A DNA stretch of 64,000 nt from assembly GCA_041678685.1 (NCBI GenBank), contig JBAYNV010000002.1, forward strand, positions 246 to 64,245, read 5' to 3'. Source of the stretch: Clostridia bacterium. Its GTDB lineage: Bacteria; Bacillota; Clostridia; DUPQ01. The translations under genes were made by a program, and so were the position numbers. The stretch's first letter is position 1, and every line of letters starts with the position of its first letter. Shown in pieces: positions 1 through 64,000 of this stretch. Below the pieces are notes generated by a model that saw only the letters and a list, made by a program, of their open reading frames with translations, was not told the origin of the DNA and searched no databases.

Positions 1-651
1 TGGCTATTTGTCGTGTTTGCTGTCGTAACGACAATAGTAGCATTTTCGTCTACGAAGAACGAAAATGGTGTAGCTGTCATATTCGGTAAAATGCCTATAT
101 CGATCGTATCAGATTCAATGAGTCCTACCTTTAAAACAGGGGATCTGATATTCAGCAGGGCATTAGCTGTTGAGGAAAAAGCGGATCTGGCTGTAGATGA
201 CATCATAACCTATAAGGTTGATCTTAATGGTGATGGGTATACTGAGCTGAATACGCACAGGATCGTAGGAGTCAGATCAGAAGGTGGTTTTGTGTATTAC
301 ACAACCAAAGGCGATAATGTTCAGACCAATCCTGTCGCCGATGCTGAAGAAGTACGTTATGAGAACGTTCTCGGTGTATTTACTGGTAATAAGATCGCCA
401 TAATTGGCGGGATATTAACCTTCCTACAGACTTCAACAGGTTTCCTTGTATGTATAGTTATTCCATTATTGTTATTTCTGCTTTATGAAGTATATAACTT
501 TATTAAAGTTATGATAACTGTAAAATCAGAAAAGCAGAATAAGGAATACGAAGAGGAAATCAAGAAGAAAGCCATTGAGGAATATCTTGCGCAACAGAAT
601 GCCGCAGGCGGAACTCAGGATAAGAAACCTGCAGATCCTGACAAGACATAA
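1..651 (+). CDS. SipW-type (S26B, ER/archaeal-type) signal peptidase I, N-terminally truncated by window edge
   Basis: Frame 1 is open from nt 1 (WLFVVFAVVTTIVAF TM segment), so the real start lies upstream. Catalytic motifs SDSMSP (Ser), GDLIF, THRIVGV (His), TKGDNV are present. A C-terminal TM anchor is followed by a Lys/Glu-rich tail, matching SipW architecture. Confidence 0.7.
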   Translation, partial: WLFVVFAVVTTIVAFSSTKNENGVAVIFGKMPISIVSDSMSPTFKTGDLIFSRALAVEEKADLAVDDIITYKVDLNGDGYTELNTHRIVGVRSEGGFVYYTTKGDNVQTNPVADAEEVRYENVLGVFTGNKIAIIGGILTFLQTSTGFLVCIVIPLLLFLLYEVYNFIKVMITVKSEKQNKEYEEEIKKKAIEEYLAQQNAAGGTQDKKPADPDKT

Positions 652-681
652 GATATGAATCAGTAAAGGGTTAATAATATT

Positions 682-2301
682 ATGGATGCTTTTTTAGGAT
701 GGTTTTTTGAGTTCATGAATTTCATGCTGCAAGGGATAATAAAATTCTTTGTAGGAATATTTGATGGGATAGTACAGACTTTCAATGTAGTCAGCTATAT
801 CAACATATTCAGGACTCATTACCAGAACTTTACGACTATAGACTGGATTTTCACGATACTGTCCATAATATTGATAATCGCTGTATGGCTTACCATATTT
901 GTTCTTATTTACATTGGAGTACGAAAAATCATCCGTATCCGTAAAAGCGTCGTATCTCAGGAAAGCATCTTTGAAGAGATAACTGACCTTCATAAAGAAA
1001 TAATGAGGCTGAACGATGAAAAAGACAGGATTCTGTCTTTGAAAGTGTCTCAGGCAGGTATTTCAGCTAAGGATCTTGCACGTGAGTTATCTGATATAAC
1101 AGCAAAATCATACGAAAAGATTCAGGAACAGGATGGCATACAGATACCCGATATGAGCACAGAACAAGGTATGGTTACTGTAGGAAAATCTGAAAAAGCA
1201 GCTATCAAACCCGCTTCCGAGGCAAGCAGATTCAATAAGCTTATTGAGGTCGATGAAAAATATACGTATTATACTCCGGGGGAATACGTTACCGGTTTTA
1301 CGCTCGAACAGCTCTGTATAGATATAAGGAATTTTGCCTGCAGTAAAATGAACCTTTATTATGAACAGGATATGATAAGGGTGTTGATCGCCAGTATGGC
1401 ATCCACAAAGCTCATATTACTACAGGGTATGTCTGGAACGGGTAAAACGTCACTGCCATATTGTTTAGGTAAATTTTTCATTTGCGATGCGACGATGACT
1501 TCTGTTCAGCCTTCCTGGAGGGATAGGACAGAGCTGTTCGGATATTTCAATGAATTCACAAAAAAGTTCAATGAAACCGAAGTGTTGAAAAGGATATACG
1601 AAGCTTCATATAATGACAACATCAATCTTATAGTTTTGGATGAAATGAATATTGCCCGTGTTGAATACTACTTCGCAGAAATGCTTTCGATTTTGGAAAT
1701 GCCCGATTCTGAGCAGTGGAAACTTGAAATAGTCCCAAGCACATGGCCTACAGACCCAAGAAACCTTGTTGACGGCAAGCTGAAGATATCTGAGAACATA
1801 TGGTATCTTGGTACAGCTAATAACGACGATTCCACATTTGCAGTTTCTGATAAGGTATATGACCGTGCATTTACGATCAATTTCGAAGCAAAAGGGCAGC
1901 CTTTTGATGCTCCTTTGACAGAACCGAGAAGCATAAGTTTCTCATATCTTGAGGAACTGTACAGCGATGCGTGGGAAAAATATCCTGTTACCAAAGACAA
2001 TCTGGATAAAATTGCCAAGCTCGACATATACATAATACAGAAATTCAGAATCGCTTTTGGTAATCGTATAATGAAGCAGCTATATGAATTTGTACCTGTT
2101 TACGTCGGATGCGGTGGAACAGAGATAGATGGTATAGACTATGTTCTATATACTAAAGTATTCAGGAAATTCGAAAGCCTGAACCTTTCTCTTATAAGGG
2201 AGGATATCAAGGAGCTTATTTTATATTTGACCAAGAGTTTTGGCAAAAATAATATGAATCAGTGTAAAGCATATCTGGAACGTTTGCAGAAAATGTATTG
2301 A
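682..2301 (+). CDS. McrB-family (AAA_5) GTPase with N-terminal transmembrane helices and coiled coil; no DNA-binding domain
   Basis: Walker A is LLQGMSGTGKTS. A block-by-block match to the E. coli McrB GTPase domain: VQPSWRDRTELFGYF aligns to QSYSYEDFIQGY, LIVLDEMNIARVEYYFAEMLSILE to IIDEINRANLSKVFGEVMMLME, and YLGTANNDDSTFAVSDKVYDRAFTI to IIGLMNTADRSLAVVDYALRRRFSFI (NxxD GTP-specificity motif present). The N-terminal ~100 aa has 1-2 hydrophobic TM segments followed by a predicted coiled coil. RBS lies upstream. Confidence 0.75.
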   Translation: MDAFLGWFFEFMNFMLQGIIKFFVGIFDGIVQTFNVVSYINIFRTHYQNFTTIDWIFTILSIILIIAVWLTIFVLIYIGVRKIIRIRKSVVSQESIFEEITDLHKEIMRLNDEKDRILSLKVSQAGISAKDLARELSDITAKSYEKIQEQDGIQIPDMSTEQGMVTVGKSEKAAIKPASEASRFNKLIEVDEKYTYYTPGEYVTGFTLEQLCIDIRNFACSKMNLYYEQDMIRVLIASMASTKLILLQGMSGTGKTSLPYCLGKFFICDATMTSVQPSWRDRTELFGYFNEFTKKFNETEVLKRIYEASYNDNINLIVLDEMNIARVEYYFAEMLSILEMPDSEQWKLEIVPSTWPTDPRNLVDGKLKISENIWYLGTANNDDSTFAVSDKVYDRAFTINFEAKGQPFDAPLTEPRSISFSYLEELYSDAWEKYPVTKDNLDKIAKLDIYIIQKFRIAFGNRIMKQLYEFVPVYVGCGGTEIDGIDYVLYTKVFRKFESLNLSLIREDIKELILYLTKSFGKNNMNQCKAYLERLQKMY

Positions 2302-2327
2302 TACTGATCTAGAAGGAGGCGACTATT

Positions 2328-4025
2328 TTGCCAAATCAGAAGAATAAACTCAAGCTTGATGAAAATATCCAAAATTCAATATATGAAGATACGACTTCGT
2401 TCATTTCATACATATATGATGATTATGATTTTTATCAGTCTCTGGTCGATAAAATGACTAAAGGCGAAGGCACGGCAACTCTTAACAGAAAAGTATTACA
2501 GAAGAATATAGATGAAATATGGGTAAAACGCATAGAAGATGCTTTACCTTCTTTAGATATCGTTATCCGTACCACTCGGAAAGATATAAAAGAAGTGGAG
2601 GAGATCTTACCTATCGAGTTATCCAGAAGCATTACCGTGAAGTCGCTGCAGCATCTGGCTACACATACGAATTTTATCGACAAGGTGGATGAAGAGGGTA
2701 ATATCACTCCTAACAAATTATTGAATGTGTTTAAGGATGAAGACATATTTACATATGAAAATAAATTCATAAACACGCTTATATATAAGCTGAATCTTTT
2801 TATTGAAAACAGGTATGAGAAATTAAAAGAATACGGAGCAGATGAGATAGCGAACGAAATGTTATTTGATCTAAATATGAAAGTCGCCGATACCGATGTC
2901 AAGCTGAGTTTCAAAATAGAGACTAAAGACAGACCGGATGAAGAAGACAGGGATAAGGATCTCAGTATTAATATCGCGGATGATATGTCGAAAACATCTT
3001 TATGGAAGAGAGTATTAAGATTAAAGAAAATCGTAAATAAATATGAAGGTTCACCTTTTGCCAAAAACATGGGTAAAGCATATGTAAGACCTCCAATAAT
3101 GAGAACAAATGCAATTACCAAAAACATATATCTTAGGGAGTGCCTTGAACTGTGGTTATTCATAGAAAGCTATGAAAGCGCCGGTTTTGCTATAGAGAGC
3201 AGTGCGATTTCCGAGAAACCAAACGAAGAGCTGATAAGGAATCTGTATTCGCTTCTCGCTTTCCAATATGTGATTTTCCGAAAAAACACCGGTAATGATA
3301 TAAGCTATGTAACTGCCAACAGAAAATATGTTTCGAAATTCAAACCGAAGTTTATAAGATCGTATCAGGATGTACAGACCGATGAATATGATTTTACTCA
3401 GGGTGCGATAAGAAAAGTATATATTACAGATATCAACAGTAAAAGAAAACTGACTGAAGAAGAGGTCAAAATAAAAAACGCTGTGGATAATGCTCTTTTA
3501 AATGAATGCAGATTACAGATCAGGGAAGAAAAGATCGTAAAAGCTGAAGCTGCCAGGAAGAAAGCAAAAGCAGAGGCAGAAAAAAAGAAAGCTAGGGATG
3601 AAGCTGCAAAGAGAAGAACAAAAGCAGCTGCAGAAAAAAAGAGAGTTCATGAGGAAAAAGCAAGGCAAAGAGCTGAAGCAGCTGAAGCTAAAAGTCGTTC
3701 AATAGAAGAAGCTGTAAGGAAAAAAGCTGAGTTTGATGAAGCGAAAAGGAAAGCTAAAGAAGAGGCTGTTATCCATAAAGCGGAGATCGCAAAGCAGAAA
3801 GCTGAATCTGAAGCAAAACTAAAAGTCCATAAACTTGCAGTAAGAAATATGCGTAAGATAGAAGAAGCTGTCAGGAAAGTTGAAGAGGCTGCAAATGCAA
3901 GTATGGCTGAGCTTGAATATGAAGGACCTAGAATAGATAGAGCGGAATCAGATGCGATAAGAAAAGCTAAAATCGAAGCCATTGCAGAAGCAGCACTGGA
4001 TAAGGTCAAAGGAGACCGTGAGTGA
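2328..4025 (+). CDS. 565-aa protein: ~390-aa globular N-region plus ~170-aa Lys/Ala/Glu-rich helical C-terminal tail; candidate partner of the McrB-like GTPase
   Basis: TTG start with RBS GAAGGAGG 8 nt upstream and an in-frame stop just upstream, so no signal peptide. Sits 26 nt downstream of the GTPase gene. C-terminal tail is repetitive KAEAARKKAKAEAEKKKARDEAAKRR... (TolA-domain-II-like composition). No nuclease motif recognised by eye. Confidence 0.6.
   Translation: MPNQKNKLKLDENIQNSIYEDTTSFISYIYDDYDFYQSLVDKMTKGEGTATLNRKVLQKNIDEIWVKRIEDALPSLDIVIRTTRKDIKEVEEILPIELSRSITVKSLQHLATHTNFIDKVDEEGNITPNKLLNVFKDEDIFTYENKFINTLIYKLNLFIENRYEKLKEYGADEIANEMLFDLNMKVADTDVKLSFKIETKDRPDEEDRDKDLSINIADDMSKTSLWKRVLRLKKIVNKYEGSPFAKNMGKAYVRPPIMRTNAITKNIYLRECLELWLFIESYESAGFAIESSAISEKPNEELIRNLYSLLAFQYVIFRKNTGNDISYVTANRKYVSKFKPKFIRSYQDVQTDEYDFTQGAIRKVYITDINSKRKLTEEEVKIKNAVDNALLNECRLQIREEKIVKAEAARKKAKAEAEKKKARDEAAKRRTKAAAEKKRVHEEKARQRAEAAEAKSRSIEEAVRKKAEFDEAKRKAKEEAVIHKAEIAKQKAESEAKLKVHKLAVRNMRKIEEAVRKVEEAANASMAELEYEGPRIDRAESDAIRKAKIEAIAEAALDKVKGDRE
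3520..4020 (+). repeat. purine-rich low-complexity coding tract (Lys/Ala/Glu repeats) inside the 2328-4025 gene
   Basis: Reiterated aaagc(t/a)gaagc / gaaaaaaaga units encoding KAEA/AKKK/EEAV repeats. Confidence 0.7.
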
Positions 4026-4621
4026 AAATATTTACCAGAAAAAGAAATCTTAAGAATGCGATAACTGTGATATGCATCATATTGCTGGCAATTCTTGTAA
4101 TAATATTGGGTAATATAATGTATGCGCAGATCAATGATCAGATACCGGATTTCTTCGGATACAGTATTATAAACATCATTTCATCGAGTATGGAACCAGC
4201 GATACCGACAAATACCTTTATATTGATAAAAGAGGTGGATCCTTCCGAATTGGAAGTCGGAGATATAATCACTTTTTATTCAAAGGACCCCATGATCCTG
4301 GGGCTCCCAAATACCCATAGAATAAAAAGTATTATAATTGATGGAGACATACTGTCTTTCATTACAAAAGGTGACTCAAATTCTATAAGTGATGAATATG
4401 CGGTCGGTCAGAACGACATAATAGGCGTATATGTGAAATCTGTTTTAACATTTGGCAAATTCGGGAGTATTTTTCAAAACAAGGCTATCATATTCGTTTT
4501 GTTGGTCATACCGGCAGCCGTGTTATTTATCATCGAACTGATCAATATGGTCAGGACAGCTAAAATAGTACATAAGGAAAAAGACAAGACTGAAGAAAAA
4601 GATATCAGCCATGAATTGTGA
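4022..4621 (+). CDS. SipW-type (S26B) signal peptidase I, second paralog
   Basis: GTG start overlaps the upstream stop (GTGA). N-terminal TM (ITVICIILLAILVIIL), catalytic SSSMEP, GDIITF, THRIKSI, TKGDSN, C-terminal TM and a charged tail. Confidence 0.75.
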   Translation: MKIFTRKRNLKNAITVICIILLAILVIILGNIMYAQINDQIPDFFGYSIINIISSSMEPAIPTNTFILIKEVDPSELEVGDIITFYSKDPMILGLPNTHRIKSIIIDGDILSFITKGDSNSISDEYAVGQNDIIGVYVKSVLTFGKFGSIFQNKAIIFVLLVIPAAVLFIIELINMVRTAKIVHKEKDKTEEKDISHEL

Positions 4622-4656
4622 AGATATGAAAAATGTCAGAAGGGAGGTAGAGATCT

Positions 4657-5259
4657 GTGAGTGAAAAAGAGCAGGAAAAAATATCAGAAGAAGTAAAATC
4701 CATAACTGATGCGGAGCACTCAGTAAAAGAGGGCAAAGCTGAGAAGAAAAGAAAGACCGCTTATGCAAATGAGAATGATGAAGATTACCAGTTCTTATTA
4801 AGAAAGAATTTCTACAACCATGAAGACAGGTTGAAAAAGAAACAATTATTCTCCATGAGGATACTTAGTGTCGTACTTTTAGCAATGCTCATAATATTCG
4901 TTTCCCTGTATCTGGTCAAACTCAACGACAGCACTATGCTTCTGGATAAGATGATCGGAGCATCGGTGGAGTATGTATATGAGAATGTCACATATATAGA
5001 GGACAGTCAGATAAAGTTTGTGGAAGTCGTGTCGGAGTTGAATGTGATACGTACACTGATGAATCACAACGGATCATCTTCGACAAAACAATATTGCATA
5101 AGTGAGCTTTATTATATAGCTGTGCAGCTTCCGGACACTTTTATAAACCATAGGAGCGAGATCTATACAGCTTTTAAAAATCTGACCGAAAATAAAGAGG
5201 ATGTGGCATATGCATTATTAGATGAATTACTTAATAAAATAGTTGATGAAAGAAAGTAG
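4657..5259 (+). CDS. hypothetical single-pass membrane protein (charged 60-aa N-region, signal-anchor-like TM, ~110-aa C-domain)
   Basis: GTG start with RBS AGGGAGG 9 nt upstream. TM segment ILSVVLLAMLIIFVSLYLV. No recognisable family. Confidence 0.5.
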   Translation: MSEKEQEKISEEVKSITDAEHSVKEGKAEKKRKTAYANENDEDYQFLLRKNFYNHEDRLKKKQLFSMRILSVVLLAMLIIFVSLYLVKLNDSTMLLDKMIGASVEYVYENVTYIEDSQIKFVEVVSELNVIRTLMNHNGSSSTKQYCISELYYIAVQLPDTFINHRSEIYTAFKNLTENKEDVAYALLDELLNKIVDERK

Positions 5260-5267
5260 GTGGTTAC

Positions 5268-5492
5268 ATGTTCAGAAAAATGAAGTTAAAACATGAAATG
5301 AAAAAGAACTGCGAAGCCATAGAAGTATTGGAAAAAAAGCGTTATCGTTCTCAGTCAGGTCTGGTGGAAGCTATATTGAAAAATGAAACCCCTGACGATC
5401 AGGATGTTGAGTATTTCAATAAATACACCTCTGAAATTGAAAAATTAAGGAGAGAAATAAGAGCTATGAAAAAGGAGCTTGAGAGTTTATAA
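5268..5492 (+). CDS. small basic coiled-coil protein, 74 aa, hypothetical
   Basis: ATG preceded by an AGGTGG-like RBS. Sits 9 nt after the upstream gene. C-terminal heptad-like EIEKLRREIRAMKKELESL. Confidence 0.4.
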   Translation: MFRKMKLKHEMKKNCEAIEVLEKKRYRSQSGLVEAILKNETPDDQDVEYFNKYTSEIEKLRREIRAMKKELESL

Positions 5493-5558
5493 CGTGGAAG
5501 AGAGAAGCGGTTATTCTCAAAAAACAGTGATAATGCTCATTAACAGGATGAGGCAGAT

Positions 5559-7826
5559 GTGATGAAAAAGAAGTTCAGTTTTAAAAGTGCATATCTGTTT
5601 CCTTTTCTTGGAGTGTTTCTGTTTCTTCTCATTTTCATCATGTTGTATCAGATGAGATATTCTATAAGCCAATTTGTTATGGAACAGGCTTCAACAGATA
5701 CTGAGATAATAACCAGGGAAAAAGCATCACTTTTCAGTTCATTGCTTGAAAACCACATCATCGAGGCGGAAAACATACTGGATTATTCAATATCATCTTT
5801 TAAAACTATAGACAATGAGTTTGATGCGAGGGAAGAGCTTGCTGATTACTTCAGGGGCAAGAATTGTACGAAATTCTTCTATATCATGAACGATGAAAGA
5901 GTATACGACCAGGATGCAAGATTGTATCTGACAATCGAGGATAATCTGGAAACCCTTATAGAAAAATCAGAGACAGCAGTGAGCGAACCATTCATAGACG
6001 ATATAACTGGTATGGAGCTGATCATCATATATATAGACAACCCTGACGATCAGAGCGAGGTAAAAGGGATCGCAGCATATTATAAGGCATCAAGCCTGTA
6101 TATGGTAAGCGAATTCTTCGAAGCTGAAAGTGGAAGCTACTATATTCTGGACAAAAACGGAAATGCTGTGTTTTCACAGGATAAAGGGATCACACTCCTG
6201 GGTATTATGACAGAGCATTCATTCGCAGAGGATGAAATTTCTGATCTTCAGGCGTTTATAACCGCAGACGGGACAACAGAAACAAAGATCAGCAGTTACG
6301 ACAGCACAGTAATAAGTATAAGCAAAATAAGTAATATGTCGGACTGGTATGCCGTATCTATTCTGCAAAGCAGTATCATTTCCGAGAAAACAGCTTCTGT
6401 AGTGGATCAGACAATGTTGATAAGCGGCATTATAATGGCAGTATTCCTGGTATTGATAATGATCTTTCTGGCATCAGACAGGAATTCGACAAGGCAAATG
6501 GAAAGGCTCCAGAGCATAGATACTATTGCTGAATGCAGTAATCAATTCAAGTTCGAACTTGATGCTCAGGAGTTATTGAGAGTAAATAAAACAACAAAAT
6601 ATGCTATCCTGTATATCAATATCCTGAATTTTAAACACATAAAGCAGCTGTTACCTAGTGCTGAAGTGAACACTATGGTAAAGAACCTGTCAGATGTATT
6701 AAAAAAATCGGTCATCAAGAACCTGGAAACATATGGCAGAACATCTGACGGTCGTTTTGTCGTACTGATCATTTACAAGGAGATATTTGAAATACAAAAC
6801 CGTTATGAGGAGATCGTAAAGAATCTGAATGATATCGGTCCTGTAAGCGGATATGCAATGAGGACAAATGCAGGAGTTTATTGTGTTGACAGGACATCAA
6901 GATATCATATCACTGAAATGATAGACAGGGCTGCATTTGCACAGAATTCGTTAAAAGAAGATTCAAGCCAGACATTGGAATTCTACCATCAGAAGAGCCA
7001 TGAGGACCTGATGAAAACTATTGCTCTTGAGGGATTCATGGAAAAAGCTTTAAAAAATGATGAGTTCGTTATCTATCTTCAGCCTAAATATGATATACAG
7101 CATAACCGTATAGACGGAGCTGAAGCACTTGTCAGATGGATCAGGCCGAATGAAGGTATCGTATCTCCTTCACAGTTCATCAATCTTTTCGAAAGAAGCG
7201 GGTATATTTCCGCACTGGATAAGTTCGTTTTCACGGAAATATGCAAATTCCAGAATAACCGCTCCAGAGAAAATAAGCGGGTCATCCCGATATCGATAAA
7301 TGTATCGCGTGCAAGTGCGGAAAAAGAAGACTTTTTGGACTATTATGTGAGCACAAAAAAGAAATACCAGGTACCTGACAGATTTCTTGAACTGGAATTC
7401 ACAGAAAGCCGTGCATTAGAAGATTATGAAACATTGGGAAAGAGGATAACTGAACTGAAACAAAACGGGTTTGTATGTTCGATTGATGATTTCGGAGCTG
7501 GTTATTCATCATTTAAAGCATTACAGGCATTGGATTTTGATATCATAAAGTTAGATGCTTCCTTCCTTGAGAATCCCTCAGGTAATGAGGAAAAAAACAT
7601 GAACCTGATCTCAGGAGTTATAGCGATGGCCAGATCACTTAAGATGAAGGTCATAGCTGAAGGCGTTGAAACAAAAGCTGAACTGAAAATGCTGCGCGAA
7701 CTGAAATGTGATGTCATACAGGGTTACCTATATGCTCACCCGATGAACATGGCCGATTATTCTATATTTGTCGAAAAAGCTTTAAATATGAAAAGCAGCA
7801 GCTTCCTGGCAGATGAAGAGGGATGA
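5559..7826 (+). CDS. membrane sensor with extracytoplasmic domain, degenerate GGDEF and intact EAL domain (c-di-GMP phosphodiesterase)
   Basis: Two TM segments flank a ~250-aa extracytoplasmic region. The GGDEF position reads SDGRF (degenerate). EAL motifs are intact: GAEALVRW, INVS, ELEFTES, DDFGAGYSS, KLD, EGVET, QGYLY. Confidence 0.8.
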   Translation: MMKKKFSFKSAYLFPFLGVFLFLLIFIMLYQMRYSISQFVMEQASTDTEIITREKASLFSSLLENHIIEAENILDYSISSFKTIDNEFDAREELADYFRGKNCTKFFYIMNDERVYDQDARLYLTIEDNLETLIEKSETAVSEPFIDDITGMELIIIYIDNPDDQSEVKGIAAYYKASSLYMVSEFFEAESGSYYILDKNGNAVFSQDKGITLLGIMTEHSFAEDEISDLQAFITADGTTETKISSYDSTVISISKISNMSDWYAVSILQSSIISEKTASVVDQTMLISGIIMAVFLVLIMIFLASDRNSTRQMERLQSIDTIAECSNQFKFELDAQELLRVNKTTKYAILYINILNFKHIKQLLPSAEVNTMVKNLSDVLKKSVIKNLETYGRTSDGRFVVLIIYKEIFEIQNRYEEIVKNLNDIGPVSGYAMRTNAGVYCVDRTSRYHITEMIDRAAFAQNSLKEDSSQTLEFYHQKSHEDLMKTIALEGFMEKALKNDEFVIYLQPKYDIQHNRIDGAEALVRWIRPNEGIVSPSQFINLFERSGYISALDKFVFTEICKFQNNRSRENKRVIPISINVSRASAEKEDFLDYYVSTKKKYQVPDRFLELEFTESRALEDYETLGKRITELKQNGFVCSIDDFGAGYSSFKALQALDFDIIKLDASFLENPSGNEEKNMNLISGVIAMARSLKMKVIAEGVETKAELKMLRELKCDVIQGYLYAHPMNMADYSIFVEKALNMKSSSFLADEEG

Positions 7827-7928
7827 TGCCAAAATGGACAAATGGAAAGAAACGGATTTTTGGATATCCGGGGCAGAAGGAAGAGTCATAAGATCAGATC
7901 ATGATATATATATTGAGGTGTATAACGA

Positions 7929-8513
7929 ATGCCAAGGATAATTTCCGGTATAAAGAAAGGTTTGAATCTTATACCTCCGAAAAATGACGATGTCCGTCCT
8001 ACCTATGACCGTGCGAAGGAAGGACTGTTCAATATCCTTGCATCCAGGTATCCTGTTGAGGGAGGTCATATACTCGATCTGTTTTCGGGAACGGGAAGCA
8101 TAGGTCTTGAATGCATATCACGGGGTGCAGATCGGGTCGTCTTTGTTGATAAACAGACTACATTGACAAAAACCAATATAGATAAATGCGGATTTACGCA
8201 ATCATGTGATACGATACAGATGGATTGCATAAAAGCATTGGCATTCCTGAAAGCATCAGGATCCAGGTTTACTCATGTTTTTTTAGATCCTCCATATAAT
8301 AAAGGCTTATATGAAAGAGTTATTGAAAATGAATGCTTGTGTGATATAATTGATGAAAACAGTGTTGTAATAGCAGAGTTGTCAGATAAAGAGAAAGTAT
8401 TGGAATCATGTAAGGATCTGATACTTATGGATAAAAGGAAATACGGAATAAGCGTTTTTGCAATATACAGGAAGAGGAACAATGAATATTTGGATTTGCC
8501 CGGGCAGTTTTGA
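7929..8513 (+). CDS. rsmD: 16S rRNA (guanine966-N2)-methyltransferase RsmD
   Basis: [12 protein letters not shown]...[15 protein letters not shown] and the SAM motif [13 protein letters not shown]; followed by coaD, the conserved arrangement. Confidence 0.85.
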
Positions 8514-8961
8514 TCCGGTGACAAAAGGACATATAGATATAATAACCAGAGCAAGTAAAATGTGCGACAAGCTGATTGTTGCTGTAGGTGCGAACCTGAG
8601 AAAAAGCAATGTTTTCACTATAGAAGAAAGACTTGGGTTCTTAAGAAAGTCCCTGACAGGAATGAAGAATGTTGAAGTAGATAGTTTTACAGGCCTGCTG
8701 ATAGATTATGTACGCAGCAAGAAAGCTATCTGCATAGTAAAAGGTCTTCGCGCGGTATCTGATTTTGAGTATGAAATGCAGATGGCATTTCTTAATAAGA
8801 GAATGGATGAAAATATTGAAACTGTATTTCTGATGACCAATATAAACTATTCATTCTTAAGCGCATCGGCTGTACGTGAACTTGCATTACATGGCGGAAG
8901 TATTGAAGGTCTTGTACCTGAATGTATAATAGATGATGTGAAAAGTAAGTTTATTATTTGA
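8482..8961 (+). CDS. coaD: phosphopantetheine adenylyltransferase CoaD
   Basis: [21 protein letters not shown] (T/HxGH nucleotidyltransferase motif). The internal ATG at 8482 is preferred over the ORF-track start at 8458. Confidence 0.9.
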
Positions 8962-8978
8962 TTTTGTGAGGTGGAAAT

Positions 8979-9386
8979 ATGGATAATAATATGAATGAAT
9001 ATGACATAATCGAACAGATGGAGGATCTCATTACAAACGGTAAACAAACAGTGTTTTCCGATAAGGTCTCAATAAGCAAAGATGAGATGCTCGATTTGAT
9101 TTTTTATCTTAAGAATGCGATAAAGCAGCGTGATCAGGACGAGGAAGCTAAGAATAATGAGCTTCTTAAAATGATACATGACGCAAAGGAAAATCAATCC
9201 GTACCTCAACCTCAACCTCAGACTCAGACTGTTATTGAGATCCCTGTCATCGCTGAAGCAAATAAAGAAGCAAATGAGATCAAACGTGCCGCTCTGCGCT
9301 ATGCGGATGAATTACTGGCAAATGTGCAGGAAAGCATTGAAAAGACGTTAAGTATAATTCAAGATAACCGCAATGAACTTAAATAG
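8979..9386 (+). CDS. hypothetical small acidic helical protein with PQPQPQTQT linker
   Basis: ORF with RBS-like GAGGTGG upstream; followed by an intrinsic terminator. No family recognised. Confidence 0.5.
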   Translation: MDNNMNEYDIIEQMEDLITNGKQTVFSDKVSISKDEMLDLIFYLKNAIKQRDQDEEAKNNELLKMIHDAKENQSVPQPQPQTQTVIEIPVIAEANKEANEIKRAALRYADELLANVQESIEKTLSIIQDNRNELK

Positions 9387-9407
9387 AAGATATTGATGAT
9401 CATGAAA

Positions 9408-9437
9408 CCCGATGCTCATGTGGCATCGGTTTTTTTA
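9408..9437 (+). terminator. rho-independent terminator after the 8979-9386 gene
   Basis: CCCGATGC-tcatgtg-GCATCGG hairpin followed by TTTTTTT. Confidence 0.6.
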
Positions 9438-9462
9438 TCTTATTCTTTTTTGAAGGATCAGA

Positions 9463-9471
9463 TGATATAAT
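9463..9471 (+). promoter_or_regulatory. putative extended -10 promoter (TGaTATAAT) for miaB
   Basis: TGATATAAT lies 28 nt upstream of the miaB ATG; the -35 element is weak. Confidence 0.3.
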
Positions 9472-9498
9472 ATATTAAATCACGACATAAGAGGTTTT

Positions 9499-10875
9499 AT
9501 GGAAGAGGCTCTTGACGAACAGAAACAGTATATAGAACGTATCAGAGAAATGATCGCCGGGAAACAGATGGGTTACTTTATCCAGACTTTAGGATGCCAG
9601 ATGAATGAAAGCGACAGTGAGCATATAGCAGGTATGCTCAGGGATATGGGGTACATAAAAACGGAGTCTGTTGAAGAGGCTTCGATCATAGTATTCAATA
9701 CATGCTGCGTCAGAGAGAATGCAGAATTCAAGCTGTTAGGTCATATCGGAGAGATAAAGAGGCTCAAGGAAATAAACAGCGGATTGATAACCGTGATATG
9801 TGGATGTATGATGCAGCAAGAACATATAACAAACAAGATAAAGAAAAGCTATAAATTCATAGACATCATTTTCGGAACATATAACAGGCACGAACTTCCA
9901 AAGCTCATATATAGGAAGATGACATTAAAGAAGAGGATATTCGATATATGGGAGGAGCAGAAAGAATACGTTGAAGGTACACCTGTCGAAAGGACCAGTG
10001 ATATCACAGCATATGTCCCTATAGTGTATGGGTGCAACAATTTCTGTTCATACTGCATCGTCCCATATGTCAGAGGAAGGGAAATATCGCGTAAGCCGCA
10101 GAATATAAGAGAGGAAGTTGAGACACTTGCAAATGATGGTATAAGAGAGATAACGCTTCTTGGACAGAATGTTAATTCGTATGAAAGCGATATGGATTTC
10201 CCGCAGCTTCTTTACTATCTATCCGACATTTCAGGTATAGAAAGGATCAGATTCATGACCAGCCACCCGAAGGATCTGTCAGATGATCTTATAGAAGCCG
10301 TTGCGAGCATACCGAAGTTATGTAAACATATCCATCTTCCGCTCCAGTCAGGAAGTTCAAAAGTACTTAAGGAAATGAACCGCCATTACACAAAGGAGAG
10401 CTATTTGGCCCTTATAGACCGTATAAGATCGAAAATACCTGATGTTACGCTGAGTACTGACATTATAGTAGGATTTCCCGGAGAGACTGAAGAAGACTTT
10501 GCTGAAACACTTGATGTGATCAATAAGGTCGCATATGATTTTGCTTATACATTCATATATTCGAAAAGAGTCGGAACGCCAGCTGAAAAAAGGGAAGACC
10601 AGATATCGGATGAAGTAAAAGATGAAAGGTTCGGAAGGCTTAAAAATATCATTGATGCATATTCTCTTTCAAGTAATATAAAGGATGTTGGGCGTGTACT
10701 GAAGGTATTGGCTGAAGGTCCGAGCAAAACAAACGCAGACATAATGTCTGGAAGGACAGAAAGCAATAAAATCGTTAATTTCAGCTGTGATCCCTCTTTC
10801 AAAGGATCTATGGTTGATGTTAAAATAATAAAAGGCCATACATGGCATCTGGAAGGAGAAAAATATGATATTTGA
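9499..10875 (+). CDS. miaB: tRNA-2-methylthio-N6-dimethylallyladenosine synthase MiaB (radical SAM methylthiotransferase)
   Basis: N-terminal MTTase motif TLGCQMNESDSE, FNTCCVRENAE, radical-SAM CNNFCSYC, and a C-terminal TRAM region. Confidence 0.9.
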   Translation: MEEALDEQKQYIERIREMIAGKQMGYFIQTLGCQMNESDSEHIAGMLRDMGYIKTESVEEASIIVFNTCCVRENAEFKLLGHIGEIKRLKEINSGLITVICGCMMQQEHITNKIKKSYKFIDIIFGTYNRHELPKLIYRKMTLKKRIFDIWEEQKEYVEGTPVERTSDITAYVPIVYGCNNFCSYCIVPYVRGREISRKPQNIREEVETLANDGIREITLLGQNVNSYESDMDFPQLLYYLSDISGIERIRFMTSHPKDLSDDLIEAVASIPKLCKHIHLPLQSGSSKVLKEMNRHYTKESYLALIDRIRSKIPDVTLSTDIIVGFPGETEEDFAETLDVINKVAYDFAYTFIYSKRVGTPAEKREDQISDEVKDERFGRLKNIIDAYSLSSNIKDVGRVLKVLAEGPSKTNADIMSGRTESNKIVNFSCDPSFKGSMVDVKIIKGHTWHLEGEKYDI

Positions 10876-11248
10876 TAAAGTAGACGAACTGTGTGAATTG
10901 GTTGCAGATACAAAGCAATACAACGACTATCTCGAAGCAAATGTGAATCTTGAAACAGACGGGAAGGGTATCGATCTGATCAATGCGTTCAGCGAACTTC
11001 AGGAGGAATACATCAAAACATACCAGGAAAGCGACCAAAGCGCTATGAAGAGTATGGAGAATGTGCTCGAAGCCAGGCATAAAGAGCTAATGGAATACCC
11101 TGCTACCGGTGCCTATATCAGAGCAAAACAGGCTCTTGATGAATTATTGAACAGCATAAATGACCGAATAATGCATAACCTTGAACTGGATTGCAATCAT
11201 GATGATTGTGATTGCTGTTCGGATGAGTCCTGCAAAGACTGCCACTAA
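10865..11248 (+). CDS. YmcA/RicA-like (YlbF/YmcA family) protein with Cys-rich C-terminal tail
   Basis: Positioned between miaB and mutS as ymcA is in Bacillus. Helical ~110-aa body, then CNHDDCDCCSDESCKDCH (7 Cys in 18 aa). Confidence 0.45.
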   Translation: MIFDKVDELCELVADTKQYNDYLEANVNLETDGKGIDLINAFSELQEEYIKTYQESDQSAMKSMENVLEARHKELMEYPATGAYIRAKQALDELLNSINDRIMHNLELDCNHDDCDCCSDESCKDCH

Positions 11249-13818
11249 TGGATAATTTCACCCCCATGATGAAACAGTATCTTAAGATGAAGGAACAGTA
11301 TAAAGACTGCATCCTTATGTTTCGTCTGGGGGATTTTTATGAAATGTTTTTTGATGATGCGCTGACAGCGTCTCAGGAACTGGAAATAACGCTGACAGGA
11401 AGAAATTGCGGTCAGGACGACAGGGCTCCGATGTGCGGGGTCCCATACCATGCGATAGAACCATATGTAGCAAAACTAATAAAAAAAGGATACAAAGTCG
11501 CTATATGCGATCAATTGGAAGATCCCGCGCTTGCTAAAGGGATAGTGAAGAGGGATGTAACAAGGATAATAACACCGGGAACAGTTAATGAATATTCTCT
11601 CCTTGACGAAAAAGAGAATAACTATATCATGTCACTGTTCCAACGCGGAAATGTATATGCATTAGCCGTATGTGATGTGTCAACCGGAGCATTTTACAGC
11701 TGCCAGATCATATTCGGCAATACGATCACGAAACTCATAAACGAAGTGGTTAAGTTTAAACCTAAGGAAATAATTGCTAATTTTGATGTGGAATTTATTA
11801 AACAGTATTTACGGACATACATATCCAATGTGGACAAGTCGGTATTTGATGTTCCTTTACCTGCAGATCTTAAGATATCAAGTAAAAATCAGATCAATGA
11901 TTTTGATCTGTGGAGGAATGCCTCCTCGGCTTTGTATTCTTACCTGAAAGAAACAAGGAAAACAGATCTGAACCACATCACGTCCATTTCCGTATATGAA
12001 AGCGAACAGTATATGTCCTTGGATATTAACGCCAGACGGAGTCTTGAGCTGACAGAAAGCCTCAGGGATCAGAAACGATATGGATCTTTATTATGGGTTC
12101 TTGACAAGACATCTACTGGAATGGGATCAAGGCTTTTAAAGAAGTGGATAGAACAGCCGCTTACTGATATGGAAGACATCAATGCAAGGCTTGATGCTGT
12201 CGGCGAACTCAAGGATAAATATATAGTTCGTCAGGAACTTATGGAGCTTTTGAAAGGTGTTTATGATATAGAGCGTCTCGTATCCAAGACCGTTATGCAG
12301 AATGCAAACGGAAGAGATCTGCTGGCTTTAAAGAATTCTATTGGTAAATTACCCTTTATTAAAAAGATAACAGTTTTATTAGTATACGGATTAAACAGAG
12401 CTATAGATGATAATGTGATATGTTTCAATGAGTTATATGACCTTATAGATAATTCTATCAATGATGATTGCCCCATTATCATGAAAGACGGAGACATAAT
12501 AAAACCAGGTTTTGATGCTGAAGTTGATGATCTTCGGAAAGCAGCCCATGGGGGCAAAAACTGGCTTATGGAGTTCGAGGAAAAGGAAAAGACAAGAACG
12601 GGAATTAAGAAACTGAAGGTATCATATAACAAAGTCTTCGGATATTATATCGAAGTCACTAACAGTTATCATGACCTTATACCCAGCGACTACATAAGAA
12701 AACAGACGCTTGTGAATAATGAAAGATATATCACGCCTGAACTTAAAAACATGGAAGAAACGATATTAGGTGCTCAAGAGAGGCTTGTCAGGCGGGAATA
12801 TGAAATATTCTGCAGTATAAGGAATACGGTGGCTTCGAAAGCTGAAGCGCTATTAAATACCGCATATCACATATCTTTATTAGATGTTATCATGAGCCTT
12901 GCTGAAGTTGCTGACAGATATAAATATGTGCGTCCGGATGTGCAGAAAGACGATTTGATCGATATAAAAGACGGAAGACATCCGGTTGTCGAAAGAATGC
13001 CCAACTGTCCGGAATTCATTCCAAATGACCTGTATATAAACAACAGCTCTGACAGGACCCTTATCATTACCGGGCCGAATATGGCAGGAAAGAGCACTTA
13101 TATGAGGCAGGCGGCTCTTATAACCATTATGGCGCAGATAGGATCATATGTACCTGCAAAGAGCGCAAGGATAGGTATTGCGGATAAAGTCTTCACAAGG
13201 ATCGGAGCTTCAGATGATCTGTCGGGAGGCAAGAGCACATTCATGCTTGAAATGAGTGAGCTTGCATACATACTTGAAAATGCGACAGGACGTTCTTTAC
13301 TCATACTAGATGAAATAGGGAGAGGGACAAGCACATACGATGGCTTGTCGATCGCATGGGCAGTGATAGAGTATCTTAACGAAAAAAGGTTCTGCAGAAC
13401 ACTGTTTTCCACTCACTACCATGAACTGACCGCTCTGGAAGATAAACTTGCAGGCGTTAAGAATTACTATATCACCGCAATAAAGAAGGAAAAAGACATA
13501 GTGTTTTTAAGAAAAGTCCAAAAGGGCGCTGCAAAGGAAAGCTATGGGATCGAAGTGGCAAGGCTTGCAGGGATACCTGAGGAAATGGTAGTGCGGGCAG
13601 GAGAATTCCTGGCTGAGCTGGATAAGAGCGAAACGAAGAAAAGGAAGATAAAGGATACCGATTCATACATGGAAGGTCAAGTTGGAATAATGGAATTCAA
13701 TGCCCACGAAAAAGTACATGACGATATCGTAGATATCCTTAACGCATGCGATATACAGAAAATGACTCCATTGGAAGCATTGAATAAATTATACGAAATT
13801 AAGAGCAAAATCGGGTGA
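11248..13818 (+). CDS. mutS: DNA mismatch repair protein MutS
   Basis: TPMMKQYLKMKEQYKDCILMFRLGDFYEMFFDDA; Walker A GPNMAGKST; STFMLEM; DEIGRGTSTYDG. Confidence 0.95.
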   Translation: MDNFTPMMKQYLKMKEQYKDCILMFRLGDFYEMFFDDALTASQELEITLTGRNCGQDDRAPMCGVPYHAIEPYVAKLIKKGYKVAICDQLEDPALAKGIVKRDVTRIITPGTVNEYSLLDEKENNYIMSLFQRGNVYALAVCDVSTGAFYSCQIIFGNTITKLINEVVKFKPKEIIANFDVEFIKQYLRTYISNVDKSVFDVPLPADLKISSKNQINDFDLWRNASSALYSYLKETRKTDLNHITSISVYESEQYMSLDINARRSLELTESLRDQKRYGSLLWVLDKTSTGMGSRLLKKWIEQPLTDMEDINARLDAVGELKDKYIVRQELMELLKGVYDIERLVSKTVMQNANGRDLLALKNSIGKLPFIKKITVLLVYGLNRAIDDNVICFNELYDLIDNSINDDCPIIMKDGDIIKPGFDAEVDDLRKAAHGGKNWLMEFEEKEKTRTGIKKLKVSYNKVFGYYIEVTNSYHDLIPSDYIRKQTLVNNERYITPELKNMEETILGAQERLVRREYEIFCSIRNTVASKAEALLNTAYHISLLDVIMSLAEVADRYKYVRPDVQKDDLIDIKDGRHPVVERMPNCPEFIPNDLYINNSSDRTLIITGPNMAGKSTYMRQAALITIMAQIGSYVPAKSARIGIADKVFTRIGASDDLSGGKSTFMLEMSELAYILENATGRSLLILDEIGRGTSTYDGLSIAWAVIEYLNEKRFCRTLFSTHYHELTALEDKLAGVKNYYITAIKKEKDIVFLRKVQKGAAKESYGIEVARLAGIPEEMVVRAGEFLAELDKSETKKRKIKDTDSYMEGQVGIMEFNAHEKVHDDIVDILNACDIQKMTPLEALNKLYEIKSKIG

Positions 13819-15617
13819 ATGATCAAATGGATAACAGAATACTGATACTTGATGAATTTACGGCGAATCAGATAGCTGCAGGCGAGGTCGTTGAAAGACC
13901 TTCGTCAGTTTTAAAGGAGCTGATGGAGAACTCCGTAGATGCGGGTGCGGGTAGAATCGACATCACAATCAAAAGCGGAGGGATAGAATACATCAAAGTA
14001 TCTGATAACGGATATGGTATTGACAAGGATGATATCGCTATGGCGTTTGAAAGGCACGGTACAAGTAAAATAAAATGCATAACTGATCTTAACAGTATTT
14101 CAACAATGGGTTTCAGAGGCGAAGCCCTGCCAAGCATCGCATCAGTATCAAAGGTAACGGTCACAACAAAAACTGAAAAAGCAAAATATGCCGTTAAAGC
14201 GGTTTTTGAAGGCGGGGATCTCATAAGCAGCAACGAGGCTCCAAGAGCAACTGGAACGACCGTTGAAGTACGTAATCTTTTCTACAATACTCCTGCAAGA
14301 TACAAATTCTTAAAAGGTGACACTTCAGAAGCGAGATACTGTCTGGATATAGTGCTCCGTCTTGCACTGGCAAACAACAAAGTTGCGTTTTCCTTTGTAT
14401 CCAACGGCCAGGAAATGCTTGATACAAAAGGTGACGGTGAGCTTATAAACACCATCTACAGTATATACGGAAGGGATATAGCAAAGGAGCTTCTGCGTGT
14501 TGAGTATGTCAGTTCAGATATACAGGTAAAAGGTTATATCGGAAAACCTTTCGCAGCAAGAGGGAACAGACAGCATCAGAATCTCTTCATAAACGGAAGA
14601 TATGTGAAATATCCGGAGTTGAATGTAGCAATTGAACGGGCTTATGAAACAATGATCATGAAAGGTAAGTTCCCGTTTTATGTTCTGGATATAAAAGTAA
14701 AAAGCGAATTGCTTGATGTCAATATCCATCCTGCAAAAACGGAAATAAAGATATCAAACATAAACGAAGTTTTCAAGCAGCTCAACTACATAGTAAAAAA
14801 CACACTTGATGAGAATCAGGATGTATTCGAACTGAGTGCTGTCAAACCCACATATGTCCAGCCTTCAGAAGTGAAAGATGACAGGGTAAAGATACAGTTT
14901 GACGATAAATATGCTGCAAATGAGAAGACAGAAAGCTATAAACCCGATCAGATAAAAGATCAGAGTAAAGATGTAGTTGTAAATACATGTGTCGGATCGT
15001 ATATAAAGCCCTCGGAAAGTACACCGATAAAAATAGATGAGATAAGGATCGATGAGCCATATAAGATAATAGGGCAGATATTCAATACCTACATATTCGT
15101 GGATAAATTTGAGTATGTATATATAATTGACCAGCATGCAGCACATGAAAAAATGAATTATGAAATGCTGAAAAAACAGTTTGACAGCAGCAGTATCATT
15201 TCGCAGCAGCTTATGGTACCGGAGCAGGTTGTCCTTACAAGGCTGGAATTCGACTATATTGAGGAGAATAAAGAATTGATCAGGAATATAGGATTTGACT
15301 TCAGTGTGTTTTCAGCAAACTCGATAATAGTAAGAGAGATCCCTGTACCATTGATCGACTGCAATATTACCGATGCATTCAAATCCATGATAGATGATAT
15401 GATGTCGGATAAAAAAGACAGGATATATACAGCTTTATACAGTATAGCGTGTAAAGCATCAGTAAAAGCAAACAAAGAACTGGATAAAGAGCAGATGGAA
15501 TATATATATAAAGGACTTATTGAACTTGATAATCCATTCACATGCCCTCACGGAAGACCTACAATGATTAAATTAACAAGATATGAATTTGACAAAATGT
15601 TCAAAAGAGTAGTGTAA
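13815..15617 (+). CDS. mutL: DNA mismatch repair protein MutL
   Basis: GHKL ATPase motifs ANQIAAGEVVERP, KELMENSVDAG, DNGYGI; C-terminal dimerisation domain. Confidence 0.95.
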   Translation: MNDQMDNRILILDEFTANQIAAGEVVERPSSVLKELMENSVDAGAGRIDITIKSGGIEYIKVSDNGYGIDKDDIAMAFERHGTSKIKCITDLNSISTMGFRGEALPSIASVSKVTVTTKTEKAKYAVKAVFEGGDLISSNEAPRATGTTVEVRNLFYNTPARYKFLKGDTSEARYCLDIVLRLALANNKVAFSFVSNGQEMLDTKGDGELINTIYSIYGRDIAKELLRVEYVSSDIQVKGYIGKPFAARGNRQHQNLFINGRYVKYPELNVAIERAYETMIMKGKFPFYVLDIKVKSELLDVNIHPAKTEIKISNINEVFKQLNYIVKNTLDENQDVFELSAVKPTYVQPSEVKDDRVKIQFDDKYAANEKTESYKPDQIKDQSKDVVVNTCVGSYIKPSESTPIKIDEIRIDEPYKIIGQIFNTYIFVDKFEYVYIIDQHAAHEKMNYEMLKKQFDSSSIISQQLMVPEQVVLTRLEFDYIEENKELIRNIGFDFSVFSANSIIVREIPVPLIDCNITDAFKSMIDDMMSDKKDRIYTALYSIACKASVKANKELDKEQMEYIYKGLIELDNPFTCPHGRPTMIKLTRYEFDKMFKRVV

Positions 15618-16534
15618 TGAAAAAAGTATTGGTCATCGCAGGACCTACAGCTTCAGGAAAATCAGATATGGCACTGGAAGTGTGCAAAAGATGCAACGGG
15701 GAAATAGTTTCCGCTGATTCTATGCAGGTATACAGAGGAATGGATATAGGAACTGCAAAACCAAAGAAAGATGATATGATGAGCGTATCACATCATATGA
15801 TAGATATATGCGATCCATCTGAGGATTATTCTGTTGCACAATACTGTATATCCGCAAAAATGGCTATAAACGATATTTTATACAGAGAAAAACTTCCTGT
15901 TGTGACGGGAGGTACCGGTCTGTATATCGATTCACTGGTTCTTGGGATCACATACCGCAAAGAGCAGGAAGATAAAAGAGGCATGTATGAGGAATATCTT
16001 GAAATAAACGGGAAAGAAGCCTTATATGGGTTACTGAAAAAGAGAGATGAAGCTGCAGCTGCATCCACACATATGAACAACACTAAAAGAGTGATACGTT
16101 ATCTGGAGATACTTGAAAAGTATGATGGTCCTCTATCTGAATACAAAAAAGAAGCGTTGTCAAAAGAACCGGGATACGATTACAGGATAATAATTCTGGA
16201 TCCGGACAGGGAATACCTTTATGACCGGGTAAACACAAGAGTGGATATGATGCTTCATGAAGGGCTTGTTGATGAAGTAAAAGAGCTTTTACATGATAAA
16301 GACATAAGGGATTCGAATGCAATGCAGGCGATCGGTTACAAGGAAGTGATCGGATATCTAAACGGGAATATGACATATGATGAGATGGAAGAGCTTATAA
16401 AAAAGAATACACGTAATTATGCAAAGCGACAGGTGACATGGTTCAGACGGTATAAGAACGCTACATGCATAAAAATAACGGATAAGACAGAGAAATCAAT
16501 TATCCTTGACGCTGTCATGAATGCAATTATCTAG
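15617..16534 (+). CDS. miaA: tRNA dimethylallyltransferase MiaA
   Basis: VIAGPTASGKSDMAL, SADSMQVYRGMDIGTAKP. Confidence 0.9.
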   Translation: MKKVLVIAGPTASGKSDMALEVCKRCNGEIVSADSMQVYRGMDIGTAKPKKDDMMSVSHHMIDICDPSEDYSVAQYCISAKMAINDILYREKLPVVTGGTGLYIDSLVLGITYRKEQEDKRGMYEEYLEINGKEALYGLLKKRDEAAAASTHMNNTKRVIRYLEILEKYDGPLSEYKKEALSKEPGYDYRIIILDPDREYLYDRVNTRVDMMLHEGLVDEVKELLHDKDIRDSNAMQAIGYKEVIGYLNGNMTYDEMEELIKKNTRNYAKRQVTWFRRYKNATCIKITDKTEKSIILDAVMNAII

Positions 16535-17136
16535 TTGAGAAATCTGAATACCCCGAAAACTTTCCCCAGTATCTTGATATCCTTATAAATATATATGGGA
16601 TCATATGACGGATTCTGAGGCTGCAGGCGTATGCGGTCTTTTTCCCTGTAAAATGTTTTTACCGTCGTTTCATTATCTATCAGAGCAACTACGATGTCTC
16701 CATCGTATGCAACTTCCTGTTTCTTTACAAGTATCATGTCACCGTTATAAATACCTGCATCGATCATGCTGTCTCCCTTTATTTTAAGCATGAATGTGAT
16801 CCCGCTCTTCAAGTATGATTCAGGAACAGGGAAGTGTTCCACTATATTTTCCACTGCCAGTATCGGAGTCCCTGCAGCGACATTTCCTATTACAGGTACT
16901 TCAACGACAGGTACTGCTTCCTGCTTTAAAAGAGTGAGTGACCGGGATATCGAATCGTTCTTGTCTATATATCCGAGGCTGCGCAGTTTCTTTATATATG
17001 AATGTGCCGTAGATGTGGAAGGGATGTTAAGATCCTTGCATATATCCCTCACAGAAGGAGCGTACCCTTTTTCCCTTATGAAATCCCTGATGTATTCGTA
17101 AGTCTGTTCTTCTCTGATGGATAAATAGTCTTTCAT
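16531..17136 (-). CDS. lexA: LexA repressor
   Basis: N-terminal wHTH (YIRDFIREKGYAPSVRDI), Ala-Gly cleavage site VAAGTP, S24 peptidase KIKGDSMIDAGI...LVKKQ. Confidence 0.9.
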   Translation of the reverse strand: MKDYLSIREEQTYEYIRDFIREKGYAPSVRDICKDLNIPSTSTAHSYIKKLRSLGYIDKNDSISRSLTLLKQEAVPVVEVPVIGNVAAGTPILAVENIVEHFPVPESYLKSGITFMLKIKGDSMIDAGIYNGDMILVKKQEVAYDGDIVVALIDNETTVKTFYREKDRIRLQPQNPSYDPIYIYKDIKILGKVFGVFRFLN

Positions 17137-17184
17137 ATAAATCGCCTCCCTACATTATTAATATACAAATTATAACATAAGCAA

Positions 17185-17196
17185 AAGTTCGTGTAA
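17185..17196. promoter_or_regulatory. candidate LexA/Cheo-type SOS box (AAAC-AAAT-GTTT) in the lexA / ackA-like divergent intergenic region
   Basis: Perfect 12-bp palindrome resembling GAAC-N4-GTTC with degenerate outer positions, ~50 nt upstream of the lexA start. Confidence 0.35.
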
Positions 17197-17282
17197 ACAA
17201 ATGTTTTTATCCGCGAAACGCATTACTTGTAATTCCTATATGCCGATGGTATAATTTTTGTAAAATCGAAAGGATCTGATTT

Positions 17283-18548
17283 ATGTATAGAACCATATTA
17301 TCTTTGAATTGCGGCAGTTCGTCTTTGAAATATAACATATTCAAATTGAATGACGACATGACAGTAAAGCCTGTGCTGAACGGTATAGCTGAGGAAATCG
17401 GTAACATCAAAAGAAGCACCATGAAATATACTTTGAATGGGATAAAAGAAAAATATTCCATATCTTTTGAGACCCACGAAGATGCTCTTACCGAAATGTT
17501 CGAGATATTCAAGAAAAACGGAATCGAGAAGGAAAGTATCGTTGCTGTTGGCCATAGGATAGTACATGGAGGACCTATTTATGCTAAGTCCGCTTTGATA
17601 AATGAAGATATAAAAAAGCAGATAAAAAGCCTGTTCTCAGTAGCGCCTCTGCATAACCCGCAGAACTATATAGGCATCGAGGTCACTGAAAAGTTATTGC
17701 CAGGCATTCCTAATGTAGCGGTATTTGACACTGCATTCCACAGCACGATGGGCTATGAGGCTTACAGATATGCGATACCTGAAAAGTGGTATAAGGAATA
17801 TCTTGTGAGAAGATACGGTTTCCACGGAACGAGCCATCTTTATGTTTCAAGGAGAGCTTCAGTACTGTGTAAGACGCCATATAACGAATTTACATGCATC
17901 ACATGTCATCTGGGAAACGGTTCAAGCATAACAAAGGTCGAAAATGGACAGAGCAGGGATACATCGATGGGTTTCACTCCTCTTGAAGGAGTCATAATTG
18001 GTACAAGATGCGGTGATCTGGATCCTGCGATAATCTGCCATGTGGCAAACAAATACATGGAAGAGGGCATGGAAAAAGGTGATGCTTATGAGAAAGTCAC
18101 CAGGATGCTTAACAAGGATTGCGGCTTAAAAGGATTGGCAGGAACAAACCTTATGCAGGATATCAGACTGAAAGCTATCGACGGTGATATTGAAAGTCAG
18201 CATATTATAGATATTTACTGTTACAGGATAGCGAAATATATAGGTGAATACGCATGTACAACTGACAACTTGAAAGCTATCGTGTTTACAGCCGGCATCG
18301 GTGAAAATGAATGGTTCGTACGCCAGAGGGTCCTGCAGATGCTAAAAGCATTCAAATTCGAAGTATATAATGATAAGAACATGATCAGAGGAGAGGAAGT
18401 AATATTCGGAAAGGGTAGCTTTGCCGGGAATGAGGTCGTTGCAATGGTCATACCTACCGATGAAGAGCAAGTCATTGCATATGATACTCTGAGTATCGGC
18501 TATCTTGGCGAAAGCGCTCCGATTGTGTACCCATTTGAAAAACAGTGA
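17283..18548 (+). CDS. ackA: acetate kinase family (acetate/propionate kinase)
   Basis: LNCGSSSLKY, HRIVHGG, VFDTAFH, RRYGFHGTSH, HLGNGSS, TSMGFTPLEG, GTRCGDLDP, FTAGIGEN, VIPTDEE. Confidence 0.8.
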   Translation: MYRTILSLNCGSSSLKYNIFKLNDDMTVKPVLNGIAEEIGNIKRSTMKYTLNGIKEKYSISFETHEDALTEMFEIFKKNGIEKESIVAVGHRIVHGGPIYAKSALINEDIKKQIKSLFSVAPLHNPQNYIGIEVTEKLLPGIPNVAVFDTAFHSTMGYEAYRYAIPEKWYKEYLVRRYGFHGTSHLYVSRRASVLCKTPYNEFTCITCHLGNGSSITKVENGQSRDTSMGFTPLEGVIIGTRCGDLDPAIICHVANKYMEEGMEKGDAYEKVTRMLNKDCGLKGLAGTNLMQDIRLKAIDGDIESQHIIDIYCYRIAKYIGEYACTTDNLKAIVFTAGIGENEWFVRQRVLQMLKAFKFEVYNDKNMIRGEEVIFGKGSFAGNEVVAMVIPTDEEQVIAYDTLSIGYLGESAPIVYPFEKQ

Positions 18549-19704
18549 TGTTAAAAAAGGATTTTCCTCATATTTTTCAGATCATATAAATGTAATAGAT
18601 AAAATACATTCAAAAGGTTTTGAGGCATATTTTGTAGGCGGATGCGTGAGGGATGCCTTGTCTGATAAAGCACCGTATGATTTCGATGTGACAACAAATG
18701 CAAAACCTGATGATATAAAAAAGATATTTGAAAAAGTGAGCGATACCGGCGTGAGATTCGGCACGGTTTCAGTCACTGAGAACAGTACAGTATATGAAAT
18801 AACCACCTATAGGATAGAAGAAGGTTACAGTGACAGAAGGACCCCCGATAAAGTCACATATACGGATAAGCTTTATGAGGATCTGAAAAGACGTGATTTT
18901 ACGGTAAATGCAATGGCATATGACGGTCATTCATGCATCATCGATTATTTCAACGGTATGGATGACTTGCGCAGCAGGATAATAAGGACAGTCGGAGATC
19001 CGGACATACGTTTCGCAGAGGATGCTTTAAGAATACTCAGAGCTATAAGATTTGCCGTTACATTGAAATATAAGATAGAAGAGAGAACGAAAGCTTCTAT
19101 CGTTAAAAATGCGGGATCACTGTCATGTATTTCAAGGGAAAGGATATACGGTGAGATAAGCAGGATCATAAAAGCCGGTGAAAACCTGGATATTCTTTAT
19201 GCAAACGATATAGCAGGATATGTGTTCATATATCCGAAACTTGTGAACAGGCAGATACTGGAAAGTGAGGAGTATATATGCAGGCTGGCGTCAGTATTTT
19301 ACAACTATCCTGATATATCGGGCGTAAAAGAAGAGCTCGTTAACTTTAGAACGGATAACAGGACGATCAAAGCGGTGACAGATATAATAAGTAACAGAGA
19401 TATGAGCAGTTTCGATGAGTATGATATCAGAAAGCTCATTACCGAAATCGGCGTAATTAATACAAAATATCTTCTGACATTCAAAAACGCAGGTTTGGAT
19501 ACATATGAGGTGATAACAGCGGGCAGGTTTTTAAGAAGTGAAAATGATCTTACCATCAACGGGTATGACATAATGGATATCGGATACAGCAGTAATGAGA
19601 TCAAAAAGATAAAAGCGTTTCTGCTTGAAGAGGTGCTCCATGATCCGACGTTGAATAAAAAAGATATACTGCTAAAAAAACTGAAACAAAAAAGGGACAT
19701 CTGA
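18505..19704 (+). CDS. cca: CCA-adding tRNA nucleotidyltransferase
   Basis: FVGGCVRDAL...DFDVTT, RRDFTVNAMAY. The true start is probably internal (e.g. TTG at 18535), overlapping the ackA end. Confidence 0.8.
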   Translation: MAKALRLCTHLKNSDVKKGFSSYFSDHINVIDKIHSKGFEAYFVGGCVRDALSDKAPYDFDVTTNAKPDDIKKIFEKVSDTGVRFGTVSVTENSTVYEITTYRIEEGYSDRRTPDKVTYTDKLYEDLKRRDFTVNAMAYDGHSCIIDYFNGMDDLRSRIIRTVGDPDIRFAEDALRILRAIRFAVTLKYKIEERTKASIVKNAGSLSCISRERIYGEISRIIKAGENLDILYANDIAGYVFIYPKLVNRQILESEEYICRLASVFYNYPDISGVKEELVNFRTDNRTIKAVTDIISNRDMSSFDEYDIRKLITEIGVINTKYLLTFKNAGLDTYEVITAGRFLRSENDLTINGYDIMDIGYSSNEIKKIKAFLLEEVLHDPTLNKKDILLKKLKQKRDI

Positions 19705-19786
19705 GTACACAAATATAAACTGATTGTAATGAAATAGTTAATAATATATAATTTTCATCAGTAAAAGAATGATGTGGTGAACAGGT

Positions 19787-21589
19787 TTGAAAAAAGATAA
19801 TATAAGAAATTTCTGCATAGTAGCTCATATAGATCACGGTAAAAGCACGCTTGCCGACAGACTCATTGAAAAGACGGGTTCTATGGCCGTACGTGATATG
19901 CAGGAGCAGGTGCTGGATGATATGGATATCGAAAGGGAAAGAGGCATTACGATCAAATCCCATGCCATCCGTATGATATATAAAGCGCAAAGCGGTAAAG
20001 AATATATATTTAACCTTATTGATACTCCAGGACACGTGGATTTTTCATATGAAGTGAGCAGAAGCCTGGCGGCTTGTGACGGAGCCATACTTGTAGTGGA
20101 CGCGGTCCAGGGGATAGAGGCTCAGACCCTGGCTAATGTATATATGGCGCTTGACAACGGTCTTGAAGTGCTGCCAGTGATAAATAAGATCGATCTTCCT
20201 GCAGCAAGACCTCAGCAGATAAAAGATGATATAGAAAATATCATTGGGATCGAGGCACAGCATTCGCCATGTATTTCAGCAAAAAATGGCGTGAATATCG
20301 ACGAAGTGCTTGAAAAAATAGTGGAATGTCTGCCTGCTCCGGAAAATAACGATGATCAACCTTTCCGGGCCCTCATATTTGATTCCAAATTTGATGCATA
20401 TAAAGGCGTCATAATCTACTTTCGCGTGATGGATGGTATTTTAAGGCTGGGTGATACCATACATATGATGAATACGGGTAAAGAATATGAAGTCATTGAG
20501 CTCGGATATATGAAACCCGATGGATTCACACAGGCAAATGAACTGAGATCGGGAGAAGTCGGATATATTGCCGCAAGTATCAAGAATGTTGAAGATACAC
20601 GAGTCGGGGATACTATAACAACACTGGAAAATATGGCTTTGACAGCTTTACCGGGATATAAGGAAGCTGTATCAATGGTATACTGCGGTATTTATCCAGC
20701 TGACGGTTCAAAATATAATTTTCTGAAAGATGTGCTTATGAAACTGAAACTTAATGATGCCGCACTGAAGTTTGAACCGGAAACAAGCGCTGCTCTTGGT
20801 TTCGGATTCAGATGTGCTTTTCTAGGCCTTCTTCATATGGAAATAATACAGGAAAGGATCGAAAGGGAATTTGATCTTGAGATCATAACGACAGCTCCCA
20901 GCGTTATATACAAGATAGTAAAACTAAACGGCAATGTCATTACTGTGGATAATCCGACCAATATGCCGCCCATAGGCGAGATAGACTATATGGAGGAACC
21001 TATTGCCAGTGCAGAGATCATTGTACCTACCGAGTATGTCGGGAATATAATGGAATTGTGCCAGGACAGGAGAGGTACATACAAACATATACATTACATA
21101 GACAAGACCAGGACAAAGCTGGAATATGACATACCCTTAAATGAGATCATATATGATTTCTTTGATGCTTTAAAATCCCGTTCCAAAGGATATGCGTCAC
21201 TGGATTATGAGGTAAATAAGTATGAAAGGTCAAAACTTGTGAAACTGGATATACTTCTGAATCTGGAAGTGGTCGATGCACTGTCTTTCATAGTTCATGA
21301 AAGCAAAGCATATGCAAGAGGCAGGAGACTGGCAGAGAAACTCAAGGACCAGATCCCAAGGCAGATGTTCGAAGTGCCCATCCAGGCCGCTATAGGAGGG
21401 AAGATCATTGCACGGGAGACGGTAAAAGCATACAGAAAAGATGTTATAGCAAAGTGTTACGGCGGTGATATAAGCAGAAAGAAGAAATTACTGGAGAAGC
21501 AAAAAGAAGGCAAGAAGAAGATGAGAAAACTTGGAACGGTGGAAGTGCCTCAGGAAGCCTTTATGAATGTTCTGAAACTGGACACCTAA
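19787..21589 (+). CDS. lepA: elongation factor 4 (LepA)
   Basis: TTG start with GGTGA RBS; G-domain [29 protein letters not shown]; ~600 aa. Confidence 0.95.
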
Positions 21590-21590
21590 G

Positions 21591-22715
21591 ATGGATAACA
21601 ACCTAAGGATATATATCCATGTGCCATTCTGTAAATCAAAATGCAACTACTGTGATTTCTGCTCGTTTGCGGATAAAGACTACATGATACAGCCATATTT
21701 CGAAGCATTGACAACGGAAATCGGATTATATAAAAACGATTACAGGGGAAGAAGGATCGACAGCATATTCATCGGAGGCGGGACCCCTTCGTATGTAGAT
21801 ACCAAATATATACAATACCTGCTGTCCTGCTTCGACATTGACCGGGATGCTGAGATCACTATCGAAGTGAATCCGGGGACCGTTGATTTCCATACATTAC
21901 GTGCATACAGGGAAATGGGCATCAACAGGATAAGCTTTGGAGTGCAGTCATTCTCCGACAGGATGCTTATGCTCATGGGCCGTATACATAACAGAGCAAC
22001 GGCTATAAATAACATACATGAGAGCCAGGTAGCGGGATTTGAGAACATAAATGTTGATCTTATATTCGGTTATCCTGACCAGTCATATGAATGTTATGCA
22101 GAATCGTTAAATGTAGTCAAGAGCCTGAAAATACCTCATGTTTCATGTTACAGTCTTTCGATTGAAGAAAACACACCGCTTTCGGGTATGTTAAAAAAAG
22201 GCCTGCTGCAATATCCTAATGAGGATCTGGACAGAGATATGTATGCTCTTACAATAGACAGTCTGGGAAAATCAGGCATATATCAATATGAGATTTCGAA
22301 TTTCGCCCAACCGGGATATGAATGCAGGCATAATATAGGATATTGGATAAGGGATGAATACCTTGGTTTCGGACTTAATTCCCATTCACTTTTGAATGAA
22401 TGCAGGTATAGCAACAAGAATTTACTGAATGATTACATAAGCATTTTGAACAAATGTGAAAAACCTGTAAAAGAAAGCAATATGCTTACTGATACCGAGA
22501 TAATATCTGAATATATAATATTAAGACTCAGAATGAACAGAGGTCTGGACATAAATGACTTTAAAACCCGATTCAGCATCGATTTCGAGGAAAGATATGG
22601 ATCTCAGATAGATGACCTTCAGAATAAAGGCTTGTTAGAGAAGATCATTTACTCGTACAGGCTGACACGAAAAGGTATGGATCTGGCAAACAAGGTGTTT
22701 GTAGAATTCATCTGA
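21591..22715 (+). CDS. hemW: radical SAM heme chaperone HemW (HemN-like)
   Basis: IYIHVPFCKSKCNYCDF immediately after lepA, the conserved arrangement. Confidence 0.85.
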   Translation: MDNNLRIYIHVPFCKSKCNYCDFCSFADKDYMIQPYFEALTTEIGLYKNDYRGRRIDSIFIGGGTPSYVDTKYIQYLLSCFDIDRDAEITIEVNPGTVDFHTLRAYREMGINRISFGVQSFSDRMLMLMGRIHNRATAINNIHESQVAGFENINVDLIFGYPDQSYECYAESLNVVKSLKIPHVSCYSLSIEENTPLSGMLKKGLLQYPNEDLDRDMYALTIDSLGKSGIYQYEISNFAQPGYECRHNIGYWIRDEYLGFGLNSHSLLNECRYSNKNLLNDYISILNKCEKPVKESNMLTDTEIISEYIILRLRMNRGLDINDFKTRFSIDFEERYGSQIDDLQNKGLLEKIIYSYRLTRKGMDLANKVFVEFI

Positions 22716-22725
22716 AGTTTAACTT

Positions 22726-22754
22726 TGTTTTACAATCCTCAGATATATCTGTAT
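22726..22754 (+). promoter_or_regulatory. sigma-A-type promoter TTTACA-17-TATAAT upstream of pepF
   Basis: TTTACA at 22726-22731, TATAAT at 22749-22754 preceded by TG, 40 nt upstream of the ATG. Confidence 0.45.
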
Positions 22755-22795
22755 AATTGTAATAAACAGATCCATATACTGGAAGAGGGACATTA

Positions 22796-24490
22796 ATGGA
22801 TAAATTCAGTGATATCAAATACATTCGTCCGGATATCGGTACGATCAGTAAGGAATTCAAGATCGGTTTAAAGAACTTCAAAAATGCAAAAAGTTATGAT
22901 GAGGCAAAAAAATCATATCTTGATATTGAAGTCATATCCTCTGAAGTACAGACCATGTTCACTGTGGCTCATATAAGGAGCGATATGGATAAAGCAGACA
23001 GGTATTATGAATCTGAAGTCAGATTCATGAATGGTGCAATGCCTAAGCTGATGCTCCTTGTGCAAAAGGCGGGTAAGGCGCTTTTGGATTCACCTTATAA
23101 AGCGGATTTTGAAAATGAATATGGTATGCAGCTCATCAGACTGACTGAAGCTGCTCAAAAAACCATCAGTTGGAAGATAATACCGGAAATGATCAAGGAA
23201 GGCAACATACAGCAGGAGTATTCAAAAACTGCCGCATCATGTAAAGTGGTTTTCAGAGGCGCAGAATGCAATTTCTATGGCCTTTTAAATCATATGGAGA
23301 GCACAGACAGAGAAGAACGAAAAGAAGCATTCATCGCATGGGCAAAACTTTATGAAGGTATTTCAGACAAGCTTGACAGACAGTATGATAAATTCGTATC
23401 TTTACGTACAGCGATGGCAAGAAAACTGAAATTCCCCGGTTATATCGAAATGGTATATATGCAGAAGGACCGTTTCAATTATTCTGCAGGGGATGTTGAG
23501 AAATTCAGAGAACAGGTAAAGAAGCATATCGTTCCGGTATGTGTGAAGCTGCATGATATGCAGGCAAAACGTCTGGGTATCGATAAGCTGAAATATTACG
23601 ACGAGAAGCTTGTATTTAAAGAAGGAAATGCCATACCGCACGGCAGTAAAGATGAGATGGTCCGAGCGGCACAGACGATGTACAGGGAGCTTTCAAAAGA
23701 GACGGGAGAGTTCTTTGATTTCATGTGCAGTCATGAACTTTTCGATCTGGAAACCAGGCCGAACAAGCATCTGGGAGGATATTGCACATTCCTGCCTGTG
23801 TACTATGCGCCATTCATATTTTCGAATTTCAATGGAACAAGTGCTGATGTGGATGTGCTGACTCATGAAGCAGGTCATGCATTTGAAGCTTTCATGGCAT
23901 CTAAGTCGCAGCCCATAATGGAATACTGGGGTTCCACAAGCGAGATCAATGAGATACATTCAATGACTATGGAACATTTCACTTATCCCTGGATGGACAG
24001 GTTCTTTAGAGATAAAGCAGACAAATACCGGTTCGGGCATTTATCTGACGCCTTTATGTCGATACCGTATATAGTATGTGTTGATGATTTCCAGCATAAG
24101 GTATTTGAAGATCCTAAGAGGATGAAAGCAAAGCAGAGAAGAGAACTATGGCATTCTCTCGAAAAGGAATATATGCCGTGGCGTGATTATGACAGTAATG
24201 AATTCCTTGAAGGCGGTGGGTTCTGGATGCAGAAACAGCACATATTCCTGTATCCCTTCTATTATATTGATTATGCTCTCGCTCAGATATGCGCATTTGA
24301 GCTTTACGGCAGAATGCAGAATGATAAGAATGCCGCTTGGAACGATTATCTGGATCTATGTAAAGCAGGAGGAAGCAAGGGATATTTTGAACTGCTTGAA
24401 ATAGCGCATCTGCATAACCCATTTATTGACGGAAGTGTTGAGGCGGCTGTAAAATTCGTTACAGAGGAACTGGAAAGATCCGGGTTCTAG
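22796..24490 (+). CDS. pepF: oligoendopeptidase F (M3B family)
   Basis: Zinc-binding HExxH in LTHEAGHAFE; ~564 aa typical of PepF. Confidence 0.85.
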   Translation: MDKFSDIKYIRPDIGTISKEFKIGLKNFKNAKSYDEAKKSYLDIEVISSEVQTMFTVAHIRSDMDKADRYYESEVRFMNGAMPKLMLLVQKAGKALLDSPYKADFENEYGMQLIRLTEAAQKTISWKIIPEMIKEGNIQQEYSKTAASCKVVFRGAECNFYGLLNHMESTDREERKEAFIAWAKLYEGISDKLDRQYDKFVSLRTAMARKLKFPGYIEMVYMQKDRFNYSAGDVEKFREQVKKHIVPVCVKLHDMQAKRLGIDKLKYYDEKLVFKEGNAIPHGSKDEMVRAAQTMYRELSKETGEFFDFMCSHELFDLETRPNKHLGGYCTFLPVYYAPFIFSNFNGTSADVDVLTHEAGHAFEAFMASKSQPIMEYWGSTSEINEIHSMTMEHFTYPWMDRFFRDKADKYRFGHLSDAFMSIPYIVCVDDFQHKVFEDPKRMKAKQRRELWHSLEKEYMPWRDYDSNEFLEGGGFWMQKQHIFLYPFYYIDYALAQICAFELYGRMQNDKNAAWNDYLDLCKAGGSKGYFELLEIAHLHNPFIDGSVEAAVKFVTEELERSGF

Positions 24491-24504
24491 ATTGTGAGGG
24501 GAAA

Positions 24505-25377
24505 ATGCATATTACCATTTCAGGAATGCTTGGAAGCGGAAAGTCTACTATCTGCAGGATATTTGCTGAGAAAAACGGGTATGAGGTATATTCCACAGGT
24601 AAAATACAGAGGCAGGTAGCAGCAGAAAAAGGATTGACAACTCTGCAGCTGAATCAGATGATGTCACAGAATCCTGACCTGGATAGTATAATAGACACAA
24701 CAACTGTACGGATCTCTGAAGAAAACAGAGATAAGAATATAATATTCGATTCCAGGATGGCCTGGTATTTTGTTAAAGATTCATATAAAGTATTCCTGAC
24801 CGTAGATCCGCTTGTCGCAGCAAAAAGAGTCATGCGCTCAGACAGAGGGAATGTGGAAGGTTACACTTGTGTTGAGGAAGCTAAAAAACTATTGATGGAA
24901 AGAGCTTCGGTAGAGCATAAAAGGTTCATGGAGATATATAAAGCGGATTATTGGGACTACAATAATTATGATCTTGTACTTGACGGTACATGGCATGATC
25001 CTGAGATGCTGGCCATATATATATTCGAGTGTATAGAAGAGCATTTAAAAACAGGGAATGAACATAATGGGAATATTATAATTTCACCAAAATCACTCTA
25101 TCCTGCGGTCGGGATGGAAATGATCGGGGATACTGCCTGCGAGGGGGAATTCATGTTGGGAAAGCTGAATTCAAAACCTGTCGAGATAGTGGCATCAGGA
25201 CAATACAATTATATAATAAAAGGCCAAGATACCGTTTTAAAGGCTTTAAAAAACAGTGTACAATTTGTCAGATCGAAGCTGACACAAAATGCATCAGAAA
25301 TGAAGCCCATAACTGATCAGGAATCTATGCAGCAATATGAAATAGCGGGTCAGTTTGAATATGCAAGCCAACCCTGA
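24505..25377 (+). CDS. cytidylate kinase-like P-loop protein with ~100-aa C-terminal extension of unknown function
   Basis: N-terminal ITISGMLGSGKSTI P-loop and NMP-kinase-like body (~180 aa), then an unrelated C-terminal region. Confidence 0.55.
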   Translation: MHITISGMLGSGKSTICRIFAEKNGYEVYSTGKIQRQVAAEKGLTTLQLNQMMSQNPDLDSIIDTTTVRISEENRDKNIIFDSRMAWYFVKDSYKVFLTVDPLVAAKRVMRSDRGNVEGYTCVEEAKKLLMERASVEHKRFMEIYKADYWDYNNYDLVLDGTWHDPEMLAIYIFECIEEHLKTGNEHNGNIIISPKSLYPAVGMEMIGDTACEGEFMLGKLNSKPVEIVASGQYNYIIKGQDTVLKALKNSVQFVRSKLTQNASEMKPITDQESMQQYEIAGQFEYASQP

Positions 25378-25445
25378 TTTGTTCTGTATCAATATGTATA
25401 AGTTGCTGTTCATCATATGTTCACAAAATTTTCGTAAAATACATA

Positions 25446-25474
25446 TTGACAAAGAAATACCTAAGTGGTATTTT
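25446..25474 (+). promoter_or_regulatory. sigma-A-type promoter TTGACA-17-TATTTT for the hrcA operon
   Basis: TTGACA at 25446-25451 and TATTTT at 25469-25474, immediately upstream of CIRCE. Confidence 0.5.
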
Positions 25475-25483
25475 TTAGTATAG

Positions 25484-25510
25484 TTAGCACTCTAGAAGTG
25501 CGAGTGCTAA
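25484..25510 (+). promoter_or_regulatory. CIRCE operator (HrcA binding site)
   Basis: TTAGCACTC-tagaagtgc-GAGTGCTAA, a perfect 9-N9-9 inverted repeat matching the CIRCE consensus, directly upstream of hrcA. Confidence 0.9.
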
Positions 25511-25521
25511 AGAAGGAGAAA

Positions 25522-26544
25522 ATGGACAGAAGAACAGCCGATATACTTACGGTGATCATTGAAGAATATGTGAACAGCGCAGAACCTGTAGGTTCAAAGA
25601 ATATTGTAGATAAGTATTCTATGGGAGTAAGCAGCGCAACAGTTCGCAATGAGATGCATGATCTTGAAGAAGAAGGATATATTACTTCAATACACACATC
25701 AAGCGGAAGGATACCGACAGACAAAGGATACAGATTTTATGTTGATTATCTTACAGAATACATAAAACAGAAGGAGACAGAAGAAAAAATATATAAACTT
25801 TTGAAAATGGTCGAGATAAACGATGCATTGGATCTTATCTTCAACGGGCTTTTAAAGAACAATCCCTATACTACGATAGGTGCTTTAAAACGTAACGGAA
25901 CAAGGATAGATACCTTCCACATCCTTTCAGTAGCAAAAGATACATATCTGATCATAGTGATATTGAAAAACAGCAATGTTGTGCACAAGATCATAAATGA
26001 ACAGCTTTCGGAAAATGTTAAGGTCAATATACTGTCAGAGTACCTTAATGAAAAGCTATATGATATGACCCTTCAGGATATACAGAATGCCAATTTTGTT
26101 TTCATAGATAAATTTGACAGGGACAATAAAGCTTTCTTCATCAAAGCGGTGTCAGAAGTCATGGAAATACTGCATCAGTATGAGGAGAATGAAGTGTATT
26201 TAAAGGGTAAAGAGAATCTTCTGTCATTTCCTGATTTTAAGGATGTTATGGAAATGAAAAACATATTCCATGCACTCGACAGTGAAGGTGAACTGAGCGA
26301 CATACTTTTATCTCCGACGGATGACGCTTTCTCTGCTATGATAGGAGCGGAAATAAAAAACGATGATCTGGCCAAGCTTTCGATAGCAAAGCATACATAT
26401 GATCTTGGTGCTGCAGGACAGATAACGTTTGGACTTGTCGGACCGACAAGGATGGATTACAGGAAAGTCATGAATTCTTTGAATAATATAGAAAACATGC
26501 TTAATGAATTATTAGAAAGAAAATACGAGAAAAAGGAGGTATAG
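25522..26544 (+). CDS. hrcA: heat-inducible transcription repressor HrcA
   Basis: MDRRTADILTVIIEEYVNSAEPVGSK; start placed at the internal ATG downstream of CIRCE; followed by grpE-dnaK-dnaJ. Confidence 0.9.
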   Translation: MDRRTADILTVIIEEYVNSAEPVGSKNIVDKYSMGVSSATVRNEMHDLEEEGYITSIHTSSGRIPTDKGYRFYVDYLTEYIKQKETEEKIYKLLKMVEINDALDLIFNGLLKNNPYTTIGALKRNGTRIDTFHILSVAKDTYLIIVILKNSNVVHKIINEQLSENVKVNILSEYLNEKLYDMTLQDIQNANFVFIDKFDRDNKAFFIKAVSEVMEILHQYEENEVYLKGKENLLSFPDFKDVMEMKNIFHALDSEGELSDILLSPTDDAFSAMIGAEIKNDDLAKLSIAKHTYDLGAAGQITFGLVGPTRMDYRKVMNSLNNIENMLNELLERKYEKKEV

Positions 26545-26546
26545 TA

Positions 26547-27095
26547 ATGACAAAAAGCAAGGAAGATAAAAAAACAGCTGACATAGAGGAGAAAGTGATC
26601 AAGGAAAAAGATGCAGAAGCTAAAACCTCAGAACCGGCAGAGAAAACTGAAACTGTCGCTGATAACGGTTTGCAGAAGATGAACGATGAACTGATAGACA
26701 GTTTGAAAAGACTTGCCGCTGAGTATGATAACTTCCGTAAGAGAACTACCAAGGAAAAGGAAGATATATATAATGTATGCTTGATCGATATAACAGAAAA
26801 ATTCCTGCCTGTACTGGATAATCTGGAATTGGCATTAGCAAATAAGAAAGCCACTCAGGATGAAGTACAAAAAGGGATAGAGATGATACGTAAGCAATTT
26901 GAAGATACTTTATCAAAACTTTGCATAAAGGAAATGGACTGCCTGAATAAGCAGTTTGATCCTGAATTCCATAATGCCGTTATGACAGTCGAAGATGCAA
27001 CGAAAGCAAAAGGAACCATAGTCGAAGTATTTAAGAAAGGTTACGTATATAAAGACCGTGTCGTAAGGCACAGCATGGTAAAGGTAGTAGGATAA
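26547..27095 (+). CDS. grpE: nucleotide exchange factor GrpE
   Basis: LKRLAAEYDNFRKRTTKE...G..Y...V.RHSMV pattern; operon position. Confidence 0.9.
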   Translation: MTKSKEDKKTADIEEKVIKEKDAEAKTSEPAEKTETVADNGLQKMNDELIDSLKRLAAEYDNFRKRTTKEKEDIYNVCLIDITEKFLPVLDNLELALANKKATQDEVQKGIEMIRKQFEDTLSKLCIKEMDCLNKQFDPEFHNAVMTVEDATKAKGTIVEVFKKGYVYKDRVVRHSMVKVVG

Positions 27096-27152
27096 ATATT
27101 TATTTTATATGAAAGTCAAAAATAGTCAAAGGCAAATAAGGAGGACTTAAAA

Positions 27153-29015
27153 ATGTCAAAAGTAATAGGAATAGATTTAGGAACAACAAATTCAGTAGTA
27201 GCTGTAATAGAGGGCGGAGAGCCAATAGTTATTGCAAATGCAGAAGGTAACAGAACAACACCAAGTGTTGTTGCGTTTTCAAAAACAGGAGAAAGACTTG
27301 TAGGCCAGGTCGCAAAAAGACAGGCTATAACGAACCCTGACAGGACCGTAGTATCTATTAAGAGAGATATGGGTTCGGACAGAAGGATCAATATAGACGG
27401 CAAGAAATATTCACCTCAGGAAATTTCAGCAATGATACTTCAGAAGCTGAAAACTGATGCAGAAGCTTATCTTGGGGAAAAAGTGACTCAGGCTGTTATT
27501 ACCTGTCCTGCATATTTCTCGGACTCACAGAGACAGGCAACAAAGGATGCAGGCAAGATAGCAGGACTTGATGTTTTGAGGATCATAAATGAACCTACTG
27601 CAGCTGCTTTAGCATATGGCATGGATAAAGAAACTGACCAGAAGATATTAGTATTTGACCTTGGCGGCGGAACGTTCGATGTATCCGTATTGGATATTTC
27701 CGATGGTGTATTTGAAGTTCTGGCAACAAACGGCAATACAAGACTTGGCGGAGATGACTTCGATAACAGAGTCATAGATCATCTAGCGGAAACATTTAAG
27801 AAAGAGAATGGTATAGATCTGAGAAACGATAAGATGGCTTTACAGAGGCTGAAAGAAGCAGCTGAAAAAGCTAAAGTCGAGCTTTCCAGCGTCATGAGCA
27901 CAAATATCAATCTTCCTTTTATCACAGCTGACGCAACAGGCCCGAAGCACCTGGATATAACTCTTACCAAAGCAAAATTCGATGAACTGACTGCTGACCT
28001 TGTCGAGAAAACTATAGAACCGTTAAGAAAAGCTATGGATGATGCAGGCTTGAAGCCAGCGGATATCCAGAAGGTCCTTCTCGTTGGCGGTTCGTCAAGA
28101 ACTCCTGCAGTACAGGAAGCAGTAAAGAAATTCATGGGTAAAGAGCCTTTCAAAGGTATCAATCCTGACGAATGCGTTGCTGTAGGTGCTGCCATACAGG
28201 CAGGTGTCCTTACCGGAGAGGTCAAAGACCTTCTCCTGTTGGATGTTACGCCTCTGTCACTTGGAATCGAGACTCTTGGCGGAGTATGCACGAAACTGAT
28301 CGAGAGGAACACAACTATCCCAACGAAGAAATCTCAGGTATTCTCCACGGCAGCAGACGGACAGACCGCAGTTGATATACATGTTTTACAGGGCGAAAGA
28401 GATATGGCTCAGTATAACAAGACATTGGGTAAATTCCAGCTTACAGGTATCGCTCCTGCTCCAAGAGGTATACCTCAGATCGAGGTCACATTTGATATAG
28501 ATGCCAACGGTATCGTTAATGTATCTGCAAAAGATCTCGGTACAGGCAATGAGCAGAAAGTAACGATCACAGCTTCGACTAACCTTTCAGAGTCCGAAGT
28601 CAACAAAGCGGTAAATGATGCCAAAGCCCATGAAAAAGAGGATAAGCAGAAGAAAGAGGATATCGATACACGCAACAACGCTGACGCATTGATCTACCAG
28701 ACAGAAAAGCTGATGAAGGACAATGCAGCTAAATTAGATCCGAGTGAAAAGGCAAAGATCGAAGAGGAAATAGAAAACGTTAAGAATGCCCTCAAGGGAA
28801 CTGATACTGCAAACATTAAATCCGCTACTGAAAATCTGCAGCAGGCGGTATACAAATTCTCAGAGAAGATGTATCAGCAGGCAGGTCCTCAGGCGGGACA
28901 ACAGGGACAACCGGGTGCGGGACCTGATCCAAACACCCAGCAGGAAGCTCCTAAAGAAGATAATGTGTACGATGCTGATTATGAAGTAGTTGACGATGAT
29001 AAGGATAAAAAGTAA
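27153..29015 (+). CDS. dnaK: molecular chaperone DnaK (Hsp70)
   Basis: [37 protein letters not shown]; RBS AAGGAGG. Confidence 0.97.
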
Positions 29016-29035
29016 AATATAGTGAATCTTTGGCT

Positions 29036-29063
29036 TCAGCGGTATTCGGAAGATTACCGCTGA
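29036..29063 (+). other. hairpin between dnaK and dnaJ (partial terminator/attenuator)
   Basis: TCAGCGGTA-ttcggaaga-TACCGCTGA stem-loop without a clear U-tract. Confidence 0.4.
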
Positions 29064-29098
29064 GGCACTGGTTTAAATCATTTTAAGGGGCATAACTT

Positions 29099-30205
29099 GT
29101 GGCAGAAAAAAGAGATTATTATGAAGTCCTTGGTCTGAATAAGAATTCCACGGATGAGGAACTAAAAAAGGCATACAGAGTTTTAGCAAAAAAATATCAC
29201 CCGGATATCAACAAATCACCGGAAGCTGAAACGATGTTTAAAGAAGTAGGCGAAGCTTATAGTATATTAAGCGATCCTGAGAAAAGAAGGCAGTACGATC
29301 AGTACGGATTCGAAGGATTGAATTATTCCGGAGGTTCCGGTTTCAGCGGAGGCTTTAACCCGTTTGATATATTCAACGACCTGTTCGGCGGAGGAGGATT
29401 TAGCAGTGGCTTCACATCCTCATCGTCACGCAGAAATGCGCCCATAAGAGGGCGTGATCTTAGGGAATATGTTACTATTACTTTTGAAGAAGCTGCTTTC
29501 GGGACAAAGAAGACTCTTAATGTGACGCGAAATGAAAAATGTGCGGACTGCAAGGGAACAGGTGCAAAAAACGGTACAGCAATGAAAATGTGTCCTCAGT
29601 GTAAAGGTACAGGTACGATGAGGGTACAGCAGAACACGATGTTCGGACAGATGATAACCGAAACCACATGCAATAAATGTAATGGGAGAGGGAAAATAAT
29701 CGAAGAAAACTGTCCAGCGTGCAAAGGAATGGGCAGTGTTAAAACAAACAGAAAGATAGATATAACCATTCCTAAAGGCATAGATAACGGTCAGATAATT
29801 TCACTGAGGGAACAGGGCGAAGCAGGTCAGAACCAAGGCCCTGCCGGTGATCTGCTGGTAAATATACAAGTCCTGCCTCACTCGATTTTTAAGAGGCAGA
29901 ATACGACCGTCTACTGCTCGATACCTATATCGTATACTCAGGCAGTATTAGGAGCGGATATCGATGTACCGACACTGGACGGCAATGTGACATACGGCAT
30001 ACCTGAAGGCACACAGACAGGTACAGCATTTACCTTAAAGAATAAAGGAATTCCTGCTTTGAACAGAGATACAAGAGGCGACGAGATATTTGAAGTATAT
30101 ATAACGGTCCCCAAAAAACTGTCAAAAGACGAAAGAGAAGCCCTTATGGCGTATGCAGACGTGTGCGGTGAAAAAAACGATAAGAAAAAAAAGAGAATAT
30201 TCTGA
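29099..30205 (+). CDS. dnaJ: molecular chaperone DnaJ
   Basis: J-domain YYEVLGL...HPD, G/F-rich region, four CxxCxGxG zinc-finger repeats. Confidence 0.95.
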
Positions 30206-31140
30206 TGAAATGGATTAAAACAACAATTTATACTGATAAAAAAGACCTTGATATTCTTGAGGCTTTTTTTATTGATTTGGGCATAACAGGGTATTCTATT
30301 GAAGACAGCGATGATTTCAAGGAATTCCTGCAGGATAAATCGTTCAACTGGGATTATATCGACGAAGATCTTATGAAACTGAAAACCTGTAAAACAAGCG
30401 CGACAGCTTATCTAGCCGATAATAATGAAGGAAGGATGCAGCTTGACACGATAAAGGCAAAATACGGTGATGTGAGTATGGATATGATCGACGAGACCGA
30501 TTGGGCCAACAACTGGAAACAGTATTTCAAACCGATAGAAATAGGTAAAAGACTTGTGATCAAACCAACATGGGAAGCATATGATAATAAGGATAACAGG
30601 AAAGTGTTGGAAATAGATCCCGGAAGCAGTTTCGGAACAGGTACTCATGAGACGACCAGATTATGTCTGGCGGCAGTGGAAAAATACATCAAAGGACAGG
30701 AGTCGGTTATGGATGCCGGCTGCGGTTCAGGTATTTTGGGGATAGCCGCAATGCTTTTAGGTGCAAAAAGGCTCGTATCTTTTGACATTGAAGAAGCAAG
30801 CATCAGAGTCACCAAAGAAAACTGCGTTCTTAACGGAGCAGGCGATCTGCTTACCGCATATCATGGAAATATATTATCAGATGCAGATCTAAAAAAAAGG
30901 ATCATAGGTGAGGGGTCATACGATGTGATCCTGGCAAATATAGTTCCGGATGTTATAAAAGCGATGATGAGTTTTTTTAGAGACTCCATTTCAGACAAAG
31001 GGATCCTTGTCTGTTCCGGCATAATAACCGAAAGGGAGACGGAAACCAGAAGATCCATGGAAGATAACGGATTTGCCGTCATAGAGATACTCAGGATGAA
31101 CGGATGGCTGGCAATGATAGGTGAAAAACAAAATGCATAG
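30205..31140 (+). CDS. prmA: ribosomal protein L11 methyltransferase PrmA
   Basis: IKPTWEAY, IDPGSSFGTGTHETTRLCL, DAGCGSGILGIAA. Confidence 0.9.
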   Translation: MKWIKTTIYTDKKDLDILEAFFIDLGITGYSIEDSDDFKEFLQDKSFNWDYIDEDLMKLKTCKTSATAYLADNNEGRMQLDTIKAKYGDVSMDMIDETDWANNWKQYFKPIEIGKRLVIKPTWEAYDNKDNRKVLEIDPGSSFGTGTHETTRLCLAAVEKYIKGQESVMDAGCGSGILGIAAMLLGAKRLVSFDIEEASIRVTKENCVLNGAGDLLTAYHGNILSDADLKKRIIGEGSYDVILANIVPDVIKAMMSFFRDSISDKGILVCSGIITERETETRRSMEDNGFAVIEILRMNGWLAMIGEKQNA

Positions 31141-31873
31141 ATTCTTTGTCCTGGAAAAGTTCGATACAGGTATGTCAGTCAATATCACAGGTGATGATTA
31201 TAACCACCTTAAGAATGCTTTGCGTATCAAGGAAGGGGAAGAACTGGAAATATGCGACGGGTATGAAAACGTATATCTCGCGAAACTTTACGAGTATCAG
31301 AACACAAGCGCGAAAATCGAAATTTTGCTTAAGATCCCGGTGAATAACGAACCTGTCTGCAAGATCACGTTATATGCTGCACTGCTTAAAGGTGATAAAT
31401 TCGATACTGTTATACAAAAATGCATAGAATGCGGAGCGGATATGATCCAGCCTATGGTAACATGCAATACTGTCGTGGAAGTAACGGACAAAAAAGAGGC
31501 CAGGAAGGTCGAGCGTTGGAACAGGATATCTCATATGGCTTCCATGCAGAGCAAAAGAGGAAAAATCGTCCGTGTATGCGAACCCAAAACACTGGATGCA
31601 TGCACAAAGCAGTTTTCCCATGACTCAATAACGCTTGTATGTTATGAATACGAAGAGAGTTATTCAATTAAGGCAGCTCTTCATGAAGCAGTCACGCATA
31701 GCGTTAAAAATATAAATATAATGATCGGTCCTGAAGGTGGATTTACGGAAAAGGAAATAGGTTTATTAAAAGAAAGCGGAGCATATGCAGTTACCCTTGG
31801 TAAAAGGATACTCAGAGCAGAAACAGCATCTGTTGCCGCAGTCTTTTACTGCACTTGCGAATATGAGTTGTAA
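31121..31873 (+). CDS. rsmE: 16S rRNA (uracil1498-N3)-methyltransferase RsmE
   Basis: MHRFFV... N-terminus, C-terminal GPEGGFTEKE SPOUT motif. Start could equally be the ATG at 31133. Confidence 0.85.
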   Translation: MKNKMHRFFVLEKFDTGMSVNITGDDYNHLKNALRIKEGEELEICDGYENVYLAKLYEYQNTSAKIEILLKIPVNNEPVCKITLYAALLKGDKFDTVIQKCIECGADMIQPMVTCNTVVEVTDKKEARKVERWNRISHMASMQSKRGKIVRVCEPKTLDACTKQFSHDSITLVCYEYEESYSIKAALHEAVTHSVKNINIMIGPEGGFTEKEIGLLKESGAYAVTLGKRILRAETASVAAVFYCTCEYEL

Positions 31874-31949
31874 AGAGAAACAGGATCGTACTCGTTGGTC
31901 CTGTTAAAATATTAAAGAAAGCAATAAATTTATCTGGAGGTAAAAAACA

Positions 31950-33767
31950 ATGAATGAAAAAGGAAACATATCGATCAATACAGAGAACATATTACCGATA
32001 ATCAAAAAGTGGCTTTATTCGGATAAAGACATATTTTTAAGGGAAGTCGTATCCAATGCGGTAGATGCGATCACAAAGCATAAGAAAGTATCTGCAATGG
32101 GCGAAGACGAAGCTGCTCAAAAATACAGAGTAGATGTCAGAGTCAATAAAAAAGAAAACATCATCACAGTGAGCGATAACGGGATCGGAATGACATTCGA
32201 TGATGTGAAGCAGTATATAAACCAAATAGCATTTTCTGGCGCAATAGACTTTTTTGAAAAATACAAAGATAAGACGGATACAAAGGATCAGATTATAGGG
32301 CATTTCGGATTAGGCTTCTATTCGGTATTCATGGTTTCCGAGAATGTGGAGATCGAAACGAAATCATATATAAAAACTGAGGGAGCGGTACGCTGGCAGA
32401 GCGATGGCGTAAGCGGATTTGAGATGACAGAGGGTAAACGCGACAGCCACGGTACTGACATTATACTGCATATCAATGGTGACAAGGAAAACAAGGAACT
32501 GATGAATGTATGGAAGTTGAGGGAGATACTCGAAAAGTACTGTAAATTCCTGCCATATGAGATCTATCTTTCCGAAGAGGGAGCCAAAAAAGACGGAGAC
32601 GACAAGCCTATAAATGATACAAATCCTCTTTGGTTAAAGGATGCGAAAGACTGTACAGATGAAGAATATAAAAAGTTCTATATCGACGTGTTCCATGATT
32701 ATAGAGAACCTCTTTTCTGGATACATCTGAAAATGGATTACCCGATAAACCTTCATGGCATACTGTATTTTCCTAAGCTCACAAATGATTACAATACGAT
32801 GGAAGGAAAGATACAGCTGTATTGCAACCAGGTATATGTTGCCGACAATATCAAGGAAGTGATCCCCGAATATCTGTTGCTGCTAAAAGGCGTGATAGAC
32901 TGCCCGGATCTTCCGTTGAACGTATCAAGGAGTTTTCTGCAAAATGACGGGTATTCCGCCAAGATATCAGGACACATTTCCAAGAAGGTATCAGATAAGC
33001 TGAAACAGCTGTATAAATCCGATGCGGAACAATACTATAAATACTGGGACGATATTAATCTGTTCGTTAAATATGGCTGTCTGAAAGAAGATAAATTCTA
33101 TGACAAGGTCAAAGAAATCATAGTGTACAAAGATATATATGGAAAACATCATACATTTGATGAGTACCGGAAGCTTTCTGAAGATAAGGACAAGAGGTTC
33201 AAAGACAAGTTTTTCTATGTTTCTGATCAGAAGACACAGGCACAATATGTGAATCTGTTCAAGGAACATGAGTTGAATGCTGTTATACTTGACAATGTTT
33301 TAGATCCGCATTTTATATCATTTATAGAATCCAAGAATAACGGTTTCACATTTGAAAGCATCGACAGCGCAATAAAAGATGTATTGGGAACAGACGCCAA
33401 GGTAGAGGGTTTCGACAATGTGAAGAAGTATTTCGAAGACCTTCTGAAGGAAAATAAAGTCACAGTTGAATTAAAAGCAATGAGTACTTCGGATGTTCCC
33501 GGTGTCATAACCGCTAACGAATATGAAAACAGGATGAAGGGGATGCAGTCATTATATGGAAGCATGGATCTGCCAGTGTCCAATACTCTTGTTCTCAATA
33601 CTGAAAGTCCGTCAGTGAAAAAACTTGCCGCTATGGAAGATGGCGACAGAAAAAAAGATATCGCTATGTATATTTATCAGCTGGCTATGCTTACAGCCGG
33701 AAAACTTGAGAAGGACGGCATGTCGGATTTCATTAAAAGAATAAATGAAATGTTGAACAAGATCTAA
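31950..33767 (+). CDS. htpG: Hsp90-family chaperone HtpG
   Basis: GHKL N-domain IIKKWLYSDKDIFLREVVSNAVDA, DNGIGMT, GHFGLGFYS. Confidence 0.9.
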   Translation: MNEKGNISINTENILPIIKKWLYSDKDIFLREVVSNAVDAITKHKKVSAMGEDEAAQKYRVDVRVNKKENIITVSDNGIGMTFDDVKQYINQIAFSGAIDFFEKYKDKTDTKDQIIGHFGLGFYSVFMVSENVEIETKSYIKTEGAVRWQSDGVSGFEMTEGKRDSHGTDIILHINGDKENKELMNVWKLREILEKYCKFLPYEIYLSEEGAKKDGDDKPINDTNPLWLKDAKDCTDEEYKKFYIDVFHDYREPLFWIHLKMDYPINLHGILYFPKLTNDYNTMEGKIQLYCNQVYVADNIKEVIPEYLLLLKGVIDCPDLPLNVSRSFLQNDGYSAKISGHISKKVSDKLKQLYKSDAEQYYKYWDDINLFVKYGCLKEDKFYDKVKEIIVYKDIYGKHHTFDEYRKLSEDKDKRFKDKFFYVSDQKTQAQYVNLFKEHELNAVILDNVLDPHFISFIESKNNGFTFESIDSAIKDVLGTDAKVEGFDNVKKYFEDLLKENKVTVELKAMSTSDVPGVITANEYENRMKGMQSLYGSMDLPVSNTLVLNTESPSVKKLAAMEDGDRKKDIAMYIYQLAMLTAGKLEKDGMSDFIKRINEMLNKI

Positions 33768-33838
33768 GCACTGTACCGACAAACAGTGTAAAATGGTGAT
33801 ATGAAGTATTATTACAGAATAAAGGGGAGCAGAAAGCT

Positions 33839-36800
33839 TTGAAAAATGTAATAAGGATATTTGTAGAGAGAAGACTGGGATTCGATCTTGAGGCGGAGAG
33901 ACTTAAAAACCAGTTCTTAACACTCCTGGAAATTAAAAACATAGACAGTGTAAGGTTATTCAACAGATATGACATACAGGGACTGTCTGATAAGGTGTAC
34001 AGGGACGCCAAATATGGTATCTTCGCGGAAATACAGACTGATACCGTATACGAGGAGCATCTGCCTGAAATGCCTGATACTGAGGTTTTTGCCTACGAAT
34101 TTTTACCGGGCCAGTATGACCAGAGAGCAGATTCCTGTGAGCAGTGCATACAGCTCATATCACAGACCAGGCCGATAGTCAGGACGGCAAAGGTCATAGC
34201 TGTCAGCGGATCTGTCACTGAGAATGACATCGACAAAATAAAGGCATATATGGTGAATCCCGTTGAATGCAGACTTGCATGTGATGAAAAACCAGAGGAT
34301 CTGACAGCGGTTTTCGATACACCCCAAACAGTGGAAACGATCAAAGGTTTCATAGGACTTGATAAAAAAGAGATCGGAAAAATGAGGAGGTCTTTAGGGC
34401 TCGCGATGAGTCTTTTGGATCTCCTGTTTGTACGTGACTACTTCATCGGACAGCATCGTGATCCTACTATAACCGAGATAAGGCTTATAGATACTTACTG
34501 GTCTGATCATTGCAGGCATACGACATTCAATACAAAACTGGAAAATGTCATCATAGAAGATGACAAATTCAATGTCACATGTAAAAAAGCATGGGACAGG
34601 TATTTAAATACAAGAAAAGAACTGAATTCGGAAAAAACAATATGTCTTATGGATATCGCAACCATTGGCGCTAAGTATCTGAAGAAGAACGGATATCTCG
34701 ATGATATGGAAATCACTGAAGAAAACAACGCCTGTTCGATAATCGTAAATATAGATACGGATAAAGGACCTGAAGAGTGGCTCATAATGTTTAAAAACGA
34801 GACACACAACCATCCGACAGAGATAGAACCGTTTGGTGGTGCGGCAACATGTATTGGAGGTGCTATCAGGGATCCTCTTTCGGGAAGGGCATATGTATAT
34901 CAGGCAATGAGAGTGACCGGAGCAGGCGATCCCTTAGCAGAGCTGAAAGATACCTTACCGGGAAAACTTCCGCAGATCAAGATCGTCAGGGAAGCTGCCA
35001 ACGGATACAGTTCATATGGAAATCAGATAGGGCTTGCCACAGGGCAGGTGGATGAAATATATCATAACGGATATACCGCGAAGAGAATGGAGATCGGAGC
35101 GGTCATCGCAGCTGTCCCAAAAAAGAATATTGTCCGCAAGGATGCAGAAGCAGGCGATGTTGTAATACTTATAGGAGGAAGGACCGGAAGAGACGGTTTG
35201 GGCGGAGCTACCGGATCATCTAAAGAACACACTGATGAATCGCTGTCAAAGTGCGGAGCTGAAGTGCAGAAAGGCAATCCGCCAACTGAAAGAAAGATAC
35301 AGCGTCTGTTCAGAAATCCAAAAATGAGTCTGCTCATCAAGAAATGCAATGATTTCGGTGCCGGCGGTATAGCAGTTGCAATAGGCGAACTTGCCGGAGG
35401 ACTGGATATCGATCTTGACAGTGTTCCAAAAAAGTATGAAGGGCTTGACGGAACCGAACTTGCCATTTCCGAATCGCAGGAAAGAATGGCTGTCGTAGTC
35501 GACAGAAAAGATATGGATACGGTCATGTCGTTATCCCGCGAGGAAAATCTTGAAGCTACTTTTGTTGCAGTTGTTACAGATACAGACAGGCTTAGGATGA
35601 AGTGGAAAGGTTCGTATATAGTTGATATTAAAAGAAGTTTCCTTGATACAAACGGAGTCACACAGATAACGAATGCCCGAATAATCGCTAAAGACTCGGA
35701 AAATGATCCATTTACTGCAAAACCTGTAAATACAAGTACCAGAAACAGATTAGAAAATACTTTAAGCGATCTTAATGTCTGCTCGAAAAAAGGATTGATC
35801 GAGAAATTTGACAGCACGATAGGATCCAACACTGTACTGATGCCTTTAGGGGGAAAATATCAGATGACTCCTCAGGAATGCATGGCGGCAAAGATACCTG
35901 TCCTGGGAAAAAAGACTGATATATGCACATTGATGTCATACGCATTCTTTCCGAAGATCTCCGAATGGTCTCCTTTTATCGGAGCATGTTATGCAGTACT
36001 TGGATCTGTTGCTAAAATCGTATGTGCAGGCGGGGATCATAATAAAATAAGACTTTCATTACAGGAATATTTCGAGAGTCTCAGATCAGATGAATCACGA
36101 TGGGGGAAACCGCTTGAAGCGTTGCTTGGTGCGTTTTATGCACAGACAGAGCTTTGTATCCCCGCAATAGGCGGAAAAGATTCCATGTCTGGTACATTTA
36201 TGGATCTTGATGTACCTCCTACGCTTGTATCTTTTGCAGTATCATATATGGATTCCAAGAATGTGATATCTTCAGAATTCAAGAAAAACAACAGTTATAT
36301 TATGCGATTCGCTCAAAAGAGGAATGCGGATGAAACTCCCGATTTTATATATGCAAGGAAGCTTTTTACAGTCATAAACAGATTGATTTGCGAACATAAG
36401 ATCATTTCTGCAATGACTGTGAAATCTGCCGGGGCATGTGAAGCATTACTTAAGATGTGTTTTGGTAATATGATAGGATTTCAGTCATCATCGGAAACAG
36501 AACTGCTTTTCACGCCGGGATACTGTGATATATTAATTGAAATAGACAGTGACAGAGTGAAAAACATCAGTGAATTGCTTTCATCTCTAAAAGAACTCGA
36601 TGTTGTAGTAATAGGGAAAACAGTCGAAGAAAAAGTCTTCAAAACAAAGGAAGAGAGCATATCGTTATACGAACTGCTTGGGTCGTATACATCGGCATAT
36701 GAAAGAGTATTCACCACAACTGCCAAAACAGTTGATCCTGCGATCACGAACGGTCTTTATATATCCAAGGAAATAAAACATTCAACTGTACACACTGCAA

Positions 36801-37597
36801 GACCCAGAGTATTCATCCCTGTTTTCCCCGGGACCAACTGCGAGTATGATATGGCAAGGGCTTTTCTTGATCAGGGAGCACAATGCAATATACAGGTACT
36901 TCGTAATCTGACTTCGGATGATATCGAACAGTCTGCAAAAGAATTCGTGAAGGCGATCGAAGAAGCGAATATAATAGCTCTTCCCGGCGGTTTTTCAGCC
37001 GGTGACGAACCGGACGGTTCAGGCAAGTTCATAGCGACCGTATTCAGAAATGAATATATCAAAGATGCTGTTCATGATCTTTTATATAACAGAGACGGGT
37101 TGATCGTTGGCATCTGTAATGGATTTCAGGCGCTTGTCAAGCTTGGCCTGGTTCCTAACGGTAAGATATGCGATCTGTCTTTAAACAGCCCCACACTCAC
37201 CTATAACAGCATTGGACGCCATGTATCATGCATGGTAATGACCAAAATAATATCAAATATATCCCCGTGGTTTTCCTGCAGTGAAACTGGCGGCGTGTAT
37301 ACCATACCTTTGAGCCACGGGGAAGGCAGATTCATATGCTCAGAGGAAATGTATAAAACGTTATCAGCCAATGGACAGATCGCTACTCAGTACGTAGATG
37401 AAAACGGTGATGCAAGTTATGATATCAGGTTCAACCCTAACGGTTCATATTATGCTATAGAAGGTATAACAAGTGCGGACGGAAGGATATTGGGCAAGAT
37501 GGGGCATTCCGAAAGATTCGGGAATAATGTCGCTAAAAATATCCCCGGGATAAAGGACCAGAAGCTGTTTGAATCAGGTGTCAGATATTTCAGATAA
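33839..37597 (+). CDS. purL: phosphoribosylformylglycinamidine synthase, single-chain large type (PurL with fused glutaminase domain)
   Basis: TTG start with RBS AAAGGGGAG; 1252 aa; AIR-synthase-like repeats (HNHP, GGAATCIGG); C-terminal class-I GATase VFIPVFPGTNCEYD...GICNGFQ. Confidence 0.95.
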   Translation: MKNVIRIFVERRLGFDLEAERLKNQFLTLLEIKNIDSVRLFNRYDIQGLSDKVYRDAKYGIFAEIQTDTVYEEHLPEMPDTEVFAYEFLPGQYDQRADSCEQCIQLISQTRPIVRTAKVIAVSGSVTENDIDKIKAYMVNPVECRLACDEKPEDLTAVFDTPQTVETIKGFIGLDKKEIGKMRRSLGLAMSLLDLLFVRDYFIGQHRDPTITEIRLIDTYWSDHCRHTTFNTKLENVIIEDDKFNVTCKKAWDRYLNTRKELNSEKTICLMDIATIGAKYLKKNGYLDDMEITEENNACSIIVNIDTDKGPEEWLIMFKNETHNHPTEIEPFGGAATCIGGAIRDPLSGRAYVYQAMRVTGAGDPLAELKDTLPGKLPQIKIVREAANGYSSYGNQIGLATGQVDEIYHNGYTAKRMEIGAVIAAVPKKNIVRKDAEAGDVVILIGGRTGRDGLGGATGSSKEHTDESLSKCGAEVQKGNPPTERKIQRLFRNPKMSLLIKKCNDFGAGGIAVAIGELAGGLDIDLDSVPKKYEGLDGTELAISESQERMAVVVDRKDMDTVMSLSREENLEATFVAVVTDTDRLRMKWKGSYIVDIKRSFLDTNGVTQITNARIIAKDSENDPFTAKPVNTSTRNRLENTLSDLNVCSKKGLIEKFDSTIGSNTVLMPLGGKYQMTPQECMAAKIPVLGKKTDICTLMSYAFFPKISEWSPFIGACYAVLGSVAKIVCAGGDHNKIRLSLQEYFESLRSDESRWGKPLEALLGAFYAQTELCIPAIGGKDSMSGTFMDLDVPPTLVSFAVSYMDSKNVISSEFKKNNSYIMRFAQKRNADETPDFIYARKLFTVINRLICEHKIISAMTVKSAGACEALLKMCFGNMIGFQSSSETELLFTPGYCDILIEIDSDRVKNISELLSSLKELDVVVIGKTVEEKVFKTKEESISLYELLGSYTSAYERVFTTTAKTVDPAITNGLYISKEIKHSTVHTARPRVFIPVFPGTNCEYDMARAFLDQGAQCNIQVLRNLTSDDIEQSAKEFVKAIEEANIIALPGGFSAGDEPDGSGKFIATVFRNEYIKDAVHDLLYNRDGLIVGICNGFQALVKLGLVPNGKICDLSLNSPTLTYNSIGRHVSCMVMTKIISNISPWFSCSETGGVYTIPLSHGEGRFICSEEMYKTLSANGQIATQYVDENGDASYDIRFNPNGSYYAIEGITSADGRILGKMGHSERFGNNVAKNIPGIKDQKLFESGVRYFR

Positions 37598-37632
37598 GGT
37601 ATTCGTGTTATAATGCATACGGAGGTACCGCA

Positions 37633-38670
37633 ATGATTTCGAAAACAGTCATAAAAAAGGTATTGGAATTTGATGATCCCGGTAGAATAGGCTTTGACTT
37701 CTATAACGATTCTTTTCGGGATATGAAATTCGTAGAATGTGAAGTGATCAAAAAAGAAGAGTATTCATGGCAGGAACCTTCATTTTTCAAAGAAAGATTC
37801 CCGCAGTATCATGATTTCGATGGATTCATGCATTTAGATGAATACGGGAATCTCTGGGGAAAAATGAGACATGACAAGACGGGTGGAGGAGAGGTTCTCA
37901 AAGGTGTTCTTGCTTCGTGGGATGAACTTGCCTCATATAGATTACCGGATATAGATGATGAAGCCAGGTTTAAGGATGCTCCGTTGAGCGTTGTTCCATA
38001 TAAAAACAGATTCATACTAGGATCGCTTCCGGGAAATACATTTTCGCTCATGAGGAAAATGAGAAAAATGGAATTATTCCTTGAAGATCTGATACTTGAA
38101 ACGGATAATGTATTGAAACTTCAGGATATGGTCCTGGAAAAACTATTGAATATCGTTGAGATATACGGACACATGAAATGTGTTGACGGTATATTCTTCT
38201 GTGAAGACTGGGGCACTCAGGACAGGCTTTTGATTTCACCAAAGATGTGGCGTGAAATATTTAAACCTGCATTTATAAAATTGTGTGATACCGCGCATAA
38301 ATATGGCATGAAAGTTTTTATGCATTCGTGCGGGTATATATATGAAATACTTGATGACCTTATGGAAGTAGGTATAGATGCATTACAGCTTGATCAGCCT
38401 ACTCTAATGGGAATAGAAAAGCTTGCAGACAAAATAGCAGGTAAAGTGACGCTCCATTCACCTGTGGACATACAGAGGATATTGCCTACAGGCAACAAAG
38501 AACTGATCGAGAAGAGCGCTTGCGATATGGTCCGTCTTTTTCATAGGAACGGCGGTCTGATAGTCAAGGACTATGGCGATTACACTACGCTTCACGTACA
38601 ATACGAATGGGCTGAATGGATGAGACAGAAATTCTTTGACATAGGCGGGGATCCCAGGATCAAAAAGTGA
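37633..38670 (+). CDS. uroporphyrinogen-decarboxylase (URO-D)-like family protein (MtaA/CmuA-type fold)
   Basis: C-terminal MHSCGYIYEILDDLMEVGIDALQLDQP pattern typical of the URO-D-like family; weak assignment. Confidence 0.5.
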   Translation: MISKTVIKKVLEFDDPGRIGFDFYNDSFRDMKFVECEVIKKEEYSWQEPSFFKERFPQYHDFDGFMHLDEYGNLWGKMRHDKTGGGEVLKGVLASWDELASYRLPDIDDEARFKDAPLSVVPYKNRFILGSLPGNTFSLMRKMRKMELFLEDLILETDNVLKLQDMVLEKLLNIVEIYGHMKCVDGIFFCEDWGTQDRLLISPKMWREIFKPAFIKLCDTAHKYGMKVFMHSCGYIYEILDDLMEVGIDALQLDQPTLMGIEKLADKIAGKVTLHSPVDIQRILPTGNKELIEKSACDMVRLFHRNGGLIVKDYGDYTTLHVQYEWAEWMRQKFFDIGGDPRIKK

Positions 38671-38730
38671 TGGAAGTCGAAAACAGTTTGTGGTAATATG
38701 TAAAAGATCGAAGTTGTAATGGAGATTTGA

Positions 38731-40056
38731 TTGAAGCAAAATATAGATATTGTGGACGAAAATTTAGCAGAAGCATCCAAAGAGAATGATGCAGTTGAAA
38801 TGGAAGAGGTTATAACAGAAAAAAAGCCTAACCGTTTTTTTGTGTTTCTTGATAAAATATGGAAACCCCGTTCACCAAGAAAACGGAGTGTTAAAAAAAT
38901 AGTCATATATAAGCCCAAGTCACAATTCAGGAAATTCGTTACTCTGATTTCATGGATTCTATTCCTGTTCACATTAGGTTTTGTGTTTTATAAAGGTTAC
39001 AATTTCACAAATACGCTCGTGACTGAGATAAGCAGATTTGATGCTAAGGCTGCCATAGGCACGATAGATGAGGAAAACGAAAAAAACATATATATACCTT
39101 CGAATTCCACAACAAAGCAGATAGCAAAAGTACTGATGGATGAGGGCATCATCGTTAATGATACATATTTTTGGATATACTCTATGTTTATGGGGAATGA
39201 AGGAAATTATAAATCCGGAAATCACGTCATCGATGCATCAGTGACATATGATGATGGCGAGATCGACCTTATAACCGCAGAGGGTTATGAAATGCTTATA
39301 TATATACTTTCACAGAACGGTGTGCCTAATCCTACAGTGAAACTATTCTTTACCGAAGGTCTTACAATTGGGCAGACTGTCAAGATATTCACTGATAAAG
39401 GTATAGCTGATGAAGATGAATTCCTCAATGTCTGCAATACATATGATTTTGATTATGACTTTATAGATCTTATACCAAAAGATACAAGAAGGACGAACAG
39501 GCTTGACGGTTATCTCTTCCCAGATACATATATATTTGATACAACAGTGGATGAGAGCATTAATATAGAAAAGATGCTGGATAACTTTGACAGTAAATTC
39601 AATGAAACATACAGAGCAAAAGCAGCTGAACTTGGGTACACGATAGACGAAATACTGATCATCGCTTCATTACTGGAAAAAGAAGCAGCGACTATGGATG
39701 AAAGAGCCATGATCGCAGGGGTCATATACAACAGGTTGAAATCCAAAGATGAAAGCCTTCAGTATCTGCAGATCGATGCAACGATCCAATATATATATAT
39801 CAATGAAACCGGCGCGGTAAAAGAAAAGCTTACAAATGAAGACCATAAGATACTGAACAGTTATAATACATATATGTATGCGGGGCTTACTCCCGGTCCG
39901 ATATGCAATCCGTCATTATCCAGTATCGCTGCAGCGCTTTATCCCGAAGTACACAACTATTATTATTATGTAGCAAAGAATGATGGCACTGACGCTCATG
40001 CATATGCTACGACGCTTGCTCAACATAATTACAACGTTTCGATATACTCGAAATAA
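38731..40056 (+). CDS. mltG: endolytic murein transglycosylase MltG (YceG family)
   Basis: TTG start with RBS; N-terminal TM; YceG motifs ASLLEKEAAT, AGVIYNRL, LQIDATIQY. Confidence 0.8.
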   Translation: MKQNIDIVDENLAEASKENDAVEMEEVITEKKPNRFFVFLDKIWKPRSPRKRSVKKIVIYKPKSQFRKFVTLISWILFLFTLGFVFYKGYNFTNTLVTEISRFDAKAAIGTIDEENEKNIYIPSNSTTKQIAKVLMDEGIIVNDTYFWIYSMFMGNEGNYKSGNHVIDASVTYDDGEIDLITAEGYEMLIYILSQNGVPNPTVKLFFTEGLTIGQTVKIFTDKGIADEDEFLNVCNTYDFDYDFIDLIPKDTRRTNRLDGYLFPDTYIFDTTVDESINIEKMLDNFDSKFNETYRAKAAELGYTIDEILIIASLLEKEAATMDERAMIAGVIYNRLKSKDESLQYLQIDATIQYIYINETGAVKEKLTNEDHKILNSYNTYMYAGLTPGPICNPSLSSIAAALYPEVHNYYYYVAKNDGTDAHAYATTLAQHNYNVSIYSK

Positions 40057-40060
40057 AACA

Positions 40061-40714
40061 ATGGTCAAAAGATTCAATATAGTCAACGCTTCCGTAGAAA
40101 AATACATCGAGGATACTCTTCATCCTTTGGAAGGGCAGTTGAAGGTACTTTACGATGAAGCTGTTTTAAAGTGCATACCTGTCGCAAAAATAGAGACTTT
40201 AAGAATGCTCGGAACCGTGATGTCCATAAAGAAACCAGGGAAAATATTAGAACTTGGATGTGCCATTGGTCTTTCCAGTATGTTCTTTGCAGGATATCTT
40301 AATGAAGGCGGCAGTATTGACACTGTAGAATGCGATCTTGACATGGCCGGGACAGCAAAAAGTAATATTATAAAATATGGGTACTCTGATAAGATCAACG
40401 TTGTATATGCCGAAGCATACGACTATCTGTCTAATGTAAATAAGAAATATGATATAATATTCATCGATGCAGCTAAGGGACAGTATGAAAGATATTTCGA
40501 TCTCTGTTCAGAAATGCTCGATCGCGGCGGTATCATGATCGCAGATAATGTTCTGTACAGAGGCATGGTAGCAAAAGGTGATAAAGTGCCTCACCGGCAA
40601 AAAACTCTTGTGGAGAGGCTGAGAAGCTTTCTGGACAGGATAACGAAAGATGAAAGGTTTGACACCGCGATCCTGTCGATCGGAGACGGATTATCGGTAT
40701 CGGTAAGGAAATAA
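40061..40714 (+). CDS. trmR: class I SAM-dependent O-methyltransferase (YrrM/TrmR-like)
   Basis: ILELGCAIGLSSMFFA SAM motif and DIIFIDAAK; directly downstream of mltG as yrrM is in Bacillus. Internal ATG at 40061 chosen over the overlapping 39980 start. Confidence 0.7.
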   Translation: MVKRFNIVNASVEKYIEDTLHPLEGQLKVLYDEAVLKCIPVAKIETLRMLGTVMSIKKPGKILELGCAIGLSSMFFAGYLNEGGSIDTVECDLDMAGTAKSNIIKYGYSDKINVVYAEAYDYLSNVNKKYDIIFIDAAKGQYERYFDLCSEMLDRGGIMIADNVLYRGMVAKGDKVPHRQKTLVERLRSFLDRITKDERFDTAILSIGDGLSVSVRK

Positions 40715-41961
40715 TGAAACCCGAATTGCTGGCTCCCGCTGGAAACAGGGAAAAAATGAAGGTTGCCTTTGAATATGGCGCAGATGCCGTTTATCTGGGG
40801 CTGACCAGATTCAGTTTACGAGATAAATCAGAGAATTTCAGTCCCGAAGAATTATTCGAGGCTGTCGTATATTCGCATGGAATAAATAAAAAAGTATATG
40901 TTACAGTGAATATAATTCCAAAGAATAAGGATCTTGATGATATAAAAGTACTGTTGCAGCAGATAAATGAAGCAAAACCGGACGGTATAATAATAGCGGA
41001 TCCGGGTGTTATAGCATATGCAAAGAAATATGCCAAAGGCATAGATATACATGTAAGCACGCAGGCAAACATAATCAACAGGGAAAGCGCAAAATTATTC
41101 TGCAGGCTGGGTGCAAAAAGGCTGATACTCGGCAGGGAACTTACTTTGAACGATGTCAGGGAAATCAAAAAGGCCATTGGTAAAGAACATGAGATCGAAA
41201 TATTCGTTCACGGAGCCATGTGTGTCTCATATTCGGGGAGATGCCTTTTGAGTGCATACATGACAGGCAGGGATTCAAACCAGGGAGACTGCGCACAGCC
41301 ATGCAGATGGAATTATTCATTGATGGAGGAGAAGAGACCCGGGCAGTATTATCCTGTATATGAAGACGAAAACGGATCATATATATTGAATTCGAAAGAT
41401 CTCTGCATGATAGAATACATAAAGGAACTTATCGAATGCGGTTCCGACAGTTTTAAGATAGAAGGGCGCATGAAAAGTTCTTTTTACGTTGCGTGCGTTG
41501 TAAAAGGCTACAGGATGGCGCTGGATGGCTTTTTCCTTGACCCTGGGATATACGAGGCCAATAAGGATGAATATCTTAGGATCGTAAGCATGGCGAGTCA
41601 CCGGGACTATACTACTGCATATAACCTGGGTGATGAGGATCATATCAGAAAAACAAAAGATTCAATGATATACAGTACATCAAGTTATGTCAGGACCCAT
41701 TCCTATGTCGGGATCGTTATCGATTATGACCCGGTTCATTCACTTGCCAAGATCAGGGAAATGAATCCGTTATTTGAAGGCGATGAGATACAGATGTTGG
41801 TACCCGGTGAAAGCAACTTCAGGCAGAAAGCGCATACGATGTCTGATGAAAATAACGAATCAATAAAAGCAGCAAACCATCCGGAAATGATATATTATAT
41901 GAAAATGGACAGACCCGTAAGAAAAGACACAATAATTATTACTGAGGTGAAGAATGGATAA
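40714..41961 (+). CDS. trhP: peptidase U32 family protein (TrhP/YrrO-like)
   Basis: MKPELLAPAGN N-terminus characteristic of the U32 family; synteny with mltG-trmR. Confidence 0.75.
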   Translation: MKPELLAPAGNREKMKVAFEYGADAVYLGLTRFSLRDKSENFSPEELFEAVVYSHGINKKVYVTVNIIPKNKDLDDIKVLLQQINEAKPDGIIIADPGVIAYAKKYAKGIDIHVSTQANIINRESAKLFCRLGAKRLILGRELTLNDVREIKKAIGKEHEIEIFVHGAMCVSYSGRCLLSAYMTGRDSNQGDCAQPCRWNYSLMEEKRPGQYYPVYEDENGSYILNSKDLCMIEYIKELIECGSDSFKIEGRMKSSFYVACVVKGYRMALDGFFLDPGIYEANKDEYLRIVSMASHRDYTTAYNLGDEDHIRKTKDSMIYSTSSYVRTHSYVGIVIDYDPVHSLAKIREMNPLFEGDEIQMLVPGESNFRQKAHTMSDENNESIKAANHPEMIYYMKMDRPVRKDTIIITEVKNG

Positions 41962-43201
41962 AAAGATAGGTTTTATCGGAGCCGGGAATATGGGAAGCTC
42001 CCTTATAAAAGGTTTTAAAAAGAGCGGTTCAGTCATATATATAACCGACAAGGATATAACCAAGGTGGAAAATCTTCTTGACAAGAAAACGAAAATACTG
42101 GCTACTGTTCATGATGTTATAAAAAAGTCAGATACGGTGATCATCTGTGTAAAACCAAACCAGATGGATGATCTGCTGACGGATATCAGCAGTTTTGATA
42201 TCGATCTTGCTGATAAACTGTTCATATCGATAGCTGCAGGAAGGAAGATCGCATCATATGAAAAAATACTAAAAGGTATAAGATGCATCCGTGTAATGCC
42301 AAATATGCCGGCATCCATTTCATTGGGTATGACATCTCTGTGTAAAGGAAGTTATGCTTCCGATGCTGATATGGAGCATGCAGAGGAGCTTTTCGGTTTT
42401 ATTGGCAAAACGGTGGTAGTTGAAGATGAGAGCCTTATGAACATCACGACTGCAGTCGCAGGTTCAGGACCTGCATTTGTTTTCATGTTCATAAAAGCGC
42501 TGCAGGACACTGCCATGAACAATGGTATATCAGCTGATGATGCAAGGATGATGGCATGCCAGACGGTGATAGGTTCAGCATCATATGTGCTGGAAGATGG
42601 AAGGAACATCGATGACCTTATAAAATCCATCTGTTCGCCTAATGGTACGACGATCGAAGGTGTTAACAGACTTAACGGGAAAGACTTTATGAATATAGTA
42701 AAAGAAGCGGTCGAAGTAACGAAAAACAGATGTATAGAAATGAGCGGTGATATAAAAAGATCCGAAATAGTAGAGATATATACTGATGGCGCATGTCAGA
42801 ATAATCCCGGTCCCGGAGGTTACGGAGCAATATTGATATATAACGGAACGGAAAAGGAAATATCCGGATATAAGGCAGAGACTACCAATAACGAAATGGA
42901 ACTTACCGCTGCAGTAGAAGCTTTGAAGCTTCTAAAGAAAACCTGCGAAGTAGTGCTTTATTCGGATTCGTCATATCTTATAAATGCGTTCAACCAAAAG
43001 TGGGTCGATAGCTGGAGATCAAACGGATGGGTAAGGGACAAAAACGGTGAAGTCAAGAATCTGGAGTTATGGAAAACACTCGATGCATACAACAATACAC
43101 ACAGGATGACATGGGTGAAGGTAAAAGGACACAGCGACAATAAATACAATAACAGATGTGATAAGCTTGCCAGGGATGCGATAAAGAATAAAGGTATCTG
43201 A
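41954..43201 (+). CDS. fusion ORF: pyrroline-5-carboxylate reductase (ProC) N-domain plus RNase HI C-domain
   Basis: Residues 1-~265 carry ProC motifs GFIGAGNMG, KPN, ISIAAG, RVMPNMP, GSGPAF. Residues ~270-415 are RNase HI: YTDGACQNNPGPGGYGAIL (Asp), TNNEMEL (Glu), YSDSSYL (Asp), KGHSDNKYNNRCDKLAR (Asp). Continuous frame, no stop. Confidence 0.75.
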   Translation: MDKKIGFIGAGNMGSSLIKGFKKSGSVIYITDKDITKVENLLDKKTKILATVHDVIKKSDTVIICVKPNQMDDLLTDISSFDIDLADKLFISIAAGRKIASYEKILKGIRCIRVMPNMPASISLGMTSLCKGSYASDADMEHAEELFGFIGKTVVVEDESLMNITTAVAGSGPAFVFMFIKALQDTAMNNGISADDARMMACQTVIGSASYVLEDGRNIDDLIKSICSPNGTTIEGVNRLNGKDFMNIVKEAVEVTKNRCIEMSGDIKRSEIVEIYTDGACQNNPGPGGYGAILIYNGTEKEISGYKAETTNNEMELTAAVEALKLLKKTCEVVLYSDSSYLINAFNQKWVDSWRSNGWVRDKNGEVKNLELWKTLDAYNNTHRMTWVKVKGHSDNKYNNRCDKLARDAIKNKGI

Positions 43202-45162
43202 TGACAAAAAAAAGTATTGAGATCATAAGCACGCCTGAATCTATATTTCTTGCTTCTCTGTTTAAAAGACTGTTTTTCGCAAAGTCAAAAAACAGGATGA
43301 GAACGCCTTCAAAGAACAAGATCGCAAGGTTCTCCTCTGACATTTACCACATGTATAAACAAAGGATCACTGTTAATAATGCTGAAATGTATATAAGAAG
43401 AGCAAGACTCATGCTGAAAAATGTAATGCCATTTTTCAGTGAAACCTCCTGCACTGAAGAGATGCTTGATGAGATACTAAAAAAAATGGCATGCACTGAA
43501 TTATATATGTATGAGATATATAAAACAGGGCAATATGTATATCCTGATGTTTTTGATATGTTTGAAGATGAGAAAACTGCAGCCAAACTGGTGAACAACA
43601 CAGTTCTTGATCTATATAGAACCGTTTTTCTTAGAAGGATAGCGAAAGAACAGATAGAGAAACTGATACCTGACAATCCGAAAGATGAATATCCCGAAAC
43701 AAGGAAAATGAAAAGACAGTTTATTATTCATATCGGTCTGACTAATACCGGGAAGACTTACAGCGCGCTTGAGGCATTAAAAGCAGCAAAAAAAGGCGCA
43801 TATCTTTCACCTTTAAGATTACTTGCTCTGGAGGTGCAGGAACGCCTTATAGATGATAATGTACCATGCAGTATGCTCACAGGAGAGGAAGAAGATATAA
43901 TCGAAGGGGCTGATCACATAGCATCAACAGTTGAGAAAGCAAATTACAGCGAGCATTATGATGTTGTTGTAATAGATGAATGCCAGCTTATACAGGATGA
44001 AGACAGGGGATGCTGGTGGACAAAGGCGATACTTGGAATGAAAGGTGCCGAAATGCACTTATGCTGTGCGCCGGAAGCCAAAGACATACTTGTTACTATC
44101 GTAGAGGATTGTAAAGACAAGTATAAAATAGTTGAGCACACAAGGAATACCGATCTCGTCTTTTCAAAAAAGCCATTCAGACTCGAGAAAGCGGAAAGAG
44201 GCGATGCTCTTGTTGTTTTTTCCAGAAAGAGCGTTTTACGGGTCGCAGATGAGCTTTACAGATCCGGAAAGAAAGCAAGCATGATCTATGGTGCATTGCC
44301 ATATAAAACAAGAAAAGAACAGTTGAAAATGTTTCTTGAAGGTAAAACCGATGTTGTCGTTGCGACAGATGCAATAGGTATGGGTCTTAATCTGCCTATA
44401 AGAAGGATAGTATTTCTGGAAACCGAGAAATATGATGGAACACAGACAAGGATGCTGGTACCATGGGAAGTGAAACAGATCGCAGGCAGGGCAGGCAGAC
44501 AGGGAATGTACGAAAAAGGATATGTGTCAACAGTAAGCGATCCTGAAATCATACAGCAGAGCCTTGATACTCCAAATAGTAGAATCGAATATGCGTATCT
44601 TGGATTTTCGGATGTTTTGCTGGATATAGACTGTGACATCGTAGATGCTTTGAAAATATGGAAGTCTATGCCAACAGGCAGCTTTTATGTGAAACAGGAT
44701 GTGACAAGGACAATAAATCTATGCGAGCTTGTAAAAAAGATACACGATTCATTTACGAAAAAAGAAATGCTTCGGCTGTCTTCCATACCATTTGACGAGG
44801 GAAACGAAACGGTACTGGAGCTTTTCAAGGATTACACGCTGTTATATTCATATAAGGAGGAAATATTTAAACCGTCTCTTAAGGGTTATAGCCTCATCGC
44901 TCTTGAGGACTACTATAAGTGTCTTGACCTGTATTATTCATTTGCAAAGAATATGGGATATAAACCAGATTTCGTATGGCTTAAAGACAAGAAGCTGGAG
45001 ATCGCAGACAGGATAAACAGGGAGCTTATGGACCATTCATCATTAAAAAGAGTAAAATGCAGCATATGCGGCAGGCCTTTGAATAAATATGACAGGAACG
45101 GGATATGCAGGATCTGTGAAAATGATAATAATCTTATTGAATTAGCGGTGAATAAAAACTAA
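43201..45162 (+). CDS. SUV3-family ATP-dependent helicase with C-terminal CxxC...CxxC zinc ribbon
   Basis: IIHIGLTNTGKTYSALE (motif I), SPLRLLALEVQERL, TGEE, VVVIDECQLIQDEDRGCWWTKAILG (DExQ, motif II), VATDAIGMGLNLPIRRIVF. C-terminal CSICGRPLN...CRICEN. Start overlaps the upstream stop (ATGA). Confidence 0.7.
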   Translation: MTKKSIEIISTPESIFLASLFKRLFFAKSKNRMRTPSKNKIARFSSDIYHMYKQRITVNNAEMYIRRARLMLKNVMPFFSETSCTEEMLDEILKKMACTELYMYEIYKTGQYVYPDVFDMFEDEKTAAKLVNNTVLDLYRTVFLRRIAKEQIEKLIPDNPKDEYPETRKMKRQFIIHIGLTNTGKTYSALEALKAAKKGAYLSPLRLLALEVQERLIDDNVPCSMLTGEEEDIIEGADHIASTVEKANYSEHYDVVVIDECQLIQDEDRGCWWTKAILGMKGAEMHLCCAPEAKDILVTIVEDCKDKYKIVEHTRNTDLVFSKKPFRLEKAERGDALVVFSRKSVLRVADELYRSGKKASMIYGALPYKTRKEQLKMFLEGKTDVVVATDAIGMGLNLPIRRIVFLETEKYDGTQTRMLVPWEVKQIAGRAGRQGMYEKGYVSTVSDPEIIQQSLDTPNSRIEYAYLGFSDVLLDIDCDIVDALKIWKSMPTGSFYVKQDVTRTINLCELVKKIHDSFTKKEMLRLSSIPFDEGNETVLELFKDYTLLYSYKEEIFKPSLKGYSLIALEDYYKCLDLYYSFAKNMGYKPDFVWLKDKKLEIADRINRELMDHSSLKRVKCSICGRPLNKYDRNGICRICENDNNLIELAVNKN

Positions 45163-45217
45163 TATATAGGTGTATCATGTGTGTGAAAAAATATATGGGT
45201 AATAGGAGTTTCATATT

Positions 45218-45877
45218 ATGAAAAGAGCACTGATCATGTGGGGCGGCTGGAAAGGCCATGAACCTGAACAGGTAGGTATCATTTTTGAGAATGTGTTGGA
45301 AAAAGAAGGATTTGAAGTTACGAGGACCGATACGCAGGATGTTTTAGGAGATCTTTCGGCACTGAAAGAATTTGATCTTTTCATTCCTCTTTGGACCATG
45401 GGTGAGATCGCAAACGATTATGTCAATAATGTCAGCGAAGCTTTAGGTGAATTCGGAGTCGGAATGGCGGGTTGCCACGGCGGGATGTGCGATTCATTCA
45501 GGCAGAGCACGAAATGGCAGTTTATAACCGGATCGCAGTGGGTCGACCATCCGGGTAATGACGGAACAGAATATATGGTAAATATCAAAAAAACATCTGA
45601 TTCAGAGATCATTAAAGGGATAGATGATTTTAAGGTGACATCGGAGCAGTATTACATACATGTCGATCCTGCAGTAAATGTACTGGCTACAACAAGATTC
45701 CCTCTAAAACCCGGTTATTATACGGCAAACGGAGCAGTTGATGTTCCGGTAGTCTATACGAAGAGATGGGGAAAAGCCAAAATTTTCTATAACAGCCTTG
45801 GACATGTTGCAAATGTGTTTGATATACCTGAAGCTTTGGAATTAATGCGCCGGGGATTTTTATGGGCGGCAAGATAA
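45218..45877 (+). CDS. ThuA-like / class-I glutamine-amidotransferase-like domain protein
   Basis: ALIMWGGWKGHEP N-terminus resembling the ThuA family; adjacent Gfo/Idh/MocA oxidoreductase (ThuB-like pairing). Confidence 0.4.
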   Translation: MKRALIMWGGWKGHEPEQVGIIFENVLEKEGFEVTRTDTQDVLGDLSALKEFDLFIPLWTMGEIANDYVNNVSEALGEFGVGMAGCHGGMCDSFRQSTKWQFITGSQWVDHPGNDGTEYMVNIKKTSDSEIIKGIDDFKVTSEQYYIHVDPAVNVLATTRFPLKPGYYTANGAVDVPVVYTKRWGKAKIFYNSLGHVANVFDIPEALELMRRGFLWAAR

Positions 45878-45888
45878 GGAGAGCATAA

Positions 45889-46992
45889 ATGAAAAAGGTA
45901 AATTTGGGAATAGTGGGATGCGGATGTATAAGCGGTATATATTTTAAGAACCTTACTACTGTGTTTAATGACATAATCAACGTATATGCATGTGCTGACC
46001 TGATTAAGGAAAGAGTCGAAAAAGCAGCACAGGAATATAATGTGCCTCATATAATGACTTTTGAAGAGATGCTTATATGCGAAGATATTGAATTGATCCT
46101 GTGCATCACACAGCCATGCTTCCATTATGATATCTGTAAAAGGGCTTTACTTGCCGGCAAGAATGTTTATACTGAAAAACCATTAAGTCTTGAATTCGGT
46201 CAGGGTAAAGAGCTTATGGATATAGCAAAAGAGAAGGGTCTGCTTCTTGGAGGCGCTCCGGATACCTTCATGGGAGCCGGGATACAGACATGCAGGAAGC
46301 TCATAGATGACGGATATATAGGTGATATAGTCGGAGCTACAGCCTTCATGATGAGCAAAGGCCATGAAAGCTGGCATCCGGATCCTGAGTTCTATTACAA
46401 AGCAGGCGGAGGGCCGATGTTCGATATGGGACCGTATTACATAACGGCTCTCATAAATCTGATGGGATCAGTAAAAATCGTAGCAGGCATGAACAACACT
46501 GCATTCGAAGAAAGAACGATCACAAGCCAGCCTCATTATATGGAGAAGATTAGAGTTGAGACGCCAACCCATGTATCGGCAATGTTATGTTTCACAAGCG
46601 GAGCGACCGCAAGCATCATAACAACATTTGACTGTAAAAAGAGCGATCTGCCTCTGATAGAGATATATGGAACAAAGGGAAGCATCAAAGTTCCTGATCC
46701 GAACTGCTTTGGAGGACCCGTCATGTTAGCGACATCCGATGGAACAGGGTATAAGGAAGTACCGCTCACTCATATTTATAATGAGAACAGCAGAGGGCTG
46801 GGGCTTGCTGATATGGCTTTAAGCATACGTACCAAGGATGCACCAAGAGCGGGTTGTCAGCAGAACGGCCATGTACTGGAAATAATGGATGCGGTTTTCA
46901 GGAGTTTTAAAACCGGCAGATATTATAAAATGACAACAAAATACAGAAGAATGAAGCCTATGAGCCGTGATATCATAAAGGGACAGATCTGA
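45889..46992 (+). CDS. Gfo/Idh/MocA family NAD(P)-dependent oxidoreductase
   Basis: N-terminal Rossmann motif LGIVGCGCISG; signature YTEKPLS motif. Confidence 0.85.
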   Translation: MKKVNLGIVGCGCISGIYFKNLTTVFNDIINVYACADLIKERVEKAAQEYNVPHIMTFEEMLICEDIELILCITQPCFHYDICKRALLAGKNVYTEKPLSLEFGQGKELMDIAKEKGLLLGGAPDTFMGAGIQTCRKLIDDGYIGDIVGATAFMMSKGHESWHPDPEFYYKAGGGPMFDMGPYYITALINLMGSVKIVAGMNNTAFEERTITSQPHYMEKIRVETPTHVSAMLCFTSGATASIITTFDCKKSDLPLIEIYGTKGSIKVPDPNCFGGPVMLATSDGTGYKEVPLTHIYNENSRGLGLADMALSIRTKDAPRAGCQQNGHVLEIMDAVFRSFKTGRYYKMTTKYRRMKPMSRDIIKGQI

Positions 46993-47066
46993 CGGTAAAA
47001 AAATATGCTTGATATGGTAGATTTTCTGTGTTATATTAGTAAGGCTTGAAATTTGGGAGGTAACGA

Positions 47067-47312
47067 ATGAGTGACACATTGAAGATAGTAGTTGGTATTG
47101 TACATATAATAGTATGTCTTGCAGTAATAGTAATGGTACTGATGCAATCCGGTAAATCAGGCGGATTGTCCGGAAGCATAGCAGGCGGAGCGGAAACCTT
47201 CTTCGGGAAAACCAAAGGTAAAGCAATAGATCAGATCCTTGGCAAGTATACAGTATATATAGCAATATTCTTTGCAGTTACAGCTATACTCCTTTACCTT
47301 ATATTAAAATGA
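47067..47312 (+). CDS. secG: preprotein translocase subunit SecG
   Basis: Two TM helices with LMQSGKSGGLSG between them; 81 aa. Confidence 0.85.
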   Translation: MSDTLKIVVGIVHIIVCLAVIVMVLMQSGKSGGLSGSIAGGAETFFGKTKGKAIDQILGKYTVYIAIFFAVTAILLYLILK

Positions 47313-47356
47313 TCGTCTGCTGAACGTTATATTTGATTTTCGATCCTAATTCACAT

Positions 47357-47381
47357 GAAAAGACCATAACGGTCTTTTTTG
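47357..47381 (+). terminator. rho-independent terminator after secG
   Basis: GAAAAGACC-ataac-GGTCTTTTTTG. Confidence 0.65.
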
Positions 47382-47431
47382 ATTTGCCTTAACGGATGTT
47401 CGATCAGTCTGTATGAAATGTGCAGATTACG

Positions 47432-47440
47432 TGATATAAT
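47432..47440 (+). promoter_or_regulatory. extended -10 promoter (TGaTATAAT) for ruvC-ruvA-ruvB-queH
   Basis: TGATATAAT lies 20 nt upstream of the ruvC ATG, with RBS AAGGAG. Confidence 0.4.
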
Positions 47441-47460
47441 CAGAAAATAAGGAGTATTCT

Positions 47461-47964
47461 ATGCGGATAATGGGTATCGATCCCGGATTTGCTATAATGG
47501 GTTATGGGATCATAAACTATGATAACGGTAAAGTGGAAGTGCTTGAATATGGAGTCATAAAGACCGAAGCACACACAGATTTCAACAAAAGACTGCTGGC
47601 CAATTATATGGGAATAAAGGAAGTATTGGATAGGTATGAACCTGATCATGTAGCAATGGAATCCTTATTCTATAACACGAACCAGAAGACCGTGATAAAT
47701 GTCTGCCAGTCAAGAGGTGTAGCGGTACTGGCTGTGGCTCAGAAAGACAAACCTTTTTTTGAATACACTCCGCTTCAGATAAAACAGGCTCTTGTGGGTT
47801 ATGGCAGGGCGGACAAGAACCAGGTACAGCAGATGGTTAAAGTATTAGGTAACCTGAAAGATATCCCAAAACCTGATGATGCTGCCGATGCTCTGGCTGT
47901 TGCCATATGTCATGCGAATTCCTACAGAGCTGAAAGGATTATGAAGAAATGTACGAATATATAA
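47461..47964 (+). CDS. ruvC: Holliday junction resolvase RuvC
   Basis: MRIMGIDPGFAIMGYGII, catalytic acidic residues, DAADALAVAICHA. Confidence 0.9.
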   Translation: MRIMGIDPGFAIMGYGIINYDNGKVEVLEYGVIKTEAHTDFNKRLLANYMGIKEVLDRYEPDHVAMESLFYNTNQKTVINVCQSRGVAVLAVAQKDKPFFEYTPLQIKQALVGYGRADKNQVQQMVKVLGNLKDIPKPDDAADALAVAICHANSYRAERIMKKCTNI

Positions 47965-48539
47965 AAGGGAAACTGATAACGAAAAAACAGGATCATGTCG
48001 TCATAGATAATAACGGTATAGGATTCAAGATATTTACCAGCCTGCATTCCATGACAAAGATGCAGCCGGATGACGATGTCCTGATGCATACATACCTTCA
48101 TGTAAGGGAAGACATTATGCAGATATTCGGATTTGCGGAAGAGGAAGAGCTTTTTCTTTTCAATCTGCTTATAAGCATATCAGGTATCGGTCCAAAAGCA
48201 GCTCTGTCGATACTTTCAGTTATGACACCGTCGGAGGTAGCTTTATCGGTCGTCAGCGATGATGCCGCATCTCTGTCAAAAGCTCCGGGTGTAGGTAAGA
48301 AGACAGCAATGAGGATAATACTTGAGCTTAAAGACAAATTAAAAGGATTGGCTATTTCTGAAAAACCGTCAGTCAATGAATGTATATCGAAAGACGATAA
48401 ATATGATGAGATAACCAATGCGCTTCTGGTACTTGGGTATCAGCCAAAATATGCACAGGAAGCTTTAGATCATGTATATGATATGAATGATACACTGCAG
48501 AACAATATCAGAAAAGCACTAAATTACCTGAAAAAATAG
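47949..48539 (+). CDS. ruvA: Holliday junction DNA helicase subunit RuvA
   Basis: MYEYIKGKL...GIGF; HhH motifs GIGPKAAL and PGVGKKTA. Confidence 0.9.
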
Positions 48540-48553
48540 GAGATCATGATTTA

Positions 48554-49555
48554 ATGGATGAAGAAAGATTTGTAACACCTACTTTTATTAAGAACGATCA
48601 GAGTGAAACCACACTTCGTCCCAAAGTTTTCGAAGAATATTTTGGGCAGGTAAAAATAAAAGCGAATCTCAAGGTTTTTATAGAAGCTGCAAAAAAGAGA
48701 AATGAACCGATAGACCATGTTCTTCTTGCAGGCCCTCCGGGACTGGGAAAAACCACTCTTGCAGGGATAATCGCATCAGAAATGGGTGCGAACATAAGGG
48801 TGACAAGCGGACCCGCGATCGAGAAAGCAGGGGATCTTGCTGCAATTCTTACGAACTTAAATGAAAACGATGTGTTATTTATTGATGAGATACACAGGTT
48901 GAATAAGACTGTAGAAGAGATCCTGTATCCGGCAATGGAGGATTTTGCTCTTGATATTATAATAGGTAAAGGACCAAGCGCAAAGACAATCAGACTCGAT
49001 CTTAACCGTTTTACCCTTATCGGAGCAACAACTAAGACAGGAATGCTTTCATCGCCGTTAAGAGACAGATTTGGCGTTACATGCAGGTTGGAAATGTATT
49101 CTACGGATGAACTCTGTCAGATAGTGAACAGAAGCGCAGGATTATTAAACATTAATATAAACGAATACGGGGCGAGTGAGATAGCAAGAAGATCACGCGG
49201 TACTCCAAGGATCGCAAACAGGCTGTTAAAAAGGATAAGAGACTTTGCACAGGTCGAAGGCGAAGATGTAATTACAAGTGAAATAGCGGATTTCGGATTG
49301 TCAAAACTTGAGATTGATAAACTCGGGTTGGATAATACTGACAGAGCGATACTAGAAACAATAGTCAAAAAGTTTGCAGGAGGCCCTGTAGGGGTCGGCA
49401 CCCTTGCATCAAGTATAAACGAGGAAAGAGACACCATTGAGGATGTATACGAACCATATCTGCTGCAGTTAGGCTTCATTAAAAAGACTCCGAAAGGAAG
49501 ATGCGCTACCCGCCTGGCATATGAGCATCTGAATATACCATATGAGCAAAAATAG
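48554..49555 (+). CDS. ruvB: Holliday junction DNA helicase RuvB
   Basis: [48 protein letters not shown]. Confidence 0.95.
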
Positions 49556-50093
49556 TTTGCTGCTGCACACATGTTGCGCACCATGCCTTGTATATGTTCA
49601 TAAAAAACTGAATGAATTGGGATCAGGATTTGATTCCTACTTTTACAATCCCAACATCCATCCGGTTATGGAGCACAGAAAAAGACTGGAAACGCTTACT
49701 GGGTATTGTGAAAGGTTTTCCATTGATCTTATAAAGAATGAGGAATTCCTTCAGGAACGCTGGGAATGCAAAGGCTATGAATGCCTGGACTGTTACAGGC
49801 TCAGGATGGAAGAAACGGCAAGATACGCAAAAGAACACGGATACAATGCTTTTTCCACCACATTACTAGTAAGTATTTATCAAAAACACGAAATAATAAA
49901 ACAAGTGTGTAATGACATGGCCGAAAAATATGGGATAGAATTCTTTTATTATGATTTTCGTGAAGGTTTCAGGGAAGGCCAGAATATGGCAAAAGAACTC
50001 GGATTATACAGACAGAAATACTGTGGATGCATAAACTCATATAACAGCTCTGTATTCAAAGACAAAATAACATGGACAGAGGAAAACAGATGA
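49542..50093 (+). CDS. queH: epoxyqueuosine reductase QueH (DUF208)
   Basis: [11 protein letters not shown]-terminal motif and conserved Cys pattern (CxxC, CGC) typical of QueH. Confidence 0.85.
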
Positions 50094-51313
50094 ACAAGAC
50101 GATTTTCGATAAAAACAGAATATACATATTTGACGGATCGAAAGGATATATGCTGCAAAAAGCAGGATTGAAAAAAAATGAAGCTGCAGAGGAATACAAT
50201 ATCACAAATCCTGATATCGTTGAGAATATCTATAGGATGTACTGCGATGCGGGAAGCGATATCATACAAACTAACACATTGTGCTCAAACTCGGTATTCC
50301 TTAAGCGTCACGGGCTGGAGGACAAACTTGATCAGATCAATGAAGCAGGTATCGAACTTGCCAGAAAAGCAGTAAATGGCAGGGACATTCTTGTAGCAGC
50401 GTCAATAGGGCCCATCGGTGAGCTTTTAGCACCAAACGGTAACATGGGATTTGATCAGGCTTATGATATTTTCAAGGAACACATATATGCATGCAGAGGT
50501 GCTGATATCATCAATTTTGAGACCTTTTCAGATCTGAAGGAGATGAGGATCGCTCTTCTGGCAAACCAGGAGACGATCAACAAATCTGTAATCTGTAATA
50601 TGACATATGAAAAGAATGCGATGACTTTAATGGGTAATCCGCCTTATGTATGTGCGGGACTGCTTAAAAAAATGGGAGCGGATGTAGTAGGCGTGAACTG
50701 CTCATACGGCCCGGAATCAATGAGCGTTATCTTAAAGTCTATGGCTTCTTTTGAGGATTTTCTGTGTGTAAAACCAAATGCCGGGAAACCCGTATATATC
50801 GAAGGCAAAGCCGTTTATATGCAAAGCAGGGAGGATTTCTGCAGTTATTCAGGAGACCTTGTTCAATACAACATAGGAATAATTGGCGGCTGCTGCGGCA
50901 CTACTCCTGATTATATATGCGGTATGAAGGATATAAAGGATCAAAAGAGGATCATAAGTATACCGGGTGATAAGGGCAACTACATATTTTCACAGTATGA
51001 AGTACTGGATATGGACAGGGAATATTCCTGTTATGAATGGGAAATAGGAGACAGCGGAATCGCTTTCTATCTTGATATGGTATACGATATTTGCGATAAG
51101 GAAAAAGATGCATATATACTGAAGTATAACGGTAATGACAGCAGATTCTTTGCTGATTTTACCGACAATGTACAGAGTATAATTAAAAAACCTCTTATCT
51201 TTTCATGCAGCGACCAGAATGTGCTTGATGCTGCGCTAAGGGTATATAGCGGAATCGCCGGAGTAACACAGAATCATAAAGGCCGCTATGGGTCGGTCAA
51301 AATAAGTAAATAA
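50090..51313 (+). CDS. homocysteine S-methyltransferase (Hcy-binding) domain protein with ~125-aa C-terminal extension
   Basis: IFDGSKGYMLQ, QTNTL, GVNCS, IGGCCGTTPDYI (MetH Hcy-domain/BHMT-type zinc site). Start overlaps the queH stop (ATGA). Confidence 0.7.
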   Translation: MNKTIFDKNRIYIFDGSKGYMLQKAGLKKNEAAEEYNITNPDIVENIYRMYCDAGSDIIQTNTLCSNSVFLKRHGLEDKLDQINEAGIELARKAVNGRDILVAASIGPIGELLAPNGNMGFDQAYDIFKEHIYACRGADIINFETFSDLKEMRIALLANQETINKSVICNMTYEKNAMTLMGNPPYVCAGLLKKMGADVVGVNCSYGPESMSVILKSMASFEDFLCVKPNAGKPVYIEGKAVYMQSREDFCSYSGDLVQYNIGIIGGCCGTTPDYICGMKDIKDQKRIISIPGDKGNYIFSQYEVLDMDREYSCYEWEIGDSGIAFYLDMVYDICDKEKDAYILKYNGNDSRFFADFTDNVQSIIKKPLIFSCSDQNVLDAALRVYSGIAGVTQNHKGRYGSVKISK

Positions 51314-51335
51314 CATTAAGGGATCGTCGTGTTAT

Positions 51336-53141
51336 CTAAAAATTTTCGAATTTAGACAGAGTAAAACGGAATACAGATCCGTTTGTTCCGTCGCTTTCAG
51401 CCCAAAGTTTTTCATTCATGTGGATAAGAGTTTCTTTTGCTATTGAAAGTCCCAGACCCGAACCGCTATGTGTCCTTGATTTATCGGATTTATAGAACCT
51501 GTCGAAAATATACGGAAGATCATCCTTACTTATACCGCAGCCATTGTCTTCTACAGAGACAACATACTTGTTTTGGTCTTCGCTCACGCTGATCCTGACA
51601 GCACTTGATTCGTCTGAGAACTTCACGGCATTGTCAAGCAAAATGGTCATGATCTGATCGATCCTATCCATATTACCGTTTACATATATCGGTTCTTCGG
51701 GGATATCGCATTTAATCACCATGTTTTTACTGTTCTTTGTGAATGCGAATCTGTCTGCCTGATCGCGTATGACATCGGTCAGATTTACTTTTTCAGATGC
51801 AAATATATCCGAGGAGGACTGGAGCCTTGATAATACCAGAAGATCATTTATAAGTCTGTTCAGACGGTTCACTTCCATGGATATAAGATCATAATACCTC
51901 TGGCGTTTTGCAGGTTCAGTGACGATACCATCCCTTAAGGGATCGATAAGACCCATAACGCCTGTCAGAGGCGTTTTTAATTCATGTGATACATTAGCGA
52001 CATAATCACGCCTTGTCTGTTCAAGTCTGACTTCTTTTGTGATATCGCTGAAGATACCGACAGCTCCGATCACGATGCGGTTCACAAGAAGCGGGGTGAT
52101 CACTATGAAAATATTGATGCCATTGAAAAAATAAGTTTTCTCTATTGTCGAATTTTCAGTTATTGAAATATCAAAATCTGTCCAGACATCATTAATAGGT
52201 ATTATATTTTCCTTTAACGTATCTTTCATATCGGTATTAAAAAGCTTTGAGACAGCAGGATTTATCACGATGATAGAGCCCTTTGTATCAAGGCATATGA
52301 TCCCTTCATTCATACCGTTCAGGACTCCTTTTAAAATATTACGTTCGCGTACAAGCTGGTCCATATTATTGGAAAGCTCCGAAGCCAGATGGTTCATAGC
52401 GATCGACAGTTGTCCTATTTCACCAGGATATTTTTCTTCCGCTTTTACTGTAAAATCACCTTTTTCCATCGATATCGCTATATCACGGATCTGCATGAGA
52501 GGTTTGGTAATACTTTTAGAAAATAGATAAATTGGAAAAAGCATCAGGATAAATACGACGATCATTGATATTATAAGGGACTTTGTGATATTAGAAAGCT
52601 CCATGCTTATATCATCGACGAATTTGCATATGGTTATTGTCGCTTCAATGGTTCCGTTATCGGAATATATAGGACGCATAATGATTATCATTTCCGAACC
52701 GAAATCATTATCTTTATTTTCAATGGTGAAGTATTGGCCTGTCATTACTTTTTTGATATACACACTTAAATAATCTTTATAAAACTTATCCATAGCTTTT
52801 TTATCGAATTGGATATTCGCATTTTCACTTTTTGGTACATATGAGTATATTTCAACATTAAGTTTGTCGCTGACGACTACATAGCTGCTGAGTATTGTGG
52901 ATTCAGCCTGAAAAACCTTGTCGAAAAATTTATCCAGTATATCCCTTGTCATCCATTCGGTCGGTATCAGGGTAGCAAGCATGTCTGTTTCCTCTTCCAG
53001 CCTGTTTATCTGGTTTTCAACGAATATCTTCTCAGAGGATATAGAATACATTACAATTGTTGAGATCAGAGCGATAATGATGATAAAAATCACCAGAAAA
53101 ACTATACGGATAAAAAACGGCTTATTCAGAAGTCTAGTCAT
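51336..53141 (-). CDS. sensor histidine kinase (TM-sensor-TM, HAMP, HisKA, HATPase_c)
   Basis: VANVSHELKTPL (H-box), DNGCGISKDDLPYIFDRFYK, GSGLGLSI; overlaps the response-regulator gene. Confidence 0.85.
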   Translation of the reverse strand: MTRLLNKPFFIRIVFLVIFIIIIALISTIVMYSISSEKIFVENQINRLEEETDMLATLIPTEWMTRDILDKFFDKVFQAESTILSSYVVVSDKLNVEIYSYVPKSENANIQFDKKAMDKFYKDYLSVYIKKVMTGQYFTIENKDNDFGSEMIIIMRPIYSDNGTIEATITICKFVDDISMELSNITKSLIISMIVVFILMLFPIYLFSKSITKPLMQIRDIAISMEKGDFTVKAEEKYPGEIGQLSIAMNHLASELSNNMDQLVRERNILKGVLNGMNEGIICLDTKGSIIVINPAVSKLFNTDMKDTLKENIIPINDVWTDFDISITENSTIEKTYFFNGINIFIVITPLLVNRIVIGAVGIFSDITKEVRLEQTRRDYVANVSHELKTPLTGVMGLIDPLRDGIVTEPAKRQRYYDLISMEVNRLNRLINDLLVLSRLQSSSDIFASEKVNLTDVIRDQADRFAFTKNSKNMVIKCDIPEEPIYVNGNMDRIDQIMTILLDNAVKFSDESSAVRISVSEDQNKYVVSVEDNGCGISKDDLPYIFDRFYKSDKSRTHSGSGLGLSIAKETLIHMNEKLWAESDGTNGSVFRFTLSKFENF

Positions 53142-53823
53142 CCATAGCCTCGAATTTATAACCTACACCATAAATAGTCTGAATACATTTCTGCATACTG
53201 TCCGGAAGTTTTGCGCGTATCCTCTTTATATGCGTATCTATCGTTCTGGTATCACCTACATATTCGTATCCCCATATCGCATCCATTATCTGCTCACGTG
53301 AAAATACGATCTGAGGATTGGAAACGAGCAGGAAAAGGACTTCTACTTCCTTAGGAGTTGCATGAGTCTGAACACCATTTATGAAAATGGAATATCTTGT
53401 GATGTTGACCTCAAGCTGCTTATATCTGACAACATCAGATATATTATGTTCTTTAGTGAATTTGGTTCTGCTTAAAACTGCTTTGATCCTGGCAATGACT
53501 TCTCTTGCGCTGAAAGGTTTTACAATGTAATCATCGGCGCCAAGATCGAAGCCGAGCAGTCTGTCGACTTCCTCGCCTTTTGCTGTAAGCATTATGATCG
53601 GTATTTCGCTTTTTTCTTTAATTGCCAGGCAGACATCCGTACCGCTCATTTTAGGCATCATGATGTCAAGTATGACTATATCAAAAGACTGTTCCTTAAA
53701 CATTCTCAAGGCTTCCTCTCCGTCCATAGCTGAGCTGTGATCAAAATCATATTGATCGAAATAAACACCCAATGCCTCATGGACAATGGGATCATCATCA
53801 CATATAAGAACATTAACTTTCAT
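53134..53823 (-). CDS. OmpR-family response regulator
   Basis: Receiver VLICDDD...DIVILDIMMP; winged-helix VFSREQIMDAIWG...RTIDTHIKRIRAKL. Confidence 0.9.
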   Translation of the reverse strand: MKVNVLICDDDPIVHEALGVYFDQYDFDHSSAMDGEEALRMFKEQSFDIVILDIMMPKMSGTDVCLAIKEKSEIPIIMLTAKGEEVDRLLGFDLGADDYIVKPFSAREVIARIKAVLSRTKFTKEHNISDVVRYKQLEVNITRYSIFINGVQTHATPKEVEVLFLLVSNPQIVFSREQIMDAIWGYEYVGDTRTIDTHIKRIRAKLPDSMQKCIQTIYGVGYKFEAMDD

Positions 53824-53886
53824 ATTTTAACCTCTTGATGTCCATTATAACAAAAATATCTGTATGGGGCAAACGCCTGTTAAGAG

Positions 53887-53895
53887 TGGTATAAT
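53887..53895 (+). promoter_or_regulatory. putative extended -10 promoter (TGgTATAAT) for the MalY/PatB-type lyase gene
   Basis: TGGTATAAT lies 24 nt upstream of the TTG start. Confidence 0.3.
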
Positions 53896-53918
53896 ATCTG
53901 CGAAAGGCGGCACGGAAC

Positions 53919-55127
53919 TTGAAAACTTATAATTTTGACAGAGTCATAGACAGGCATAATACGAATTCACTTAAATATGATTATCCTGAAGATTTCGGAT
54001 ACACAAATGAGCATCTGCCTCTATGGGTAGCAGATATGGATTTTACGGTCGCAGATGAGATCAAAGAAGCTTTACATAAAACTAATGCGTTAGGCATATT
54101 CGGTTACACGAAAATGCCGGAAAAATATTTTGATGTAGTATCAGGCTGGATGATCAGACACCATAATTTCAAAACTGAAAGAGAATGGATGATCACTACG
54201 CCCGGAGTTGTTTTCTCATTGTCGACTGCGATACGTGCTCTTACTGAAACAGGTGATGCTGTTATCATACTGACTCCTGTGTACAGTCCCTTCAGACGCG
54301 TGGTGGAAAATAACAACAGGAAACTGATCAAAAGCTCCCTTATATATAATAACGGCAGATATACCATAGATTATGCTGATTTTGAAAAACAGATAATCAG
54401 CAACAGCGTAAAACTTTTCATTCTATGCAACCCTCATAATCCTGTAGGCAGGGTGTTTACAAAAGATGAACTTATAAGGATCGGTCATATATGCCGTAAA
54501 CATAATGTCATCATAGTATGCGATGAGATACATGAAGACTTCATATATGAACCAAACAGGCATATCGTAATAGCTGATCTTAACAGTGATTTTGAACAGA
54601 GGTGCGTAATATGCACAGCTCCAAGCAAAACATTCAATATTGCCGGGCTGGAGATTTCCAATATTTTCATCCCTAACCCGGATATTAGGAAGAGATTTAA
54701 GGATGAGCTTGTCCGCATGTCGGCAGGGATGGTCAATTCAATGGGTATCATAGCTACGATGGCCGCATATAAATATGGCGATGAATGGCTTTCGCAGTTA
54801 CTTGCATATCTCAAGGGTAATGTGGATTATGTTCGGGAGTTTCTGACTAAAAACACACCTAAAATAAAACTGGTGGAGCCTGAAGGAACATATCTCATAT
54901 GGATTGACTGTAAGGATATGGGAATGTCAAATGCGCAGGTCAACAGTTTCTTTAAGGATGAAGCAAAACTGTTTCTTGATACCGGGGACATATTCGGATC
55001 TGAAGGGGAGTGCTTCCAACGAATAAATATTGGGACAAACCGGAAAATGCTTGAAAGTGCCATGAACAGGATAAAATGTGCATACAAAAAGCTTTTTTCT
55101 GATAAGGAAAATGTAAAGGTTGAATAA
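53919..55127 (+). CDS. MalY/PatB-family PLP-dependent C-S lyase (cystathionine beta-lyase-type aminotransferase fold)
   Basis: YNFDRVIDRHNTNSLKYD N-terminus typical of MalY/PatB; PLP lysine region SKTFNIAG. Confidence 0.85.
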   Translation: MKTYNFDRVIDRHNTNSLKYDYPEDFGYTNEHLPLWVADMDFTVADEIKEALHKTNALGIFGYTKMPEKYFDVVSGWMIRHHNFKTEREWMITTPGVVFSLSTAIRALTETGDAVIILTPVYSPFRRVVENNNRKLIKSSLIYNNGRYTIDYADFEKQIISNSVKLFILCNPHNPVGRVFTKDELIRIGHICRKHNVIIVCDEIHEDFIYEPNRHIVIADLNSDFEQRCVICTAPSKTFNIAGLEISNIFIPNPDIRKRFKDELVRMSAGMVNSMGIIATMAAYKYGDEWLSQLLAYLKGNVDYVREFLTKNTPKIKLVEPEGTYLIWIDCKDMGMSNAQVNSFFKDEAKLFLDTGDIFGSEGECFQRINIGTNRKMLESAMNRIKCAYKKLFSDKENVKVE

Positions 55128-55187
55128 ATTCTTGACAAAAAGGCCTATATCACCTTATTATGAATAAAATATTGAGAGGTATTAATC

Positions 55188-56453
55188 ATGTTAGATATCA
55201 TTCGCATCAGAAACAATAAAGAAGAAGTCGAGCAGGCATTGCTTAAGAGAAACTTAAGAGTGGATTTCACGGAGTTGCTCGAATGGGATACAAAACGCAG
55301 GCAGAATATTTATGAAGTCGAGCAGATGAAAGCTCAGAAGAATGTAGTTTCCAATGATATTCCCAAACTTAAGAAGCAGGGGTTGGAGGTTTCGAAACTT
55401 CTTGATGAAATGAAAATACTTTCAACAAGGATATCTTCATATGAGTGTGATATCACAGAACTAGAAACAAAGATCAGGGAATTCCTTGAAGTGCTTCCGA
55501 ATACTCCGGCTGCGGATGTTGAAGCAGGTGATGAGACACATAATAAACCTGTGAAATATGTAGGTGAAAAACCTGTATTTGGCTTTGTACCCAGAGATCA
55601 TGTGGCGCTTTGCGAGCATCTCGATATGATAGATTACAAACGCGGTGTTAAAATGGGAGGCAACGGTTTCTGGATATACAAAAAAGACGGTGCTTTACTG
55701 GAATGGGCTTTACTGAACTATTTTATTACGGAGCATATAAAAGACGATTATGAATTTATGCTTCCTCCTCACATATTGAATTATGATTGCGGTTATACCG
55801 CAGGGCAGTTCCCGAAATTCAAGGAAGATGTGTTTAAAGTTGAAGAGGGAGGCCAGTTTCTGCTCCCTACAGCGGAAACTGCTCTGATCAACTTTCATCG
55901 AAATGAAGTTTTAAAGGAAGAAGAGCTTCCGAAGAAATATTTCGCATATACACCCTGCTACAGAAAAGAAGCTGGCAGTTACCGTGCGGAGGAAAGAGGC
56001 ATGATAAGAGGCCATCAGTTTAATAAGGTCGAGATGTTCCAGTATACATTGCCGGAAAAGAGCGAGGATGCATTTACCGAGCTTGTGAATAAGGCTGAAA
56101 AACTTATGACAGGTTTGGGACTGCACTTCAGGATCAGTAAACTTGCAGCGGGAGACTGCTCACATTCCATGGGGAAGACATACGATATCGAAGTATGGAT
56201 CCCAAGTATGGGGATATATAAGGAAGTCAGTTCGGTATCCAATGCTTACGATTATCAGGCTATAAGAGGGAATATGAGATTTAAAAGGACAGTTACAGGA
56301 AAGAATGAATATCTGCATACTTTAAACGGATCAGGTCTTGCCACATCCAGAGTGTTTCCCGCGATTTGCGAACAGTTCCAGAATGCTGACGGATCTGTAA
56401 CAGTTCCGGAGGTTCTGAGAAAATGGGTAGAAAAAGAAAGAATCACCATATAA
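55188..56453 (+). CDS. serS: seryl-tRNA synthetase
   Basis: N-terminal coiled-coil arm; class II motifs FRKEAGS, GHQFNKVEMF, GSGLATSR. Confidence 0.95.
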   Translation: MLDIIRIRNNKEEVEQALLKRNLRVDFTELLEWDTKRRQNIYEVEQMKAQKNVVSNDIPKLKKQGLEVSKLLDEMKILSTRISSYECDITELETKIREFLEVLPNTPAADVEAGDETHNKPVKYVGEKPVFGFVPRDHVALCEHLDMIDYKRGVKMGGNGFWIYKKDGALLEWALLNYFITEHIKDDYEFMLPPHILNYDCGYTAGQFPKFKEDVFKVEEGGQFLLPTAETALINFHRNEVLKEEELPKKYFAYTPCYRKEAGSYRAEERGMIRGHQFNKVEMFQYTLPEKSEDAFTELVNKAEKLMTGLGLHFRISKLAAGDCSHSMGKTYDIEVWIPSMGIYKEVSSVSNAYDYQAIRGNMRFKRTVTGKNEYLHTLNGSGLATSRVFPAICEQFQNADGSVTVPEVLRKWVEKERITI

Positions 56454-56454
56454 A

Positions 56455-57696
56455 ATGAATTACTTCAGTGAAGATACACTTTTCTATAAATCATATAAAC
56501 CATCCGAACTCCTCAGGAAGTATGGTTCGCCTTTATATGTCTATAATGAAGATATATTAAGAAAAAGTGCCAGAGATCTTAAAAATCTGGTGGATCTTCC
56601 AAATTACGAAGTATCATATTCAATAAAAGCGAATTCTAATCTGCATATTCTGAGAATATTGAAGGAAGAAGGCCTGCATGCCGATGCTATGAGTGACGGC
56701 GAGATATACATTTTAAATGAAGCAGGTTTTAAAAATGAGAATATATTCTATGTGTGTAATAATGTTTCTGCTGAGGAAATGAAGTATGCGCATGACAGAG
56801 GAATAATGATAAGCGTCGATTCATTATCACAGCTTAGAACTTACGGTATGAATTTCCCAGGTACAAAAGTGGCTGTCAGACTGAATCCGGGAATAGGTGT
56901 CGGGCATCATCAGAAAGTCGTTACCGGAGGGAAAACCACAAAGTTCGGTATAAATCTGGATATGATCCCGAACATAAAAGCCATTGAGTCTGAATTCGGC
57001 CTTACCATATCAGGTATCAACCAGCATTTGGGCTCATTGTTCATGTCAAGCATCGAATACCTCAGGGGAGTGAATGAACTTCTTGAGACAGCTTTACAGT
57101 TTAGGAATCTGGAATTCCTGGATTTCGGCGGAGGATTCGGTATCCCTTATGAAAAGCAGAACGGGCAGGAAAGGCTTGAGCTTATAGAATTTGGTAAAAA
57201 GCTGACAGAGGTCCTGCGAAATTGGCAGGAAACAAATGATAAGCACATAATATTCAGGTGCGAACCTGGCAGATATATAGTAGCTGAATCGTCTATTCTG
57301 CTAGGAAGCGTATATGCAAAGAAGAGCAATTATGAGAAACTGTTCATAGGAACCGACATCGGTTTTTCCGTCCTTATACGTCCTGCCATGTATGGATCCC
57401 ATCATGATATAGAAGTATACAGAAATGATGAGCTTGTACGGGATGATGTAAAGGAAACAGTGAATATAACAGGTAATATATGCGAAAGCGGAGATATACT
57501 TGCAGAAGAAAGAGAACTTCCTGTGATAACTGAAGGCGACATATTGGGAGTAATGGATGCGGGAGCATACGGTTACTCAATGAGCTCGAACTATAATAAC
57601 AGAATGCGTCCGGCTGAAGTGATGATCTTAAGCGACGGAAGCCTTAAACTTATACGAAGAAGAGATACTTACGAGGATCTTGTAAGAGGATTTTAG
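56455..57696 (+). CDS. lysA: diaminopimelate decarboxylase (PLP fold-III)
   Basis: YSIKANSN (PLP Lys), GGGFGIPY, EPGRYIVAES, CESGD. Confidence 0.85.
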   Translation: MNYFSEDTLFYKSYKPSELLRKYGSPLYVYNEDILRKSARDLKNLVDLPNYEVSYSIKANSNLHILRILKEEGLHADAMSDGEIYILNEAGFKNENIFYVCNNVSAEEMKYAHDRGIMISVDSLSQLRTYGMNFPGTKVAVRLNPGIGVGHHQKVVTGGKTTKFGINLDMIPNIKAIESEFGLTISGINQHLGSLFMSSIEYLRGVNELLETALQFRNLEFLDFGGGFGIPYEKQNGQERLELIEFGKKLTEVLRNWQETNDKHIIFRCEPGRYIVAESSILLGSVYAKKSNYEKLFIGTDIGFSVLIRPAMYGSHHDIEVYRNDELVRDDVKETVNITGNICESGDILAEERELPVITEGDILGVMDAGAYGYSMSSNYNNRMRPAEVMILSDGSLKLIRRRDTYEDLVRGF

Positions 57697-57783
57697 CAAA
57701 TCATGTTCCATACAGGATAGTTTTATAAACAGATATGGAATATAATATATCTGTTCCTATTATTTCGTTCGGAGGGTCGATTT

Positions 57784-59088
57784 ATGAATACAATGATCAA
57801 AAATGCAGATATTCTGACTATGGATGATGATTTTACCATTCTTAAAAATCAGGTCATTTGCGTAGAGAATGACCGTATAGTGTACATAGGTGAAGACGAA
57901 CCTTTTTTCTTTCTTCCAAACAGAATGATAAATGCCAAAGGCAAGATAGTCATGCCCGGACTGGTCAATGCTCATACTCATTGCGCGATGACTCTTATGA
58001 GAAACAGATCAAATGATCTGCCTCTTGAAAGATGGCTGCAGGAAGGTATATTTCCTGTTGAAGCAAAACTGACATATAAGGATGTATATGCCGGAGCAAT
58101 GCTTGGCATAACTGAAATGATCAAAAGCGGAACGGTCGCATATCTTGATATGTATTACATACATGAAGCATCGCTTGAAGCAATCGAGAGTACAGGTATA
58201 AGGGCAAATCTTTCATATGGAGTTTCTACATCAAGCAAGGTAAAGGAACTTGGAAAAGAAGGAGCCTTGCAATACTGTGTTGACTTTCTGACTCAGAACA
58301 AGAACAGATTCAAAGGCAGAGTGAATACATCCGTCGAAGTCCATTCGGTTTATCTTGTGGATGAACCGGAATTGGTATTGAGCGCTAAGATATCAGAAAA
58401 TACCGGTACGCTTATACATATACATCTTCATGAAACTGAAACAGAAGTGGCAAACTGTATCAGCCGGTATGGTATGACGCCTATCCAGCTGTGCAAAAAA
58501 ACAGGCATCCTGGACCGTCCCGTGACTGCAGCACATACGGTAGCGGTAAATGATGAAGATATGGTGCTTTTAAAGGAAAAGAATGTGATCCCAGTACATA
58601 ATCCGTCAAGTAATATGAAACTGGGGAGCGGATTTGCGAATGTACCCAAAATGATTCAAATGGGTATTCCAGTTGCTTTAGGAACCGACGGAGCCGCAAG
58701 TAACAATACACTGGATATGTTTATGGAAATGCATATAGCATCAATAATACATAAGGGATATACACATGACTATTCAGTCATGAATGCAAAAGAAGTACTG
58801 AAAATGGCTACCAGGAACGGTGCCAAAGCATTGGGATTCAATGACACAGGAATGATCAGGGTCGGAATGAAATGCGATCTGATGATCATCGATACGAATA
58901 GTGTGAACATGGTGCCTTTCCATGATCCGGTATCCGCTTTAGTATACAGTGCAAGAGCGACTGATGTCGATACTGTGATGGTAAACGGGGAGATCCTGAT
59001 GCAGGGCAGAGAACTGAAGACGATCGATGAGGAAAAAGTGAAATTTGAAGCCGGCAGAGTAGCAAAACGCTTGTATTCAGAATTTTGA
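57784..59088 (+). CDS. mtaD: amidohydrolase, 5-methylthioadenosine/S-adenosylhomocysteine deaminase (MtaD)-like
   Basis: MPGLVNAHTHCAMTLMR metal-binding motif; HLHE; DGAASNN. Confidence 0.8.
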   Translation: MNTMIKNADILTMDDDFTILKNQVICVENDRIVYIGEDEPFFFLPNRMINAKGKIVMPGLVNAHTHCAMTLMRNRSNDLPLERWLQEGIFPVEAKLTYKDVYAGAMLGITEMIKSGTVAYLDMYYIHEASLEAIESTGIRANLSYGVSTSSKVKELGKEGALQYCVDFLTQNKNRFKGRVNTSVEVHSVYLVDEPELVLSAKISENTGTLIHIHLHETETEVANCISRYGMTPIQLCKKTGILDRPVTAAHTVAVNDEDMVLLKEKNVIPVHNPSSNMKLGSGFANVPKMIQMGIPVALGTDGAASNNTLDMFMEMHIASIIHKGYTHDYSVMNAKEVLKMATRNGAKALGFNDTGMIRVGMKCDLMIIDTNSVNMVPFHDPVSALVYSARATDVDTVMVNGEILMQGRELKTIDEEKVKFEAGRVAKRLYSEF

Positions 59089-59106
59089 TGAGGAGGTAAT
59101 TGTCAT

Positions 59107-60138
59107 ATGCAACACAGGATAACCGAAAAAAAACCATTGCTTAATGGATCAGGCAGCTTGAATGAATGTGGATATGCCACCGGATTGATACTTGATTACA
59201 ACAGAAAAGATATAAAAGCCAGGCAGATGAGGATCAAGGAGTGGGATTACTATCTGATCAGCAACAGCAGATTCGCTTTAGCGCTTACTATAGATGACAA
59301 CTCATATATGGGTCTGGATTCCGTTTCCTTCCTTGATTTTGAAAAAGCATGGGAGCATACTTCTTCGCCTATGCAGTTCATGACCAAAGGCAGAAAGAAC
59401 CTGCCTCCTACATCAGACAAAGGGGATATCGTCAGTAGCGGTAAAGGGTACAGGATAGAGTTTTTAAATGACGGCAAAAGCAGAAAACTGTCTGTCCGTA
59501 TGGATGATTTCATGAATAAGATACCTTTGAAAGCAGAGATCGTTCTTTATGAGGCACCGCAGGAATCAATGGTCATCGCTACTCCTTTCAAAGACGATAC
59601 TCTTGCTTTTTACTATAATCAGAAGATCAACTGTATGAAAGCTAAAGGATATATTGATTTTAATAATGTAAAATACGAATTCGATCCATCCGATTCGATG
59701 GCTGTATTGGATTGGGGAAGAGGAGTATGGACATATAAGAACAGCTGGTACTGGGGATCCGGTTCAGGATATGTTAACGGTATACCTTTTGGATTCAATA
59801 TAGGTTATGGCTTTGGCGATACTTCGAAAGCTTCTGAAAATATGCTTTTTTATAATGGTAAAGCCCACAAACTTGATAAGGTGGATTTCATGATCCCTCA
59901 TACGGGCGACAGGTATGATTTCATGTCTCCATGGAAATTTACGAGTAATGACAACAGGTTCGTGATGGATTTCATTCCGATACTTGACAGAGCCTCCTGT
60001 ACATCGTTAGCGATAATAAAGAGCGATCAGCATCAGGTCTTCGGGAGGTTCACAGGCACTGCTGTGCTTGATGACGGAACAGTGATAAACATCAAGGATT
60101 TTATCGGGTTTGCTGAAAAAGTGTTTAATAAATGGTAG
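59107..60138 (+). CDS. hypothetical protein (DUF2804-like by recollection)
   Basis: 343-aa ORF with RBS GAGGAGG; no motif recognised with certainty. Confidence 0.4.
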   Translation: MQHRITEKKPLLNGSGSLNECGYATGLILDYNRKDIKARQMRIKEWDYYLISNSRFALALTIDDNSYMGLDSVSFLDFEKAWEHTSSPMQFMTKGRKNLPPTSDKGDIVSSGKGYRIEFLNDGKSRKLSVRMDDFMNKIPLKAEIVLYEAPQESMVIATPFKDDTLAFYYNQKINCMKAKGYIDFNNVKYEFDPSDSMAVLDWGRGVWTYKNSWYWGSGSGYVNGIPFGFNIGYGFGDTSKASENMLFYNGKAHKLDKVDFMIPHTGDRYDFMSPWKFTSNDNRFVMDFIPILDRASCTSLAIIKSDQHQVFGRFTGTAVLDDGTVINIKDFIGFAEKVFNKW

Positions 60139-60175
60139 AATTAATACGACATAAAGAAATATAGGAGGATTTGGA

Positions 60176-61435
60176 ATGTACAGTACTGATAAGGGATATA
60201 AAATAGCTAAGGATTATTATAAACGATATGGCATCGATGTGGAAAAGGCCATAAAGATATGTGACAGTGTCCCCATATCCATACACTGCTGGCAGGGTGA
60301 TGATGTAGGAGGTTTTGAAAAGAAACCCGCTGACTTAAGCGGAGGGATACAGGTAACAGGCAATCATCCCGGTAAAGCAAGAACAGCTGATGAGCTCAGA
60401 TCTGATCTGGAATTTGCGATGAAGCATGTACCCGGAGTAAAAAAGGTCAATTTACATGCGAATTATCAGGAAGCGGACAGATTTGTCGACAGGGATGAAA
60501 TAAAACCTGAGCATTTTAAAAAGTGGGCTGACTGGGCGGTAGAAAAGGGGATCGGGCTGGATTTTAATCCGACATATTTCTCTCATCCCAAGAGTGCGAA
60601 CGGCACATTATCTGCTAAGGATGATTCAATAAGGGAATTCTGGATACGCCATGGCATAGCATGCGAAAAGATAGGTGAATATTTCTACGAAAGAACAGGA
60701 AAAGTATGTGTTGTGAACCACTGGACATCAGACGGTTCAAAAGAGATCCCGCAGGATACATTAGGCCCGAGAATGAGACTGAAAGACAGTTATGACAGGA
60801 TATTTGCTGCTACCAGGGACTGTAAAGGCGTAGTAAATGCAATTGAATCAAAACTCTTTGGTATCGGTTTGGAAAGCTATACGACAGGCAGCTTGGAATT
60901 CTGCATGGGATATGTACTGAGTAAAAAGAATCCTAATATAATCATCACTCTTGATACAGGACATTATCATCCTACTGAAATGGTTTCAGCAAAATTATCC
61001 GGTGTGTATACATTCCAGCAGTCATTGCTTCTGCACGTCAGCAGACCTGTAAGATGGGATTCGGACCATGTTGTAGCATTAGATGACGAGACAAAGGCTC
61101 TCTTTGAAGAGCTCGTTAAAATAAACAAGCTTAAGAACACATATGTGTCAACGGACTATTTTGATGGGTCTATAAACAGGGTAATGGCTTGGGTGACAGG
61201 ATTGAGAAACACGAGAAAAGCGATACTTGCAGCTTTGCTGCAGCCAAATGACCTTATACTTCAGGCAGAAAATGACGGTGATCTCAGTTCACGGCTGGCA
61301 ATAAGGGAAGAATTCAAATCTGCACCTTTCGGATTGGTTTGGGATCATTACTGTGATAAGAACGGATCCGGATCCGGTCTCTACTGGGTAACGGACATCA
61401 AGACATATGAAAACGATGTATTGAACAAGAGATAA
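60176..61435 (+). CDS. rhaA: L-rhamnose isomerase
   Basis: Near-colinear with E. coli RhaA: HCWQGDDVGGFE, GGIQVTGNHPGKAR, LDTGHYHPTE, LLHVSRPVRWDSDHVV. Confidence 0.9.
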   Translation: MYSTDKGYKIAKDYYKRYGIDVEKAIKICDSVPISIHCWQGDDVGGFEKKPADLSGGIQVTGNHPGKARTADELRSDLEFAMKHVPGVKKVNLHANYQEADRFVDRDEIKPEHFKKWADWAVEKGIGLDFNPTYFSHPKSANGTLSAKDDSIREFWIRHGIACEKIGEYFYERTGKVCVVNHWTSDGSKEIPQDTLGPRMRLKDSYDRIFAATRDCKGVVNAIESKLFGIGLESYTTGSLEFCMGYVLSKKNPNIIITLDTGHYHPTEMVSAKLSGVYTFQQSLLLHVSRPVRWDSDHVVALDDETKALFEELVKINKLKNTYVSTDYFDGSINRVMAWVTGLRNTRKAILAALLQPNDLILQAENDGDLSSRLAIREEFKSAPFGLVWDHYCDKNGSGSGLYWVTDIKTYENDVLNKR

Positions 61436-61440
61436 CATAC

Positions 61441-61472
61441 AAAAAGAACCGGTCAGCTGACCGGTTCTTTTT
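61441..61472. terminator. bidirectional rho-independent terminator between convergent rhaA and the GH2 gene
   Basis: Perfect 32-nt palindrome AAAAAGAACCGGTCAGCTGACCGGTTCTTTTT with A/T runs on both sides. Confidence 0.65.
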
Positions 61473-61487
61473 AAATCCAAACACTTA

Positions 61488-64000
<2,513 letters not shown>

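Follow-up and report, generated by a model that had tools for sequence, protein, structure and literature searches.

A proC::rnhA fusion gene occupies positions 41954..43201 (stop codon included) on the + strand of the window, i.e. the whole 64,000-nucleotide stretch of clostridial DNA that was analysed. With a probability of about 0.8 we consider this to be a real fusion of two neighbouring genes, which gives one protein of about 46 kDa with two probably independent activities. In the ORF listing of the window it is one ATG-initiated frame of 415 aa without an in-frame stop, in which a full-length ProC (residues 1-263) is followed by an 8-residue linker and a full-length RNase HI (residues 272-415). 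A single 415-aa ORF with both domains complete had already been described in the first-pass annotation, and the ORF listing, Pfam and NCBIfam confirm this description. The two-domain observation is far beyond chance.

ProC is the NAD(P)H-dependent pyrroline-5-carboxylate (P5C) reductase of the last step of proline synthesis (EC 1.5.1.2), and P5C reductases (P5CR) are normally dimers or higher oligomers. The ProC module (41954..42742, + strand) consists of a Rossmann NAD(P)H domain and a P5CR dimerisation domain. The match to Pfam F420_oxidored (PF03807) at residues 4-96 covers essentially the whole profile (8.6e-19), and that to P5CR_dimer (PF14748) at residues 159-263 covers profile positions 1-105 of 105 (1.7e-31). 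The module scores 234.6 bits with the NCBIfam proC model TIGR00112 (equivalog cutoff 196.75) and is matched by PDB 3gt0 at 6.7e-43. When 41 fusions are aligned, G9 and G11 of the GxGxxG loop (here GAGNMG, residues 9-14) are nearly invariant and M13 is invariant, as are K67, P68, M115, N117, G170, P173 and A174. S228, G231, T232 and T233 are also nearly invariant; they belong to the S/T-x-G-(G)-T-T loop of the dimerisation domain, which we take to bind the substrate.

RNase HI is a nuclease that depends on divalent metal ions and cuts the RNA strand in RNA:DNA hybrids. The module found here (42767..43198, + strand) is of the E. coli type with a basic protrusion. It matches Pfam RNase_H (PF00075) at residues 272-410 over profile positions 3-140 of 141 (2.8e-41), the NCBIfam RNase HI model NF001236 with 194.5 bits (equivalog cutoff 160), and PDB 3h08 at 5.5e-47. 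The alignment to E. coli RNase HI is free of gaps, and D10, E48, D70, H124 and D134 of the latter are all matched, the active site being D278, E316, D338, H393 and D403. The four acidic residues occur in all 41 aligned fusions, and conservation of H393 is 90% or more. The RNase H half of the AF2 model shows the order beta-beta-beta-alpha-beta-alpha... with a pLDDT above 90. The motifs quoted in the first-pass annotation are all in place, i.e. besides GAGNMG also KPN (67-69), RVMPNMP (113-119) and GSGPAF (169-174) in the ProC half and TDGAC (277-281), NNEMEL (312-317), YSDSSY (336-341) and RCDKLAR (401-407) in the RNase HI half. Both modules are predicted to be catalytically competent.

The Shine-Dalgarno-like sequence GAGGTG (41944..41949, + strand) lies 4 nt 5' of the fusion ATG, and its anti-SD duplex energy of -6.9 kcal/mol falls within the range of the real gene starts of the window (mean -6.0). 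The gene upstream (40714..41961, + strand), a member of the U32 peptidase family according to Pfam, overlaps the fusion start by 8 nt with its 3' end; the two genes belong to the same operon. The gene downstream (43201..45162, + strand) encodes a Suv3-like DEXQ-box helicase (PF22527 at 3.3e-58, Helicase_C, SUV3_C), the ATG of which overlaps the TGA of the fusion gene by 1 nt (TGATG). The synteny with the helicase and U32 genes is kept at L081 and L086, the two loci of the window's clade for which the contigs were inspected (57% and 51% identical). The idea that the helicase generally accompanies the fusion was rejected, as the helicase is linked in the window's clade only and is absent beside other fused or split pairs. 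A scan of positions 37000-47500 for promoters and terminators gave counts at or below the shuffle expectation and was uninformative.

A search of the relatives, as the first-pass annotation had proposed, recovered the same single-ORF architecture in about 38 protein clusters (at 90% identity) from independent assemblies in NCBI, JGI, ENA and Logan, with identities of 36-90%. The catalytic residues of both halves are invariant or nearly so in these fused homologues. The window's clade (the window, P0001-P0007 and P0009) is monophyletic and fused throughout, its other eight clusters being 51-90% identical; all nine clusters encode proteins of 415-418 aa in which a clean ProC C-terminal motif is followed by the RNase H start. 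The flanking genes are completely different between the fused clades. A representative library at 50% identity holds only three ProC-to-RNase H representatives (P0015, P0121 and P0123) and is not a reliable census, because a fused protein may be hidden in a cluster that another protein represents. P0034 and P0035, two 'fusions' in the databases, resemble frameshift products with their garbled ProC C-termini.

In at least 31 genomes of Clostridia at species level (GTDB), proC and rnhA are two separate, closely spaced genes on the same strand; Ruminiclostridium, Christensenella and Thermoanaerobacter are among the cultured carriers. The spacers are -4, -1 or 2-36 nt in 29 of the 31 genomes (ATGA or TAATG overlaps), and the RBSs are recognisable. 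The fused/split state has changed at least five times by parsimony on rough trees. The ProC and RNase H halves have been inherited together (Pearson r = 0.66, Mantel p ~0.001), and the conservation per half is equal in fused and split forms (0.40 and 0.40 for ProC, 0.54 and 0.57 for RNase H, respectively). Recurring neighbours of the pair are NUDIX, XerC/D, LexA, FtsK and MutL; proA and proB were not found among the recurrent neighbours. The locus shows the fusion at every stage, i.e. overlapping ATGA pairs, pairs parted by one in-frame stop, and fused genes, which makes it a convenient natural series. That split pairs seemed to be in frame too often (17 of 31) was discarded as an artefact: loci L001-L019 are all in frame and those from L020 onward are all out of frame, because tblastn HSPs run through in-frame stops and thereby rank such loci first.

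We suggest that the stop/start boundary between adjacent proC and rnhA genes was lost in a pair of this kind, the ancestral-type clostridial pairs being as tightly packed as translationally coupled genes. The window's lineage would have inherited the fused form, placed in an operon of the order mltG, methyltransferase, U32, fusion and Suv3 helicase, with the whole protein translated from the ATG at 41954. Most probably each activity is independent of the other, and the fusion itself may only enforce 1:1 co-expression and tether RNase HI to a P5CR module of the normally oligomeric kind.

The first-pass annotation had allowed for either a genuine bifunctional protein or an artefact of assembly or sequencing, in which a frameshift or a lost stop falsely joins separate proC and rnhA genes. 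The artefact would agree with the separate genes of more distant genomes, and the two garbled database entries do resemble frameshift products. However, the exact 415-aa sequence is also on record from JGI/ENA and relatives of 89-90% identity come from other samples, the length and the junction are uniform in all nine clusters of the window's clade, the GC content is continuous across the junction, and there is no counterpart here of the RBS found before rnhA in split genomes. We consider an artefact to be practically negligible as an explanation; the comparisons indicate that the fusion is a genuine, evolutionarily conserved gene. The first of the two alternatives is supported as far as the gene is concerned, with about 38 clusters and a uniformly fused clade behind it, and its two activities stay predictions from sequence. 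A stop codon and a separate RBS between the genes, named at that stage as a sign against a real fusion, do occur, literally, in more distant Clostridia only and not in the window's clade; those split pairs show the origin of the fusion, not its falsity. The junction also contains an in-frame ATG (M263; 42740..42742, + strand), at which NCBI starts a 153-aa 'ribonuclease HI' (MFA7672339.1, P0271) that is 100% identical to residues 263-415 of the fusion. One ORF could in principle give two products, with RNase HI translated separately from M263 and the full-length protein made or not. In favour of this, NCBI likewise starts RNase HI internally in a 58%-identical relative (154 aa), and M263 is present in most fused homologues. 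On the other hand, several homologues have L at this position, none of the 25 in-frame codons ahead of the RNase H domain is a start codon at the fused locus L010, and a start at M263 would strand an intact, conserved ProC frame of 262 codons without a stop codon of its own. An internal RBS at the junction had been proposed as a check for separate translation, but no Shine-Dalgarno sequence is seen at M263: at -0.5 kcal/mol its pairing does not even reach the in-ORF background (-2.7), and real starts (-6.0) and the rnhA starts of split pairs (-5.2) pair far more strongly. M263 was also rejected as a relic of the rnhA start codon, since E-M-S is the native C-terminus of ProC in split genes, which equally speaks against its use as a start. 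Two products are very improbable, and judging from the sequence context M263 is probably no real translation start.

Another explanation is that the fusion is functionally coupled in the 'Rosetta stone' sense, e.g. that ProC makes RNase HI dimeric or multimeric, with avidity for long R-loops, or ties hybrid removal to NAD(P)H/proline status or stress, or that RNase HI serves ProC. The proC-rnhA pair is kept in diverse Clostridia despite reshuffled flanks, both domains stayed intact through the fused/split changes, and a fusion in the reverse order arose in Propionimicrobium (Actinomycetota) without prior adjacency; the persistence in several clostridial lineages together with this independent fusion is more than a purely accidental association predicts. 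The ProC half moreover includes the dimerisation domain PF14748. The linker (SGDIKRSE, residues 264-271, 42743..42766, + strand) is as short as in Rv2228c, whose partner domain modulated RNase H in vitro in work cited in PMC7466739. Nevertheless, the sequence of the linker is not conserved, and both its sequence and its length vary among the homologues. In the AF2 model, two confident domains (mean pLDDT 92.5) are joined by a low-confidence linker, with a helix at 245-264, a strand at 272-281 and a pLDDT of about 70 in the block 261-270; given this floppy linker and a pTM of 0.67, no fixed interdomain interface is predicted by AF2. Many Clostridia have the genes separate or rnhA without proC nearby (46 of the 84 scanned loci, among the matches listed), and in RNase HI-CobC, the best-studied analogue, the domains are dissociated. 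RNase HI fuses with many unrelated partners, so the recurrence of ProC could be a coincidence. Searches of the literature for a ProC/RNase H fusion or a functional or biochemical link found none, 'proC' also matching journal names such as 'Proc', which is consistent with the earlier statement that no functional link is known. A coupled fusion is unlikely in our view, and nothing found here demonstrates a working together of the two activities. There is a similarly small chance that the coupling of P5C reductase and RNase HI is genuine in some bacteria, i.e. kept in Clostridia as a tightly packed and probably translationally coupled operon, fused several times and re-invented in reverse in Actinomycetota. 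The tether to the oligomeric, NAD(P)H-binding P5CR would then alter how RNase HI behaves, for instance through multivalent binding of long R-loops or through a response of hybrid removal to the redox, proline or stress state. In that case the RNase HI fusions with CobC, DUF4440, GNAT, NUDIX and ProC could share one logic, the partner giving oligomerisation or regulation, and if the recurrent association were indeed functional it would be an unexpected link from amino-acid and redox metabolism to R-loop control.

A real fusion of neighbouring genes also has consequences for annotation. The 153-aa NCBI record leaves an intact ProC domain unannotated, and pathway reconstructions could wrongly report proline auxotrophy in these uncultured Clostridia. 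Likewise, RefSeq calls only a 266-aa ProC in the Propionimicrobium fusion, so that RNase HI could wrongly seem missing there.

Each half of the protein closely resembles its stand-alone counterpart. The ProC half has the Rossmann and dimerisation domains, the conserved motifs and the above-equivalog score of stand-alone ProC (TIGR00112; PDB 3gt0, 5bse, 1yqg), and differs by an extra C-terminal part of 152 residues, i.e. linker plus RNase HI. The RNase HI half agrees with stand-alone E. coli-type RnhA (PDB 1rnh, 3h08) in its full length, gap-free alignment, DEDD+H site, basic protrusion and above-equivalog score. Unlike RnhA, a free monomer (about 155 aa), it continues the C-terminus of a dimerising enzyme, and it has no translation start signal of its own. 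The 'multi-domain protein' of Propionimicrobium lymphophilum (GenBank ETJ97137.1; UniRef S2WHR8, 'Multifunctional fusion protein') is a second and independent fusion of the same two families, both intact. It belongs to another phylum and has the opposite domain order, an acidic, proline-rich linker of about 65 residues and an RNase HI of the actinobacterial subtype. There ProC replaced the usual DUF4440 tail at a Bmp-cdd-rnhA-metG locus, i.e. the fusion did not originate from a proC-rnhA operon.

Other domains to which RNase HI is joined are NUDIX, GNAT, NADAR and DUF4440. NUDIX is both a fusion partner and a frequent downstream neighbour of RNase HI. The nearest well-described case is the bifunctional RNase HI/CobC (acid phosphatase) of Actinomycetes, represented by Rv2228c of M. 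tuberculosis, MSMEG_4305 of M. smegmatis and SCO2299 of S. coelicolor (PMC7466739). The domains of RNase HI-CobC are functionally dissociated in vivo and the fixation of the fusion is attributed to drift (PMC7466739); for Rv2228c, the same paper cites a report that the partner domain across the short linker speeds RNase H activity in vitro. As in the present case, RNase HI is joined to a small-molecule metabolic enzyme without an obvious tie to hybrid removal, and the fusion is clade-restricted with a variable linker and purifying selection on both domains. The NF005567 model (RNase H/acid phosphatase) matches the RNase H part only (20.2 bits; cutoff 326), and Pfam found no phosphatase domain in the 415-aa protein, which is analogous to the Rv2228c-type family and not a member of it. 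In contrast to that family, the partner is a P5C reductase and not the histidine-phosphatase CobC, the partner precedes the RNase H, the RNase H is of the E. coli type with the basic protrusion that Rv2228c lacks, and the fusion can be derived from an operon pair that still exists.

The fusion gene is a 415-aa ORF at 41954..43201 (+) that starts with ATG and runs in a single reading frame in the ORF listing of the window. In Pfam, F420_oxidored matches residues 4-96, P5CR_dimer residues 159-263 (the whole profile) and RNase_H residues 272-410 (profile positions 3-140 of 141). Both halves score above the NCBIfam equivalog cutoffs, i.e. 234.6 bits against 196.75 for the ProC half (TIGR00112 proC) and 194.5 bits against 160 for the RNase HI half (NF001236). 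All the motifs quoted in the first-pass annotation, which had reported an in-frame fusion of ProC to a complete RNase HI, were found in this ORF. In sequence searches the nearest solved structures were the P5C reductases 3gt0 (6.7e-43), 5bse and 1yqg for the ProC half, and 3h08 (5.5e-47) with the E. coli 1rnh family for the RNase H half; no chain among the structures so matched spans both. E. coli RNase HI aligns to the RNase H half without gaps, basic protrusion included, and its residues D10, E48, D70, H124 and D134 are all matched. Each predicted enzyme is an ordinary representative of its family. Two well-formed domains are seen in an AlphaFold2 model based on the homologue alignment (mean pLDDT 92.5, pTM 0.67), with pLDDT falling to ~70 at residues 261-270. 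The pTM value and this dip fit a beads-on-a-string layout.

An assembly or frameshift artefact had been proposed as the other possible source of the ORF. Among ~5.8 billion protein clusters searched for homologues, ~40 with lengths of 397-449 aa had at least 96% query coverage and 36-90% identity; each carries PF14748 and PF00075, and they originate from NCBI, JGI, ENA and Logan assemblies. When the window protein was aligned with 40 fused clusters, the RNase H carboxylates D278, E316, D338 and D403 were invariant across the 41 sequences, as were K67, P68, M115, N117, G170, P173 and A174 of ProC; S228, G231, T232 and T233 of ProC were nearly so, and H393 was at least 90% conserved. A JGI/ENA record holds the exact 415-aa sequence, and GC content shows no break at the junction. 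In the window and its clade (clusters P0001-P0007 and P0009) ProC ends cleanly in '...R-x-I-E-M-S', and the start of the RNase H domain comes next. The recurrence of the architecture in independent assemblies, the conserved residues, the JGI/ENA record and the continuous GC rule out the artefact and support a genuine fusion. Two sequences, P0034 and P0035, have garbled C-termini lacking the ProC motif and out-of-frame-looking sequence ahead of the RNase H domain; they probably represent frameshift errors, or damaged fusions of very recent origin. The sister of P0034 is a split pair, i.e. separate neighbouring proC and rnhA genes, in locus L016.

The sole in-frame start codon at the junction is the ATG at 42740 (M263). 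The anti-SD pairing energy upstream of it is -0.5 kcal/mol; the corresponding values are -6.9 kcal/mol at the fusion gene's own start, -6.0 on average over 19 window gene starts, -5.2 for rnhA starts in split pairs and -2.7 at arbitrary in-ORF positions. Because the SD at M263 is this weak, because none of the 25 codons ahead of the RNase H domain in the fused locus L010 is a start codon, and because 'E-M-S' is the ProC C-terminus in split genes (e.g. '...EMSR*', '...RMSK*'), separate translation of RNase HI from an internal start seems unlikely; the internal RBS and start that the first-pass annotation had suggested looking for found no support. The NCBI protein MFA7672339.1 (P0271), a 153-aa 'ribonuclease HI', is 100% identical to residues 263-415 (window 42740-43201), and the 154-aa 'ribonuclease HI' MFA5341413.1 (P0286) of a relative is likewise begun at an internal Met. 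We consider the start at M263 an annotation problem: it leaves out a ProC domain that is intact, 262 codons long and in frame with RNase HI, and metabolic reconstructions of these MAGs could miss proC.

Split pairs were sought in GTDB species representatives, where 80 loci were kept from the 600 pattern hits listed and their reading frames then checked. Among these matches, proC and rnhA are separate, adjacent and on the same strand in at least 31 loci, and form a single ORF in L010 and L017 only. Split pairs occur in the cultured Ruminiclostridium papyrosolvens C7, Christensenella tenuis NSJ-35 and Thermoanaerobacter thermocopriae JCM 7501, and also in Saccharofermentans and Mageeibacillus MAGs. 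In 29 of the 31 listed pairs the two genes overlap by 4 nt (ATGA, in five) or by 1 nt (TAATG, in three) or lie 2-36 nt apart, usually with a recognisable RBS, as in L001 ('...YG* ...AGGAGGcggaATG KQVEIYTDGAC'). Some split pairs are one point mutation short of fusion: the junction of L006 (6808-6816) reads TAA-TAA-ATG in frame, and in L011, L012 and L018 (near 6790-6800) only 3 nt separate the stop from an in-frame start. Stop-codon readthrough in these four loci would likewise give a fusion protein.

Neighbour-joining trees were built from 74 pairs, fused or split; in them the window's clade is monophyletic and entirely fused, and outside it the two states interleave. With the two suspect sequences removed, Fitch parsimony gives at least 5 changes between states, a rough count since the trees carry no support values. 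The pairwise identities of the two halves correlate (Pearson r = 0.66, Mantel p ~0.001), and neither half differs in conservation between fused and split forms; the pair therefore behaves as a co-inherited unit in which neither enzyme was relaxed after fusion.

The fusion gene is one of a series of co-directional genes, which overlap or abut one another from mltG through the helicase. Upstream, in order, are purL, a URO-D-like gene, mltG (YceG), an O-methyltransferase gene (PF01596) and a U32 peptidase gene; the last three overlap (38731-41961, +), and the U32 gene overlaps the fusion gene by 8 nt. We take this cluster to resemble Bacillus yrrL-yrrM-yrrN/O. The Bacillus yrr methyltransferase and U32 proteins (TrmR/TrhP) act in tRNA ho5U/mo5U modification. 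Downstream are a Suv3-like DEXQ helicase, ThuA and a GFO/IDH/MocA oxidoreductase and, a few genes 3' of the fusion gene, ruvC, ruvA, ruvB and queH (47461-50093, +). Most of the stretch near ruvC-queH consists of genes for DNA/RNA maintenance and housekeeping, lined up in one long co-directional array. Promoter-like and terminator-like motifs around the fusion gene were not above chance.

This synteny is found also in the relatives P0006 (57% identical) and P0009 (51% identical), and the flanks of other fused clades are unrelated to it: an integrase upstream and CotH downstream in P0025; an integrase upstream and VTT, SurE and Cmk downstream in P0012; RecA and RNase Y upstream and Lgt and NAPRTase downstream in P0022. 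Over 36 pair-bearing loci (35 fetched plus the window), an XerC/D-type recombinase lies downstream of the pair in 20 and a NUDIX hydrolase immediately downstream in 10; SpoIIM, LexA, FtsK, MutL and MiaA also recur, and proA/proB was not found as a recurrent neighbour. From these identities the usual setting is a housekeeping DNA-maintenance region with proC as the odd one out. A tyrosine integrase lies directly upstream of the fusion gene in two fused lineages that are unrelated to each other (L083 3225-4292; L087 1-4597, here with DNA methyltransferases and a primase-polymerase-like gene). This suggests that a mobile element has integrated next to the 5' side of the gene.

The helicase gene (43201-45162, +; PF22527 3.3e-58, Helicase_C, SUV3_C) begins 1 nt within the fusion gene's stop codon (TGATG) and is kept 3' of it in L081 and L086, the two clade members with contigs read; the linkage is specific to the window's lineage. 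Since human Suv3 unwinds DNA-RNA duplexes (PMC9044407), RNase HI and Suv3 could make up a module for RNA:DNA hybrids here, and their pairing may be more meaningful than that of RNase HI with ProC.

In the same searches many RNase HI homologues were fused to NUDIX, GNAT, NADAR/DUF1768 or, in Actinomycetota, DUF4440 (e.g. P0058, P0062, P0067, P0156, P0350 and P0409). Since NUDIX lies directly downstream of rnhA in 10 clostridial loci, at least the NUDIX fusion looks neighbour-derived. Also seen were proteins with 2-3 RNase H copies in tandem (P0124, P0125, P0126, P0128, P0133) and one with P5CR in triplicate (P0122, 676 aa). An exhaustive profile search found the reverse order in P0160 of Propionimicrobium lymphophilum (L085 3866-5266; RNase H 5-136, P5CR 202-464), both domains being intact and joined by an acidic, proline-rich linker of ~65 residues. 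GenBank names it 'ribonuclease HI / pyrroline-5-carboxylate reductase multi-domain protein', and the RefSeq entry holds the 266-aa ProC part only. Six clusters from P. lymphophilum and relatives have this architecture, a second example being P0313 (L091 4001-5464). In related Propionibacteriaceae genera the locus reads Bmp-cdd-rnhA(+DUF4440)-metG with no proC nearby, and in the reverse-fused clade Bmp-(cdd)-[RNase H::ProC], then metG in L091; ProC therefore took the place of the usual tail at the Bmp-cdd locus. The Propionimicrobium fusion is an independent event, not derived from an operon pair.

We hold it about 80% probable that the window's gene is a genuine neighbour-gene fusion, in which adjacent proC and rnhA would have joined into one protein with two predicted activities, each individually standard and probably independent. 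The main rival, a functional coupling of ProC and RNase HI, could draw on the persistence of the pair across Clostridia, its repeated fusion and the independent actinobacterial case. We nevertheless consider it unlikely: the linker is unconserved, AlphaFold2 predicts no interdomain interface, RNase HI has varied fusion partners, and no biochemical connection of the two was found in the literature searched. That literature also yielded no description of a ProC-RNase HI fusion or of a conserved clostridial proC-rnhA pair; the fused architecture is already in public databases under automatic names. The value of this fusion is mostly one of annotation, as NCBI records hide the ProC half, and the locus is also a clean natural series of operon-to-fusion transitions. 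There is a modest chance that P5C reductase and R-loop metabolism are connected in a way so far unrecognised.

Among proteins already studied, the nearest analogue is the RNase HI-CobC family of actinomycetes (Rv2228c, MSMEG_4305, SCO2299), to which the present protein does not belong (NF005567, 20.2 bits against a cutoff of 326). The domains of MSMEG_4305 were dissociated in vivo and the fixation of the fusion was ascribed to drift (PMC7466739). For Rv2228c, with its short linker, the partner domain is reported to have raised RNase H activity in vitro (cited in PMC7466739). The proC::rnhA protein is likewise RNase HI joined to an unrelated metabolic enzyme, a kind of fusion that is already known.
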